The notes below the pieces were generated by a model. That model saw nothing but the letters and a program-made list of their open reading frames with translations, ran no database searches and was not told the origin of the DNA. DNA of 55,850 bases from Pseudomonadota bacterium. GTDB taxonomy: Bacteria > Bdellovibrionota_C > UBA2361 > OMIW01. The translations under genes were made by a program, and so were the position numbers. Location of the stretch: NCBI GenBank assembly GCA_900299205.1, contig OMIW01000129.1, forward strand, positions 1 through 55,850, in the 5' to 3' direction. How positions within the stretch are numbered: position 1 is the first letter of the stretch; each line of letters begins with the position of its first letter. Below, piece by piece: positions 1 to 55,850 of the stretch.

Positions 1-255
1 GAGGGATTTATTCGATGTATAATCGCTGACACCGGCGAGGGTATCCCCACCGAAAAACTTGATTCGATTTCCAGACCGTTCCATCAAGTTCAGGACTCGA
101 TCATGGATGGAGTGGGGCTAGGACTTGCAATCGCTAAGCTTTTAACAGAGACAAATCGCGGAGTTTTTTCGGTGAGTTCAGTGGTGGGGTCAGGAAGTCA
201 ATTCTCGGTTGATTTGCCAGTATGGCAGTCACCCGAAACTGCTCGCGAGGAATAA
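1..255 (+). CDS. Sensor histidine kinase, C-terminal fragment (HATPase_c domain; 5' end lies outside the window)
   Basis: Frame 1 is open from the window edge to TAA at 253-255. The translation ...IIADTGEGIPTEKLDSISRPFHQV...GVGLGLAIAKLL...GSGSQFSVDLP carries the G1 (DxGxG) and G2 (GxGLGL) ATP-lid boxes of GHKL kinases. Confidence 0.8.
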   Translation, partial: EGFIRCIIADTGEGIPTEKLDSISRPFHQVQDSIMDGVGLGLAIAKLLTETNRGVFSVSSVVGSGSQFSVDLPVWQSPETAREE

Positions 256-624
256 AGTCAAAGCTGGGCCGCGATTGAACATGAGGAGTATCCTCGCCAT
301 GTTACCTCCTCCAACACTGGAGGTGCATAGTCGCAAACAAGGGGATATTTACGCAGCATTCTACGACCCTTACTCGAGAAGAACGCCACCGATTCGTCAG
401 CGGTGTAGTTCTCTCCCTCCGTATCACAGCTTCCATCTCCGATGCCCGCCTGTCCTCACGATAAGGTCTGCATCCAGATAATACCGTCGACGCGCTGGTA
501 CGAGAACCGATGCGCGGCAAAAAAGAAGAGGGGACTTATCGTAAGTGATTCAGCATGTCAGAGTAAGAAGGGGAGCACGCAGGTCCCATGGTAATTACTC
601 GGCAACGGTGCACAGTATCTCTGG

Positions 625-1485
625 CTAGGGCCGCTGATCCAGAATGCCCGACCACATACGCGGAACCACCTTCGTCAGATAATAGACAAACACCTCTGTT
701 ACCGCTTCGTAACCAAGTGCCGTTGGGTGCAGTTGATCTGCGTTGTAGAGCCGTTTACTGACAAGATCAAACCGGAGATTCGCGGGAAGGTACAGCGAAC
801 TTGTTGCCGCGAATCTCGCATTTAATCGTCCAACCCAAGGCCCTTGCCCCCCCCGATTCGGCAGCAGAAGCCGAGAAACAACCACGATGGGGGTTCTCCC
901 TGAAAGCGCAGTCAGACGGTCACGAAGGTATTTTTGAAGTCGGCGAATTCTGCCATACGTCGGCGAGGTAGGGGGCTCTTTTCTTCGCGCGACACTCCAC
1001 CAATCGTTGCGGCCGATATCGAGAACTATCACATCAGCATCAGAGAGGGTTGCTCTCAACTTTGGAAACGATGATGACGAGCCCGCCAGGGTGGTTTTGA
1101 CTAAACGGTAGAGCTGCTCGGTCGTCTGACCCGGCTTTCCCAGCCCCGCAAAGGAGACGGAAGGCAAACGAATCCTGGCCCTAGTAACATAGCCCCCGCC
1201 GCTGTCTCCATACTGTTCGTCCCCAACTCCCGCGACGATGCTGTCACCGAGTACCGCGATTCGCACCTCCCCATCGCAAGAAATATCAGGAACTCCCTCT
1301 TTCGCCAGACATTCCTGCGAGTCTATCGATGATGCGAAAACCCAGGGTGTCGCTGCCACCCCACACCCACTTTGGTCGCAAGGCTGTGCGGTGGCCGGGG
1401 CGGGACAAATCCCCCCCCAGCCACCAACTGCAGCCACGAGCACAACCACCAATTCTCTGCAGCAACAAGCTAACGACAACCTCAT
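625..1485 (-). CDS. Secreted SGNH/GDSL-family hydrolase (lipase/esterase-like)
   Basis: 286-aa ORF with a hydrophobic N-terminal signal-like segment. Block I IAVLGDSIVAG (GDS), block III DIGRNDWW and block V DQLHPT (DxxH) are present. Confidence 0.75.
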   Translation of the reverse strand: MRLSLACCCRELVVVLVAAVGGWGGICPAPATAQPCDQSGCGVAATPWVFASSIDSQECLAKEGVPDISCDGEVRIAVLGDSIVAGVGDEQYGDSGGGYVTRARIRLPSVSFAGLGKPGQTTEQLYRLVKTTLAGSSSSFPKLRATLSDADVIVLDIGRNDWWSVARRKEPPTSPTYGRIRRLQKYLRDRLTALSGRTPIVVVSRLLLPNRGGQGPWVGRLNARFAATSSLYLPANLRFDLVSKRLYNADQLHPTALGYEAVTEVFVYYLTKVVPRMWSGILDQRP

Positions 1486-1531
1486 CTTATGCCTCCACTC
1501 CTCGGCTCAACTCTATCACCCGGCGAACTAC

Positions 1532-3076
1532 CTACTCCGAGAGTAGCGGCAGCTCCAGTCGCGGGAACAGTGGACCAGCTGTCACCACTGAACGGCCCGC
1601 TAATTCACCCCATTGAGGGCATTCGGCCATCAGCCGCCCTTCGAGCCCCCCCCCAAGGCTGTCCGCCAACTGAGCCATTTTTTTCGGCATCACAGGCGAA
1701 AGCAGAAATGCTGCCATATGAAGAACAGAAACAACCGCCGCCAAAGATTCAGCCGCGACAGCCCGGTCCTCTTTGACAGCCTTCCACGGAGCCATACCGT
1801 CAATGTATTGATTGGTCCTTGATAGCAATTCGACCACCGCACCGATAGCGTGATGCGGCGCAAGCTCGTTAATTGATCTCTTTACTTTTGCAGGAAGCCG
1901 CTCAACGAGCTCTCGCAGATTGACAGTCGCCTCAGTGGCCGTCGATGCAGACGGGATAACGCCACCGAAGTGTTTAGATATAATCGCGATAGTTCGATTC
2001 GCAAGATTTCCCAGATTATTCGCGAGTTCCGCGTTGAGCCTCGTTACCACCAGCTCCTCTGAAAAGCTGCCATCATTCCCAAAAACTATATCGCGCGCCA
2101 ACCAATACCGCGCCGAGTCGATACCTATGGCGTCACACAAGTTCTGCGGAGTCACTACAGGCCCCTCAGACTTTGACATCTTGCCCCCAACCGCATTGAG
2201 AATCCACCCGTGAGCGAAGATCGTGCGGGGCAGCGGAACCCCGAGCGCCATCAACATCGTCGACCAATACACTGCGTGCGTCGTTAGGATATCCTTCCCT
2301 ATCAGGTGGACGACCCCTGACCACCATGTGCGGAACTCCTCCTCCTTTTCTGAACCTTGGCGAAATCCAACCGCAGAGGCGTAGTTGAGAAGCGCATCGA
2401 ACCAGACATATGTGACGAACTCTTCGTCGAACGGGATCGGAATACCCCAGGATAACCGCTTTTTCGGGCGTGATATGCAGAGATCGGTCAAAGGCTGACG
2501 GAGAAAACCAAGGACCTCGCTCCGTTTTCCCTCTGGCTGAATATACTCTGGGTGCTCCTCCAAATAAGCGATGAGAGCGTCTTGGTATCTCGACATCCGG
2601 AAGAAGTAATTTTTCTCGGTTACCCGCTGAACCGGCTTACCCATCGGGCTCAGACCATTTACGAGCTCCTTCTCGGTGAAGAACATCTCCTCACTGACCG
2701 AGTACCATCCCTCATACTCGGAGGCGTAGATATCGCCCCGCTCATAAAGATACGCAAGGCAATCCTGCACCACCCGTTGATGATACGGGAGGGTTGTGCG
2801 CATAAAGATATCGTAGGAAATACCGAGCTCTTGCCACGCCTTTTCAAACGAGGCCGCCATGTCGTCGCAATGCGCCTGGGGAGAGAGCCCGCGCTGATGC
2901 GCGGCTTCCTCAGCCTTTTGGCCGTGCTCATCGACCCCCGTTAAGAAGAGGGTACTGTCTCCGAAAAGTCGATGATACCGGGCGAGAATGTCCGCGATAG
3001 TGGTCGTGTAGAACGTACCGAGGTGTGGCGCCCCGTTAACGTAATAAATCGGGGTGGTAACGTAGAAAGATGACAT
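1532..3076 (-). CDS. metG: Methionyl-tRNA synthetase (short form, no C-terminal tRNA-binding appendage)
   Basis: 514 aa. N-terminus TTPIYYVNGAPHLG (HIGH-type motif), a KMSKS motif (GGKMSKSEG) and an overall MetRS-like sequence. Confidence 0.95.
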   Translation of the reverse strand: MSSFYVTTPIYYVNGAPHLGTFYTTTIADILARYHRLFGDSTLFLTGVDEHGQKAEEAAHQRGLSPQAHCDDMAASFEKAWQELGISYDIFMRTTLPYHQRVVQDCLAYLYERGDIYASEYEGWYSVSEEMFFTEKELVNGLSPMGKPVQRVTEKNYFFRMSRYQDALIAYLEEHPEYIQPEGKRSEVLGFLRQPLTDLCISRPKKRLSWGIPIPFDEEFVTYVWFDALLNYASAVGFRQGSEKEEEFRTWWSGVVHLIGKDILTTHAVYWSTMLMALGVPLPRTIFAHGWILNAVGGKMSKSEGPVVTPQNLCDAIGIDSARYWLARDIVFGNDGSFSEELVVTRLNAELANNLGNLANRTIAIISKHFGGVIPSASTATEATVNLRELVERLPAKVKRSINELAPHHAIGAVVELLSRTNQYIDGMAPWKAVKEDRAVAAESLAAVVSVLHMAAFLLSPVMPKKMAQLADSLGGGLEGRLMAECPQWGELAGRSVVTAGPLFPRLELPLLSE

Positions 3077-3167
3077 ACCAGTCTCACAACCCTAAACAGC
3101 GGAGTGGTGGCAGGAAACTATCATCGGTCCATCACCAGACACACTCACACAATTACAAAAACGGCTG

Positions 3168-3764
3168 CTATACCCGAGGAATGAGCGACGTATCTATCTC
3201 ATCCCCAAGTAGCTCGGGAAGATCGGGGTGCGGTTGAGCACCTCCATGACTATGAACGAGGGGCTGGCGAGAGCGCTGTATGTCCCGTTGCAGCCGGAGC
3301 AATGCATCGATAACCGTCTCAGGTCGGGGTGGACATCCGGGAATGTACATATCCACCGGCAAAATTTTGTCGATACCTGCAACGGTCGTATAGTTGTCGT
3401 AGAAGCCGCCGGAAGACGCACACGCCCCGAACGCGACGACCCATTTCGGCTCTGCCATCTGCTCGTACACCCGCAAAAGGACAGGAGCCAGCTTGTGATT
3501 GATTGTCCCCACGACAAAGAGCAGGTCCGACTGTCGCGGGGTAAACCGAGGCAGCGCCGCCCCGAACCGGTCGGTATCATAGTGGGAGCAGCTCACCGCC
3601 ATAAACTCCATACCACAGCACGCCGTCACAAAAGGGTACGGGAACAGCGAATATTTCCGCGCAAACCCGACAAAACTCTCGAGCTTCGTGACGAAGAATC
3701 CAGGATTATCCTGCGGTATTTCCATCTCCCCTCTTATCAAAACTTTCCCGTTCGGCCACCTCAC
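3168..3764 (-). CDS. nuoB: NADH-quinone oxidoreductase subunit B (NuoB/Nqo6/PSST family), solitary copy
   Basis: Matches NuoB through ACCGMEFM ... FGACASSGGFYD ... VDMYIPGCPPRPE. All four cysteines of the N2 [4Fe-4S] site are present. No nuoA or nuoC lies on either side. The start could be the internal Met (MEIPQ...). Confidence 0.85.
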   Translation of the reverse strand: MRWPNGKVLIRGEMEIPQDNPGFFVTKLESFVGFARKYSLFPYPFVTACCGMEFMAVSCSHYDTDRFGAALPRFTPRQSDLLFVVGTINHKLAPVLLRVYEQMAEPKWVVAFGACASSGGFYDNYTTVAGIDKILPVDMYIPGCPPRPETVIDALLRLQRDIQRSRQPLVHSHGGAQPHPDLPELLGDEIDTSLIPRV

Positions 3765-3993
3765 CGACTTGACTGAATCAAGCCCAAGAATGAAACAAAA
3801 AATGCAGTGACACCGGACCCTTATTTTAGCCCTCCGACACCCATCGTGTCAAAGAGGAGCTATGTGTTGAGCCTTCCGGTTTTATTTGTCTTTTACCCAA
3901 TCCCATGCGATCATTTGAATAAATAACGACATTCTGCTCACCCCTCAAAGGGTCAGCCCCCTCGAACACCCCCTTCGGACCACAGATACCCCC

Positions 3994-4977
3994 ATGAGCA
4001 TCATCTTGATCACCGGCGGGGCCGGTTTTATCGGAAGTAACCTTGTCCGCACCCTCAACGAAGAGGGACTGAACGATATCGTCATCGCAGATAATCTCGG
4101 CAATCAGGGGGGGACCGCCGGCAAATGGCGCACCCTCCTTGGCAAGAAGTTCCGCGACATTATCCCAAAATCAGCGACTATTCAGTTCATTGAGAAGCAT
4201 CGGCGAGATATCGGCGCAGTTATACACCTCGGCGCATGCTCATCCACTCAGGAAATGGACATGGACTTCCTGATGGAGAACAACATTCGGCTTTCCCAGA
4301 AGATTATCCTCCTCGCCGCTGAATTCGGCATTCGGTGCATTTACGCGAGCAGCGCTGCCACTTACGGAATCGGAGAAATTGGCTTCGACGACGATCCTTC
4401 CGTCATTGGGTCCATCCGACCGATTAATCCTTACGGATTCTCGAAACACTTCGTAGATTGCTGGCTCCTTGAAAACCATTTGGAGCAAGCTGCATGTGGG
4501 CTGAAGTTTTTTAATGTCTACGGACCGAACGAATATCATAAGGGGAAAATGAGGAGCCTTGTGCTCACCGCATACCCTCAAATCCTCGATACGGGCATGA
4601 TTCGCCTTTTCAAATCAACCGATCCGCAGTATCCCGACGGCGGTCAACGTCGAGATTTCATTTATGTAAAAGATTGCTGTGACGCCGTTTTGTGGCTTTT
4701 AAAGAATCCCCAAGTGAACGGAATTTACAATGTTGGCACCGGAGCCTCCCGCACCTGGAACGATCTGGCCAACGCTCTCTTCGCAGCTATGGGGTTGCCC
4801 CCCCAGATTGAGTATATCGATATGCCTTCCTCGCTCGTCCCTGGCTACCAGAACTTCACCGAGGCAACCATGACCCGTCTTCACCGCGCCGGATGGAGCG
4901 GCGCAAAGATCACGCTCGAGGAGGGTGTACGAGATTATGTGCAAGGGTATCTTGCCCCGGGAGGAGGGATTCGCTGA
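3994..4977 (+). CDS. hldD: ADP-L-glycero-D-manno-heptose 6-epimerase (SDR family)
   Basis: ILITGGAGFIGSN Rossmann motif, then HLGACSST, YASSAATYG, NPYGFSK, FNVYGPNEYHKG, QRRDFIYVKD and GIYNVGTG. These are collinear with E. coli HldD/RfaD as recalled. Confidence 0.85.
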   Translation: MSIILITGGAGFIGSNLVRTLNEEGLNDIVIADNLGNQGGTAGKWRTLLGKKFRDIIPKSATIQFIEKHRRDIGAVIHLGACSSTQEMDMDFLMENNIRLSQKIILLAAEFGIRCIYASSAATYGIGEIGFDDDPSVIGSIRPINPYGFSKHFVDCWLLENHLEQAACGLKFFNVYGPNEYHKGKMRSLVLTAYPQILDTGMIRLFKSTDPQYPDGGQRRDFIYVKDCCDAVLWLLKNPQVNGIYNVGTGASRTWNDLANALFAAMGLPPQIEYIDMPSSLVPGYQNFTEATMTRLHRAGWSGAKITLEEGVRDYVQGYLAPGGGIR

Positions 4978-5143
4978 GAGAGCAACCCCCTTCACCCCTT
5001 GATTTTCAAACTCGAGTCAATTAAACTCCAAGGTCTCGATTGAACTAGGAACGAGGGAAGGGTCACCTGAAATCCAACACGACCTACATACCGTCCCCTT
5101 TCAACTCCTTGTTTCAACAGAATTCTCTAAGGATTTCAACGTC

Positions 5144-5305
5144 ATGAAACGCACATATCAACCTCACACAAAGAGCAGAGCCACAACCCACGGCTTTCGC
5201 GCCCGGATGGCAACAAAGGGGGGGCGGAAAATCATTAACGCTCGACGAGCTCGTGGCCGGAAGCGTCTCGTCCCTTCGGTTTACCGAAAAGGACATTACA
5301 AGTAG
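5144..5305 (+). CDS. rpmH: 50S ribosomal protein L34
   Basis: Not in the ORF track (53 aa). Hand translation from ATG 5144 gives [43 protein letters not shown]..., the canonical L34 sequence. Stop is TAG at 5303-5305, and rnpA follows. Confidence 0.9.
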
Positions 5306-5356
5306 GCCAGTCGCGGGTAGCACGTCTCCCCGCCATGCCCTCTCCCGCAGCTCCTC

Positions 5357-5839
5357 ATGAAGGATTTTTCTTTTCCGAAAACGGCTCGGCTCCTCAAGCG
5401 GGCCGAGTTTCTGCGGGTTCAAAATAACGGAAGAAGAGTGCATGGTTCTACACTGATGCTCTTCATTCGCCCAGCTCGCGCTTCCAATGCTCGCCCACGT
5501 CTTGGCATCACCGTAACAACCAAGATCCATAAGCGTTCCCACATTCGCAACAGGATAAAGCGAAGCATTCGTGAGGCGTTTCGACACCACCAGCACAACC
5601 TGAAAAGGGGGATCGAGCTTGTAGTGTCAGCTCGGCCTGAATGTGTTACCCTGCTTCCTCATCAACTTCGCGGGGATTTTATCGCCATACTTTCCCACGC
5701 AGGTTTGATGCTGAGGGGAGACCCTACTATCGAATCGCTTGGTTCGGGGGGGCACCGGTACGAAGGTGGCCGAGGTCGGAGAAACGAAGAGGTCGGCTTG
5801 CGCATGAGGCCTCGTTCGCGGCCTCCGGCACGAACCTGA
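5357..5839 (+). CDS. rnpA: Ribonuclease P protein component, with a ~40-aa Arg/Gly-rich C-terminal extension
   Basis: [16 protein letters not shown]..., [26 protein letters not shown] (RNR motif region), and a position directly after rpmH. Confidence 0.85.
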
Positions 5840-5852
5840 AGGGAGCCAATCC

Positions 5853-6251
5853 GTGAGATGCCCAAACCCGATGGAAAAATCACAGAAAGAGAAAGCATCA
5901 CTCGAAGGCCTTTCGAAATCCGTGAGAGCGCGCCTCGAACACCAAAACTTCTCTCCTATCCGGTGGGTCCACAAGGTCTATAAGGTGACTCTCTCTCCGC
6001 TCTTCGCCTGTTTTGGCGCCGAGTGTCGCTTTATCCCTGACTGCTCAAGTTATGCACTTGATGCGATAGAGTCTCGCGGATTCCTTCATGGAGGCATGCT
6101 CGCAGTGCGCCGTCTCTGTCGCTGCCATCCTTGGTGTGCAGGAGGGCACGATCCTGTGCCGAGAGAGGCTGTATCTGACATCCGGTTCGTCTCCCCAGAT
6201 ATACGTAACCAAGTCAACTCTTGCAGAGATCCATGCAAGATTTCGAGCTGA
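5853..6251 (+). CDS. yidD: Membrane protein insertion efficiency factor YidD (extended at both ends)
   Basis: Core YKVTLSPLF...[46 protein letters not shown] matches the YidD family. It lies between rnpA and yidC. The true start may be an internal Met. Confidence 0.8.
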
Positions 6252-6352
6252 GGTAACTCCAGATTCCTACGAACACGCGATGAACTCGATCTGATTAGCA
6301 AAGCTTTTAACCTGTTGAGATAAATTCTCCTCCCTCCCTGCTGGAACAACTC

Positions 6353-8059
6353 ATGGAAGATAGACGCACCGCCTTCGCTATCGTGCTCAGCATCATTGTT
6401 GTCATGATGTACTCTCAAACGGTTCTTACACCACCACCGAGCACGCAACTTCCCCAACAACAATCTCCTTATCCGTCAGCAGGACAGGGGACCGTGGCGC
6501 AACCATCGGCCGGCCTTACCCCCACCACTCCTCCTGCTCCATCGATACAATCCGGCTCAACCCTCACGACGATTACCGCTGACCAGGTGGATGCGGCGGG
6601 GTCTGTGCGGGTCAGGACTCCTGTCATGGCGCTCGATATCTCTCTCCTGGGCGCACGACTTCGGAAACTGACCCTCTCTCGCTACGCAGAGACCCTCGGG
6701 AGTGAGAATGGGATAAATCTGGTTGAAGAGGAACCGAATCACCCCTTTCCGCTCGGTGTTTACACACATTCCGATGCTGACGGAGCAGTTCTGTACGCAG
6801 TCACCAGTCTCGCCGGAGTTCAGCAAACAGCCGATGGGTATCAGCTCGAAGCGAACGAGGGGACAATTACCTTCACGGGAACGCATCCAAATTGGGGAAC
6901 GGTCAGTAAAACCTTTCGCGTAAACAACGATGGATACCTCATCGGGATAGATGTGACTATCACCAATCGAGCAACCGTTCCCCTCTCACTGGAATGGAGC
7001 CACTACATCCCCACCGATCCCGCCCGTGTCCGTAGCGATCCGTGGAATGTAACTCTGCTTGATACAAAAGGTTCAATTTCTCACCTCGCTCCGGACAAGG
7101 TCGCTCTTGGGATAACCGACAAGGGAATCCTCCAGTGGGCCGCGCTGGGCGACCGATATTTTCAGACCGCCCTTATTTCAAAAAATCCCTCAACTCCGTT
7201 CGCTCTCGGCCGCGAGAGCAATACCATGACGGTCCGGAACTTTGGCACTCCAGAATCAGGGAGCTTTCTCCTCTACGCGGGACCAAAAGACCAACAAAAG
7301 TTGAAGGCGACTGGTTTTGATCTTCATCGAACGATAGATCTTGGCTTTTTCACCTTTCTCGCTGACCCACTCCTCCAACTCCTCAGATTTTTCCACTCCC
7401 TCCTCGACAACTACGGACTCGCCATCATTCTTCTGACCCTTGTCATCAAGTTAGTCTTGTATCCCCTTACTGCCGCGAGCTTCAAGTCGATGCAGAAGAT
7501 GCAAGAGGTTCAACCGGAGGTAGAAAAACTGCGGGCAAAATATAAAGATGCCACCGAGCTGAATCATGCAATGATGGAGCTTTACAAGAACAAGGGCGTT
7601 AATCCACTCGGAGGCTGCCTCCCGATGTTCGCCCAGATTCCGGTATTTCTTGGCCTTTACAACGCGCTCCTTCAGTCGATAGAGCTCCGTCACCAACCAT
7701 TTGCGTTTTGGATCACGGATCTTTCATCCCCTGAAAAACTAATCCTCTTTGGTATCCCAATCCCCCTCATGATAGTGATTATGGGCGCGACGATGATCTG
7801 GCAACAGTGGACCACCCCCTCGTCGATGGACCCACAACAAAAAAAGATCATGATGATGATGCCGGTTATTTTTACCGGGATGTTTATTATTTTCCCAATG
7901 CCGGCGGGGCTCGTGCTGTATTGGCTTATAAATAACATCACGAGCATTACTCAGCAGATTTATCTCAAGAACGCTCACGGCACTCATCCGATGATAGCGA
8001 CTCTCGTAACCAGCGTGGTTCTCTTCGTCTTGGGATTTGTGGCGGTTTTGGCCTCATAA
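6353..8059 (+). CDS. yidC: Membrane protein insertase YidC
   Basis: 568 aa. N-terminal TM helix, large periplasmic domain and a C-terminal 60-kDa IMP core (GLAIILLTLVIKLVLYPL, NPLGGCLPMFAQIPVF, GLVLYW). Synteny fits. Confidence 0.9.
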   Translation: MEDRRTAFAIVLSIIVVMMYSQTVLTPPPSTQLPQQQSPYPSAGQGTVAQPSAGLTPTTPPAPSIQSGSTLTTITADQVDAAGSVRVRTPVMALDISLLGARLRKLTLSRYAETLGSENGINLVEEEPNHPFPLGVYTHSDADGAVLYAVTSLAGVQQTADGYQLEANEGTITFTGTHPNWGTVSKTFRVNNDGYLIGIDVTITNRATVPLSLEWSHYIPTDPARVRSDPWNVTLLDTKGSISHLAPDKVALGITDKGILQWAALGDRYFQTALISKNPSTPFALGRESNTMTVRNFGTPESGSFLLYAGPKDQQKLKATGFDLHRTIDLGFFTFLADPLLQLLRFFHSLLDNYGLAIILLTLVIKLVLYPLTAASFKSMQKMQEVQPEVEKLRAKYKDATELNHAMMELYKNKGVNPLGGCLPMFAQIPVFLGLYNALLQSIELRHQPFAFWITDLSSPEKLILFGIPIPLMIVIMGATMIWQQWTTPSSMDPQQKKIMMMMPVIFTGMFIIFPMPAGLVLYWLINNITSITQQIYLKNAHGTHPMIATLVTSVVLFVLGFVAVLAS

Positions 8060-8069
8060 GAAGACTTTT

Positions 8070-9458
8070 ATGGCGCAAAGGCACACAACTACCATTGCAG
8101 CATGCGCCACTCCCGCAGCACCTGGGGGGGTAGCAGTCGTTCGTATCAGCGGTCCCGATAGCCGCTCAGCGCTTGCCACGATTTTTCGCTCTACGAAGGA
8201 CCCAGTATCTCATCCTCGGTCGGTGGTGTTCGGTGATGTGATAGATTTTGCGACAAAGGAGATTCTCGATCGCGCGCTCGTTTTTTTCATGCCGGGACCT
8301 GCCAGCTTTACCGGGGAAGATGTTGCAGAAATTCAATGCCACGGAAGTCCTTTACTCGTCCGAAAGATACTTCGTTCGCTCTACGCATTCGGCATTCTTC
8401 CGGCCAACCCGGGTGAGTTCACCAAGCGAGCGTTTCTCAACGGGAAGCTCGATCTTGTTCAGGCGGAGGCCATCGCCGATCTTATCGCGGCATCGACGGA
8501 GCAAGCTCTGAAACTCGCAGCCGAGCAGCTGAACGGACGGCTCAGTAGCGCGATCTCTGAGGTAGGTTCGCCCCTGAGAGATTCACTCGCTGAACTTGAG
8601 GCGTCAATCGATTTTCCAGAGGAAGATATTAATCCCGCCTCTCAAAGCAGAATAATAGCGGCGGTCGAACAGACGACGAAAAAAGTAGAAACTCTTATAA
8701 ACTCCTATGCGTATGGGCAAGTCGTTCGAGAAGGTTTTAGGGTGCTTCTCGCAGGCCCACCAAATGCCGGGAAATCCAGCCTTCTCAATCTATTCGTTGG
8801 ACATCAGCGAGCAATAGTGACCCATATTTCCGGGACCACTCGTGACCTGCTCGAGGAGGAGGTCACTCTTGACGGGCTTCGATTTATTTTTTGCGACTCT
8901 GCTGGATTGCGTGAAACAACCGATACTGTTGAACAGGTGGGAATTGAACTCGCAAAGAATCGAGTGCCGTGGGCCGACCTTGTGCTGTTCGTAATTGATG
9001 GGGGTGATACGGGGGCTGAATGGCAGCTTGCAGTGAACCACCTTCGCGGTCTTGCCCGGCGAGTATGGCTAGTTGTCAATAAGGTTGATATTGCGCCAAA
9101 TGCCTTTTCGACGATCGCAATAGAGCCGACCCTGTTCAGCCAACGATTTTTTCTATCTGCAAAAACTGAGAGTGGCTTCTCTGCGCTTCAGGAGGCGCTT
9201 GTAGAGGAGGTAAAAACAACAAGCCTCGAAGCCTCAGCAGGCAACACAACTATCACGAACGAAAGACATCGTCTCGCTCTCATAAGTGCTCGAGATGCCC
9301 TGGGGCGCGCCGTTGCAGGACACCTAGGCGGTCAACCAACGGAGATACTCGCCCTCGAGCTTCGTCATGCCCTCGCAAATCTTGATGAAATTGTAGGCAA
9401 GACTTCTACCGAGGATATTCTTGGGAGAATATTCTCGAAATTTTGTATAGGAAAATAG
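8070..9458 (+). CDS. mnmE: tRNA modification GTPase MnmE/TrmE
   Basis: DTIAA-type N-terminus (TTIAACATP...GGVAVVRISG), G-domain GPPNAGKSSLLN and DSAGLRET, and the C-terminal CIGK motif. ATG at 8070 chosen over the upstream ORF start at 8037, which overlaps yidC. Confidence 0.93.
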   Translation: MAQRHTTTIAACATPAAPGGVAVVRISGPDSRSALATIFRSTKDPVSHPRSVVFGDVIDFATKEILDRALVFFMPGPASFTGEDVAEIQCHGSPLLVRKILRSLYAFGILPANPGEFTKRAFLNGKLDLVQAEAIADLIAASTEQALKLAAEQLNGRLSSAISEVGSPLRDSLAELEASIDFPEEDINPASQSRIIAAVEQTTKKVETLINSYAYGQVVREGFRVLLAGPPNAGKSSLLNLFVGHQRAIVTHISGTTRDLLEEEVTLDGLRFIFCDSAGLRETTDTVEQVGIELAKNRVPWADLVLFVIDGGDTGAEWQLAVNHLRGLARRVWLVVNKVDIAPNAFSTIAIEPTLFSQRFFLSAKTESGFSALQEALVEEVKTTSLEASAGNTTITNERHRLALISARDALGRAVAGHLGGQPTEILALELRHALANLDEIVGKTSTEDILGRIFSKFCIGK

Positions 9459-9527
9459 TACCGAGCCTGATAGGAATTGGGGGACAGCCCTGTCAAGTGA
9501 GAGTTTCATCGACAAAGATGGCTGGCC

Positions 9528-10787
9528 TTGTCTTCGACTAGTCCCATTCCAAAAATGATGCTCTATCCAAAGCTCAGAAACCCGCTCGATATAACCATCC
9601 ATACTGAGGGAACGGACCCACATCTGGAGTCCTATCTGGTATTTCGATGCCCCCTTGGGCTTGTACGGCCATCTGTCCTTGTCTCTGCGGTCGGACCCGT
9701 GATTTCTCGGTTTACAGGGGAACATTCGATAGATGAGATAGCCGCGGCCCTCAGCCATCTTGGCGCAACTCGCCAGCTTATCTCCGACGTTGTTCGTCTC
9801 TGCGATGATAATCTACTTCTTGATTCGCCCCGTTTTCAGGAACAGCTTCAATCAACGCTCGAAGCGTTTCGGAACAATCCCGTCCGTCCGCCGGCCCATG
9901 CTGGTGTGACATACCCTAACGAAAAGGTTCAGCTTGAACACCTTATCGCCTCTTACCTCAACCCCCATAAGGGAACGTCTACGTCTCCGCTGATCGGGCT
10001 AATGGTTCCTCACATCGATTTTAGTCGAGGTGGTCGAACATATGGAATCGGTTATTCCGCCCTCCGGTCGACCCACCCCGATGTGATTATTCTTCTTGGT
10101 ACCGCCCATCAGGCATCTCGCCACCTCTTTCATCTCTCCACGAAAGATTTTGCCCTCCCATTTCGGACCTTTGTGAATGACTCGGAGTCGACGAACTTAT
10201 TGGCAAATCACTACGGAAGAGCTCGTAGCTTCGAGGATGAGTTCCTTCATAAGCACGAACACTCTCTCGAACTACAACTACCATTCCTTAACTCGAGTGT
10301 CGGAACATCGGCTAAGATAGTTCCCATCCTCATCGGTAGCTTTCATTCCTTTATACTCGGAGGAAGATATCCCGACGAATCCGAACCCTATCAGAGTTTT
10401 ATCGGAGCTTTGGAAGAAATGTGTCGCTCAATACTTCGCCGGGGCGAGTCATTTCTCCTCCTTGCGGGGGTAGACATGGCTCACTGCGGTATGGCATTCG
10501 GCGAAAAATCTGCGCTTACCGCACAGGATCTCGAAAACATCGAGCAACGTGACACCCAATATCTTTCCCATTTAGAGCGGCGTGATCCTCGAGCAGTCTT
10601 CGAACACATCGCCGAGGACGGTGATGCACGTCGTATCTGCGGATTTCCGACGATGTACTTGATGCTCGATCTCCTCAATATTCTTCAACCCTCTGGAACG
10701 CCTTGCATTCTGGACTACCAGCAAGCAGTCGATCCGAAAACGGACACCTGTGTCACCTTTGGAGCAGCATCATTTCCTCTCGCGTAG
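9528..10787 (+). CDS. Memo/AmmeMemoRadiSam-system-protein-B family protein with an N-terminal extension
   Basis: Memo-like blocks RPPAHAGVTYP, MVPHIDFSRGG..GIGY, ILLGTAHQ, HEHSLELQLPFL and AGVDMAHCG. About 125 extra N-terminal residues. Alternative ATG start at 9555. Confidence 0.6.
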   Translation: MSSTSPIPKMMLYPKLRNPLDITIHTEGTDPHLESYLVFRCPLGLVRPSVLVSAVGPVISRFTGEHSIDEIAAALSHLGATRQLISDVVRLCDDNLLLDSPRFQEQLQSTLEAFRNNPVRPPAHAGVTYPNEKVQLEHLIASYLNPHKGTSTSPLIGLMVPHIDFSRGGRTYGIGYSALRSTHPDVIILLGTAHQASRHLFHLSTKDFALPFRTFVNDSESTNLLANHYGRARSFEDEFLHKHEHSLELQLPFLNSSVGTSAKIVPILIGSFHSFILGGRYPDESEPYQSFIGALEEMCRSILRRGESFLLLAGVDMAHCGMAFGEKSALTAQDLENIEQRDTQYLSHLERRDPRAVFEHIAEDGDARRICGFPTMYLMLDLLNILQPSGTPCILDYQQAVDPKTDTCVTFGAASFPLA

Positions 10788-10985
10788 GCAAAATACCTAG
10801 AAAATTTTGCGATCAGATTAAACTCAGTACATTCAGCAACTTAAGAAGCTAGAATGAGGATTTGTAAAATCTCCTCATCCTCCACACGAAAAAGGAACAT
10901 TTTTTTGCTGAACACTTGAACCAATCGCCTTGTTGGGCTAGATAAGTGTTTGTAACCGCGTTCTTTTGGCTTGGAGGCAGTACAG

Positions 10986-11303
10986 ATGGAAGGAACCGCT
11001 CAAAACTTTTTTGAACAGCACGGGCTTGAGGTTACCTCGGGAGAGGTTGAGATTGGGAAGACTTATCCAATCTATGGGATGATAACAAACGTCATCTCTG
11101 ATGAGCCCGGGAAGGTGCTTGTTGAAATCAATTTCCACATCCAGGCGTCGATGGCTATCCCTGAGGCCGACAAAGTGACTCTCATAAAGGAAAGGGCGTT
11201 TGAACCTGGAATATTCGTGTCAACGATCCTCGAAAAAGAGGGCACACTCAAAGTTAGATGTTCAACGGTAGTTTTCGGCAAAAGAACTGGGTTCGATGCC
11301 TAA
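10986..11303 (+). CDS. Hypothetical protein (105 aa)
   Basis: GGAGG at 10973-10977 lies 8 nt upstream of ATG 10986. A strong hairpin terminator follows the ORF. I recognise no family. Confidence 0.45.
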   Translation: MEGTAQNFFEQHGLEVTSGEVEIGKTYPIYGMITNVISDEPGKVLVEINFHIQASMAIPEADKVTLIKERAFEPGIFVSTILEKEGTLKVRCSTVVFGKRTGFDA

Positions 11304-11353
11304 ATTGAATAATGGCGCGACGAGAGACAGTCGGTTACAAGCGGTCATATCCA

Positions 11354-11404
11354 AAGGGGGTCATCAGGTACAACGCGGGTACCAGATGACCCCTTCGAAT
11401 TTTG
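11354..11404 (+). terminator. Rho-independent terminator candidate
   Basis: Stem of 16 pairs plus one internal mismatch (AAGGGGGTCATCAGGTAC / GTACCAGATGACCCCTT), 7-nt loop, then ...TTCGAATTTTG downstream of the 10986-11303 ORF. Confidence 0.5.
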
Positions 11405-11586
11405 AAAAAACTCCCCTCACTGATAATTCCAACAGCCTGACCTCACTTTTCGGCTCAGCCACTTCTCTGATAGAGTGACCTCTGCCCTTGTTTAGCCGGA
11501 ACGGCACCGTCCTCCAGGCAGATTGAGGGATCTTTTCTCGGGTGAGGAACCCCTTTCAGCATTATCCCTCCATCTAAAGGCCCCCC

Positions 11587-12240
11587 ATGGTCGATCAGAC
11601 CGCACCCCCCGCGTCGCAGACTGTATCCGCTGTCGAGCATTCTCTCGCTCACGAGCTGTGGTCGTTCGTAAAGTCCCTGCTCCTTATACTCATTCTCGCC
11701 GTTGTTATAAGAGGAGTTGCTCTCGAGGCTTTCTACATACCCTCGAGTTCAATGGAACCGACTCTCCAGGTTCGAGACCGCATTTTCGTTTCAAAGTTTT
11801 GGTACGGTTTCCGCATACCCTTCAAGCGTACAACCCTCATTCCCGTTCGCAATCCTCGGAGACGCGATGTCGTCGTTTTCTATCGCGCTGATGACCCGCA
11901 AACCCTAGAAAACGAGGCAAAAGATGCCATTATTAAGCGTGTGATTGGACTCCCCGGAGATGTTGTTGAGGTGCGGGGAACCTCCGTTATTGTGAACGGA
12001 GAGACATTGGTCGAGCCTTACGCGAGGTGGGCAGAAGGGGGGAGGATTCCAGGAGGTGACTTTGGACCTCAGACCGTACCTGAAGGAAGGATATTCTTGC
12101 TCGGAGACAACAGGGATCACTCCAAAGATTCACGATTCTGGCAAGATTCTCATTTTTTACCCGTAGAAAATGTAGTGGGGAGAGCGTTTATCATCTTCTG
12201 GTCGACGTTCGATTTCTGGCGCATCGGTAATCTTCTGTGA
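11587..12240 (+). CDS. lepB: Signal peptidase I
   Basis: N-terminal TM helix, catalytic Ser box IPSSSMEPTL, Lys box KRVIGLPGD, and GDNRDHSKDSRFW. Confidence 0.9.
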   Translation: MVDQTAPPASQTVSAVEHSLAHELWSFVKSLLLILILAVVIRGVALEAFYIPSSSMEPTLQVRDRIFVSKFWYGFRIPFKRTTLIPVRNPRRRDVVVFYRADDPQTLENEAKDAIIKRVIGLPGDVVEVRGTSVIVNGETLVEPYARWAEGGRIPGGDFGPQTVPEGRIFLLGDNRDHSKDSRFWQDSHFLPVENVVGRAFIIFWSTFDFWRIGNLL

Positions 12241-12278
12241 GCCAGCCGATTTTGGCATTTCTTGTCTTTCGTATTTGA

Positions 12279-13559
12279 GTGACTATGCTTGGCCCCATTC
12301 GTCTCATCCCCACCGTTCAGAACTATTCTTGGGGTAAACGCGGGGTGGAATCTGCGCTTGCCCCTCTTCTTGCCTCCGTATCCCCCGAGCATCCGTACGC
12401 AGAGCTTTGGGTAGGCGCTCATTCGAGTGGAACAGCAAGTCTTGACTCGACGACAGGACTATCCCAACTTTCCGATCAAAAAAACCTACCTGTATCCCTT
12501 CCCTCTAATCTCAGATCACTAATCGAAAACGAGCCCCTCTTGTGCCTCGGAGAGAAAATCAGGCGCACCTATGGGGAACTCCCGTTCATGCTCAAAGTTC
12601 TTTCAGTCGCCGAACCTCTCTCGATTCAGGCACACCCCAATCGCGTGCTCGGTGCGGAACTGCACCAAAAAGATCCCACTCATTACCCCGATCGCAATCA
12701 TAAACCTGAGATGGGGATAGCCCTTACTCCCGTTCATCTTCTGTGTGGATTTAAGGGGCGCGACGAGATTGTCGCGACTCTTCGACGTCATCCGACTCTG
12801 TGGTCGTTGCTCCCTCAAGAGGTGGTGTCTCAGTGCGAGGGCGACATTGCCTCAGTATCCGAAGATGAACTGAGGCGTGCTACATACCGCTCGTTCCTGA
12901 CGGCCCCCTCTATCGAGAGAGCCCGAGCGGCCGATGATATCCTCCGTACCATCATTGACCAAGGGCCCGTCGGAACCTTTGAGTCCCTTATTCCAAATCT
13001 GATTAATAGGTACGGTGAAGATGATATCGGAATAATATCCGGACTTATTCTGAATGAAATAATTATCGAGCCCGGGAAAGCTCTCTTCATCGGGCCCAAC
13101 ATTCCCCATGCCTATCTTTGGGGAGACCTGATCGAATGTATGGCGGCATCCGATAATGTGGTTCGCGCTGGACTTACGCGCAAATATCAAGATATTGAGA
13201 CACTTCTGTTCATGCTCGACTACGGAGCAGGGAGACCACAAATTATTGAGCCTTACCGATTGAATGATGACTCCGCGACAGCCTTCTATCCCGCTCCTGT
13301 CGATGAGTTTTTCGTTTCTGTTTCCTCCACAGCCAACCGACCCACCTCCCATCAAACAGATGGAAGTCCCGAGATCCTCCTAATTCTTGCGGGTAAAGCA
13401 GAGGTAAAAACCTCTGATACCGGGCTTGTTGATTTGGGTCCAGGGAATGGGCTTTTCGTACCCGCAGCGGTGAGTCGCTACGAAATATTCCCCCACGAAT
13501 GCACCTTTGTGCGAGTTTCAATTCCCTATGCGAACGGCACGCGGAGCTATGCTGATTGA
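12279..13559 (+). CDS. manA: Mannose-6-phosphate isomerase, type I
   Basis: VQNYSWGKRG, LPFMLKVLSVAEPLSIQAHPN, HKPEMGIALT and HAYLWGDLIECMAASDNVVRAGLT. GTG at 12279 or ATG at 12285. Confidence 0.9.
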   Translation: MTMLGPIRLIPTVQNYSWGKRGVESALAPLLASVSPEHPYAELWVGAHSSGTASLDSTTGLSQLSDQKNLPVSLPSNLRSLIENEPLLCLGEKIRRTYGELPFMLKVLSVAEPLSIQAHPNRVLGAELHQKDPTHYPDRNHKPEMGIALTPVHLLCGFKGRDEIVATLRRHPTLWSLLPQEVVSQCEGDIASVSEDELRRATYRSFLTAPSIERARAADDILRTIIDQGPVGTFESLIPNLINRYGEDDIGIISGLILNEIIIEPGKALFIGPNIPHAYLWGDLIECMAASDNVVRAGLTRKYQDIETLLFMLDYGAGRPQIIEPYRLNDDSATAFYPAPVDEFFVSVSSTANRPTSHQTDGSPEILLILAGKAEVKTSDTGLVDLGPGNGLFVPAAVSRYEIFPHECTFVRVSIPYANGTRSYAD

Positions 13560-13616
13560 CTCGATCACAAACAATCCCTTATCGTGCCGAGGTATTTTCT
13601 CCGATGAGGTTTATCT

Positions 13617-15164
13617 ATGCCCCCAAAAGCCAAAAAAAGCATCTCCTCCAGCTCTTCAATTTTAGCGGACAGAAAGAGTGGAGTACTTCTGCATCCCACC
13701 TCACTTCCGGGCCCCTACGGCATCGGAGACCTCGGCCCCGAAGCGGAAAAGTTCCTCTCATTTCTCGCCGATGCAAACCAGCGATTCTGGATGATGCTTC
13801 CAACGTCACCAACATCGGAACCAGATTTTCATAGCCCATACTCCTCCTATTCGGCGTTTGCGGGAAATCCTCTCCTGATATCGCCGGATCTTCTCGTTGA
13901 ATCGGGGCTGTGCACTCGAGGTGATGCTGCGCGGCTCGCGGAGCGCTCTCCCACGAAAAATCCGGACCGTGCCGACCTGAGGCGGGCAGCGCGGGAGAAA
14001 GAGCACTTCCTTCGCGAGATCTTTGGCAAACTGCCCGCAAAAAGTAAGGTGCGCCGAGAAATGGAGAGGTTCAGCGCTGAACACAACTGGCTCGAAGACT
14101 TCGCTCTCTTTACCTCGATCCGAAAGAGCCAGAAAAAACCCCGAAGTCAGTGGTCGTTGGACCTTCGGGTCAAGGATAAGCGACGAGCACCTGCATTGAT
14201 AAACGCTCATGAAGAGGCGATGCAGTTCGAGGTCTTCTGCCAGTGGCTCTTCTTCTCTCAATTCGCCCGTCTTAAGGGACTCGCTGCCGAGAAGGGTATC
14301 GCAATGATAGGTGATTTGCCGATATATGTTTCGGATGATAGCGCCGATGTTTGGGCGTCGCCGCAGTATTTCGCCCTTGATAAGGAGAAACGGCCAACAC
14401 TGGTCTCGGGATGCCCGCCTGATGCGTTTGCCACAACGGGTCAGTTATGGGGACATCCAATATACAACTGGAAAGCACTCCAACGGGATAACTTCTCATG
14501 GTGGGTTGACCGGATGCGCACCACCCTCCAGCTCGCTGATATCGTGCGGATAGACCACTTTCGCGGGCTCGCAGCGTACTACGCGATTCCGTACGGACAT
14601 CCGACAGCAGAGCATGGAAAGTGGCAGAAATGCCCAGGGGATGGCCTTTTGACTGCTTTTCAGGAGGCATTTGGCTCGGTTCCGGTGATCGCCGAAGATC
14701 TGGGGTTTATCACCGATGACGTCCATGAACTGCGGGATAAGTTTGGGTTGTATGGGATGCGGATTTTACAATTTGGTTTCGGCAAGGATGATTATCCGTC
14801 CAATATTCATGCCCCATTCAATATTCCTCCTCAGTCAGTCGTTTTCACGGGCACACACGATAACGATTCCGCTCAGGCTTGGATCTCATCGATCCCCTCC
14901 GAGGAGAAAAAAAGAGTATTCTCATTGCTGGGGCAACCTACCTCTCGCGATTTTTCCCGCGCTTTTGTAAGACTTGCCCTGTCAACACCCGCAAAAATCG
15001 CGATAATTCCGATGCAAGATTTGCTATCACTCGGAAAATCCGCCCGCATGAATCGCCCGGGCTTCGCCCGCTGGGATAACTGGAGCTGGCGGTATGATTG
15101 CGCGCTCAAAGAAGCAGGGCGATGGCTCGGGGAGGTTACCGTCGCGACGGGCCGAGCCGGATAG
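13617..15164 (+). CDS. malQ: 4-alpha-glucanotransferase (amylomaltase, GH77)
   Basis: RKSGVLLHPTSLPGPYGIGDLG, IGDLPIYV, WGHPIYNW, RIDHFRG, VIAEDLG and TGTHDND blocks. Confidence 0.9.
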   Translation: MPPKAKKSISSSSSILADRKSGVLLHPTSLPGPYGIGDLGPEAEKFLSFLADANQRFWMMLPTSPTSEPDFHSPYSSYSAFAGNPLLISPDLLVESGLCTRGDAARLAERSPTKNPDRADLRRAAREKEHFLREIFGKLPAKSKVRREMERFSAEHNWLEDFALFTSIRKSQKKPRSQWSLDLRVKDKRRAPALINAHEEAMQFEVFCQWLFFSQFARLKGLAAEKGIAMIGDLPIYVSDDSADVWASPQYFALDKEKRPTLVSGCPPDAFATTGQLWGHPIYNWKALQRDNFSWWVDRMRTTLQLADIVRIDHFRGLAAYYAIPYGHPTAEHGKWQKCPGDGLLTAFQEAFGSVPVIAEDLGFITDDVHELRDKFGLYGMRILQFGFGKDDYPSNIHAPFNIPPQSVVFTGTHDNDSAQAWISSIPSEEKKRVFSLLGQPTSRDFSRAFVRLALSTPAKIAIIPMQDLLSLGKSARMNRPGFARWDNWSWRYDCALKEAGRWLGEVTVATGRAG

Positions 15165-15173
15165 GGAGATAGC

Positions 15174-16598
15174 TCAGGGAAGATCTGGATAGTGAGGCGC
15201 CCCCTCAGAAGCCAACTTCCCTTTAATTTCCTCTATCGCCTCCACCATCAGTCGGTGGTACTCTTCAAGGCTCTCCTGCGTCTTTGCTTCAAACCGAAGC
15301 ACAAGAACCGGCTGTGTATTCGATGCCCGCACAAGCCCCCACCCATCAGGGAATCTTACCCGTGCTCCATCGGTGGTATCGACCGGATACTCCGCGAAGG
15401 CTCTCTTCGCCTCCTCGGCGATCCTAAACTTGATATCATCGGGACAATCAACTCGGATTTCGGGGGTCGATTTCATCGGTGGGATGTCACTGAGTATCGC
15501 TGATACGGGACCGCTCCAGTTACTCACCACTTCACAAAACCGTGCACTCGCGTACAGAGCATCATCAAACCCGAAGTAACGATGCTTGAAGAAGATGTGC
15601 CCACTCATCTCCCCCGCAAGATCCGCCCCTTCCTCCTTGAGCTTTGCCTTTACGAGGGAATGACCCGTCTTCCACATAATCGGACGGGCACCCCGAAGGG
15701 CAAGATCTTCAAAGAGTATTGAAGAGCATTTGACATCACCGATAACCGTCACTCCGGGCTTTTCCCCTAGGAGGGCGCGGGCGAAGATGAGGAGGAGCAT
15801 ATCACCATATATCGGCACCCCCCGTTCATCGACCACCCCGATCCTATCTGCGTCGCCATCCCAACCGATACCAAAGTCAGCTCCCTCCGTGACAACCCGC
15901 GCTGCGAGGGTCTCGATATTTTTCAATTCGGTCGGATCGGGGTGATGATTCGGAAATCTCCCGTCTGGTTCACAGAACAGTTCGATAACCTCAACCCCCA
16001 AACCTCGCAGAAGCGCAGGACCAACCAATCCCCCAACACCATTTCCGGCATCAACCACAACCCGCAGAGGACGGACCCCCATCACTGATTTGCTATTGTT
16101 TATCAGCATCTCGGTGTATCGATCACGCATCGGGAGTGATGAAATGGAGCCCCGAGATATGATCGCATCTTCACCACGCTGCTCGGCTCCCTGTTCCTCA
16201 ATGACCCGCTGATAGAGCTCTTGTATCCCTTTTCCAGAAAGAGTCTCCTTACCGAGACAGAGCTTAAAGCCATTCATATCTGCCGGGTTATGACTGCCCG
16301 TAACCTGAATTCCACCGCCAAGTTCTTCCGCGAATATCGCATAATAAAGCTGCGGGGTAGGTCCCATACCAGTCATCACAACATCGACCCCATGGACAGC
16401 GATCCCTCGAGCAAGATTATTCGCGTAATCTTCCGAGCTCAGACGACAGTCCCACCCGATCCCAATCCGATTTTTCCCGAGACTCCGCGCAAGAGCGCCA
16501 TATCCCCTGCCGAGAAGGTACGCAAACTCGGGAGTTAACCCCTCACCGACAACACCACGAATATCGTTTTCCCGAAATACTCCCCGATCTACCTTCAT
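15174..16598 (-). CDS. Phosphomannomutase/phosphoglucomutase (alpha-D-phosphohexomutase)
   Basis: Active-site loop GIQVTGSHNPADMNGFK, metal loop GIGWDGDADR, and GEMSGHIFF. Start set at ATG 16598 (MKVDRGVFRENDIRG, AGGA about 7 nt upstream) rather than the longer ORF start at 16712. Confidence 0.9.
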   Translation of the reverse strand: MKVDRGVFRENDIRGVVGEGLTPEFAYLLGRGYGALARSLGKNRIGIGWDCRLSSEDYANNLARGIAVHGVDVVMTGMGPTPQLYYAIFAEELGGGIQVTGSHNPADMNGFKLCLGKETLSGKGIQELYQRVIEEQGAEQRGEDAIISRGSISSLPMRDRYTEMLINNSKSVMGVRPLRVVVDAGNGVGGLVGPALLRGLGVEVIELFCEPDGRFPNHHPDPTELKNIETLAARVVTEGADFGIGWDGDADRIGVVDERGVPIYGDMLLLIFARALLGEKPGVTVIGDVKCSSILFEDLALRGARPIMWKTGHSLVKAKLKEEGADLAGEMSGHIFFKHRYFGFDDALYASARFCEVVSNWSGPVSAILSDIPPMKSTPEIRVDCPDDIKFRIAEEAKRAFAEYPVDTTDGARVRFPDGWGLVRASNTQPVLVLRFEAKTQESLEEYHRLMVEAIEEIKGKLASEGAPHYPDLP

Positions 16599-16778
16599 GA
16601 TTCGTCCTAAGATAAGCGCAAAAATCTGCTCATATGCGCGCCTGCGCGGTCTCGGCGACAGTTTTCGACCGTCACCTGACTCACCGTATCTCGATACCGT
16701 CCCGCGAGTCAAAGGCTCAGACAGACCGCCGAATCGCCCTGAAAGACCCTCTTCAGGGTCAGCTTAACCCTGGATTGA

Positions 16779-17801
16779 CTAAAATTTTCTGTCGACAGAG
16801 TGTTTCTTCATGATTTCTTCGGAAAAAAAACCTGCCATTCGCTCCTGCATTCGCTGCTGCTCGATAATCGCTCGGACCTCTTCACGCCGGTCATGACTGA
16901 CACCTTCAGTGTCGCTCTCGCCAGCTAAATGACCCCGATCCTCCTCGTCCTCTGATTCCCCATCAGCACGTTCGTTCACCCTAAAGATACGAATTCCATC
17001 TCCAATTCGAACTGGTTTCGACACCTCGCTCTCATCAAGCCCATCTATGGCTTTAAGGATGTCATCACTGAGATCGGACTCCGCCACCATACCCGAGGAT
17101 TCGGTCACCGTTACTCCACGAAAGTCGGGGGCAATTTCCTCAAAATCCTCATCATCGTCGAGTCTTTCCGATATTTCCTCGAGCAACTTCTCAAGTTCAT
17201 CCGATGAGCGCCCCTCGGTGGGTATCACGAGGTGCCCGAGATCCACAGAGCCTGAGGCGAGCTTGTTGCGAGCCTGTCCTCCCCCCACGGCAAGCCGATG
17301 CTCACCCAGATATTCGGCAATGTCGGTATCAGAAACCGAAACAGATCCTCGAAGAACCGAGCTGGCCAACTTTGACTTCAGAATATCGAGCTCGACCTCT
17401 TTTCGGTAATCATCAAATCTCTTTCCGCCCTTTTCAACCATCCCCCTTACTTCCTCAACAGATATATCGTTTCGGGAGGCAACTTCTCTTATGTAACTTT
17501 CGACCTCATCCCCTGTGACTGAAAGATGTCGAGCCTCAGATTCAAGTCTCACAACCTGTTCCTCAATGAGGAAATCAAGTGCGCTTTTTACATCCGAATC
17601 TGTTTTTACGGCGGCCAATGAAATAGGACGACCAGCCTTTCTACTTACATCGCGGAGGGTAATGGGCTGCCCATCAACACTCGCCACTATTGAATCAATG
17701 ACAACTTGCTCCTTCCCCTTACCCTCCGCATAAGCGAGCTCTGCTCCCATCAAAGAGAGTCCGAGAATTCTTACGAAGAGACAGACGACCTTTTTCATCA
17801 T
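16779..17801 (-). CDS. SurA-like periplasmic chaperone with a degenerate parvulin domain and an acidic C-terminal region
   Basis: Signal peptide MMKKVVCLFVRILGLSLMGAELAYA, SurA-N-like segment (VIDSIVASVDGQPITLRDV), and a parvulin-like segment (GHLVIP...DFEEIAPDF...VSKPVRIGDGIRIFRV) lacking the second conserved His. It lies immediately downstream of mfd. Confidence 0.55.
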   Translation of the reverse strand: MMKKVVCLFVRILGLSLMGAELAYAEGKGKEQVVIDSIVASVDGQPITLRDVSRKAGRPISLAAVKTDSDVKSALDFLIEEQVVRLESEARHLSVTGDEVESYIREVASRNDISVEEVRGMVEKGGKRFDDYRKEVELDILKSKLASSVLRGSVSVSDTDIAEYLGEHRLAVGGGQARNKLASGSVDLGHLVIPTEGRSSDELEKLLEEISERLDDDEDFEEIAPDFRGVTVTESSGMVAESDLSDDILKAIDGLDESEVSKPVRIGDGIRIFRVNERADGESEDEEDRGHLAGESDTEGVSHDRREEVRAIIEQQRMQERMAGFFSEEIMKKHSVDRKF

Positions 17802-17823
17802 GCATCCCCAATCTTGAATACTT

Positions 17824-20800
17824 TTATGACTGCCGATTATCAACCATCGATTTTGATGGTTTAGCCTCTGCCTCAACACTTCCGACGGCAACAGACTTGT
17901 GTCGAATCCCCTCCAGAAGGGACTCCGTAGTTTTATACAATACACTCATCGGGAGATTCTCAGAGCTGAGTTGTACCCACAAGGTGAGATTTCTCCCCAG
18001 ACGATAGGTCCGAGGCTTTGACTCCGCAAGATCGAGCAGAGCTGTGAGGTCAATGGGCGACCGCTGGGTCAACCACAATGCAAGCCGAGTCCCTGCTACC
18101 TCTGCCTTCGCGATAGCGAATCTTCGACACAGCCCCCGATACCTCATGATCTCGACAAGATGACACACCTCGTCAGATGGACAACCGAATCGGTCAGAAA
18201 GCTCTGCTAGGATATCATCTGCTTCGCTCGATTCTTCCACCATCGCAAGCCGCTGGTACATCAGAAGCCGCTCGGAAATATCGGGAATATATGGCTCTGG
18301 AATGCACGCATCGAGTGGTATTTTAACCTCGGGATCAATGCTCTCCTGGCCACCCTCAGGATCACCTTTGAGCTGAGCGACCGCCTCCCTCAATAGGTCG
18401 GTAAACATCTCGAAACCGACCGTATCAATCTTGCCTGACTGTTCTTTACCAAGGAGATTACCTGCTCCTCGCAATTCCAAGTCTCGCATTGCCAGAACAA
18501 AGCCTCCTCCCAGGCCCTCAAAAGACTGCAGTACCTGAAGCCGCTCTCGAGCCTGAGGCGGTAGCTTGCCACGTTGAGGCACAAGAAAGTAGGCATACGC
18601 CTGCCGAGCTCCACGGCCAACCCGTCCGCGAATCTGATAGAGTTGAGCCAAGCCGTACAAATGGGCATTATCAACAATAATCGTATTTGCGTTCGGGACA
18701 TCGAGCCCCGACTCAATAATGGTCGTCGTCACCAGGATATCAATCTGTCCCTCAAGGAACTTCTGCATTACGCGCTCGAGGACACTCTCCTGCATCTGCC
18801 CGTGAGCATGAAAAACTCTCGCCTTAGGAAAAAGTTCTTGAAGAAGCTTCGCCCGATTGCTGAGTGTCTCCACCCGATTATGGAGGAAAAAAACTTGCCC
18901 ACCCCGATTTAGTTCTCTATCTATCGCATCGCGGACCACCCCAGAATCATCATGAGCAACACAGGTTCGAATGGGTCGGCGGTCAACCGGTGGGGTTCGG
19001 AGGACGCTGACATCTCGTGCCCCGATCATCGCGAGATGTAGGGTACGAGGAATCGGGGTCGCGGTCATGGTCAGCGTATCCACTCCTGAAGCAACCTGGC
19101 GTAGCCGTTCCTTCTGCCGAACACCAAACCGCTGTTCCTCGTCAATCACGAGAAGGCCTAAATCATGAAAATGGATATCAGGCTCGAGCAGTCGATGGGT
19201 ACCAATTATGATGTCGATTTTTCCTGATGCGAGATCCTCGACGGTCTTCCTGTTTTGCGAATCGGAGTAAAAACGGCTCACCGCCCCGATAACAGCGGGA
19301 TATCCCAAGAAACGCTCCTCGAACGAGCGCCTATGTTGTTCGACAAGAATCGTTGTTGGGACCAGCACGGCCGTCTGTTTTGCATGCTGAAAGGATTTAA
19401 AGGCTGCCCGAATTGCCACTTCGGTTTTCCCGAATCCGACATCACCACAGATCAGCCGATCCATCGCTTTGTCGCTCGCCATATCATTCAGGGTCTCTCG
19501 AATCGCCTCTGATTGGTCGGGAGTTTCATCATAAGGAAATCCATCCGCGAACCTTTCATCCTCGGCTCCGATAAAATCAAAGTGCCAACCACGCTGAACG
19601 GTGCGTGTCGCGTACAATCTCAAAAGGTCGCCTGCCAGACTGATAGTAGCCTCACGAGCCTTTTGACGCGCCCTGAACCAACGCTTTGATCCGAGACGAT
19701 CGAGCTTCGGTCTGTGACCATCAGCACCAAGAAACCGCTGCACCTTTCCGATAAGCTGAATCGGAACAAAAAGGCGGCTGTCGGCATACTCTATCGCGAG
19801 AAAGTCCTCCACATGTCCCTCAACACTCCGCTGTTGAAGCCCTCGGTAAATACCAATTCCATAATCTCGATGCACTATGAAGTCATCCACCTGCAACTCA
19901 CGGAGTGAATGCATTATTCGACGATGTGAGACCGCCTTCATCTTTCGGCGACGCACCGACCTGTCGTGAAATATCTCATGCTCGCCAATTACTATCAGAC
20001 GCTCGTCGGGCATCTGTACACCCTCCGAGATAGTACCCTCCATAATTGCGATGACTGGGCCAGTCTCATCCCTGAGAAAATCTCTGAGGGGCCGGTGATC
20101 CACTAATGCTGTTACCTTCACAGTGGCAAGGATTGAGCTTAATCGTTCGGCTCTCGCGAGGGAGCCAACGACAAAAACTATCCGATATTTCTTCCGCTGC
20201 CATACTTGTACCGCTTTTTTGAGGGGGTTGAGTGCATTACCACTTCCGGCACTAGACTTAAGAGCGAGCTCGAGCTCGGTATTTCTCTCGGTTCTGTATA
20301 CTTTGCGTTCGATATCGTCTGCTCCGCGAACTGCCATGCCATTAAGATCCGCGAAGAATCCCCTCCGAAACCGACGACGGAGCTCCTCCGGCGATAGGTA
20401 CTGGTGGATTAGACGAGGGTGCAAAACTTTCTCGGACATCAGGAACTGAGTTCGCTCCTCTAACTTTTCCCAAAAAATATCCAGCGACTGCTCGCACCCT
20501 AATCTATCGTCAAAAAGAATGGGGGTATCTGGTCCAAGATAATCAGTGATCGTGACCATATCTTGATAAAAGAGTGATTGAAGAGATTCCATACCGGGAA
20601 AGGAGAGGTCCTCCCGAACAATATCCTCAAACTCACGAACAACCTTGCTTGGTAAATGAAGTTCACCACCCCGCTCTCGAATACGGGAGAGAATCAGCTC
20701 GGTATCAATCTGAGCATTAAGCGGTGCCACCCATTCAGAGACGGGGAGAATCTCAATCTGCGTAACATCTGAGATAGTCCTTTGCGTCTGAGGATCAAAA

Positions 20801-21360
20801 AGTCTTAAATTTACGACTTTGTCATTCTCAACGTACACCCGAGCAGGGTATTGCTCTGATGGAGAGAATATATCAATTACGAGGCCCCTGGTCGCATAGT
20901 CACCCACCGACTCGACAAGACTGGTTGGACGATAGCCTGCCCGTGCGACAAATTTCTCAAAATCCTCTCGTTCGAGATTTTCACCAACAGAGACTCGGCG
21001 GTACAGAGGCAGCAATCGCTCTGGTGGGTGAACGAGCTGGGCCACGACCTCAACACTTGCGACCCAAATTGTTCCCCGACCCTGCGCTGCCCCCAATAGC
21101 AACCCGAGCCGACTTGCCATGAGCTCCCGCTCCGGAGATACCCGCTCAAAGGGAAGGAGCTGCCAGGAGGGGAAGAGGCGCGCCCTATCTCCCCCGACAA
21201 AGAACTTTAACTCGTCGGCAAATTGCTCTGCCCGGCTATAATCAGGGCATACAACCAATGCAGACTGTTGATCGCTGAGATTCTGCGCAACCCACCAAGC
21301 TCGCGCTGGCCCTTGAAGCCCAAGACAACAGATCGGTTTTGTACTCACTCCTTCTCCCAC
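17824..21360 (-). CDS. mfd: Transcription-repair coupling factor
   Basis: 1178 aa. RNAP-interaction/CarD-like region (DFIVHRDYGIGIYRG), SF2 helicase motifs (LICGDVGFGKTEVA, DEEQRFGV, TATPIPRT) and a TRCF C-terminal domain. Confidence 0.95.
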   Translation of the reverse strand: MGEGVSTKPICCLGLQGPARAWWVAQNLSDQQSALVVCPDYSRAEQFADELKFFVGGDRARLFPSWQLLPFERVSPERELMASRLGLLLGAAQGRGTIWVASVEVVAQLVHPPERLLPLYRRVSVGENLEREDFEKFVARAGYRPTSLVESVGDYATRGLVIDIFSPSEQYPARVYVENDKVVNLRLFDPQTQRTISDVTQIEILPVSEWVAPLNAQIDTELILSRIRERGGELHLPSKVVREFEDIVREDLSFPGMESLQSLFYQDMVTITDYLGPDTPILFDDRLGCEQSLDIFWEKLEERTQFLMSEKVLHPRLIHQYLSPEELRRRFRRGFFADLNGMAVRGADDIERKVYRTERNTELELALKSSAGSGNALNPLKKAVQVWQRKKYRIVFVVGSLARAERLSSILATVKVTALVDHRPLRDFLRDETGPVIAIMEGTISEGVQMPDERLIVIGEHEIFHDRSVRRRKMKAVSHRRIMHSLRELQVDDFIVHRDYGIGIYRGLQQRSVEGHVEDFLAIEYADSRLFVPIQLIGKVQRFLGADGHRPKLDRLGSKRWFRARQKAREATISLAGDLLRLYATRTVQRGWHFDFIGAEDERFADGFPYDETPDQSEAIRETLNDMASDKAMDRLICGDVGFGKTEVAIRAAFKSFQHAKQTAVLVPTTILVEQHRRSFEERFLGYPAVIGAVSRFYSDSQNRKTVEDLASGKIDIIIGTHRLLEPDIHFHDLGLLVIDEEQRFGVRQKERLRQVASGVDTLTMTATPIPRTLHLAMIGARDVSVLRTPPVDRRPIRTCVAHDDSGVVRDAIDRELNRGGQVFFLHNRVETLSNRAKLLQELFPKARVFHAHGQMQESVLERVMQKFLEGQIDILVTTTIIESGLDVPNANTIIVDNAHLYGLAQLYQIRGRVGRGARQAYAYFLVPQRGKLPPQARERLQVLQSFEGLGGGFVLAMRDLELRGAGNLLGKEQSGKIDTVGFEMFTDLLREAVAQLKGDPEGGQESIDPEVKIPLDACIPEPYIPDISERLLMYQRLAMVEESSEADDILAELSDRFGCPSDEVCHLVEIMRYRGLCRRFAIAKAEVAGTRLALWLTQRSPIDLTALLDLAESKPRTYRLGRNLTLWVQLSSENLPMSVLYKTTESLLEGIRHKSVAVGSVEAEAKPSKSMVDNRQS

Positions 21361-21460
21361 CCCTTCTCAATCAAAAGGTCGTAACCTTTTCCCCAGTCAA
21401 GCACTAATGCATACTAGCGTTTTATTTAATCAAACAAAAGAGAATCTAACAAGGAGCGCG

Positions 21461-21571
21461 ATGGACACCAAGCTCATGAACAAAACTGCATCTACCGATA
21501 AGCAAAAGGCTATCAGGTACATTACATCATCCCCGTCCATCCCTTTCTCTCGACTCTATGGACATCACTGA
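21461..21571 (+). CDS. Candidate 36-codon upstream ORF overlapping the pilT start
   Basis: AAGGAG at 21451-21456 lies 4 nt before ATG 21461. The ORF MDTKLMNKTASTDKQKAIRYITSSPSIPFSRLYGHH stops at 21569-21571, 14 nt into pilT. No homology support. Confidence 0.25.
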   Translation: MDTKLMNKTASTDKQKAIRYITSSPSIPFSRLYGHH

Positions 21572-22619
21572 ATTACTCATCTTCACCTGCGAGCAGCAGG
21601 CCTCTGACCTTCACATCAGCGCGGGAGAGCCTCCGATGATTCGGCTGGATGGGGATATCAAAAAAATCAAGGCCGATCCCCTCACTCCCGAGCAATGTCA
21701 GACCATGTTGTACGACATCATGAACGACCAGCAACGGAATCATTTCGAGGAGCACAGTGACATCGATTTTTCTTTGGCGATGGGAAATATCGCCCGATTT
21801 CGGGCTAATATCTTTCGTCAACAAAGGGGGTTGGGGGCAGTTTTCAGGAAAATACCCGCCACAGTTCTGACACTTAATCAACTGGGGTTGCCCCCCGTCT
21901 TGGCAGAGCTCTGTCGAAAAGAAAAGGGGCTAATTCTTGTTACCGGGCCGACCGGTTCGGGAAAATCAACGACCCTCGCCGCCATGGTTGATTTTATCAA
22001 TTCAGAGAAAGAGGGCCATATCCTGACGGTTGAAGATCCTATCGAATTCGTCCACCAGTCGAAAAAATGTATCGTAAATCAGCGAGAAATTGGTGGGCAT
22101 ACTAAGTCATTTGCTCAGGCGCTGAGGGCTGCTCTGCGAGAGGACCCCGACATCATCCTCGTTGGTGAAATGAGGGACCTAGAGACAATACAGCTAGCCC
22201 TCACAGCCGCAGAGACGGGCCACTTGGTTTTTGGAACCCTTCATACCTCTAGTGCCCCTAAAACAGTGGACCGCATCATAGATGTTTTCCCACCGAATCA
22301 ACAGGCACAGGTTCGAGCCATGTTTTCTGAGTCGATTCAGGCCGTAGTGACGCAAAGCCTCTGCAAGAAGGTAGGCGGAGGAAGGATTGCCGCGCTTGAA
22401 ATTCTGATCGGAACTGCCGCTGTTCGTAATCTTATTCGAGAGGGGAAGGTGCATCAGATACCGAGCACCATGCAGACCTCGCAGGGAGTAGGCATGCAGA
22501 CGATGGATATGGCATTACGAGACCTTTTTCAGAAGGGCCAGATTACCAGAGGAACGGCAGTGGACAAGTCCGGCAATCCAGAGCTCATCAAGGACGGCGA
22601 GATGGGGAGGCGACGGTAA
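21558..22619 (+). CDS. pilT: Type IV pilus retraction ATPase PilT
   Basis: MDITELL...QQASDLHISAGEPPMIRLDG, Walker A GPTGSGKSTT, Asp box ILTVEDPIEF, Walker B ILVGEMRD, His box GHLVFGTLHT, and the AIRNLIREGK-like motif (AAVRNLIREGK). Confidence 0.92.
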   Translation: MDITELLIFTCEQQASDLHISAGEPPMIRLDGDIKKIKADPLTPEQCQTMLYDIMNDQQRNHFEEHSDIDFSLAMGNIARFRANIFRQQRGLGAVFRKIPATVLTLNQLGLPPVLAELCRKEKGLILVTGPTGSGKSTTLAAMVDFINSEKEGHILTVEDPIEFVHQSKKCIVNQREIGGHTKSFAQALRAALREDPDIILVGEMRDLETIQLALTAAETGHLVFGTLHTSSAPKTVDRIIDVFPPNQQAQVRAMFSESIQAVVTQSLCKKVGGGRIAALEILIGTAAVRNLIREGKVHQIPSTMQTSQGVGMQTMDMALRDLFQKGQITRGTAVDKSGNPELIKDGEMGRRR

Positions 22620-22626
22620 TAGGGGA

Positions 22627-23817
22627 GTGCAGCTGATGGGCGCGGAGTTTCTCGAGCAGATTCTTTCAAGGATGGTAACTTCTGGAGCATCAGACCTTTA
22701 CCTAAGCGTGGCCAGTCCGCCCGTCTACCGGATTGCGGGGACGACAAAGACATTTGAGGATAAAGCGCTCTCCTCTGATGATACCGAGCTTCTTGCCAGA
22801 GAAATAATCCCAGAACATCAAAGAGAACTTTTTCTCGCTCAAATGGAGTTAAACATTCCCGTGCACCGCGCTGGAATCGGTCGCTTTCGAGTAAACCTTT
22901 TACGGCAGAGAAATACGACCGCCCTCGTAATTCGACACATCAACTCAGAAATACCCTCCTTCGACAAGCTCGCTCTGCCACCCATTCTTGAGAGAATTTC
23001 GTTGTCCCAACGGGGACTTGTTCTCATAGTAGGAGCGACCGGATCGGGAAAATCGACGACTCTAGCGGCGATGATTCACCACAGGAATCTGACCTCATCT
23101 GGGCACATCATCACCATTGAGGATCCGATAGAATTTATCCATGAGCATCGGCGATCCATCGTTACCCAGCGAGAGGTAGGGATCGACACTTTGAGTGTTG
23201 AGAGCGCTTTAAAAAACTGCCTTCGTCAAGCACCCGATGTGATTGTTGTCGGTGAAATCAGAACTCTTGAAGCAATGGAGGCTGCTCTCACCTTTGCAGA
23301 GACAGGCCATCTTTGCCTCGCTACCCTTCACAGCACAAATACGAACCAGGCAATGGAGCGAGTTATTAGCTTTTTTCCTCCGGAGCGACACCGTCAAATA
23401 TATCTTCAACTAAGCCTTAACCTGCGAGCAGTAATCAGTCAGAGACTTGTAATGACGGACACTGAAATAAGAAGTCCAGCCGTTGAGATACTTCTTGATT
23501 CTCCCCGAGTGAAGGACCTAATTTTAAAAGGGGAAATATACGAACTTAAGGAAGCTATGGAAAAGGGAGAGCTCCTCGGAATGCAGACGTTCGATCATGC
23601 TCTCTTCAATCTTTATGCTAACGGAACAATCTCTCTTGATGAGGCTCTCAGAAATGCGGACAGCGCCAACAATGTCCGTCTTCGAGCGAAGCTTTCCGAG
23701 GATCAGAAACTCACCGGCAATCAATCTGATGAGTGCCATAGTTCATCGAGACGCTCGTCAGAGATGGTTGATACCACCCCGAAAGCGGACAAGGTAAAAT
23801 TCAAACTGGAGAGATAG
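22627..23817 (+). CDS. pilU: PilT-family ATPase, PilU-like paralogue
   Basis: ASDLYLSVASPPVYRIAG, GATGSGKSTT, ITIEDPIEF, VVGEIR and GHLCLATLHS, with a ~40-aa hydrophilic C-terminal tail. GTG at 22627 or ATG at 22636. Confidence 0.8.
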   Translation: MQLMGAEFLEQILSRMVTSGASDLYLSVASPPVYRIAGTTKTFEDKALSSDDTELLAREIIPEHQRELFLAQMELNIPVHRAGIGRFRVNLLRQRNTTALVIRHINSEIPSFDKLALPPILERISLSQRGLVLIVGATGSGKSTTLAAMIHHRNLTSSGHIITIEDPIEFIHEHRRSIVTQREVGIDTLSVESALKNCLRQAPDVIVVGEIRTLEAMEAALTFAETGHLCLATLHSTNTNQAMERVISFFPPERHRQIYLQLSLNLRAVISQRLVMTDTEIRSPAVEILLDSPRVKDLILKGEIYELKEAMEKGELLGMQTFDHALFNLYANGTISLDEALRNADSANNVRLRAKLSEDQKLTGNQSDECHSSSRRSSEMVDTTPKADKVKFKLER

Positions 23818-23823
23818 GATCGC

Positions 23824-24477
23824 TTAAACTAGGACACCCGTTGTGAATGCTCCGTCGCTCTGGAGCAGAGTCTGGAAGCATTTGAGATGCCATTGAAAGG
23901 AGTCCTTCGCCGCCAATGTTAGCCGTGAAACATCGGCGGGAGCGACCATCTCCTCGCACATTGAGCAAAAGTCAGACCATTCAGCCTTAGTGCGACGGCC
24001 ACTTCCAGAGAAGTACGAGTACCCCATTCCATTGCTAAATTTAAAGTGCTTCTCGAGGTGGCCCGATAAATAGATACCTCCCAGACGGGACCCCTCAGAT
24101 ACATACAACATTCCAATCCATGCTAATTCAGTACTCAGTGACGGGGGTGGTGGTACAATCGGAACGGAAAGAGACACAACTCCTAATGAAGAGAGGTACT
24201 CTCGATCCTTATCGAGTGCCGGCGTCCGCCGACGCATGTCAGCAAATGTACGAAGGCGTTCTGATGGGCATTCAGGGATACTTTCCTCAACTCTTGTATG
24301 CATAACACTGAGTAACTCAAGAATAGTTCGGTATTGGCTCAGATTCAGATCTTTGCGCATAAGCGGAAATACTCTCTCGGTGTCTAGATGCAACGACTGT
24401 GTCTCTCGCCGCAACGTCATCATTACCCCTTCGCCATCCTTTTCCTCGAACACTCGCCCCTCCGTGATTAATTTCAA
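23824..24477 (-). CDS. Heme-oxygenase-like protein (BphO-like family)
   Basis: N-terminal LRRETQSLHLDTE (the LRxxTxxxHxxxD proximal-His motif) and a central MLYVSEGSRLGG block typical of bacterial heme oxygenases. The start may be the internal MMTLRRE. Confidence 0.55.
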   Translation of the reverse strand: MKLITEGRVFEEKDGEGVMMTLRRETQSLHLDTERVFPLMRKDLNLSQYRTILELLSVMHTRVEESIPECPSERLRTFADMRRRTPALDKDREYLSSLGVVSLSVPIVPPPPSLSTELAWIGMLYVSEGSRLGGIYLSGHLEKHFKFSNGMGYSYFSGSGRRTKAEWSDFCSMCEEMVAPADVSRLTLAAKDSFQWHLKCFQTLLQSDGAFTTGVLV

Positions 24478-24558
24478 GAGCTGATATCGATTGTCAACTT
24501 TTCAATCGGCTTGTACCCTTACTAACGTCACCCTCATAAAAAAGGCTCTGAATTCCCC

Positions 24559-26466
24559 GTGAAATTATCTCTCCGTCAGCCCGACCCGACAATCATCTCC
24601 TTCTGTACTCCAGCGGGCAAGCAAGGGGTTATTAGCATCCCACGGCATGGGCTCATCGCATTGCCGATATCACCCCTTACCCGAAGTATTTTTCGCTCCA
24701 TCGTCGCTGAGACCCGATCAAGAGCGGAGCTTGATGCTGAATCATTCGTCCTTCGGAGAACAGGAAGCATTCTCTCCTCTGCCCCTCCTCCGTCAATTGT
24801 GATCAGTCTGCACGGCTTCTCTCAAGCACGGCAATCCCTCGCTGAGATGCTCAACCTCCTCGATTTCTTGACAGAGCAAGGACGCCTCCAAGGAGCACGC
24901 TGTCCAGATTGTGATCTAAAAGCTGAGGCAACATCGTCCGACAACCTTGCTGACGTAGTTTTAAATATTGTCCAGGGAACGCCCGCGATTATCTCAATCT
25001 CACCGAGCCTTTCACCAGATGAATTTTGCCGAATCTTTTCCCACCTGATCGTTGACGATCACCGATGGGATGTATTCGATATCCCCAACGGTTTGCTAGC
25101 CGCTGCCCGTTCAGTTTCCGGCATTATATTTCAGGGCTTAATGACTGAGGATAAAATTCCTCTTCTTAGAAACCTGATATCGAAACACAGCCAGCTATTA
25201 GCGGCCCCTATTGAGATTCGACAAACTAACGAGCCTTACACACTTTCACGATTTTTGGGGATTTTGCCCACCTGCCCCTCATGTGGCCGCTCCACTCCGC
25301 CGATTTCGTCTTCCTCTATTCTCGACACCCTTCATTCAACAAACGAAACAGCGCTTAATCAACCACTTTCATGGTATCCAAGCATTCAACATTTTCTGCA
25401 TAATCCCCCATCGTCAATACCCAAGACATCGCTACCCCCATCTATTGCGGATCGGATTGGTAGTTTCCCAGTAGGTTCCTCGCTGACAACTCGGGTGGCT
25501 GATATGCCCCTCGAAGAACGGTTGGCCCTTCGATTCCAAACCACTCCGCATCTTGCCGAGGGGCTACTCCTCATTGAACTTCCGTCCTATGGCCTGACCG
25601 AAACCCAAGCTCTATCGCTTCAGGAGTGGATTACCCATCAGAAGGAATACTATCTTGGTGTCATTACGCTCGGAGGTTCGGAGGTGCTTTCGACAATAGC
25701 CGATGCCGGACCGAATATGACAATCCTTGAGGAACAGCCGCAACGAGCCCACCCTGCACCTCGTCGCCCTCCACCCGCTCCAACTCTGCCAACTACTCCT
25801 CCGAATAAGGCGACTGAACTCGACCTTGCGCATTACCTTTGCGACCGGCAACCATCTCGAAATCCTTTTCTCTGCGCACTCCCTCTCTTCAAACGGTTGA
25901 CAGCCCTTTACGCGAAACTAACCGCGGCCAAGGTTCTGGGTATATCCTCTAGTTGTCTCTCGCTCTTTGGACAACGCTCACTGCGCTGCGATGAGTGTGG
26001 AGGCCAAGGACGGGCAGAGTCCAAAACTATTCTTCTCCCCTGCAATATCTGCCTCGGCTCAAGATATCAATCATCCGTAAATCAACTTGTTTATCGAGGA
26101 CTTCCTTTCACCGCACTCTTTAATCATTCCGCAGATTCGCTTTTGCCAATATTTGAGAACATCCTTCCTGTTCAGCACGATCTCACGGCTCTTTCATTAG
26201 CAGGCTTGGGAGGAATTGCCTTGGGAACGAGCGAAGATACGATGACGATTGAAGACCGTTGTCGATTTGCCCTCATGGTATGCCTCAGTAATCAAAAAGG
26301 GGGAAGAATCTCGATTCGTGGGATGGCAGGGATTTTTTCGGATGAAGAGCGAACCTCCCTTGAGCTATGCTTTCAATGGTTCGCCCAAAGGGGGGGGGTA
26401 TCTTTAACGGTGGATGGGGTGTTAACCGACTTATCCACTGGTCGCGGTGCCTGTCTTTTCGGATGA
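24559..26466 (+). CDS. UvrA-like protein with degenerate ATP-binding motifs (predicted pseudo-ATPase)
   Basis: 635 aa, collinear with UvrA landmarks: IPRHGLIAL.. (UvrA [9 protein letters not shown]), RCPDCD, CPSCGRS, LIELPSYGL (LDEPSIGL), ADAGPN, RCDECGGQG...PCNICLGSRYQ, and LAGLGGIALG. Both Walker A sites are absent or eroded, and the LSGGE signatures and both Walker B sites are eroded. GTG start. Confidence 0.7.
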   Translation: MKLSLRQPDPTIISFCTPAGKQGVISIPRHGLIALPISPLTRSIFRSIVAETRSRAELDAESFVLRRTGSILSSAPPPSIVISLHGFSQARQSLAEMLNLLDFLTEQGRLQGARCPDCDLKAEATSSDNLADVVLNIVQGTPAIISISPSLSPDEFCRIFSHLIVDDHRWDVFDIPNGLLAAARSVSGIIFQGLMTEDKIPLLRNLISKHSQLLAAPIEIRQTNEPYTLSRFLGILPTCPSCGRSTPPISSSSILDTLHSTNETALNQPLSWYPSIQHFLHNPPSSIPKTSLPPSIADRIGSFPVGSSLTTRVADMPLEERLALRFQTTPHLAEGLLLIELPSYGLTETQALSLQEWITHQKEYYLGVITLGGSEVLSTIADAGPNMTILEEQPQRAHPAPRRPPPAPTLPTTPPNKATELDLAHYLCDRQPSRNPFLCALPLFKRLTALYAKLTAAKVLGISSSCLSLFGQRSLRCDECGGQGRAESKTILLPCNICLGSRYQSSVNQLVYRGLPFTALFNHSADSLLPIFENILPVQHDLTALSLAGLGGIALGTSEDTMTIEDRCRFALMVCLSNQKGGRISIRGMAGIFSDEERTSLELCFQWFAQRGGVSLTVDGVLTDLSTGRGACLFG

Positions 26467-26584
26467 TTCTTCGCCCCCCAAATATTACGCTGCGATGAGA
26501 ACAGCGAGATCATCGTTACTCATCTTAATATTCCACTCTTGCTGCGTTTAAAAAATAATTGCTCTGTTATCCCAAAAATCCCCC

Positions 26585-27268
26585 ATGGTCAGAAAAAAAA
26601 TTCTCCTCCCTCTCCTTAATATTTGTTTCGTCGGTCAAATATCATCTGCTGATGATAACCTTATCATTTTCCCTCAGAGGGTCGGGGAAATATCTGCGCA
26701 GCTTGGTGAGGATAAGCTCGCGACTATTTACGGCAAGAATAATTTGACGCGAGAAATCTTGCTTGAGGATGATGGCCGATCTCGGTGTGCTACCATCCTT
26801 TTTAGAGGCACCCAACGAGAACTCAGTATCTTCTGGAGAGATGATTCCTCTGACTATGACTCAACTCCCCCGTCGCAGGCTCAGGAAAAGTGTGCGGCGA
26901 ATGGGCACTATCGTAAACCGGAGAGGATTGATATCACCCTAGGCGCCGATCGAAAGCCGTCCGCTTGGAGGACGGTGGAGGGAGTCTTTGTGGGTATCTC
27001 CCTTCTGTCGCTCGAAAAGATAAATGGGGCACCAGTAGAATTCGAGGTAAGTGAAAGCTGCGGAAATGGGGGAATTTTAAGCTGGAGGGGAGGATCTCTG
27101 GAGAAGTCGCACAAGCTTTTCTCAGACTCCAGAATTTCATTTAATCCGGAGGATGTAGAGGTGGCACGAAAGAGGGATGTCGTTTCGTCAACGGACCTCT
27201 CAGATTCAGTCAAGTCGGGTATGTTTCTCGATCGAATCAGCTTTTACCTCTTACCCGCAACAGAATAA
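26585..27268 (+). CDS. Secreted hypothetical protein
   Basis: 227 aa with signal peptide MVRKKILLPLLNICFVGQISSA|DD. I recognise no family. Confidence 0.5.
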   Translation: MVRKKILLPLLNICFVGQISSADDNLIIFPQRVGEISAQLGEDKLATIYGKNNLTREILLEDDGRSRCATILFRGTQRELSIFWRDDSSDYDSTPPSQAQEKCAANGHYRKPERIDITLGADRKPSAWRTVEGVFVGISLLSLEKINGAPVEFEVSESCGNGGILSWRGGSLEKSHKLFSDSRISFNPEDVEVARKRDVVSSTDLSDSVKSGMFLDRISFYLLPATE

Positions 27269-27526
27269 GGAGAAGCCCATACGAAAGGGGTCAAACCCCA
27301 CGACTCCGAGAACAGGGCAGCAATCGCAGGAGTTACTCGACAGTCTCGGGGAGCATGATTGTATGGCAATAGTCGCCAGCGAGGGCTACCCTATCCACCG
27401 ACTTGTCCACTGAGAAGGGATGCCCATACTTCTGGTGGTGGTCATATCGATAGATCAGGTATAATTAGGGGTTGCAGTGTATCTATCAGATTGGCGCCGT
27501 AGCTTGGGAGAACCAATGGAGGGGGC

Positions 27527-27751
27527 ATGACTTCTCGGAGAAATTCGCAGGGGGGGTTCACTGATACCAGCGTATTATTGAAACTGCTCGGCTTGACTGT
27601 TGTCATAGCGGTGGTAACCTGCTGTAATCGTTGGATTAAGACTACGAACATGAAGCGGAACGGCTATGTGGAATACGACCCAAGCAATCCGGCTTTTGAT
27701 GATCCCGATAAAGGTCGTGGATTTACCGTTCGGGGAGGGGGGGTTAGATAA
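27527..27751 (+). CDS. Small single-pass membrane protein (hypothetical, 74 aa)
   Basis: GGAGGGGG lies immediately upstream of ATG 27527. One hydrophobic helix (VLLKLLGLTVVIAVVTCC) and a Gly-rich tail. No homology support. Confidence 0.35.
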   Translation: MTSRRNSQGGFTDTSVLLKLLGLTVVIAVVTCCNRWIKTTNMKRNGYVEYDPSNPAFDDPDKGRGFTVRGGGVR

Positions 27752-27811
27752 GGCGTCTGAGAGACCTGCTATTCAGCTGAGACATCGAGATTTCCTTATA
27801 CCTTTGAGCCT

Positions 27812-28765
27812 ATGACCGATCCTGTTGTGAGCAATCCCCTCTACTTATTTCCCCTGCCCCACACCTCCGTGTTTCATGTCCACGGAAAGGATGCTCCTCG
27901 CTATCTCCACTCCCGGCTCACCAACTCGATTCGAACCCTAACCGTTGGAAATTCATGTCAGGCGGCAGCACTAACTCCTCAGGGAAGGACCGAAGGGTTG
28001 TTCACCTGCCTACGCACTAATGAGTCTGAATATTTTCTATCGTGCGATGGGGGAGGTCGCGAGGAACTACTTACGGCACTCCGAAGATATGTTGTTGCCG
28101 ATCGGGTCACAATAGAGCCAACGGATCGAATCGGTTCCGTGATTCACGTTTCGGCATCGGTGAAAGCACACCTTCATACGGCTGCACTCATTGACCCCCT
28201 TTTTTTGCCTGAACTCTTACCGGAAAATCCTCTAAGGATAGCTGCGATTATCCCCAATCTGAGGCTTGGGGAGCTAGGTTTCGATATTTGGACCTGGGAG
28301 CCATGGGAAGCGGCGGAAGCGTTAAGGAAAACGCTTTCTGAATTTCAGTGCCTCACCTCTGAAGAATTCGAAATCCAGAGACTTTCCCAGGGATTTCCCT
28401 CTTTTCCCTCCGAGCTCAATCCTTCCCGGCTTTTAACAGAGGCACCGATTGGCCGAATGGTTGCGAAAAACAAAGGGTGCTATGTCGGACAAGAAGTGAT
28501 TGAAAGAGTTGAGTCGCGAGGTGCGACCCCCCGATTACTCGCGCGATTCTCATGTGAATCAGTGCAAAACCTAACTCCAGGGGCAGCTATCTCAGTGAAA
28601 CGAATTGATGGTGGCACCGAAAAAATGGGCGAAGTGCTGTCCTCCGCGTCGACAGGAGATGAAGTCTTTGGTTTCGCGAGCATCCGGCGACAAGCCGAGC
28701 CCGCCGAGCCGATATTCGTGGAGGGTCGTAAGGGAAAATTCGACTGGGTAGTTGAGAAATTATGA
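27812..28765 (+). CDS. ygfZ: YgfZ/CAF17-type folate-binding protein (GcvT-fold)
   Basis: 317 aa with the family signature KGCYVGQEVIERVESRG near the C-terminal third, and a GcvT-like N-terminal region (HGKDAPRYLHSRLTN). Confidence 0.7.
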   Translation: MTDPVVSNPLYLFPLPHTSVFHVHGKDAPRYLHSRLTNSIRTLTVGNSCQAAALTPQGRTEGLFTCLRTNESEYFLSCDGGGREELLTALRRYVVADRVTIEPTDRIGSVIHVSASVKAHLHTAALIDPLFLPELLPENPLRIAAIIPNLRLGELGFDIWTWEPWEAAEALRKTLSEFQCLTSEEFEIQRLSQGFPSFPSELNPSRLLTEAPIGRMVAKNKGCYVGQEVIERVESRGATPRLLARFSCESVQNLTPGAAISVKRIDGGTEKMGEVLSSASTGDEVFGFASIRRQAEPAEPIFVEGRKGKFDWVVEKL

Positions 28766-28808
28766 GCAGGATAGGCCGAGAAGTAGCCTGACGCGTCCTG
28801 CTTATTTT
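28766..28808 (+). terminator. Terminator-like hairpin after the ygfZ-like gene
   Basis: GCAGGA..AGGC-loop-GCCT..TCCTGC interrupted stem, followed by TTATTTT. Confidence 0.35.
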
Positions 28809-28822
28809 CTCGCTCTTGGGCA

Positions 28823-29890
28823 CTATTGGTGCTCGATCACCAATTCCAGGTTCTGACCGAGACGCTTGAGAAGAAACGACCTCAACTTATCCTTAATGCG
28901 ATTTTCAATCTGTCGAATCCGCTCTTTACTTACCCCGATTTTATCAGAGAGGTCCTGGAGAGTCGCTTTATCCTCAGCTAGAAGTCGTTCTTGGAATATA
29001 AGGAGCTCTTTGTCGTTTAGCTCGAGAGCAAATGCAGCAAAGCTCTCCCTCAATAAATTCTCCCGCTCCCTATCTGCGACAACATCCTCCGCTGACGGCA
29101 AGTTCGTCGGAAGAACCGAGACCAAACTAGTTTCACCTTCGCCCGGCAGTGGCGCATCGAAACTCAGATCCGCGCCCTCCATCCGCTGCTCCATCTCAAC
29201 AACATCACTCTCCCGAACGTTCAACTTTTCCGCAATAAGGCGCGAACTTGGATAGTATCCTTCCCGCTCGAGCCGCTCCTTTTCCTTGCTGAGATTGAAG
29301 AAGAGCTTCCTTTGGGCCTGCGTGGTGCCTATCTTCACCATCTTCCAATTTGCGATAACATATCGGATGATATAAGCCTTTATCCACCAGATAGCATAGG
29401 AAGGAAAACGGACTTCCCTTTCCGGATCGAAGTTTCTTACCGCCTCCATGAGGCCGATATTACCCTCTTGAATGAGGTCTAACACACTCCGTGCCGCGCG
29501 CTCATAATCTCGAGCCACCCGGACGACCAACCACAAGTTGCCCAGGACGAGGCGACGAGCGGCCTCAGTATCACCATCCTGACGATACCGGATGGCCAAG
29601 CTTCGTTCTTCATCGCGACCGAGGGGAGGGATGCGATTAATTTCTCTTAGATAGGCCGTCAGCGGGTCATAACGAACAAGCCCATGCTCAGCCGATGCCG
29701 AATCATCGCCCCCTCCCTCCAATGCCACCTCTGACGGGACTAACTCACTGAAGCCAGGATCACCCAATACGACGTCGTCAATATTGACGTCGTCCCCCTC
29801 GGTGGCCTCCCCCTCTCCTCTCAGTGGTTCCTCCCCCTGATCGGCCTCCGGGTTGCGTCTCGGCGTTTTTTCAGCGGAATCGGAGCTCAT
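28823..29890 (-). CDS. rpoH: RNA polymerase sigma-32-like factor (RpoH family) with an acidic N-terminal extension
   Basis: Region 2 DLIQEGNIGLMEAVRNFDPEREVRFPSYAIWWIKAYI, RpoH box TTQAQRKLFFNL, and region 4 LQDLSDKIGVSKERIRQIENRI. ATG at 29890 is used, but the ORF is open to a TTG at 29962. Confidence 0.8.
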   Translation of the reverse strand: MSSDSAEKTPRRNPEADQGEEPLRGEGEATEGDDVNIDDVVLGDPGFSELVPSEVALEGGGDDSASAEHGLVRYDPLTAYLREINRIPPLGRDEERSLAIRYRQDGDTEAARRLVLGNLWLVVRVARDYERAARSVLDLIQEGNIGLMEAVRNFDPEREVRFPSYAIWWIKAYIIRYVIANWKMVKIGTTQAQRKLFFNLSKEKERLEREGYYPSSRLIAEKLNVRESDVVEMEQRMEGADLSFDAPLPGEGETSLVSVLPTNLPSAEDVVADRERENLLRESFAAFALELNDKELLIFQERLLAEDKATLQDLSDKIGVSKERIRQIENRIKDKLRSFLLKRLGQNLELVIEHQ

Positions 29891-30083
29891 GGTGAGGACC
29901 ACACGGTTGAAATTAAGAGGATATAACTCATTCACATTAGTCCACCGGTCCTTCTTGTTCAAGATTTAGACCACTCGAGCCGAAATAACGGGAGGTGTTT
30001 TATAGAAAGCAACACAAAGAAGCCCAAAAGGGAATTCACGAGCCACTAGAATTACCCCTTTTTCACCCTCTCGTTCCTCAGTC

Positions 30084-31778
30084 ATGAGCGTTCGACTCGC
30101 CGATATCCTCCTTAAAAACGGCATCATATCTGCCGAGCAGAGGGATTCTGCCTTCAGCAAGCAGGCCGTAGATTGTGAGATGTCGTTCTCCTCCATAATC
30201 ATTCACTCGGGATACACCTCGGAGGAGCTCCTTCTCCGATTTCTATCATCCCACTTTGGGATACAAGAGGTCGATCACCGTCAGTCCTCAATCGACAAAT
30301 CGGTGATTGAGCTGTTAGAGCCCAAGTTCTGTCGAAAGCACTCAATCATTCCCCTATCCCGAGCAAACAACCGACTTACCCTCGTAATGAGCGACCCCTC
30401 TGACTATTCGACCGTCGCTCACGTCAAATTCATCACCGGCCTCGATATAGACATTCAGGTGGGACCCGAATCGTGGATTCGCTCCCGAATTGACGAATTA
30501 TTCCCGGAGATTGGCGATTTCTCGGCCATTCTCGGAGATATACATAATGAAGTAGAGTTAATAGAGGACACAGTAGACGATGATATTCCAGAACTTACCC
30601 TGCCAACAGAAGATGCGCCGGTTGTAAAATTGGTGAATGCCATCCTTGCGGATGCCATCCGAAAGAATGCCTCTGACATTCATATTGAGCCGTTCGAGAA
30701 GACCCTTCGGATCCGACTTCGTATCGACGGGGTCTTATATGAACTAATGACTCCCCCCGCAAAACTCAAGAATGCTATCGCATCTCGCCTTAAAATAATG
30801 GCCGCTCTTGATATCGCTGAACGGCGACTCCCCCAAGATGGACGGATAAAACTAACCCTCAATGGCAAACAGGAGATGGATTTTCGGGTGAATATTCTAC
30901 CCACGCTCTTTGGGGAAAAGATTGTTCTTCGTTTACTTGATAAGACGAATCTCCAGCTTGATATGACCAAGCTTGGATTGATGCCAGAGCAACTTTCGCA
31001 CCTTAAAAATGCCCTTGCTGAACCCCATGGCATGATACTCGTAACAGGCCCAACCGGATCCGGTAAGACAACCACTCTTTATTCAGCACTAACCGAGCTC
31101 AACCAGTTATCAACCAACATATGTACTGCTGAGGACCCGATTGAATTTAATATTCATGGCATAAATCAGGCTCAGATTAATGAAGATATCGGATTCTCTT
31201 TCGCCGCTGCCCTCAGGGCGTTCTTGAGACAAGATCCTGACGTTATTATGGTCGGCGAAATACGGGACTACGAAACGGCAGAGATCGCCATAAAGGCATC
31301 ACTAACCGGGCATCTGGTACTCTCCACCCTTCACACGAATGACGCACCGTCTACTATAAATCGGCTTCTAAACATGGGAGTTGAACCATTCCTGGTTGCC
31401 TCCTCTATAAATATTATCATCGCTCAGCGTCTAGCAAGACGAATTTGCATTCAATGCAAAATACCATCTCCCTTGAATCCAGAGATACTCGTCAATTCAG
31501 GTATGCGAGTTCCTGACGCCCGATCCCTCATCAGCTACCACGGCAAAGGGTGCCAGGCTTGTGCAGGCACGGGATATAAGGGACGGATAGCGCTCTATGA
31601 GGTTATGGTTATGACTGATGAGCTACGAGAATTTGTCCTTAATGGAGTCTCTTCTGCTGAGCTCAAAAGAAAATCTATTTCAGCAGGAATGATTACCCTT
31701 CGTACATCAGGACTGATCCGATTGAAGGAGGGCCTCACTACCCTTGAAGAAGTACTTCGTGTTACCGCACCGGATTAG
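30084..31778 (+). CDS. pilB: Type IV pilus assembly ATPase PilB (GspE family)
   Basis: T2SSE N-terminal domain, Walker A GPTGSGKTTT, Asp box TAEDPIEF, Walker B IMVGEIRD, His box GHLVLSTLHTND, and tetracysteine CIQC...CQAC. Confidence 0.92.
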   Translation: MSVRLADILLKNGIISAEQRDSAFSKQAVDCEMSFSSIIIHSGYTSEELLLRFLSSHFGIQEVDHRQSSIDKSVIELLEPKFCRKHSIIPLSRANNRLTLVMSDPSDYSTVAHVKFITGLDIDIQVGPESWIRSRIDELFPEIGDFSAILGDIHNEVELIEDTVDDDIPELTLPTEDAPVVKLVNAILADAIRKNASDIHIEPFEKTLRIRLRIDGVLYELMTPPAKLKNAIASRLKIMAALDIAERRLPQDGRIKLTLNGKQEMDFRVNILPTLFGEKIVLRLLDKTNLQLDMTKLGLMPEQLSHLKNALAEPHGMILVTGPTGSGKTTTLYSALTELNQLSTNICTAEDPIEFNIHGINQAQINEDIGFSFAAALRAFLRQDPDVIMVGEIRDYETAEIAIKASLTGHLVLSTLHTNDAPSTINRLLNMGVEPFLVASSINIIIAQRLARRICIQCKIPSPLNPEILVNSGMRVPDARSLISYHGKGCQACAGTGYKGRIALYEVMVMTDELREFVLNGVSSAELKRKSISAGMITLRTSGLIRLKEGLTTLEEVLRVTAPD

Positions 31779-31786
31779 GAGTTTTT

Positions 31787-33004
31787 ATGCCAGTTTATCT
31801 TTGGTCGGGAACAAAGGCAGGGATACGGGTAAATGGCGAGCTCAATGGAGAAAACCCTCGGGATATTTTTGAAAAACTTCGTCAAAGAGGAATTATACCC
31901 GATGCCTCCTCAATTAAACCCAAAGCACTACTCCAACGAGAGGTTACCATACCAGGGCTCGGACCTCGGGTTCGACAAAAGGACCTCGTCGTATTCACCC
32001 GGCAATTCGCTACTATGGTCGATTCCGGACTACCAATAGTTCAAAGCCTCGACATTCTGGGTCGTCAAGCCGATAACCCCGCCCTTAAAAAGGTGATTTC
32101 GGGTATAAAAGACACCGTGGAAACCGGTGGAACACTTGCTGAGGGACTAGGAAGATATCCCGCCATATTTGATAACCTTTATGTAAACATGGTCGTTGCG
32201 GGAGAGAAGGGGGGGATTCTCGATACCATTTTTGAGCGGCTTTCTCTTCATCTTGAGAAGTCGATGAAATTGAAGCGGGAAGTCCAGACCGCGATGATTT
32301 ACCCAGCCGTTGTCGTTGGTGCGGCATTCATCGTAACGGCAGTGCTGATGATATTTGTCATTCCCACCTTCAAGGATATGTTCGCCGACTTCGGGGCAAC
32401 CCTTCCAATGCCCACTCTAATTGTGGTCAGTATAAGTGATTTTGTCTCATCCTATTGGCACGTAATCTTCGCTCTTATCGGAACATCGATATTCTTTCTT
32501 ACCCGATTTTCAAAAACGCGTCGTGGTAGGGAAATTCTTCATCCAATTTTCCTCAAGATGCCGATATTCGGCAGTCTCTTTCGAAAGGTTGCGGTTGCTA
32601 GGTTTACCCGGACGCTTGGTACGATGGTGTCCTCTGGAGTTCCAATATTAGAGGCTCTCAGTATTTGTGCAAAGACTTCAGGAAATGTCATCGTTGAAAG
32701 AGATGTTCTTAAGGCAAGAGCCGCAATCTCAGAGGGGCAATCAATCACAGAGCCCCTCTCCGAGTCGCCCGTTTTCCCACCGATGGTTGTGCAAATGATT
32801 GCCGTAGGAGAGGCAACAGGAGCACTCGACACGATGCTCCGAAAAGTTGCAGATTTTTATGAGGAAGAGGTCAATATCGCGGTTGCTGGAATGAAACAAC
32901 TGATCGAACCTCTCATGATTCTCTTTCTAGGGGTGATAATTGGCGCCCTCGTGATCGCTATGTATTTACCAATATTTAAGATGGGAGCAATTGTCGATAG
33001 ATAG
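31787..33004 (+). CDS. pilC: Type IV pilus platform protein PilC (GspF family)
   Basis: 405 aa with two GspF repeats (FTRQFATMVDSGLPIVQSL and FTRTLGTMVSSGVPILEAL) and three TM segments. It lies directly after pilB. Confidence 0.92.
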   Translation: MPVYLWSGTKAGIRVNGELNGENPRDIFEKLRQRGIIPDASSIKPKALLQREVTIPGLGPRVRQKDLVVFTRQFATMVDSGLPIVQSLDILGRQADNPALKKVISGIKDTVETGGTLAEGLGRYPAIFDNLYVNMVVAGEKGGILDTIFERLSLHLEKSMKLKREVQTAMIYPAVVVGAAFIVTAVLMIFVIPTFKDMFADFGATLPMPTLIVVSISDFVSSYWHVIFALIGTSIFFLTRFSKTRRGREILHPIFLKMPIFGSLFRKVAVARFTRTLGTMVSSGVPILEALSICAKTSGNVIVERDVLKARAAISEGQSITEPLSESPVFPPMVVQMIAVGEATGALDTMLRKVADFYEEEVNIAVAGMKQLIEPLMILFLGVIIGALVIAMYLPIFKMGAIVDR

Positions 33005-33075
33005 GCTTCATGATTTGAACACACGATTAAAAGTCGCGATGAAAGGATATTCCTGACAGGGGAAAAACATATCGC

Positions 33076-35055
33076 ATGAAACAACGAGCTCCATCCTCCA
33101 CCCTTTTTTTTCTGGTACGAACCAGCCTCATCGTGATGGCCCTTGCGGCAGCTTTTTTTCAATCAACACTCTCATTCGGTTCATATCATGGGCAGCCCGC
33201 TTTTAGCCTTCCTTTTTTTGGAACTCTTTTTCTTCTTGCGATATTAGTCGAACGGGCGATTCATTTTCGCTTCAACTCATGGATTATATCGACAATTGAT
33301 ATTTGCCTGGATCCATCCATCGTGACCGGTGTTGTTTATATGACCGGTGGACCAGTAAGCCCATTTCTATTCCTGTACATCCCATTGACAATGCTTTGGT
33401 CATTTTTAGGTACCTCACGGACCCAATTGATCATCATTTTCCTGAGCGGCATCCTCTATCTTTCTCTCATAGTGGGCATGCAATTCTCTCTCATCTCACC
33501 GACGTCCTATTTCGATCCATCCGAAACGTCGCTTGGATTCCTTATTCTTCAGGGAGTTGGCCTTACCGGTGCGATGGTAATCGTTGGGCTTGGAACAAAC
33601 ATTCTTAGATCATCAATTGAGAGGAGAGAACAACTAGTAGCTGAGTCCGCCCGATCAATGAGAAGCATGGGCGAAGAGCACCGCTCCATTCTGGACAGCG
33701 TTCCGGATGCGGTGATTACCGTCGATGGCGATGGAATCATAACCTGTGCAAATGCCCCGGCTCACACGATCTTTGACTGTACCACCGATATGGTCGGTCA
33801 ATCATTTTTTAAAATAGCTTGTAATATCCTCCCCACCTTCTCAGAACATTCACAAACGGGATCACAAAAGGGAAAGTCACGGGAATTCGCCGTTAACCGC
33901 GGCCCGAAGCGAGGCAGGTGGTTAGAATCTTTTCAGCAAGCGATAGGCTCCTCTTCCGACTCCTCCCCTGGAGTGTTCTACTATTTTAGAGATATAACCT
34001 CCCAAAAGGAGAGTGAGCGCCAAAAGGAGATTGAGATCCAATATGTTCAAGCCACTGAACGTCGTGATTCTGCCAAATTTATAGTAAAGGGCACTTCTGG
34101 ATTGGTCGGTGAGAGCAAGCTTTTTCTCAAAGTTATTGATCTCGCAGAGCGAGTATCGAAAAGCGATGCGACCGTCCTGCTATACGGAGAATCTGGAACT
34201 GGTAAAGAGTTGATTGCTCGAGCGATCCATCAGGGGAGTCGATGGAGTGATGGCCCATTCGTTGCCGTGAATTGTGGCGCCATCCCAGAGTCATTGATAG
34301 AGAGTCAGTTGTTTGGCCATAAACGTGGCGCATTCACCGGAGCTGTTTCTGACCATACTGGATTCTTCCGCGAGGCAATGAATGGGACCCTGTTCTTGGA
34401 TGAAATCGGCGAGCTCCCTCTTCATGTTCAGGCGACTCTGTTGCGAGCTCTCCAAGAGAGAACCGTCCGGCCAGTCGGCGGAACAAGCGACATCCCGATC
34501 AATAGCAGAATAATTGCGGCTACCAACAAGAATCTCCGACGCGAAGCCGAATCAGGCACCTTCCGAGAAGATCTGTACTACCGAATAAATGTAGTCAACA
34601 TAACTATCCCTCCTCTCAGAGAGAGGCGAGAAGATCTTCCGATGCTCATTAGCCACTTTGTACACAGACGAACTGAAACCGGGCGAGCCCCGCCCGATAT
34701 CACATCAGATGCCCTGAGACTCCTCGTATCATATCACTACCCCGGAAACATCAGAGAGCTCGAAAATATACTGGAACGCGCAATGGTTCTCGGTGGTTCG
34801 ATAATCCTTCCAGAACATCTCCCCGAGTATCTCCAATCATTTGAAAAAGGGTATTCATCCTCAAAGACTGAAAATCATGTTACGGATCTGCCGTGCAGCT
34901 TAGATTCTATTCTGGCCTCCATCGAGCGCGAATACCTGAACGCCGCGCTCGCACAGGCAAACGGATCGAGAAAAATAGCCTCTCAACTGCTGGGCGTAAA
35001 TATGAGATCCTTGCGCTATCGGATTCAGAAGTACGAGCTCGATTCGGTGGACTAA
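33076..35055 (+). CDS. Membrane-anchored sigma-54-dependent transcriptional activator (polytopic TM domain + PAS + AAA+ + Fis-type HTH; no receiver domain)
   Basis: Residues 1 to about 190 form several hydrophobic helices. A PAS-like segment follows (ILDSVPDAVITVDGDGIITCAN). AAA+ motifs: Walker A GESGTGKELIARAIH, GAFTGA loop (KRGAFTGAV), Walker B LFLDEIGE, and YPGNIRELEN. The C-terminal HTH is GSRKIASQLLGVNMRSLRYRIQKY. Confidence 0.85.
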   Translation: MKQRAPSSTLFFLVRTSLIVMALAAAFFQSTLSFGSYHGQPAFSLPFFGTLFLLAILVERAIHFRFNSWIISTIDICLDPSIVTGVVYMTGGPVSPFLFLYIPLTMLWSFLGTSRTQLIIIFLSGILYLSLIVGMQFSLISPTSYFDPSETSLGFLILQGVGLTGAMVIVGLGTNILRSSIERREQLVAESARSMRSMGEEHRSILDSVPDAVITVDGDGIITCANAPAHTIFDCTTDMVGQSFFKIACNILPTFSEHSQTGSQKGKSREFAVNRGPKRGRWLESFQQAIGSSSDSSPGVFYYFRDITSQKESERQKEIEIQYVQATERRDSAKFIVKGTSGLVGESKLFLKVIDLAERVSKSDATVLLYGESGTGKELIARAIHQGSRWSDGPFVAVNCGAIPESLIESQLFGHKRGAFTGAVSDHTGFFREAMNGTLFLDEIGELPLHVQATLLRALQERTVRPVGGTSDIPINSRIIAATNKNLRREAESGTFREDLYYRINVVNITIPPLRERREDLPMLISHFVHRRTETGRAPPDITSDALRLLVSYHYPGNIRELENILERAMVLGGSIILPEHLPEYLQSFEKGYSSSKTENHVTDLPCSLDSILASIEREYLNAALAQANGSRKIASQLLGVNMRSLRYRIQKYELDSVD

Positions 35056-35091
35056 GGTCAAATGAAGGGGAACGATTAGAAATCGATAACC

Positions 35092-36993
35092 CTACTTCAC
35101 AAGATAGGTATAGCCTGCTAAAGCATCTCGATACCTACGAAGCAGATGAGCCGACTCATCCGGTTTTATTTCGTTCAGCTTGATTGCTCGTTCAAGTGAA
35201 CGTCTGTACATTTCTTCAAGGTCTGCGACGTCGTACTCAACGTAAGAAAGGACCTCCCGAATCGTATCGCCCCTGACCACTTCGCAAATATCAATCTCTT
35301 TATCCTCTCCTATTCTCACGTGAACTGCATTGGTATCCCCGAACAGATTGTGCAATCCCCCAAGAATCTCCTGATAGGCACCGACCAGAAATACTCCCAA
35401 ATAATAAGAAGAAGATTCAAAGGCACCGCGATTGTACGGAAGGTCGCTTCGGACATCACGGGAATCAATGAAGCGCGCTATTGTGCCATCACTATCACAG
35501 GTCAAGTCAGCCACTATCGCCCGACCCTCAGGCTCATCCTTTAACTTCTGAATGGGCATGATCGGGAACAGCTGGTCAATAGCCCAGGAATCCAACATGC
35601 TCTGAAAGAGCGAGAAATTACAGAAAAGGGTATCTCGCAAATCAGAGGAAATTTTGGATATCTCCTCGGGTGCATTTTTCATCCCCCTACTCATCTCAAC
35701 CATCCGGCCACAGAGGTGACGATACATCAGATCCCCGCGAGCTCGATCCTGCAAGCTCTGCTGACCACTAACAAATTGATGAAACATCTCCTCGCGAAGA
35801 CTCAACACTTCGTTCAGGGTTTCCCGGAGATTCTTAACGGTAAGCTCATCTCCTAACTCCTGAAAGCGCACGAGGATCTCATTCGACGACGCCCCCTGGG
35901 TTAACTCCTCTGGCCGAGGTGGCACAGCACTCGCAACATCGATTACCTCGGTAACAAGTACGGCATGATGCGCCACCACCGCTCTCCCCGACTCCGTAAT
36001 AATATCAGGATGGGGAACTCCCGCGCGTTCGCATGCCTCAAAAATGGCACCGACAACACTATCAGCATATTCGTCCATCGTGTAATTCATCGAGGACTCG
36101 TAGTTGCTTTTCGACCCATCATAATCGATTCCCAATCCACCACCGACATCCATCAGGCAGAGGGAGGGACAGAGGCGCGCAACTTCGACATACATCCGGG
36201 TTGCCTCTTTAAGAACTCTGCGCACGCTATTGATATTCGGTATCTGACTACCAACGTGGAAATGAAGAAGTTTGACCCAATGGTCACAGCCCTGAGCTTT
36301 AAGGGTCTCTATTGCCGCAAGAAGCTCAGTGGTCGTCAACCCAAATTTAGCCTGATCACCCGCCGACTTGTCCCAGTATCCCCCACCCCGCGTGAGGGGT
36401 TTCATCCGAATGCCAAGCTCAGGTTCAACCCCAAGTTGTCGAGCGGCCTCAATGATGTATTGAAGCTCATAAAACTGCTCGACGATGATGATTGAACGCC
36501 GGCCAATCTTCCGGCCGGTTAGTGCAAGCTCTATGTATTCAGCATCCTTGTAGCCGTTGCAAAGCAAAAGGGTATCGGGGAGATCGTGCAAAGCCAGCAC
36601 CGCGAGAAGCTCTGGTTTACTTCCCACCTCGAGCCCTATGTTCCTCGTATATCCCGACTTTCGGAGGGTATCGACCACATGTCGCAGCGGATTCACCTTA
36701 ACGGGGAACGCAGTCCGATACACCCCTCGATACCCCCAAGCGGCTATCGCATCGTCGAAGCTTGTTTGAAGAAGCCTTACTCTGTCCTCGATAATTCCGT
36801 CAAATCGAAAGAGAATCGGGGCTGATATCCCGCGATGCTCGAGGGAGCGAGTAAGCTCGAATAAATCGATCTCGTCTCCGTTCCGTCCGGGTCGAACAAC
36901 CACATTACCGTCCGCATTGATGTCGAAGTAGCCTGAGCCCCATTCTCTGACTCTATACAGCTCCCTGCTCCTCTCGACGTTCCATGAATCCAT
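35092..36993 (-). CDS. speA: Biosynthetic arginine decarboxylase
   Basis: 633 aa. The N-terminus W..ERSRELYRVREWGSGYFDINADGNVVVRP is typical of SpeA. PLP-fold blocks FPVKVN and HFHVGSQ, then GGGLGIDYDG. Confidence 0.95.
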   Translation of the reverse strand: MDSWNVERSRELYRVREWGSGYFDINADGNVVVRPGRNGDEIDLFELTRSLEHRGISAPILFRFDGIIEDRVRLLQTSFDDAIAAWGYRGVYRTAFPVKVNPLRHVVDTLRKSGYTRNIGLEVGSKPELLAVLALHDLPDTLLLCNGYKDAEYIELALTGRKIGRRSIIIVEQFYELQYIIEAARQLGVEPELGIRMKPLTRGGGYWDKSAGDQAKFGLTTTELLAAIETLKAQGCDHWVKLLHFHVGSQIPNINSVRRVLKEATRMYVEVARLCPSLCLMDVGGGLGIDYDGSKSNYESSMNYTMDEYADSVVGAIFEACERAGVPHPDIITESGRAVVAHHAVLVTEVIDVASAVPPRPEELTQGASSNEILVRFQELGDELTVKNLRETLNEVLSLREEMFHQFVSGQQSLQDRARGDLMYRHLCGRMVEMSRGMKNAPEEISKISSDLRDTLFCNFSLFQSMLDSWAIDQLFPIMPIQKLKDEPEGRAIVADLTCDSDGTIARFIDSRDVRSDLPYNRGAFESSSYYLGVFLVGAYQEILGGLHNLFGDTNAVHVRIGEDKEIDICEVVRGDTIREVLSYVEYDVADLEEMYRRSLERAIKLNEIKPDESAHLLRRYRDALAGYTYLVK

Positions 36994-37328
36994 AAGTCAC
37001 CCTCTCCCCCAGGACTCGCCCTTCGTCTCGTCCTGATAAAGCCGTCCCCGTGCCCGGTTTTGCTGATTAACACTGAGCCATTCAGGCCAAAACGGCGAAA
37101 ATCTTCCCTTTCTCACTCTTCTTAAGAACTTTTTTCTCAATTTCGGCACTCGGTGAATGATACCACCGTTTGTTCGTCTACCAAAGAGCAGTAGGTCGCC
37201 GAAACCTCTCATCAAGTTCGATTTATTCGCTCGCGTCTGGAAGTGTTGCTGAAATTCTTCGCAGGGTTACAATACGGCTTAGTGGCCCAATCGAATCCGA
37301 GTCACCCCCCTTTGCAAGGAACTGAGCT

Positions 37329-37814
37329 ATGCAGACATCACGGATCGCCCCTCTATCCATTTTCACCCTTGCCCTCCTGCTTACCGCAGGGTGTACGCCA
37401 ATAAACGCCGACCCATACGATCCCTATGATCCATACGGTAGCTATCCCCCCGGGCGATATGACCCATACTCCCGTCCGGCTCCGCAACCGGGATACGGCT
37501 ATGGCGGGGGATATCCGGGTTACGGCGACCCGTATAGACGCGACCAAATCCGTCGCGAACATCGAGAATTGGACCGAGAGCGGGAGCGCCTTGAGGACGA
37601 GAGGGAAGACCTTGAGCGGTACCGCCGTGAAGAGGAAAGGCGACAGAGGGAGGAAGAACGTCGTCAGAGGGAGCAACTCGAACGCGAGCGTCGCCGACCG
37701 GAGGTTTGTCCTCCCGGATTCTCACCGAGCGAGCAGAAATGTTCCCCTGAAGAGCGCCAACGTGGCTGCAAGGACATCAGACTCCCGGGGGGTCTTGGCT
37801 GCGTTCGTCGATAA
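37329..37814 (+). CDS. Low-complexity lipoprotein (DPY/GY repeats, Arg/Glu-rich coil, Cys-rich tail)
   Basis: Lipobox LLLTAGC, DPYDPYDPYGSYPPGRYDPY repeats, REEERRQREEERRQRE tandem repeat, and four C-terminal cysteines. Confidence 0.6.
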   Translation: MQTSRIAPLSIFTLALLLTAGCTPINADPYDPYDPYGSYPPGRYDPYSRPAPQPGYGYGGGYPGYGDPYRRDQIRREHRELDRERERLEDEREDLERYRREEERRQREEERRQREQLERERRRPEVCPPGFSPSEQKCSPEERQRGCKDIRLPGGLGCVRR

Positions 37815-37883
37815 TTAGGTCGTAACCGGATATCCTTTTTTGGGGGAATCTCCTCGAAAAAGCCCCCCTCTCGAGGTCCATCA

Positions 37884-39380
37884 ATGAAAGTTACTTTTCA
37901 CGGGGACAGAATAGCTCCCCACGGGTTCACTCTCGTCATTATTCCGCGATTCGAGGGAGAGGCATCAGTCGGTCGAATCAATCCGGTCTTTCCCTCGTGG
38001 CTCTCAAAGCCACACCGAGACGCTCTCAAGAGACGGGTTGAGAGTACCGATTTTGCGGGCAAGGCTGGTCAGCGATGCGCTCTTGACCTCGACAATGGAT
38101 CACAACGGATCGTCCTTCTTGGGCTGGGCAAGGCACCAGGCGATGCCATCGCCTCAGCTCTCCGTCGAGTCGGAGCGGCTGTGTGGAAGGAGTGTGCGGA
38201 TCTCCAAGCCAAATCGGTCGCGATATGGTTCGATTCTGGCGGTGCGCCCGTTGCAAAATCGGAGTCATCTGCCCTCATTGAGGAGTTTTTCGGTGCTCGC
38301 TACCGCTTTACCCGTTATCAGAGTGGGAAACAAAAAGGCTTATTTGAGCCCCAAAAGATCGCGATTTGGGGGCTCCCCTCGCTTTCGGCAAAGGAGCTCT
38401 CGACGCTCCAATCTCTCCAAGACGCGGTTTTCATCGCCCGCGACTTGGTAAATATGCCTCCGAACGATTGTCACCCGAGCTACCTCGTTGATGTGTGTCG
38501 CAACTTGGCTCGGCGCACCTCGCTCTCCTGCCGAGTCCTTGATGGGAAAAAGCTCGAAAGGCTGGGCGCAGATGCACTTCTGGCAGTCGGAAAAGGGAGT
38601 GAACAACCACCTTTTTTAATTACCCTGAGCACTCCGAAATCGGCGCGCAAAGTGCCCATTGTCGCCCTTGTTGGAAAAGGCGTTACCTTTGACAGCGGTG
38701 GTCTTTCGATAAAAACCGCTGCATCCATGATGGAAATGAAGGCGGATATGTCGGGAGCCGCCGCCGTCATCGGGGCGATGAAGGCTCTTGCTGAAAAGAA
38801 GCTCGCTATCGAGGTTCGAGCCTACCTTCCGGCGGTCGAAAACATGATAAATGGGAGTGCGACGAGACCGGGAGATGTCGTAAAAACTTTATCGGGCAAA
38901 ACTGTCGAGATCCTCAACACCGATGCGGAGGGGAGGCTGATTCTTTGTGATGCCATTGCTCTGGCAGAACGGGAAGGTGCCGACATCATCATTGATGTGG
39001 CGACCCTTACTGGTGCCTGTGTTGTTGCCCTCGGCACAAAGTATGCGGGGCTTTTTTCAGATGATGACGGGTTGAGTCAAACAATTCTCGCCGCAGCGCG
39101 TGACTCAGGAGAGCTCTTTTGGCGATTGCCCCTTGCAATGGAATATAATGACCTCCTCAAAAGCCCCATTGCCGATATGAAAAACATCGGGAACCAGTGG
39201 GGTGGAGCAATCACTGCTGCGCTTTTCCTAAAAAGATTCGTAAAAAAGGCGCGGTGGGCCCATCTCGATATCGCAGGTCCCGCGTTTGATGAATCGGGGG
39301 GAGGAACAATCCCAAAGGGTGGTGCAGGTTTTTGCGTTAAAACCCTCGTTCGAACGGTCGAGGCCCTCGCTGGTCGATGA
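37884..39380 (+). CDS. pepA: Leucyl aminopeptidase (M17)
   Basis: VGKGVTFDSGGLSIK, MKADMSGAA and NTDAEGRLILCDA signature blocks. Confidence 0.9.
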   Translation: MKVTFHGDRIAPHGFTLVIIPRFEGEASVGRINPVFPSWLSKPHRDALKRRVESTDFAGKAGQRCALDLDNGSQRIVLLGLGKAPGDAIASALRRVGAAVWKECADLQAKSVAIWFDSGGAPVAKSESSALIEEFFGARYRFTRYQSGKQKGLFEPQKIAIWGLPSLSAKELSTLQSLQDAVFIARDLVNMPPNDCHPSYLVDVCRNLARRTSLSCRVLDGKKLERLGADALLAVGKGSEQPPFLITLSTPKSARKVPIVALVGKGVTFDSGGLSIKTAASMMEMKADMSGAAAVIGAMKALAEKKLAIEVRAYLPAVENMINGSATRPGDVVKTLSGKTVEILNTDAEGRLILCDAIALAEREGADIIIDVATLTGACVVALGTKYAGLFSDDDGLSQTILAAARDSGELFWRLPLAMEYNDLLKSPIADMKNIGNQWGGAITAALFLKRFVKKARWAHLDIAGPAFDESGGGTIPKGGAGFCVKTLVRTVEALAGR

Positions 39381-39523
39381 TTCTTTCGAGCATTCCGGGG
39401 CGGATTACCGATTCTCTCCCCCGGTGCTTGCTTCCCCCTTCATTCAACGGGTAGGCTTAGGGGCTTGAACTGCAATTTTTCGGCTCGGTCTCTCTCTGTC
39501 CAGTTTTATAAACCCAAGACCCT

Positions 39524-42025
39524 ATGGAAGCGCTCTCCCTCGTAAACATCGAAGATGAAATGCGGCAGTCTTACATGGACTACGCGATGTCAGTCATCGT
39601 GGGAAGAGCTCTTCCTGATGTGCGGGACGGCCTCAAGCCGGTGCAGAGACGGGTGCTCTTTGCCATGTTTGAGGAGGGCCACCTTCCAGGTAAGAAGCAC
39701 TCAAAATGCGCTGGAGTCGTCGGCGAGGTGTTGAAGCGGCTCCACCCGCACGGCGACCAGCCCGTCTATGATGCTCTCGTCCGACTCGCGCAACCGTGGA
39801 ACATGCGATACCCCCTGATTGATGGACAGGGTAATTTCGGGTCAGTTGATGGCGATCCGCCGGCAGCCTATCGGTACACCGAGTGTCGGATGACCAAGCT
39901 GTCGGAGCGCCTTCTTGCCGATATCGGTAAAGATACGGTCGACTTTCTGTCCAACTTCGATGACTCGAGTGAGGAGCCGTCTGTGCTCCCATCGATAGCC
40001 CCCAACCTCCTTATTAACGGAGCTCAAGGGATCGCAGTGGGTATGGCGTGTCGAATGCCCCCCCACAACCTTGCCGAGGTTATATCTGCCGTTATAGCCC
40101 TCATAAACGACCCTGACATCTCCGCCGAAGAGCTTATAAGAATAATTCCCGGCCCCGATTTCCCAACAGGGGGCTCCATCCTTGGCCGATCAGGCATACG
40201 GCAGAGCTTTCTCACCGGGCGCGGTAACATACAGGTTCGAGCCAAGGTCGAGGTTGAACGAATAAAGACCGCTACCCGCGAGGTTGATGCGCTTATCGTG
40301 ACTGAAATTCCCTATCAGGTTAATAAAACAACCTTGATAGAGCGTATTGCCGAATTGATGACTGAAAAAATCGTCGAGGGCATCTCAAAACTTCGCGATG
40401 AATCAGACCGCTCGGGGATGCGGATCGTCATGGAGTTAAAACGAGACGCGACCGCCGAAGTCGTGCTTAACCAACTCTACAAAAGTTCTCCTCTCCAGGT
40501 TGGTTTTGGCGTCAACAATCTAGCGATTGTCGAGGGTCAGCCGGTTACCCTCTCGACCCGCGACCTAATCAACCGTTTTGTCGATCATCGTCGTGATGTT
40601 GTCACGAGGCGCACCCAGTTCGAGCTTAAAAAGGCTCAGGAGCGGATGCATATTTTAGAGGGCTTCAGGATCGCTCTGCTGAATCTTGATGAAGTGATCC
40701 AACTTATTCGAGGCGCTGAAAGCCCCAAAGATGCCCGCGACGGACTCATGGTACGCTTTGAGCTCACGGAGCTCCAAAGTCAGGCCATTCTCGACCTTCG
40801 GCTGCAGAAACTAACCGGGCTCGAGCGTTTGGCGATCGAGCAGGAGCACGCCGAATTAACAGCGGAAATCGAGCGCCTTATCGGCATACTTGCCGACGCA
40901 AAAAAGGTTGACACGATAATAATCGGCGAACTTGAATTACTTCGGGAAGAGTTTGGTGATGAGCGCCGGACACAAATCATAGATGATGAAGGAGACGAAA
41001 TACTTCTCGAAGACCTGATTGAAGATCGAGAGATGGCAGTCACCATCAGTCACGCCGGCTATGCAAAGAGCACCCCCCTCAAGGAATACCGTCAACAGCG
41101 CCGAGGTGGAAAGGGGATTAGTGGTGCTGCAACAAAAGAACAAGATTACATTGAGCACCTCTTTGTAGCGAGCGCGAAGTCCTATATTCTCTTCACAACT
41201 TCGCGGGGAAGGCTTTATTGGCTGAAGGTCTACCAGATTCCAGAGTCCGGGCGAGTATCTCGTGGACGTGCTTTAGTCAATCTCCTCAATCTTGAGCCAA
41301 ACGATAAAATAACTGCGATCATCCCGATCCAGGCATTCACGGAGAACTCCTATCTTGTCATGGCGACGCGCCAGGGGATCATCAAGAAATCAAGCCTTAC
41401 CGATTTTGTGAGGGCAAAGAACCACGGAATTATTGCGTGCTCTCTGGATGAGGGCGATCTTCTTGTCGGTGTTGGCGTCACAAACGGTCAGGACGATGTC
41501 GTACTTGGCACACGGCAAGGTATGTCGATACGGTTCAATGAGGATAACGTCAGGCCGATGGGACGGACCGCCCGTGGGGTTAAGGGAATCGCCCTCGAGG
41601 ATGGTGACGAAGTAATATCGATGACGACCGCCGCTCGTGGCTCCGAGGATCAAGGGGAAGGTATCCCGACAGACTCCGAGGAAGATATCGTGGTTTCGGA
41701 CAGCGATCTAACCCTCTTTACGGTTTGCGAGCGAGGCTTCGGAAAACGGACCCCCCTCTCGAGCTATCGGGTCCAGAATCGGGGCGGAAAAGGATTAATC
41801 GATATTCAAACAGGGGAGAGAAACGGAGCCGTTGTGAGCTCATTCCTCGTCCCTCCCGAAGCTGCGGTCCTCCTCATGACTTCAGGAGGGAAAGCAATCC
41901 GATTTTCTGCCAAAGATGTTCGGGTCTTGGGAAGAAACACTCTCGGGGTCAAGCTCGTCAATCTGGATGAAGGTGAGCAGGTGCTTGCCGCAACCCCTCT
42001 GATCGTTGAAGAGGAAGAGTCCTAA
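39524..42025 (+). CDS. gyrA: DNA gyrase subunit A
   Basis: YAMSVIVGRALPDVRDGLKPVQRRVL, catalytic region AAYRYTECRM, and a GyrA box QRRGGKG in the C-terminal beta-pinwheel that argues for GyrA over ParC. Confidence 0.95.
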   Translation: MEALSLVNIEDEMRQSYMDYAMSVIVGRALPDVRDGLKPVQRRVLFAMFEEGHLPGKKHSKCAGVVGEVLKRLHPHGDQPVYDALVRLAQPWNMRYPLIDGQGNFGSVDGDPPAAYRYTECRMTKLSERLLADIGKDTVDFLSNFDDSSEEPSVLPSIAPNLLINGAQGIAVGMACRMPPHNLAEVISAVIALINDPDISAEELIRIIPGPDFPTGGSILGRSGIRQSFLTGRGNIQVRAKVEVERIKTATREVDALIVTEIPYQVNKTTLIERIAELMTEKIVEGISKLRDESDRSGMRIVMELKRDATAEVVLNQLYKSSPLQVGFGVNNLAIVEGQPVTLSTRDLINRFVDHRRDVVTRRTQFELKKAQERMHILEGFRIALLNLDEVIQLIRGAESPKDARDGLMVRFELTELQSQAILDLRLQKLTGLERLAIEQEHAELTAEIERLIGILADAKKVDTIIIGELELLREEFGDERRTQIIDDEGDEILLEDLIEDREMAVTISHAGYAKSTPLKEYRQQRRGGKGISGAATKEQDYIEHLFVASAKSYILFTTSRGRLYWLKVYQIPESGRVSRGRALVNLLNLEPNDKITAIIPIQAFTENSYLVMATRQGIIKKSSLTDFVRAKNHGIIACSLDEGDLLVGVGVTNGQDDVVLGTRQGMSIRFNEDNVRPMGRTARGVKGIALEDGDEVISMTTAARGSEDQGEGIPTDSEEDIVVSDSDLTLFTVCERGFGKRTPLSSYRVQNRGGKGLIDIQTGERNGAVVSSFLVPPEAAVLLMTSGGKAIRFSAKDVRVLGRNTLGVKLVNLDEGEQVLAATPLIVEEEES

Positions 42026-42051
42026 CTGAGAAAAAGGGAGACCCCGTTGGG

Positions 42052-43065
42052 ATGAGCGATAATTCAAAAGGCACGCCAAGAATAGCCGTCATTGGGCTTG
42101 GCAACTGGGGGACTGCTCTTGCTCATTGTTTGAGTCAGCAGGTCGGCTCCGTACTCGCCTGGACAAAAGACTTCGCCGTTCGTGATTCGATCCGCAAGCA
42201 CAGTCTCAACATCCCCTACAAGATTCCTCATGAGCTTGATAGGGGCATCCATGTGGTGAATACCATTGACGAGACACTCGGCTCTCAAATCGTCTTCTTA
42301 GCTCTTCCTGCCCGAGTTATCAGCCATATTGCCCCCCTTTTGAGAACTCTTGACCGAGATGCCATCCTGGTTAGTGCCTCGAAAGGGTTTGATCCAGAGA
42401 CTTGCGAAACTCCTCTTCAGGTCCTAACCCGGCTGCTTCCTGAGCATCCTCGTCGCGTTGTCGTCTCAGGACCATCCTTCTCGGCCGATGTTTTGCGAGG
42501 CCTACCAGCTGCATTGGTAGCGGGGACGCTTGATCCTTTTGCCGCCCGAGCTGTTGCTGATTTATTCTCGGGCACTTCCCTAAGGGTCTATACCTCGGAC
42601 GATCCCCTCGGGGTTGAGTTAGGGGGTATCCTCAAGAATGTCATCGCGATAGCTGCTGGCGTCAGTGACGGACTTGGGCTCGGAGATTCGGCACGCGCGG
42701 CCGTAATCACTCGGGGCCTGGCTGAGATGCGCCCCTTCTGTGCTGCGGCGGGAGCCAAGGCTGAGACTATTTTCGGATTGTCTGGATTAGGCGACCTCAT
42801 CATGACAGCATCGAGCGCACAAAGCCGAAATCGGACCGTTGGCTTCCGACTCGGACAGGGGGAATCATTGGAATCGATAACCAAATCACTTGGCTCCGTC
42901 GCTGAGGGAATCAGTACCGTCTTCCGAGTGATGGAATTGGCCACAAGCTATCGGGTGTCGATGCCGATTTGCGCCGAAATGGAAAAGATAATTTCGGGCA
43001 CCGCCTCTCCCTCTGACACCTTACAAAACCTCTTACGACGACCTTATCGTCCCGAATTTTCGTAA
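42052..43065 (+). CDS. gpsA: NAD(P)H-dependent glycerol-3-phosphate dehydrogenase
   Basis: IAVIGLGNWGTALA Rossmann motif, then GPSFSADV, LKNVIAIAAGVSDGLGLGDSA and RNRTVGFRLGQG. Confidence 0.9.
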   Translation: MSDNSKGTPRIAVIGLGNWGTALAHCLSQQVGSVLAWTKDFAVRDSIRKHSLNIPYKIPHELDRGIHVVNTIDETLGSQIVFLALPARVISHIAPLLRTLDRDAILVSASKGFDPETCETPLQVLTRLLPEHPRRVVVSGPSFSADVLRGLPAALVAGTLDPFAARAVADLFSGTSLRVYTSDDPLGVELGGILKNVIAIAAGVSDGLGLGDSARAAVITRGLAEMRPFCAAAGAKAETIFGLSGLGDLIMTASSAQSRNRTVGFRLGQGESLESITKSLGSVAEGISTVFRVMELATSYRVSMPICAEMEKIISGTASPSDTLQNLLRRPYRPEFS

Positions 43066-43177
43066 AGAATTACTGGACCTACGAGGCTCCACAATTCGAC
43101 AGGCTCCGCTCCCTGAGCTATAATTTTCCCAATTAGCTTTTTTTCGATAACAATTTGAGGTTTCCGAAGAGGAGCGT

Positions 43178-43202
43178 ACCCCCTGAACGAGGGGTTCTTT
43201 TT
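43178..43202 (+). terminator. Terminator-like hairpin between gpsA and the heme O synthase gene
   Basis: ACCCC-loop-GGGGT stem followed by TCTTTTT, 12 nt before ATG 43214. Confidence 0.35.
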
Positions 43203-43213
43203 CCGGATTATCC

Positions 43214-44197
43214 ATGGACGAACGGTCATTGAGCAAAGACGCACCTCGTCTCCATTCTAAAGAAGATTCATCCTGCTCTTTTCAGGCGGATAATCCTCCC
43301 TCTTCGAGGAGCCTCCCCACACCATCAAAAAGTCAAACAGCAGGTCTTGCGTTAGCCTACCTTGAGCTGACAAAGCCACGGATTATGACGTTAGTTCTGG
43401 TCACTACAGTCTTGGGATATTTCCTTGCCGGAGGCCCGCTTGGTTTCACAAAAAACCTATGGATCTGCCTTCTTGGCACAGCACTTTGCTGTGGGGGATC
43501 TGGTGTGCTTAATCAATATCTCGAGAGAGATGCGGATCTCCGCATGGTCAGAACCCGGAGACGACCCATACCTGCCGGGATCATAGCACCGGCACACGCT
43601 CTTAGCTTCGGAGTCCTTCTCGTCCTATCCGGCACAGGGCTACTTCTTTGGCAAGTCAATCTTCTCACCGCATTCTTGGCCATTTTGACCGCATTTTTGT
43701 ATGTAATCGTGTACACGCCATTAAAACGGCTCACCTGGCTCAATACTCTCATAGGAGCTATTCCTGGTGCTCTTCCACCAGTAGGGGGGTGGGCGGCAGC
43801 CTCTGGGGAACTTGATATCGGCGCTTGGGTACTTTTTTTGATTCTCTTTATCTGGCAGCATCCTCATTTCTACGCCATCGCTTGGATGTATCGGGATGAC
43901 TATTCTCGAGGCGGCTTTCGAATGCTATCGGTTGTCGATCCCTCGGGAGATAGCATGTTTCGTCAGGTGGTGCTGTTCTCGGTTGCCTTGATTCCGATTG
44001 CCATCCTTCCTTCGGTAATCGGAATGACGGGAACCACCTATCTGGGAGGGTCTCTGATCCTGGGCGCATACATGCTTCAAGCGAGTGCGAAAGCTGCTCG
44101 TTCGCGAAGTGTTTCAGACGCAAGAAATCTCCTCAAGGCATCTATTTTTTACCTTCCCCTCCTTCTCGTCCTCATTGTAGTTGATGCGAAGTGGTGA
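43214..44197 (+). CDS. ctaB: Protoheme IX farnesyltransferase (heme O synthase)
   Basis: UbiA-fold polytopic protein with YLELTKPRIM, NQYLERDADLRMVRTRRRP and YTPLKR blocks. About 45 aa of hydrophilic N-terminal extension. Confidence 0.85.
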   Translation: MDERSLSKDAPRLHSKEDSSCSFQADNPPSSRSLPTPSKSQTAGLALAYLELTKPRIMTLVLVTTVLGYFLAGGPLGFTKNLWICLLGTALCCGGSGVLNQYLERDADLRMVRTRRRPIPAGIIAPAHALSFGVLLVLSGTGLLLWQVNLLTAFLAILTAFLYVIVYTPLKRLTWLNTLIGAIPGALPPVGGWAAASGELDIGAWVLFLILFIWQHPHFYAIAWMYRDDYSRGGFRMLSVVDPSGDSMFRQVVLFSVALIPIAILPSVIGMTGTTYLGGSLILGAYMLQASAKAARSRSVSDARNLLKASIFYLPLLLVLIVVDAKW

Positions 44198-44259
44198 TGA
44201 TCAAAAGAGGAAAGATGGCTGATTCCGCCAGTTTAGACGCCATACTTTCCCGCATCAGA

Positions 44260-44748
44260 TCATTCTGGGCCATCTCCCTCAGTTCGACGACGCAAGAGCC
44301 ATAGTGCTCCAGCCACCAACGCGATGATAAAAAATATCGGAGGAATGACCCAAGCAACGAGCCCCATTCCCGCTCCTGCCGGCATCGCTAGTACTGCAGG
44401 GCCGAACCGTCCCTCAAGTTGATGAAGAACCTCTTTTGATGTCTTCCCGGAATTGAGATCATCAAGGATCTGGTCCTTAAGTCTTGTTGCCTGTTCGCTG
44501 GGGCAATCCGAGAGCAATCGTCCTGGACAGAAGGGACTCATCACTAGCCCATAGACTCTTCTCGCCTCTTCATTCGCATCTCCGCGAGCAATAGGGGACC
44601 CAACCGAGACGTGCGCCATCACCAGAATCAGGCAAACCAAGAAAAAACGAATATCTAACAGTCCGGCACCCTCAATATTTCTTTTCCGAGTGAGATTGAA
44701 CACCGAGAACTTCCTTACCATGATCTCCTTAACCAAATACTGGGTCAC
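44260..44748 (-). CDS. CcmH/NrfF-family cytochrome c maturation protein with a non-canonical cysteine motif
   Basis: Collinear with E. coli CcmH as recalled: SPFCPGRLLSDCPS vs RCPKCQNNSIADSNS; GKTSKEVLHQLEGRFGPAVL vs GKSKKEIVDYMVARYGNFV; C-terminal TM helix followed by LRRR. Confidence 0.6.
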   Translation of the reverse strand: MTQYLVKEIMVRKFSVFNLTRKRNIEGAGLLDIRFFLVCLILVMAHVSVGSPIARGDANEEARRVYGLVMSPFCPGRLLSDCPSEQATRLKDQILDDLNSGKTSKEVLHQLEGRFGPAVLAMPAGAGMGLVAWVIPPIFFIIALVAGALWLLRRRTEGDGPE

Positions 44749-44753
44749 CTGCC

Positions 44754-45455
44754 CTAATCAGCTCCATATTCGAGAAGGTACTGGAGGCAGCCATCTCGCT
44801 CTGAATTCGACAACACTTTGCCGGAGGAGTTCGAATTCGATAGGTAGTCAACTATCTGTCGCATCGAGACAAGAGGCATGACTCGAGTACCGAATGCCTG
44901 CTCGGCTTCGGCTCTCGCCGAGAGGGACTCGCCTCTTTCATTGCGATCTACGCCGACAACCACCCCGCCAAAAGTTGCCTGCGCACACAGCTGCATAACA
45001 GCCGGGAGCATCTCACGAAGGGTTGTTCCGGCCGTCACCACATCATCCACCAAAACTACTGTTTCACCCGATTCAGGTAGCTTTCCGACATACAAACCTC
45101 CATCCCCGTGCGCTTTTTTTTCTTTCCTATTGAACAGGTAACGCGCCTCGTAGCCCAGCTCAGCCAACCCCACGACCGTCGCCACCGCCAACGGAATCCC
45201 CTTGTATGCTGGTCCAAAAATGACAAATCTCCGTCTCCCAAAAAGCTCGATAATCCATCGGGCATAGAGGATTCCCAACCTTTTAACCGCTTCACCCTCG
45301 CAAATTTGGCCAAAATTGAGAAAAAATGGGGAATGCCTTCCCGATTTAGTAACAAACTCCCCGAATAAAAGGACCCGATTATGAACCAAAAACGAAACAA
45401 ACTCCTTTTGGTTATCGGTAATCCGAGAATCAGAATTTTCCAAATCTTTAATCAT
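44754..45455 (-). CDS. pyrE: Orotate phosphoribosyltransferase
   Basis: LLFGEFVTKSGRHSPFFLN, FGPAYKGIPLA, FNRKEKKAHGDGG and the PRPP loop VVLVDDVVTAGTTLRE. Confidence 0.9.
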   Translation of the reverse strand: MIKDLENSDSRITDNQKEFVSFLVHNRVLLFGEFVTKSGRHSPFFLNFGQICEGEAVKRLGILYARWIIELFGRRRFVIFGPAYKGIPLAVATVVGLAELGYEARYLFNRKEKKAHGDGGLYVGKLPESGETVVLVDDVVTAGTTLREMLPAVMQLCAQATFGGVVVGVDRNERGESLSARAEAEQAFGTRVMPLVSMRQIVDYLSNSNSSGKVLSNSERDGCLQYLLEYGAD

Positions 45456-45529
45456 GATTTGACCTTCGATGATATTTTTGTCGGTTTTCCAGAGTAAAAT
45501 TCATCTTTAAGCGCATCAAGTAGTTTATC

Positions 45530-46552
45530 GTGCATAGTTGGTGTGAATATACTCCTCAGGAGGCGAAGATTTCTCACTCTCCGGACCCTACCTTACTTGC
45601 CCCTGAAACAGTCTGGGCTGAAAGATACACGATCCAGCAAGTGCTCGGCTCGGGCGGGATGGGGAACGTGTACCTCGCCCATGACAATCTCCTCAGCAAC
45701 CGACCTGTCGCCTTAAAAATACTCCATTATTCTCTCGCCGTCGACGCCGATCAGCGAGAGCGTTTCATGCGCGAGTTCGTTGTCTCACGCTCAATCACTC
45801 ATCCATCAGTAATTCGCGTGTACGATTGGGGGAATGATCGCGGCATTCCCTTCTATTCAATGGAATACCTCGAGGGTGAATCCCTTCAAAAGTTAGCTCA
45901 CACTCACTCCCTGAAGTTCGAAGAGATTTGTCGTATGGTCCTGCTTATTGCAGAGGGCCTAGAAGCGGTACACGGCGCAGAAATAGTCCACCGGGATATA
46001 AAGTCATCAAATATTATCTGCGACGTCTCAGGGGGCATACGGATTATCGATTTCGGGGTCGCGTCCGCAAGCGGTATGACAGACCTCTTCAGTGACCGAA
46101 TCGTCGGCTCAACTCACTATCTTGCCCCCGAGCTCTGGAGGAAGAAGGTCGCCGACCCCCAAACTGACCTATATGCTCTCGGCATTCTTTGCCACGAATT
46201 ATGCTCGGGACATTTACCTTTCGATGCCGAATCGACAGAGGGTCTCATGTACCAGCATGTGAGCAAAAAAATCCCGCCGCTCCACAGCGAGAACCCCGGA
46301 ATTCCTGCGTGGTTTTCACAATTAGTAACAAGCCTTGTTGCCAAAGATCCTAATCAAAGGCCTCGGACCGCCATGGAGGTGGCGAATTGCGTGAGAAGCC
46401 ATGTCTTAAAACCCCCAGACCAGATCCTAATAGCTGGAAAAGTAGCTCCTCAGAAAAAACCTAACTCCCCTTGTCTCAAATATAAATACCTACTTACCCT
46501 CTCGATAATCGGCCTCTCTGTTCTCGCTCTCACATTTCTACTCAAATCATAA
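45530..46552 (+). CDS. Hanks-type Ser/Thr protein kinase with a C-terminal membrane anchor
   Basis: GSGGMGNVYLA (P-loop), VALK, catalytic loop HRDIKSSNII, DFG, an APE-like YLAPE, and a C-terminal helix LLTLSIIGLSVLALTFLL. GTG start. Confidence 0.85.
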   Translation: MHSWCEYTPQEAKISHSPDPTLLAPETVWAERYTIQQVLGSGGMGNVYLAHDNLLSNRPVALKILHYSLAVDADQRERFMREFVVSRSITHPSVIRVYDWGNDRGIPFYSMEYLEGESLQKLAHTHSLKFEEICRMVLLIAEGLEAVHGAEIVHRDIKSSNIICDVSGGIRIIDFGVASASGMTDLFSDRIVGSTHYLAPELWRKKVADPQTDLYALGILCHELCSGHLPFDAESTEGLMYQHVSKKIPPLHSENPGIPAWFSQLVTSLVAKDPNQRPRTAMEVANCVRSHVLKPPDQILIAGKVAPQKKPNSPCLKYKYLLTLSIIGLSVLALTFLLKS

Positions 46553-46978
46553 GGTACGGATCAAAGCCCCCCCCCTTCTTCTCGGAATCCGCAGTCAAAT
46601 TAAAACAGCACCACAAGAATGGGATTGCATGATTTGGAAACCTGAGGTTAGTTAAACCTGAGCCGTTACACACCTGGAATAGCCCTATCCCGTTCCCGAA
46701 TCTGTGGTTGGGCTATTGTTTGGTCAAGCATCGCTTTCACCACTTGTCGCATCCTTTCATCGAAACCTTTGGCGAAAGAGATACATAAAGTCGTGTCTTT
46801 AAGATTGAACAAATGCTCTGACGTCGACTGCTATAACGGACGGAGAGTTTCGTCTGGGCTGCGCTTCGACCAGTTTGCGGCCATGAGCAGATGGGGCATA
46901 AACACAAACCGAAGACACATCTGGTCGGCCAGCGGTGTCCCGTTCTCTTGATATGCTAGATGTCTGGAGGCTTTTAGC

Positions 46979-48328
46979 TTGAGATTTTCTCATATTTCTC
47001 CCCTTTTGAGTCTTACCTTCGCAATCCTCACCCTCGGCCCCCTTGGCTGTCGAGATGGCCTACAACTATGGGGCTCCTCAATTTCCCTGCAACAGCTTCG
47101 TCCCGTTGGTCTGGCCCCCTCCCCGGTTATTGTGACGGTTGGGGATAGCCAGGGCATTAGGTTAATGACGGTTCAAAGAGTCGATGGTAAGAGAAAAAAA
47201 ACTATTCTATCCCAGAGCTACTCTCCTCCAGCACAACCTGCTGTTGAGGAATTACTTCTAAGCGTCGCGTCGGATCCCCCGTCACAGGGTCAGCTAATTC
47301 TCCGGGTCGCCGTTGAGGATGGGCAGGGTAATCAATCATCTCAAGATTTTGCAATTCCTCACTCAGACGAGACTCCGGGCATCTCGCTGTTCAAAGGCCC
47401 TCAATCTCTCACCGAGGCAGAACCCGCGGTTGCCATTATCCAGACCTCAGGGGAAGGTGTAGAATCTGCGGGGATCATGATCGGAACGCGAAAAATTCCT
47501 GGTATTCCAATATCCCTGCGAGGCTCCGCCGGCAGAGCTGATAAATTTCTAACCCTTTTTGCACCACCATCAGCCTCTGATGGCTCCACCATTCGCATCT
47601 ATGCCCAGAATCGGGCTCTTAATACCGCCTCCACCCCTCTCGGAATTGCCGTTCGCTCGGCAAGTGCTCCCGAGAAAACTATCAGGATCCGTCAAGACGA
47701 CGTATTAGGCATGATATCCTCTTCGGTTTCCCTCCTCCGAAGAGAATCAAACCTTTATGACGCATCGCTGTTATTTCAGGGGGAAACCCTCAGTCCAGAA
47801 ACTTCTCTCAAGCAGTTTTTTGGTTCATTTCTCGAGGTAAACCTGGCAGTAATTTCCCGGTTACTTGCCGTAAAGCCCCGGTTACCCACGCCCCTCAAGG
47901 GCCCGCTTACAAAACCTTCAGGTCGGCTTGTCGCCCCCTTTCGGAGCCGGTTGACAATAGCGACAGAGACAGAATCCTTCCGTACCAGTCCCATGCCCTT
48001 TCAATTACGAGAGGGCGAAGCCACCGGTGTAAAATCAATCGGACAAGGGACCGTAGTTTTCAACGAACATTTAGGACCTCTCGGAAACGCAGTAGGGGTT
48101 GATTCTGGCTCTGGTCTCGTGCTCGTTTACGGCCTTCTTGAGTCTTCACCGCTGTCCTTGGGCTCACGAGTCATAGTCGGGGCAAATATCGGAAAACCGC
48201 AGCGCCACTTTGGCCAAAATGTGGGGCGGTACCTGATAGGCGCGTTTATCAATGGCGATCCAATCAACCCCGCCCCCTTTTTCAACAAGGAGTGGATCGA
48301 GAGCTCTCTCAGCCCGTACCTCAAGTAA
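46979..48328 (+). CDS. Lipoprotein with a C-terminal degenerate LytM (M23-like) domain
   Basis: GGAGG lies 8 nt upstream of TTG 46979. Lipobox-like LTLGPLGC. The C-terminal region has M23 topology (GQGTVVF...GNAVGVDSGSGLVLVYGLL...GSRVIVGANIGK...INGDPINP) but lacks the HxxxD and HxH metal ligands. Confidence 0.55.
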   Translation: MRFSHISPLLSLTFAILTLGPLGCRDGLQLWGSSISLQQLRPVGLAPSPVIVTVGDSQGIRLMTVQRVDGKRKKTILSQSYSPPAQPAVEELLLSVASDPPSQGQLILRVAVEDGQGNQSSQDFAIPHSDETPGISLFKGPQSLTEAEPAVAIIQTSGEGVESAGIMIGTRKIPGIPISLRGSAGRADKFLTLFAPPSASDGSTIRIYAQNRALNTASTPLGIAVRSASAPEKTIRIRQDDVLGMISSSVSLLRRESNLYDASLLFQGETLSPETSLKQFFGSFLEVNLAVISRLLAVKPRLPTPLKGPLTKPSGRLVAPFRSRLTIATETESFRTSPMPFQLREGEATGVKSIGQGTVVFNEHLGPLGNAVGVDSGSGLVLVYGLLESSPLSLGSRVIVGANIGKPQRHFGQNVGRYLIGAFINGDPINPAPFFNKEWIESSLSPYLK

Positions 48329-48392
48329 ACATACGGAACAGCCCTCTCTTTTTTATCCCGCTTCCATACCAGCATATCCCGACGTCGAGTTG

Positions 48393-48420
48393 TTGTTATT
48401 TTTCAAATAATCGCTATAAT
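48393..48420 (+). promoter_or_regulatory. Sigma-70-like promoter candidate upstream of the ccm operon
   Basis: TTGTTA (48393-48398), 16-nt spacer, TATAAT (48415-48420), about 150 nt upstream of ccmE. Sequence pattern only. Confidence 0.3.
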
Positions 48421-48570
48421 TCAAGGGTCAAGATTAATTATTTCTGGGTAGGCGCACCAACTCCGGCGCTTTAACCCACCTAATGCTCAGGTGCCTTATC
48501 CAGCCCTCAGTGTTCGATATTTGGTGAAGCGGTTAAGGCTTCAGTCACGTTTTTTCGGCTCGGTCGGTCT

Positions 48571-48978
48571 ATGTCTGGCCAAACGCGTCTTCTCAGTATT
48601 ATCGTCGGTGCCATTGCCGTAGGGGCTGCTCTCATCTGGCAGGCCACAATGAGCACCGCCTCGGTGATTCTGACTCCCTCCGAGATAATCAACCTTAAGC
48701 AAGAAAGTAGGATGAGGATCAGAATGGGAGGAAAAGTGGCTGCGGAAGGCCTCTCATATGCGGTTTCACCATCATTCGTGCTTTCGTTCCGTTTAGCTGA
48801 CAGGGACGCATCTGACAAGTCGATTCCCGTTATTTATCGGAATATTAAGCCAGACATGTTTGCCCCCGGTAGGGACGTTTTGATCGATGGGGATTGGAAA
48901 GATGGAGCGTTCCATGCGACGAGTCTCCTGACTCAATGCCCCTCAAAATATGAACCGAGCGTGGCGACCCCAGATTGA
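48571..48978 (+). CDS. ccmE: Cytochrome c maturation heme chaperone CcmE, Cys-type (CxxxY) variant
   Basis: N-terminal TM anchor and an OB-fold core (RIRMGGKV...VIYRNIKPDMFAPGRDVLIDG). The C-terminal LLTQCPSKYEP aligns with E. coli VLAKHDENYTP, so the heme-binding His is replaced by Cys. Confidence 0.85.
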   Translation: MSGQTRLLSIIVGAIAVGAALIWQATMSTASVILTPSEIINLKQESRMRIRMGGKVAAEGLSYAVSPSFVLSFRLADRDASDKSIPVIYRNIKPDMFAPGRDVLIDGDWKDGAFHATSLLTQCPSKYEPSVATPD

Positions 48979-49015
48979 GAGCAAGCCATTTCCTTATCTG
49001 ACGTCAGTCTAGTAG

Positions 49016-51007
49016 TTGCGAGCACCTTTTATGTCTTCAGAGCTTGGTCATTTAACCCTGATGCTCGCATGGTTGTTTTGCTGCTCTTCTCTTCTGCTCG
49101 CGATCACGGCCGCTCTCCGCTCCTCATCCGCTCTCTTCCTCGCATCCACGAGAGCTACCATTTCATGTGGCGCGCTTCTTCTTATATCTCTTGCGAGTCT
49201 CGCTGGGGCATTCCTTGCCGAGGATTATACCAACCAGTTCGTTTGGCAGTTCTCAAGCCGCGATATGCCATGGATTTACAAAATTACCGCGGTATGGGGA
49301 GGTATGGATGGCTCGATGTTATTGTGGGCGAGCTTCCTTGGCCTTGGGGCTGCGTTGCTCGCCATTCAGCAACGTCAGGCCAAGAGCGAGATGATGGCTT
49401 GGGTTATCGCCGCGGCAAATTCATCCACCTTCTTCTTCACATCGGTGACCCTCTTTAGCACAAACCCTTTTCGATATCTTCAGACGCCGATCGTACCTGC
49501 CGATGGAAATGGACTCAATCCTCTCCTCCAGAATCCATACATGGCGATTCATCCTCCGATGCTATATGCGGGCTTTACCCTTTTCGCCGTTCCTTTCGCC
49601 TTTTGCTTAGGAGCTCTGGCATCAGGCAACCTTTCCAATAAATGGATCATGTTGACGAGGCGATGGACCCTTGTTGCCTGGGCATTCCTCACCGTGGGTA
49701 TCACACTCGGAGGTCATTGGGCATACCTGGAACTTGGCTGGGGCGGGTTTTGGGCGTGGGACCCGGTAGAGAACTCATCGTTTCTTCCCTGGCTGAGCGG
49801 GACGGCATTTCTTCATTCCGTGATGATCCAGGAGCGCAAACAGATGCTCCGATTCTGGAACGTGTGGCTGATTGGATTAACCTACGGGCTGACCGTTTTC
49901 GGGACGTTTCTTACCCGATCAGGCATTGTTCAAAGCATACATGCCTTCGCATCAACCGACATCGGGTGGCTGTTCCTAACGTACCTCTCAGTACTTGCCG
50001 TGGGCTTAACATGGCTGAGCTATTACCGTAGAGCCCTCTTACGCTCAGAGCGCTCACTTGAAAGTTTGTTATCTCGGGAGGCCTTTTTTCTCTTTAACAA
50101 TCTCGTGTTTCTCAGCATCTGCTTCTCGGTGCTCTGGGGAGTCATGTTCCCGGTGATATCTGAGGCGATAACAGGGGTAAAACAGACGATAGGGGCCCCG
50201 TTTTTCAATGCGGTGACGATACCTTTTTTCCTCTTGATGTTATTTCTTATGGGAGTTGGACCAGCGGCGGCGTGGAGACGTTCAAATGGACGTCGCCTCT
50301 TTCATTTGTGCGCCACCCCTGCCATCGGAGGATTGGCGATTGGTGTGTTTCTGCTCATAATCGGGGTTCGTGGTTTTTATCCGACTCTTGCCTACTCACT
50401 TAGTTGGTTCGTAGTTCTCTCGGTACTACGTGAATTGTATCGGGCCGTCAGAGCTCAGCGACCGACCCACCCATCTCTCCTTAGCGCCACTACATCTGCA
50501 CTCTCAAAACATCATCGAAGGTTTGCGGGAGCTCTTGTGCATATAGGAGTGGCATTAACCGCCGTAGCTATTACCTCGTCAATGGCCCATAAAACGGAGC
50601 AAGAGCTAAGTTTAAAACCGGGAGAATCTGTCACCATCGGCCGATACTCCATCACTCTCAGGGAACTCTCAGAGGAGCGAAGGCCAAATTATCAGGCACT
50701 GGCCGCCCATCTCGATGTCACACAAATCAGTAACAAGAGCTCCCCCCCGTTTTCTCTAACCCCCGAGATGCGCCGATATTTCCGTAACCAAGAAACAACA
50801 TCAGAGGTTGCTCTGAGAATGGATTGGTTAGAAGACCTTTACATCGTCTTAGCTGGGGTTCACGGAGATGATAGTGGTAGCGTGGCGTTGAAAGTTTTCA
50901 TAAACCCTCTTCAGGTATGGCTCTGGGTGGGGGTCTTAATCATGACGATGGGGACCCTAGCCGCCCTCTCGCCGAGGGCGATGTTTGTGCATTCTTCAGA
51001 GGTCTAG
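49016..51007 (+). CDS. ccmF: Cytochrome c heme lyase subunit CcmF
   Basis: 663-aa polytopic protein with the WWD motif WGGFWAWDPVENSSFLPWL, adjacent to ccmE. Confidence 0.9.
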   Translation: MRAPFMSSELGHLTLMLAWLFCCSSLLLAITAALRSSSALFLASTRATISCGALLLISLASLAGAFLAEDYTNQFVWQFSSRDMPWIYKITAVWGGMDGSMLLWASFLGLGAALLAIQQRQAKSEMMAWVIAAANSSTFFFTSVTLFSTNPFRYLQTPIVPADGNGLNPLLQNPYMAIHPPMLYAGFTLFAVPFAFCLGALASGNLSNKWIMLTRRWTLVAWAFLTVGITLGGHWAYLELGWGGFWAWDPVENSSFLPWLSGTAFLHSVMIQERKQMLRFWNVWLIGLTYGLTVFGTFLTRSGIVQSIHAFASTDIGWLFLTYLSVLAVGLTWLSYYRRALLRSERSLESLLSREAFFLFNNLVFLSICFSVLWGVMFPVISEAITGVKQTIGAPFFNAVTIPFFLLMLFLMGVGPAAAWRRSNGRRLFHLCATPAIGGLAIGVFLLIIGVRGFYPTLAYSLSWFVVLSVLRELYRAVRAQRPTHPSLLSATTSALSKHHRRFAGALVHIGVALTAVAITSSMAHKTEQELSLKPGESVTIGRYSITLRELSEERRPNYQALAAHLDVTQISNKSSPPFSLTPEMRRYFRNQETTSEVALRMDWLEDLYIVLAGVHGDDSGSVALKVFINPLQVWLWVGVLIMTMGTLAALSPRAMFVHSSEV

Positions 51008-51012
51008 AACAG

Positions 51013-51237
51013 ATGGTGCTGATAATCCTGTGCCTCATCACATCAGGGCTCGTGCTATGGACCTTGGCCCCGTTGATCAGAGACCAAGCGGATCCTGCTC
51101 CTTTCCTCACATCCGGTTCCGATGAAGAAGCAGCACGACTGGCTCGAAGAAGCCAGAGGATCGCTGATTTATCTGCCGACCGAGAACTCGGGAAGGTGGA
51201 TGAACGGGAATTTTCTAAACTTCGCGAGGAGGATTAG
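51013..51237 (+). CDS. Mini CcmI-like protein (single TM helix + charged helix; no TPR domain)
   Basis: 74 aa from ATG 51013. MVLIILCLITSGLVLWTLAPLIRD...IADLSADRELGKVDEREF resembles the N-terminal module of CcmI/CycH (TM1 + ...L..D...G.l..eE...). It lies between ccmF and ccmA. Confidence 0.4.
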   Translation: MVLIILCLITSGLVLWTLAPLIRDQADPAPFLTSGSDEEAARLARRSQRIADLSADRELGKVDEREFSKLREED

Positions 51238-51265
51238 CTGAACCGTCGAGGGGGCAGCACCACGA

Positions 51266-51997
51266 TTGATCTGCTCACAGTCATCACCTCGGTATGGAAT
51301 CGCTCGTATGCTTGGAAACAAAACGTCCCCTTCGCTCACAGATGATTGTACCCTCATCTCTCTGCGCGATATCGGTCTGAAGCGGGGATTTTTTTCTCTT
51401 TCTCAGATTACTCTTTTGGGGCAGCGAGCACAGGTAATACTGATCGTGGGACACAACGGGGCTGGCAAAACCACCTTAATCCGAACACTGGCTGGGCTTA
51501 TTAAGCCATCAATAGGCTCGATTACTCGACGGCATCGTGGGATCGCGATTGCGACGACCGACGCATTGGCGTTCGGGGGCCTCACCGTAGCGCAGAACCT
51601 TTCCCTGTTTGCCAGACTGGAGGGTTCTCCCATTCCCCAGGAGAGCGTGGAAAATTGGGGACTGGCAGCCTCGCTAAATTCCAAACTCTCAAACCTGTCC
51701 CGAGGGCTAACCGCTCGCGTTTCCCTCCTGCGCGCTTTTAGCTCTTCCGCTGAGCTACTCCTCTTTGACGAGCCCACGAGCAATCTTGATGATGCAGGTG
51801 GGAAACTGTTCGCTGATTCTGTTCAAGCACGAAAGGGTCTTGGTCACCTGACCATTATAGCAACTCATGACCTGACTCGATTACTACCTCTTGCTTCGAG
51901 CGTTATCGTCCTTGAACGAGGCACTATCCAACATCACGCTGAAAATCGAGCCGAAATTGACTTGGCTCTTGATTACTACCATTACTCCAATAGGTGA
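51266..51997 (+). CDS. ccmA: Heme exporter ATP-binding protein CcmA
   Basis: Walker A GHNGAGKTTL, signature-like LSRGLTARV, Walker B LLLFDEPTSNLD. Precedes ccmB and ccmC. TTG at 51266 or ATG at 51308. Confidence 0.8.
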   Translation: MICSQSSPRYGIARMLGNKTSPSLTDDCTLISLRDIGLKRGFFSLSQITLLGQRAQVILIVGHNGAGKTTLIRTLAGLIKPSIGSITRRHRGIAIATTDALAFGGLTVAQNLSLFARLEGSPIPQESVENWGLAASLNSKLSNLSRGLTARVSLLRAFSSSAELLLFDEPTSNLDDAGGKLFADSVQARKGLGHLTIIATHDLTRLLPLASSVIVLERGTIQHHAENRAEIDLALDYYHYSNR

Positions 51998-52728
51998 GCG
52001 TTCCGATGAGCACGTCCCCCTCGCCCTGTTTTCCGCCTCGCAAACCCTCGCCGGGACGCATCTGGTATATTCTTGTTCAAAAAGATATCTCCCTCATGCT
52101 GTTCTCCCGAGAGGGCGCGACGGGGCTTGTAACGCTTTCGCTCATGAACGCCACCATACTCGCTATCGGAACAACGAGTGCAATGTTGATAAGAGAGCAC
52201 ATACTCCGAATTGCCCCCGCGCTGCTGGTGGCAAGCTTCATCTTTTCGATCCTCACTTTTGTCGAGCACGGCTGCGCGGTCGACTATCGTGAGCGTGCTA
52301 TCGATGCTCTCCGCGTCATGGGGATTCCTCCTGCTTCTTTGTTCCTTGCGAAGGTATGTGCAATTTCTCTCTTTATCGCCGGTGGGGCGATGGTAAGCGC
52401 ATCAACCCTCTCGCTTCTCCTCGATTTATCCCTTTTTAAGGTGTGGGACCAACTCCTTGTTTGCGCATCGCTTCTTTCGATTGGATTTTCCTCTCTTTTA
52501 GTACTCCTCTCTACGATCACGATTAGTGCGCGCCTCCAAGGTATTATTCTACCCCTTCTCGCAATCCCCCTGTCCTTTCCTCTCACCCTTTCCGGAATTG
52601 AACTAACTCTTGAGTCCTTGGTAGGAGGTGGTATTTGGCAGTCTCCATGGCTTCCTCTCCTCATTATTGCCGATGTAGTGTACCTTGTCGGGGGCATTAA
52701 TCTTTTTGAATTTGCGGTGAAATCATGA
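51994..52728 (+). CDS. ccmB: Heme exporter membrane protein CcmB
   Basis: Polytopic roughly 240-aa protein. GTGA overlap with the ccmA stop and ATGA overlap with the ccmC start. Position in the ccmABC unit. Confidence 0.7.
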   Translation: MSVPMSTSPSPCFPPRKPSPGRIWYILVQKDISLMLFSREGATGLVTLSLMNATILAIGTTSAMLIREHILRIAPALLVASFIFSILTFVEHGCAVDYRERAIDALRVMGIPPASLFLAKVCAISLFIAGGAMVSASTLSLLLDLSLFKVWDQLLVCASLLSIGFSSLLVLLSTITISARLQGIILPLLAIPLSFPLTLSGIELTLESLVGGGIWQSPWLPLLIIADVVYLVGGINLFEFAVKS

Positions 52729-53408
52729 TTCCATCTTGGCATGACACAACCGAGCGGCTCTCAGCCTTGGTTGCATCGGCACTAATTCCCCTCTCGTTGT
52801 GGATCATCTTTATGAAGGTCCCTAACGAACAGGTCATGGGAGCCGTCCAGAGGATCTTCTATTTTCACGTGGGCTCTGCAATAGCCGCATATGCTGCGGT
52901 CGGTATCTCATTCATCGCCGGGATTAAGTTTTTGCTTTTTGGAAATGTAAGCGACGATGCAATGAACGAGGCTGCAGGTGAAGTGGGCCTGCTTCTTTGC
53001 ACTATCGTCCTCGGTTCCGGAATGATTTGGGGACACGCCGCGTGGAATACCTGGTTCAGGTGGGAGCCCCGCCTCGTAACATTTCTCCTGTTATGGCTGA
53101 TATTTGTGGCATTCGTCCTTCTTCGCGCTTTCGGGGAACGGGAGGTTATCGGACCGCAGGCGGCTGTGCTCTCTATAATAGGCTCAGCTACCGTCCCTCT
53201 TGTCTGGATTTCTGTCAAACTCCTTCCTCAAGCAGCTCAGCTTCATCCCCAGGTTATTGAGAATCAGGGGCTCCGACACCCCCTTTTTACCGTAGCCTTT
53301 CTCGTCTCCACGGTAGCTATTATGTCCTTCATGGTATGGCTTGTGCTCGCAAGAGCCCGGATAGGGATTCTTGAAAGAACATTAAGCAGCTCTCGTTTTA
53401 CTAACTAG
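52725..53408 (+). CDS. ccmC: Heme exporter protein CcmC
   Basis: Trp-rich periplasmic loop WGHAAWNTWFRWEPRLV (WWD-type motif), FYFHVG (conserved His) and 6 TM segments. Confidence 0.85.
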   Translation: MIPSWHDTTERLSALVASALIPLSLWIIFMKVPNEQVMGAVQRIFYFHVGSAIAAYAAVGISFIAGIKFLLFGNVSDDAMNEAAGEVGLLLCTIVLGSGMIWGHAAWNTWFRWEPRLVTFLLLWLIFVAFVLLRAFGEREVIGPQAAVLSIIGSATVPLVWISVKLLPQAAQLHPQVIENQGLRHPLFTVAFLVSTVAIMSFMVWLVLARARIGILERTLSSSRFTN

Positions 53409-53434
53409 AAAACTCTCTGATTTCCCCTCAAAAG

Positions 53435-53620
53435 ATGAATATCATGCCTGAAATTGCCACTCCTGATACGTTTCCATCCCTCCTTGCGGGGTACTCAGTG
53501 ATTTGGGGCCTAATCGTTGCTTACCTTATCTTTCTATCGAAGAGGGTTCGCCTCCTCGAGGGACAGATTAAGTCCTCTTATTTGCCCAAGGGAGTCTTAA
53601 CGAATGAACCAACGGAATGA
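53435..53620 (+). CDS. ccmD: CcmD-like small membrane protein
   Basis: 61 aa with a single helix LLAGYSVIWGLIVAYLIFL followed by a basic KRVR. Sits immediately after ccmC. Confidence 0.5.
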   Translation: MNIMPEIATPDTFPSLLAGYSVIWGLIVAYLIFLSKRVRLLEGQIKSSYLPKGVLTNEPTE

Positions 53621-54239
53621 GCCTTTCTCTGCCCCTATTCGGATAATTAACGCCACCTTTATGCGCGGAGCCGATGAATCTGCAGACTTACCGCTGACAA
53701 CAATCCCTGAAGTCGCATTTATCGGACGAACAAATGTTGGCAAATCAACGCTCATTAATCGAGTAACCGGTCGTCGCTCCATCGCTCGTGCAAGTTCGAC
53801 TCCGGGTCGTACACAGCAGTTCAACCTTTATCAGGCAGAGATTGTTGAAGGGGAGCATCGGTGGCCGATAGTATTTGTTGACTTGCCGGGGTTCGGCTAC
53901 TCACAGTTTTCCAAGAAAAAACGGGTTGCCCTCGAAAAAGCTACTGTAACTTACCTCACTCAGCGTCCCTCGCTATCCCTCATCTGTTTGCTCAACGACA
54001 TTAGGCGAGACCCCGAGGAGGACGAGTTATTTGTGGCCTCGATAGCCCGGGAAAGAGATATTCCGCTCATCACCGTGATTACCAAAGGTGACAAATTAGC
54101 TACCAACGAGGCCATGAAGAGGAGGCGTGAAATTGAGCGACACTTCTGCCTTCCGGCTGGCGAAAGTTGTCTGACTGGGACTAAAGTTGACGCAGGCGGG
54201 TTGATTGCGCGAATCCTGCGAGAGATTCAACCAGGATAG
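53604..54239 (+). CDS. engB: Ribosome biogenesis GTPase YsxC/EngB (YihA)
   Basis: EVAFIGRTNVGKSTLIN (G1), SSTPGRTQ (G2), VDLPGFGY (G3), TKGDK (G4). Overlaps the ccmD stop by 17 nt. Confidence 0.9.
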   Translation: MNQRNEPFSAPIRIINATFMRGADESADLPLTTIPEVAFIGRTNVGKSTLINRVTGRRSIARASSTPGRTQQFNLYQAEIVEGEHRWPIVFVDLPGFGYSQFSKKKRVALEKATVTYLTQRPSLSLICLLNDIRRDPEEDELFVASIARERDIPLITVITKGDKLATNEAMKRRREIERHFCLPAGESCLTGTKVDAGGLIARILREIQPG

Positions 54240-54361
54240 CCATTCTCTTGAGGCGCCATGGCTCCCGTTTGCTAAAATAAGGGGTTAAGAATCAGGGATT
54301 TTTAGGACCTTGGATCGAACGACCGGAAGGTAATAATCCGGCAACTGCCCTAAAATATGCT

Positions 54362-54448
54362 CGGAGAGAGAGGGATTCGAACCCCCGTCACGGTTTCCCG
54401 TGAACCTGATTTCGAGTCAGGCACCTTCAGCCACTCGGCCATCTCTCC
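54362..54448 (-). tRNA. tRNA-Ser (anticodon CGA)
   Basis: The reverse complement GGAGAGATGGCCGAGTGGCTGAAGGTGCCTGACTCGAAATCAGG...GGGGGTTCGAATCCCTCTCTCTCCG folds as a class II tRNA. Anticodon loop is CTCGAAA. It has a long variable arm and a 7-bp acceptor stem. Confidence 0.9.
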
Positions 54449-54630
54449 GCAGAGCGTTCTCAACCCCAAAAAACCAAACCTATGAATAATAGAAAAGATT
54501 AGTAGCCAACTACCCAAAGCGACCGCACTTATACCATGTTGGACAGAATCATCAAAGCAACTCCTTGCCTGAATTGCAGGCTGAGGCGAGAAACTCACCC
54601 GTCCCACCTCGGAAGGCCCCGCCCTACGCT

Positions 54631-55110
54631 TTAGTCGCTACGGATCCCCTCGAAGAAAGAATGAAGCAACTTGCGACTCTCGCTTTCTCGCACTCCCCCG
54701 ACGACCCGAGGCCTCGTAGCCTCAGGAACCGCGAGACTCACATCATAGAGGGAGCCGAGGGCACCAGTCCGAGGTTCGCGAGTGCCAAATATGACCCCCT
54801 CGACCCGGGCCAACAGTAACGCACCGGCACACATAGTACACGGCTCTACTGTCACCACGAGCACGCAACCCGCCAAGCGCCAATCACCAATACGAGCGGA
54901 TGCGGCCTCTAGAGCAATTAACTCTGCGTGAGCCACTGGACTCCGCCGCTCCTCGGTCCGATTTCGCCCCCGAGCAACCACCTCCAGCCCCCGGACAACG
55001 ACCGCGCCGATGGGTACCTCCCCATCAGAGGCGGCCTCCGAAGCCTCGTCGAGAGCAAATCCCATCCACGAGGAAACCAATTCAGGAGTCCACTCGGATA
55101 TAAGACTCAT
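54631..55110 (-). CDS. tadA: tRNA-specific adenosine deaminase TadA
   Basis: CDA-fold zinc motifs HAELIALE and VEPCTMCAGAL, plus EVPIGAVVV near the N-terminus. ATG at 55110 (a TTG lies one codon upstream). Confidence 0.9.
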   Translation of the reverse strand: MSLISEWTPELVSSWMGFALDEASEAASDGEVPIGAVVVRGLEVVARGRNRTEERRSPVAHAELIALEAASARIGDWRLAGCVLVVTVEPCTMCAGALLLARVEGVIFGTREPRTGALGSLYDVSLAVPEATRPRVVGGVRESESRKLLHSFFEGIRSD

Positions 55111-55136
55111 CAATCGTCCAGAATTCCACTGAGAAT

Positions 55137-55227
55137 CGGAGAGAGAGGGATTCGAACCCTCGGTACGGTTTAAAAGCCGTACACTCGCTTAGCAGGCGAG
55201 CGCCTTCAGCCACTCGGCCATCTCTCC
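55137..55227 (-). tRNA. tRNA-Ser (anticodon GCU)
   Basis: Reverse complement GGAGAGATGGCCGAGTGGCTGAAGGCGCTCGCCTGCTAAGCGAG...GAGGGTTCGAATCCCTCTCTCTCCG. Anticodon loop is CTGCTAA, with a long variable arm. Confidence 0.9.
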
Positions 55228-55279
55228 ACAATCCCCCCCCCGACTCGAAGCCAGCGGTCGAAAGCTCAAGCAAGAAACT

Positions 55280-55366
55280 CGGAAGGAGAGGGATTCGAAC
55301 CCCCGGACCCGTTTCCGAGTCACTGGTTTTCAAGACCAGCGCCATAAACCACTCGGCCATCCTTCC
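55280..55366 (-). tRNA. tRNA-Ser (anticodon UGA)
   Basis: Reverse complement GGAAGGATGGCCGAGTGGTTTATGGCGCTGGTCTTGAAAACCAG...GGGGGTTCGAATCCCTCTCCTTCCG. Anticodon loop is CTTGAAA, with a long variable arm. Confidence 0.9.
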
Positions 55367-55545
55367 TCAATCATCCAGGGAAAGGTACCTGAAAAAACCC
55401 TCCTCGTGCAAGTGTTGCCGGAACAGGCCCTCGACTCCGATATCTATCCGATGACTTAAAGCAACTTATTCTCCCGAGCCCTTCACGTTTTTTGCCCCTC
55501 GAAACTTTGCGTCTTTCCGCAGATTCAGTCTACAATGACGCTCAA

Positions 55546-55619
55546 GCGCTCTTAGCTCAGTTGGATAGAGCATCTGACTACGAATCAGAAGGTCGGGAGT
55601 TCGAATCTCTCAGAGCGCG
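55546..55619 (+). tRNA. tRNA-Arg (anticodon ACG)
   Basis: GCGCTCTTAGCTCAGTTGGATAGAGCATCTGACTACGAATCAGAAGGTCGGGAGTTCGAATCTCTCAGAGCGCG forms a cloverleaf with a 7-bp acceptor stem. Anticodon loop is CTACGAA, T-loop TTCGAAT. Confidence 0.92.
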
Positions 55620-55772
55620 TTTTCAACCAGTCGGTGCTTGTTTTAGGCGAGCGGGGTCAACCGACAATCACGGTCCTCTCGATTTTGTTCTCCCAATCGA
55701 CACCCAAGCTCCGATTAAAGTGGGTGATTGGGAGGACAATCAGAGGGTTGAAAAAGAAGTGGGTAACTTTGA

Positions 55773-55850
55773 GGAGAGATGGCCGAGTGGCTGAAGGCGC
55801 ACGCTTGGAAAGCGTGTATAGGCTAATCCCCTATCGAGGGTTCGAATCCC
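55773..55850 (+). tRNA. tRNA-Ser (anticodon GGA), 3' end truncated by the window edge
   Basis: GGAGAGATGGCCGAGTGGCTGAAGGCGCACGCTTGGAAAGCGTG...GAGGGTTCGAATCCC. Anticodon loop is TTGGAAA. The acceptor 3' strand lies beyond position 55850. Confidence 0.85.

Follow-up and report, generated by a model that had tools for sequence, protein, structure and literature searches.

The 635-aa protein encoded in the window (the whole 55,850-nucleotide stretch of DNA analysed here) is a true homologue of UvrA along its entire length, and sequence comparisons showed it to be derived from a class-I-type UvrA, as a putatively neofunctionalised protein without catalytic activity. The first-pass annotation had described a UvrA-derived protein whose motifs for ATP binding and hydrolysis were gone and whose scaffold and zinc-module cysteines were kept, and this description was supported by homology, motif and selection tests. 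The positions of the gene, of its domains and motif relics and of its conserved neighbours are given in Table 1.

Table 1. Coordinates in the window of the UvrA-like gene, its retained domains and degenerate motifs, and its conserved neighbours.
Feature	Position	Strand	Basis or remark
Complete CDS, putative UvrA-derived pseudo-ATPase, 635 aa	24559..26466	+	GTG start, stop codon included (ORF list)
N-terminal half of dead NBD-I, aa 8-112	24580..24894	+	hhalign 16-164; AF2
Walker A-I relic, LPISPLTRSIF replacing 13 UvrA residues	24661..24693	+	Alignment to E. coli UvrA
First CxxC, C115 and C118	24901..24912	+	Equals UvrA Zn-module-1 proximal CxxC, aligned to RCPDHD; invariant
Domain between CxxC pairs, aa 119-238, UvrB/Mfd-binding-domain position and predicted fold	24913..25272	+	Foldseek, profile
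Second CxxC, C239 and C242, composite junction	25273..25284	+	Stands for Zn1-distal and Zn2-distal CxxC
Signature domain I, aa 246-334	25294..25560	+	hhalign, alignment, invariants
Invariant WYP, family-specific, signature domain I	25372-25380	+	Without UvrA counterpart
Degenerate signature MPLEER replacing LSGGEAQR, signature domain I	25504-25521	+	
Walker B-I/D-loop relic, LLLIELPSYGL vs VMYVLDEPSIGL	25564..25596	+	Alignment, family invariants
H-loop I relic, ITLGGS vs VVVEHD	25663..25680	+	His gone; G372, G373 invariant
Disordered Pro-rich linker, aa 390-418	25726..25812	+	pLDDT <50 at 390-415
Signature domain II and C-terminal zinc finger Zn3	25813..26301	+	phmmer, NCBIfam, family profile
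Zn3 cysteines C477, C480, C495, C498	25987-26052	+	Hairpin 5 residues shorter than UvrA's
Degenerate signature MTIED, signature domain II	26242-26256	+	
NBD-II C-terminal-half remnant	26302..26430	+	Alignments
Heme-oxygenase-family gene, divergent	23824..24477	-	PF01126, E 5.6e-7; neighbour in 5/5 loci
74-aa single-pass membrane ORF, conserved	27527..27751	+	tblastn 92% to L001 small ORF

The collinearity of the ORF with UvrA was confirmed by significant profile and structural similarity over the whole length in phmmer, hhalign, Foldseek and family-profile comparisons, and the peptide pairings of the first-pass annotation are all borne out by the UvrA sequence of E. coli K-12. Specifically, phmmer against UvrA in the PDB gave an E-value of 2.2e-14 for the 635-aa protein through the C-terminal signature-II/zinc-finger module, and the NCBIfam UvrA equivalog TIGR00630 matched with an E-value of 2.8e-13, the match being confined to aa 439–583 and scoring 49 bits, below the family cut-off of 729.8. 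The family profile aligned to three collinear UvrA segments in the PDB (E 4.1e-23), residues 233–619 matched UvrA in hhalign (98%, E 6.5e-14), and the N-terminus of the family matched the UvrA profile (92%, E 6.6e-7), with query residues 16–164 on UvrA 22–182. The family is invisible to Pfam, a single-sequence search that included the UvrA_inter and UvrA_DNA-bind models giving no significant match (best E 0.07). The AF2 model (pLDDT 82.6, pTM 0.71) retrieved UvrA in all of its best 39 Foldseek matches, down to E 7e-24, with a possible bias from the UvrA rows included in the underlying alignment; a control model built without these rows, of lower confidence (pLDDT 66, pTM 0.39), again retrieved only UvrA (E 1.4e-16). 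Proteins of ~1800 aa with a “double UvrA” organization, found in the exhaustive HMMER search, were considered as special relatives and rejected, as their scores are high because each protein is matched twice.

The nucleotide-binding and hydrolysis motifs are eroded in both halves of the protein. The Walker A-I region, SIPRHGLIALP-ISPLTRS--IFRSIVAETRSR, stands opposite a 33-residue stretch of E. coli UvrA, and in its relic the P-loop glycines are all gone, the loop is shorter by 2–3 residues and the Lys37 position is occupied by Arg42, which is invariant in the family. The N-terminal half of this dead NBD-I was modelled by AF2 with strands at 11–16, 22–27 and 31–35 and with the helix (39–60) that normally follows Walker A. 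Signature I and Walker B-I pair as DMP--LEERLALRF...LLLIELPSYGL opposite E. coli TLSGGEAQRIRLA...VMYVLDEPSIGL, the Walker B Asp being replaced by an invariant Glu340 and the catalytic Glu by Leu341, with E340, P342, Y344 and G345 all family-invariant. In the second half, LCDRQPSRN lies opposite E. coli DQSPIGRTPRSN, and signature II and Walker B-II pair as TMTIEDRCRFAL...ISI--RGMAG opposite TLSGGEAQRVKLA...LYILDEPTTG; in the NBD-II remnant, ISIRGMAGIF replaces Walker B-II LYILDEPTTGL, LTVDG replaces the H-loop IEHN, and the final ~60 UvrA residues are missing. Thus, in the alignment to E. coli UvrA, both LSGGE signatures are altered (MP--LEE and MTIED), as are both Walker B Asp-Glu pairs (LDEP to IELP and I--RG), and both H-loops are without His (VEHD to TLGG and IEHN to TVDG).

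The Pro-rich linker takes the place of the N-terminal half of NBD-II and, with it, of Walker A-II (E. coli ~610–685, K646), a gap being present here in all alignments. This bears out the earlier suggestion that the second Walker A segment had given way to such a linker. Disorder is predicted at 390–415, which covers the Pro-rich segment proper, AHPAPRRPPPAPTLPTTPP (residues 397–415), and conservation within the family is lowest in the linker (17%). With the Walker A-II half-site deleted outright, neither of the two composite ABC sites can form. The longer linker of distant members (for example, P0011 LFSVTPGEGELIADAIL) was tried as a Walker A-II vestige, and nothing was found by hhalign against the UvrA profile. 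The motif replacements are common to all family members, which share 84 invariant residues including all eight cysteines, and the presence of the same losses in every orthologue, from independent assemblies, shows that they are not sequencing errors. The proposed erosion of the nucleotide-binding motifs on a preserved scaffold therefore stands.

The retention of most zinc-finger cysteines was corroborated in that 8 of the 12 UvrA zinc ligands survive as two predicted modules (C115/C118/C239/C242 and C477/C480/C495/C498), all eight being family-invariant; however, Zn module 2 is absent and the second CxxC is a composite. In the first CxxC, the protein has RCPDCD opposite E. coli RCPDHD. The C239/C242 pair was matched to the Zn1-distal CxxC by MAFFT and hmmsearch segment 1, and to the Zn2-distal CxxC by hhalign, L-INS-i and hmmsearch segment 2. 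It aligns both ways because Zn module 2 and the insertion domain attached through it (E. coli UvrA ~290–400) are deleted in between, as seen from a continuous gap opposite UvrA ~257–405 in all alignments. The domain between the CxxC pairs matched the UvrB/Mfd-binding domain of E. coli UvrA, present on its own in 4dfc_B, in Foldseek with TMt 0.70 and rmsd 3.6, a weak collinear sequence match was found between family profile 107–250 and T. maritima UvrA 113–264, and the block of aa 113–245, which includes both CxxC pairs, has the same length, 133 aa, in the representatives of the four lineages that were compared. Mutation of R216 and E222 in E. coli UvrA disrupts the UvrB/Mfd interface, and these contacts are replaced here by L202 (L/T in the family) and S208 (an invariant Ser), respectively.

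The signature-II/Zn3 domain is the best conserved of the folded domains, with a mean pairwise identity of 46% as compared to 28–38% for the others, and is modelled with pLDDT values of 85–97; its Zn3 pairings are RCDECGGQG / PCNICLGSRY in the protein and RCEACQGDG / PCDQCKGKRY in E. coli. Joint mutation of R712, R722, R724 and R730 abolishes DNA binding by E. coli UvrA (PMC3025350). Three of these four arginines are replaced in the family (R712 by an invariant Thr, R724 by a hydrophobic residue and R730 by C/A/E/Q), the R722 position alone keeping a basic residue (K458). The equivalent of R695 (R430), a position that we take to be DNA-binding from the Bacillus UvrA mutants K680/R691, is kept in most members. 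The net charge of the signature-II domain is +2, 0, +2 and +1 in family members as compared to +5 in E. coli, so that this near-neutral domain may bind DNA weakly or no longer at all, and the whole protein is near neutral, with a pI of about 6.2–7.0.

Orthologues, shared neighbours and a dN/dS below 1, proposed as a check on the earlier reading, were all found. An exhaustive HMMER search of 1.84 billion representative proteins recovered five clusters at 50% identity, the distant members being found only in this way; a word-indexed search of 5.8 billion proteins returned a single orthologue, even with the family profile. All five clusters are from uncultured, at least partly freshwater Bdellovibrionota, and four of the five have intact full-length members of 630–695 codons. 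Six independent assemblies, taken from ENA, JGI and Logan, contain the frame without interruption (the window, L001, L010, L011, L013 and L015), with 29–80% identity to the window protein, and the L001 orthologue (9761–11653) has an identical MKLSL start and a full-length frame. Two independent pairs gave dN/dS values of 0.27 and 0.26, even along the gene, which shows that the gene is under purifying selection in a narrow Bdellovibrionota lineage and is no pseudogene. The UvrA-like gene nevertheless evolves fastest in its syntenic block (29% vs. 46–89%), which fits a relaxed or shifted function; its dN/dS is 0.27 vs. 0.04–0.21 for its neighbours.

The neighbourhood described in the first-pass annotation was conserved in part. 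The divergent heme-oxygenase-like gene is a conserved neighbour, whereas the downstream “secreted protein” gene (26585–27268) is a lineage-specific insertion and is not conserved; in the other four loci the UvrA-like gene is directly followed by the 74-aa membrane ORF (dN/dS 0.03), which is present in L011, L013 and L015. The mfd gene lies ~3 kb upstream in three of five loci but not in L011 or L015; its linkage was rejected as functional evidence for this reason and because the entire 20-kb block is syntenic in a narrow lineage, so that adjacency is no evidence of a functional link. A five-locus alignment of the divergent intergenic region contained no conserved block that could be an operator or SOS-like motif, promoter and terminator scans of the same region did no better than shuffles, and no canonical uvrA, uvrB or uvrC was found within the 55.8-kb window. 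Other than the heme-oxygenase-family gene and the small membrane protein, neighbours that would be candidates for a shared role include a YgfZ/GcvT-like protein and type IV pilus ATPases.

The first-pass annotation knew of no described family of catalytically dead UvrA paralogues, and none came to light here: no model of the family exists in Pfam, NCBIfam or PADLOC, four family members had no meaningful match to the PADLOC defence models, and a full-text literature search returned neither an ATPase-dead UvrA class nor an example of a UvrA-derived pseudo-enzyme. The “UvrA-like” proteins of a preprint on c-di-GMP networks are ordinary Pseudomonas UvrA homologues and irrelevant in this context. 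The family thus appears to be a previously undescribed, narrowly distributed variant of the UvrA superfamily and, with its catalytic motifs gone and purifying selection kept, would qualify operationally as a pseudo-enzyme.

Class I UvrA (TIGR00630 / PRK00349; 2R6F, 3PIH, 3ZQJ, 9GY7) shares with the family the collinear homology and overall fold, a Zn1-type CxxC...CxxC around an insert predicted to fold like the UvrB-binding domain, the two signature domains, and a Zn3 with all four Cys. In contrast to class I, the family protein is ~305 residues shorter. The insertion domain with Zn module 2, the part of NBD-II that carries Walker A and ~60 residues at the C-terminus are missing, as are both copies of Walker A, LSGGE, the Walker B Asp-Glu pair and the H-loop His; the UvrB/Mfd contacts and three of the four tested DNA-binding Arg are replaced. 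Class IIa UvrA (D. radiodurans UvrA2, DrrC, Ecm16; 2VF7, 7SH1) are likewise reduced paralogues outside canonical NER, with some accessory domains missing as in the family, and were present among the Foldseek matches. These proteins are without the first zinc module and UvrB-binding domain and keep both functional ATPase sites, and Ecm16 function requires ATP hydrolysis (PMC9328131). The family shows the opposite arrangement, with the Zn1-type module and inserted domain kept and the ATPase sites gone. The engineered T. maritima UvrA d117-399 (6N9L) is similar in size (640 aa), has a truncated body without the insertion domain and gave a strong sequence and structure match, but it is a laboratory deletion that is also without the UvrB-binding domain and has both nucleotide-binding sites active (ADP crystal). 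More generally, pseudo-enzymes and degenerate ABC sites resemble the family in the loss of catalytic motifs under purifying selection and in a presumed binding or scaffold role. Known degenerate ABC sites usually leave one competent site or still bind nucleotide, whereas the family has no intact composite site left and has lost one Walker-A subdomain altogether.

We infer function from conservation alone and favour, with modest confidence, an ATP-independent UvrA-fold scaffold that most likely would still bind DNA or a partner through signature-II/Zn3. Such a zinc-stabilized scaffold would comprise the dead NBD-I core, the composite zinc module with its insert, signature I, signature II/Zn3 and a few NBD-II strands, and would work without ATP. 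Its functional surface would be signature-II/Zn3, the module that forms the lining of the DNA-binding groove in UvrA, and DNA or a DNA-protein complex could be bound statically, without a nucleotide-driven cycle of damage verification; canonical UvrB loading would be lacking because both UvrB/Mfd-contact residues are replaced. The empty nucleotide pocket may be filled by a pairing of Arg42, at the Walker Lys position, with Glu340, at the Walker B Asp position, although this pairing is a guess made from the sequence. That these two residues are family-invariant could also be taken to indicate a cryptic NTPase binding nucleotide through non-canonical residues, but this is highly improbable given the missing P-loop glycines, the loop shortened by 2–3 residues, the replacement of the catalytic Glu by Leu and of the H-loop His by Gly, the unrecognizable LSGGE signatures and the deleted Walker A-II. 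A decaying uvrA pseudogene, or a sequencing or assembly artefact hiding intact motifs, could be argued from the gene being the fastest-evolving of its block, with a dN/dS above that of its neighbours, but is effectively refuted by the intact frames in six independent assemblies at identities down to 29%, by the uniform dN/dS in both pairs, and by the motif replacements and invariant residues common to all members.

A protein-protein regulator or decoy of NER or transcription-coupled repair, forming a heterodimer with canonical UvrA or binding or sequestering UvrB/Mfd, would be in keeping with the position and predicted fold that the UvrB/Mfd-binding-like domain keeps from UvrA, with the equal length of its block in the four lineages compared, with the retention of the NBD-I core and signature I as parts of the UvrA body, and with the upstream mfd in three of five loci. 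This role is unlikely, however, as both contact residues are exchanged (R216 to Leu/Thr, E222 to Ser), the domain falls behind signature II in conservation (32% vs. 46%), and mfd is not adjacent in L011 and L015, its linkage within a syntenic block being little informative in any case. The loss of UvrB contacts and of most known DNA-binding Arg, together with the near-neutral pI and family-specific invariants such as WYP, would instead be compatible with exaptation of the UvrA fold for a non-DNA role, as a structural protein or adaptor that contains zinc and is linked to the products of its conserved neighbours, of which the heme-oxygenase-family pairing and the 74-aa membrane ORF are kept in five of five loci. 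We consider this quite improbable, since adjacency is uninformative in a syntenic 20-kb block, the divergent intergenic region has no shared regulatory motif, and the most conserved module is the one with which UvrA contacts DNA.

UvrA is the textbook ATP-driven damage sensor, and the coupling of its two ATPase sites to DNA recognition and UvrB loading is debated. A derivative that arose in nature, is under selection and does without the two ATPase sites, the clamp formed by the insertion domain and one half of NBD-II, while zinc modules, both signature domains and the adaptor-type domain remain, would amount to an evolutionary “deletion experiment”, showing which parts of the fold are able to stand alone and pointing to signature II/Zn3 as a surface valuable without ATP. 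The very narrow distribution, in five clusters, limits the general importance of the family. It is tentatively possible that this is the first natural UvrA descendant to work wholly without nucleotide, a zinc-stabilized pseudo-ATPase of predatory-type Bdellovibrionota. With the lesion-sensing signature-II/Zn3 module and a UvrB/Mfd-binding-type domain kept from UvrA, it would then be a static sensor of DNA damage or structure, or would regulate NER and transcription-coupled repair or act as their decoy; if so, it would represent a new class of UvrA paralogues that inverts the logic of class II, in which the ATPase is kept and the adaptor domain lost. Should the family bind DNA or repair partners, it would bring with that paralogue class a new mode of NER regulation, and should its role be unrelated, it would clearly illustrate how an ABC-ATPase scaffold can be exapted.

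The window ORF list returned the UvrA-like gene as drawn in the first-pass annotation (see table), and the UvrA alignments given there all proved correct at the sequence level against the retrieved E. coli K-12 uvrA. In a single-sequence search of PDB UvrA chains the protein matched at E 2.2e-14 (residues 429-584 corresponding to T. maritima 670-828), and the NCBIfam UvrA equivalog was matched over residues 439-583 only (E 2.8e-13; score 49 bits, cut-off 729.8); the single protein gave no significant match in Pfam. A word-indexed search of 5.8 billion proteins yielded one orthologue (P0002, 80%) and otherwise ordinary UvrAs. Exhaustive HMMER searching of 1.84 billion representatives added four family clusters (P0011, P0012, P0013 and P0014), with identities to the UvrA-like protein of 33-40% by HMMER and 30-35% by alignment, followed by about 650 UvrAs matching residues ~430-585 only. 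Cluster look-up contributed the full-length members P0164-P0166 and P0169, and a metagenome scan the locus L015. Many of P0015-P0020 and the other best non-family HMMER matches were 1500-2300-aa "double" UvrAs with two tandem UvrA bodies, such as the Planctomycetota protein MBN1441489.1, annotated UvrA; these rank high because each protein holds two matching copies.

At the profile level, the similarity to UvrA proposed earlier was significant and extended along the whole protein. In hhalign, a profile of six family sequences matched the UvrA profile with 98% probability (E 6.5e-14; residues 233-619 against UvrA ~411-898), and the N-terminal 232 residues alone with 92% (E 6.6e-7; residues 16-164 against UvrA 22-182), while the family HMM retrieved 3PIH from the PDB at E 4.1e-23 in three collinear segments. 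Fold retention was likewise predicted by AlphaFold2 models. The main model, built from family sequences and 20 UvrAs, reached pLDDT 82.6 and pTM 0.71, with disorder confined to residues 1-5, 57-69, 390-415 and 626-635; its top 39 Foldseek matches in the PDB were all UvrA (best E 7e-24, TMq <=0.64), and its middle domain separately matched 4dfc_B, the stand-alone UvrB/Mfd-binding domain of E. coli UvrA as present in the UvrA-TRCF core complex (TMt 0.70, rmsd 3.6 Å). To guard against possible bias from the UvrA rows, a control was predicted from the six family sequences alone; its confidence was lower (pLDDT 66, pTM 0.39), but the secondary-structure map was nearly identical and the top 39 matches were again all UvrA (best E 1.4e-16).

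Alignment to E. coli UvrA, with invariants taken from the family alignment, bore out the loss of the nucleotide-binding motifs and the retention of zinc-module cysteines (see table). In each of the four lineage representatives compared, the block that holds the composite zinc module (aa 113-245) has a length of 133 aa. Depending on the aligner, the second CxxC of this module falls against either the Zn1-distal or the Zn2-distal CxxC of UvrA, a split expected of a deletion junction, so the earlier equation with CPICGYS is half right.

Features of the UvrA-like gene, its protein and its surroundings (motifs as E. coli UvrA to family)
Feature	Location	Strand	Remarks
UvrA-like gene	window 24559-26466	+	GTG start, 635 aa
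Heme-oxygenase-family gene	window 23824-24477	-	PF01126 E 5.6e-7, C-terminal part of model only
227-aa ORF	window 26585-27268	+	signal-peptide-like N-terminus; no Pfam match
Small single-pass membrane ORF, 74-76 aa across loci	window 27527-27751	+	after UvrA-like gene
Small membrane ORF, other loci	L001 11762-11986; L011 6917-7141; L013 12117-12347; L015 10018-10248
mreB	L011 80-1336	-	upstream of pilT
872-aa Ala/Pro-rich ORF	L015 1610-4228	+	upstream of pilT
P0014	L014 111-1034		307 aa
Family HMM segment 1	107-250		3PIH 113-264
Family HMM segment 2	236-388		3PIH 382-536
Family HMM segment 3	459-657		3PIH 661-863
Walker A-I			nine-residue motif to P-ISPLTRS; no glycines, loop shorter, invariant Arg42 at Lys37 position
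Signature I			LSGGE to MP--LEE
Walker B-I			VLDEPSIG to LIELPSYG; Asp to invariant Glu340, catalytic Glu to Leu
H-loop I			VEHD to TLGG
NBD-II N-terminal half incl. Walker A-II (K646)			wholly absent; disordered Pro-rich linker instead
Signature II			LSGGE to MTIED
Walker B-II			ILDEPTTG to SI--RGMAG
H-loop II			IEHN to TVDG
UvrA C-terminus			last ~60 residues absent
Span between Zn1-distal and Zn2-distal CxxC (Zn module 2 + insertion domain)			absent
NBD-I sheet and helix			kept
Composite zinc module	C115/C118 + C239/C242		kept
Signature domain I			kept
Signature domain II with Zn3	C477/C480/C495/C498		kept; hairpin 5 residues shorter
NBD-II strands			3-4 kept

A pseudogene or artefact was ruled out by the recurrence of open, full-length frames (630-695 codons) across independent ENA, JGI and Logan assemblies, by motif replacements common to all members (which share 84 invariant positions) and by dN/dS values of 0.27 for the window against locus L001 (uniform, 0.20-0.39 per 100 codons) and 0.26 for the independent pair L013 and L015, in line with the orthologues and dN/dS below 1 looked for. 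The neighbouring genes gave 0.03-0.22, and the UvrA-like gene is the fastest-evolving in the block (29% identity between the window and L011, against 46-89% for nine neighbours). Between the window and L001 its dS (0.41) was lower than in each of the four neighbours compared (0.51-1.05), its dN being among the highest despite this; the + strand of the gene region is rich in C (GC skew -0.19), and codon or composition constraints might account for the low dS. The most divergent member, P0014, has the Walker B-I relic (LVLLEYPTYGL) as its N-terminus; its contig measures 1.1 kb, of which 110 nt lie upstream. A gene call cut short, a frameshift or a naturally shorter, C-terminal-only form could each explain it.

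The genome closest to the window is a Bdellovibrionota MAG of the Lake Mendota series. In the four other loci with enough flanking DNA (L001, L011, L013 and L015) the order is pilT, pilU, the heme-oxygenase-family gene, the UvrA-like gene and the small membrane ORF, then a GcvT/YgfZ-like gene, sigma-70 and pilB where the contig extends (L001, L011 and L015), with pilC confirmed in L001 and L011. The divergent arrangement with the heme-oxygenase-like gene, described earlier, recurs at every locus compared; a search of the shared promoter region for a conserved regulatory motif gave none, and the heme-oxygenase-family gene is also fast-evolving (46% identity, window against L011). The secreted protein reported to follow the UvrA-like gene is present as the 227-aa ORF, but it separates the gene from the small membrane ORF in the window only and is a lineage-specific insertion absent from the four syntenic loci. 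The small ORF (core motif LLKLLGL.VV.AVVTCCNRW) is conserved at all five loci and belongs to no Pfam family; with a dN/dS of 0.03, it is under very strong purifying selection. Upstream of pilT lies mfd in only three of five loci (window, L001 and L013); the other two loci have different genes there, so that a rearrangement breakpoint borders the conserved block immediately on its left. The remaining window is housekeeping chromosome (metG, yidC, mnmE, lepB, malQ, pgm, gyrA, gpsA, ccm), and its 55,850 nt hold no canonical uvrA, uvrB or uvrC. With synteny extending over the entire block in what is a narrow lineage, gene adjacency says little on function.

Judged from the motif map, neither composite ABC site could be assembled in the UvrA-like protein, so that the UvrA nucleotide cycle would be unable to run. 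The signature-II/Zn3 module is the most conserved part of the family (46% mean pairwise identity, against 28-38% for other folded domains and 17% for the linker) and in UvrA lines the DNA groove, for which reasons it is the putative functional surface. Of the E. coli functional residues published in PMC3025350, the UvrB/Mfd contacts R216 and E222 are Leu/Thr and an invariant Ser, respectively, in the family, and of the DNA-binding quartet R712/R722/R724/R730 only the R722 equivalent is basic. Most members have kept the R695 equivalent. Together with the residue mapping, the conservation favours, with modest confidence, a static scaffold that would bind DNA or a complex independently of ATP. 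Exaptation of the UvrA fold for a non-DNA role and a protein-protein regulator of nucleotide excision repair or transcription-coupled repair are live rivals.

Compared with class I UvrAs, the family fails every defining catalytic feature. Class IIa UvrAs (UvrA2, DrrC and Ecm16) are without Zn1 and the UvrB-binding domain and need ATP hydrolysis (PMC9328131), and the family is their mirror image. PADLOC has no model for it, and full-text literature searches found no ATPase-dead UvrA class, in agreement with the first-pass annotation, whose overall interpretation (UvrA-derived, ATPase motifs lost, scaffold kept) is supported with minor corrections. The very narrow distribution limits the weight of the finding, which is real and, as far as could be found, undescribed; the family is most aptly placed in the UvrA superfamily as a new, degenerate class.
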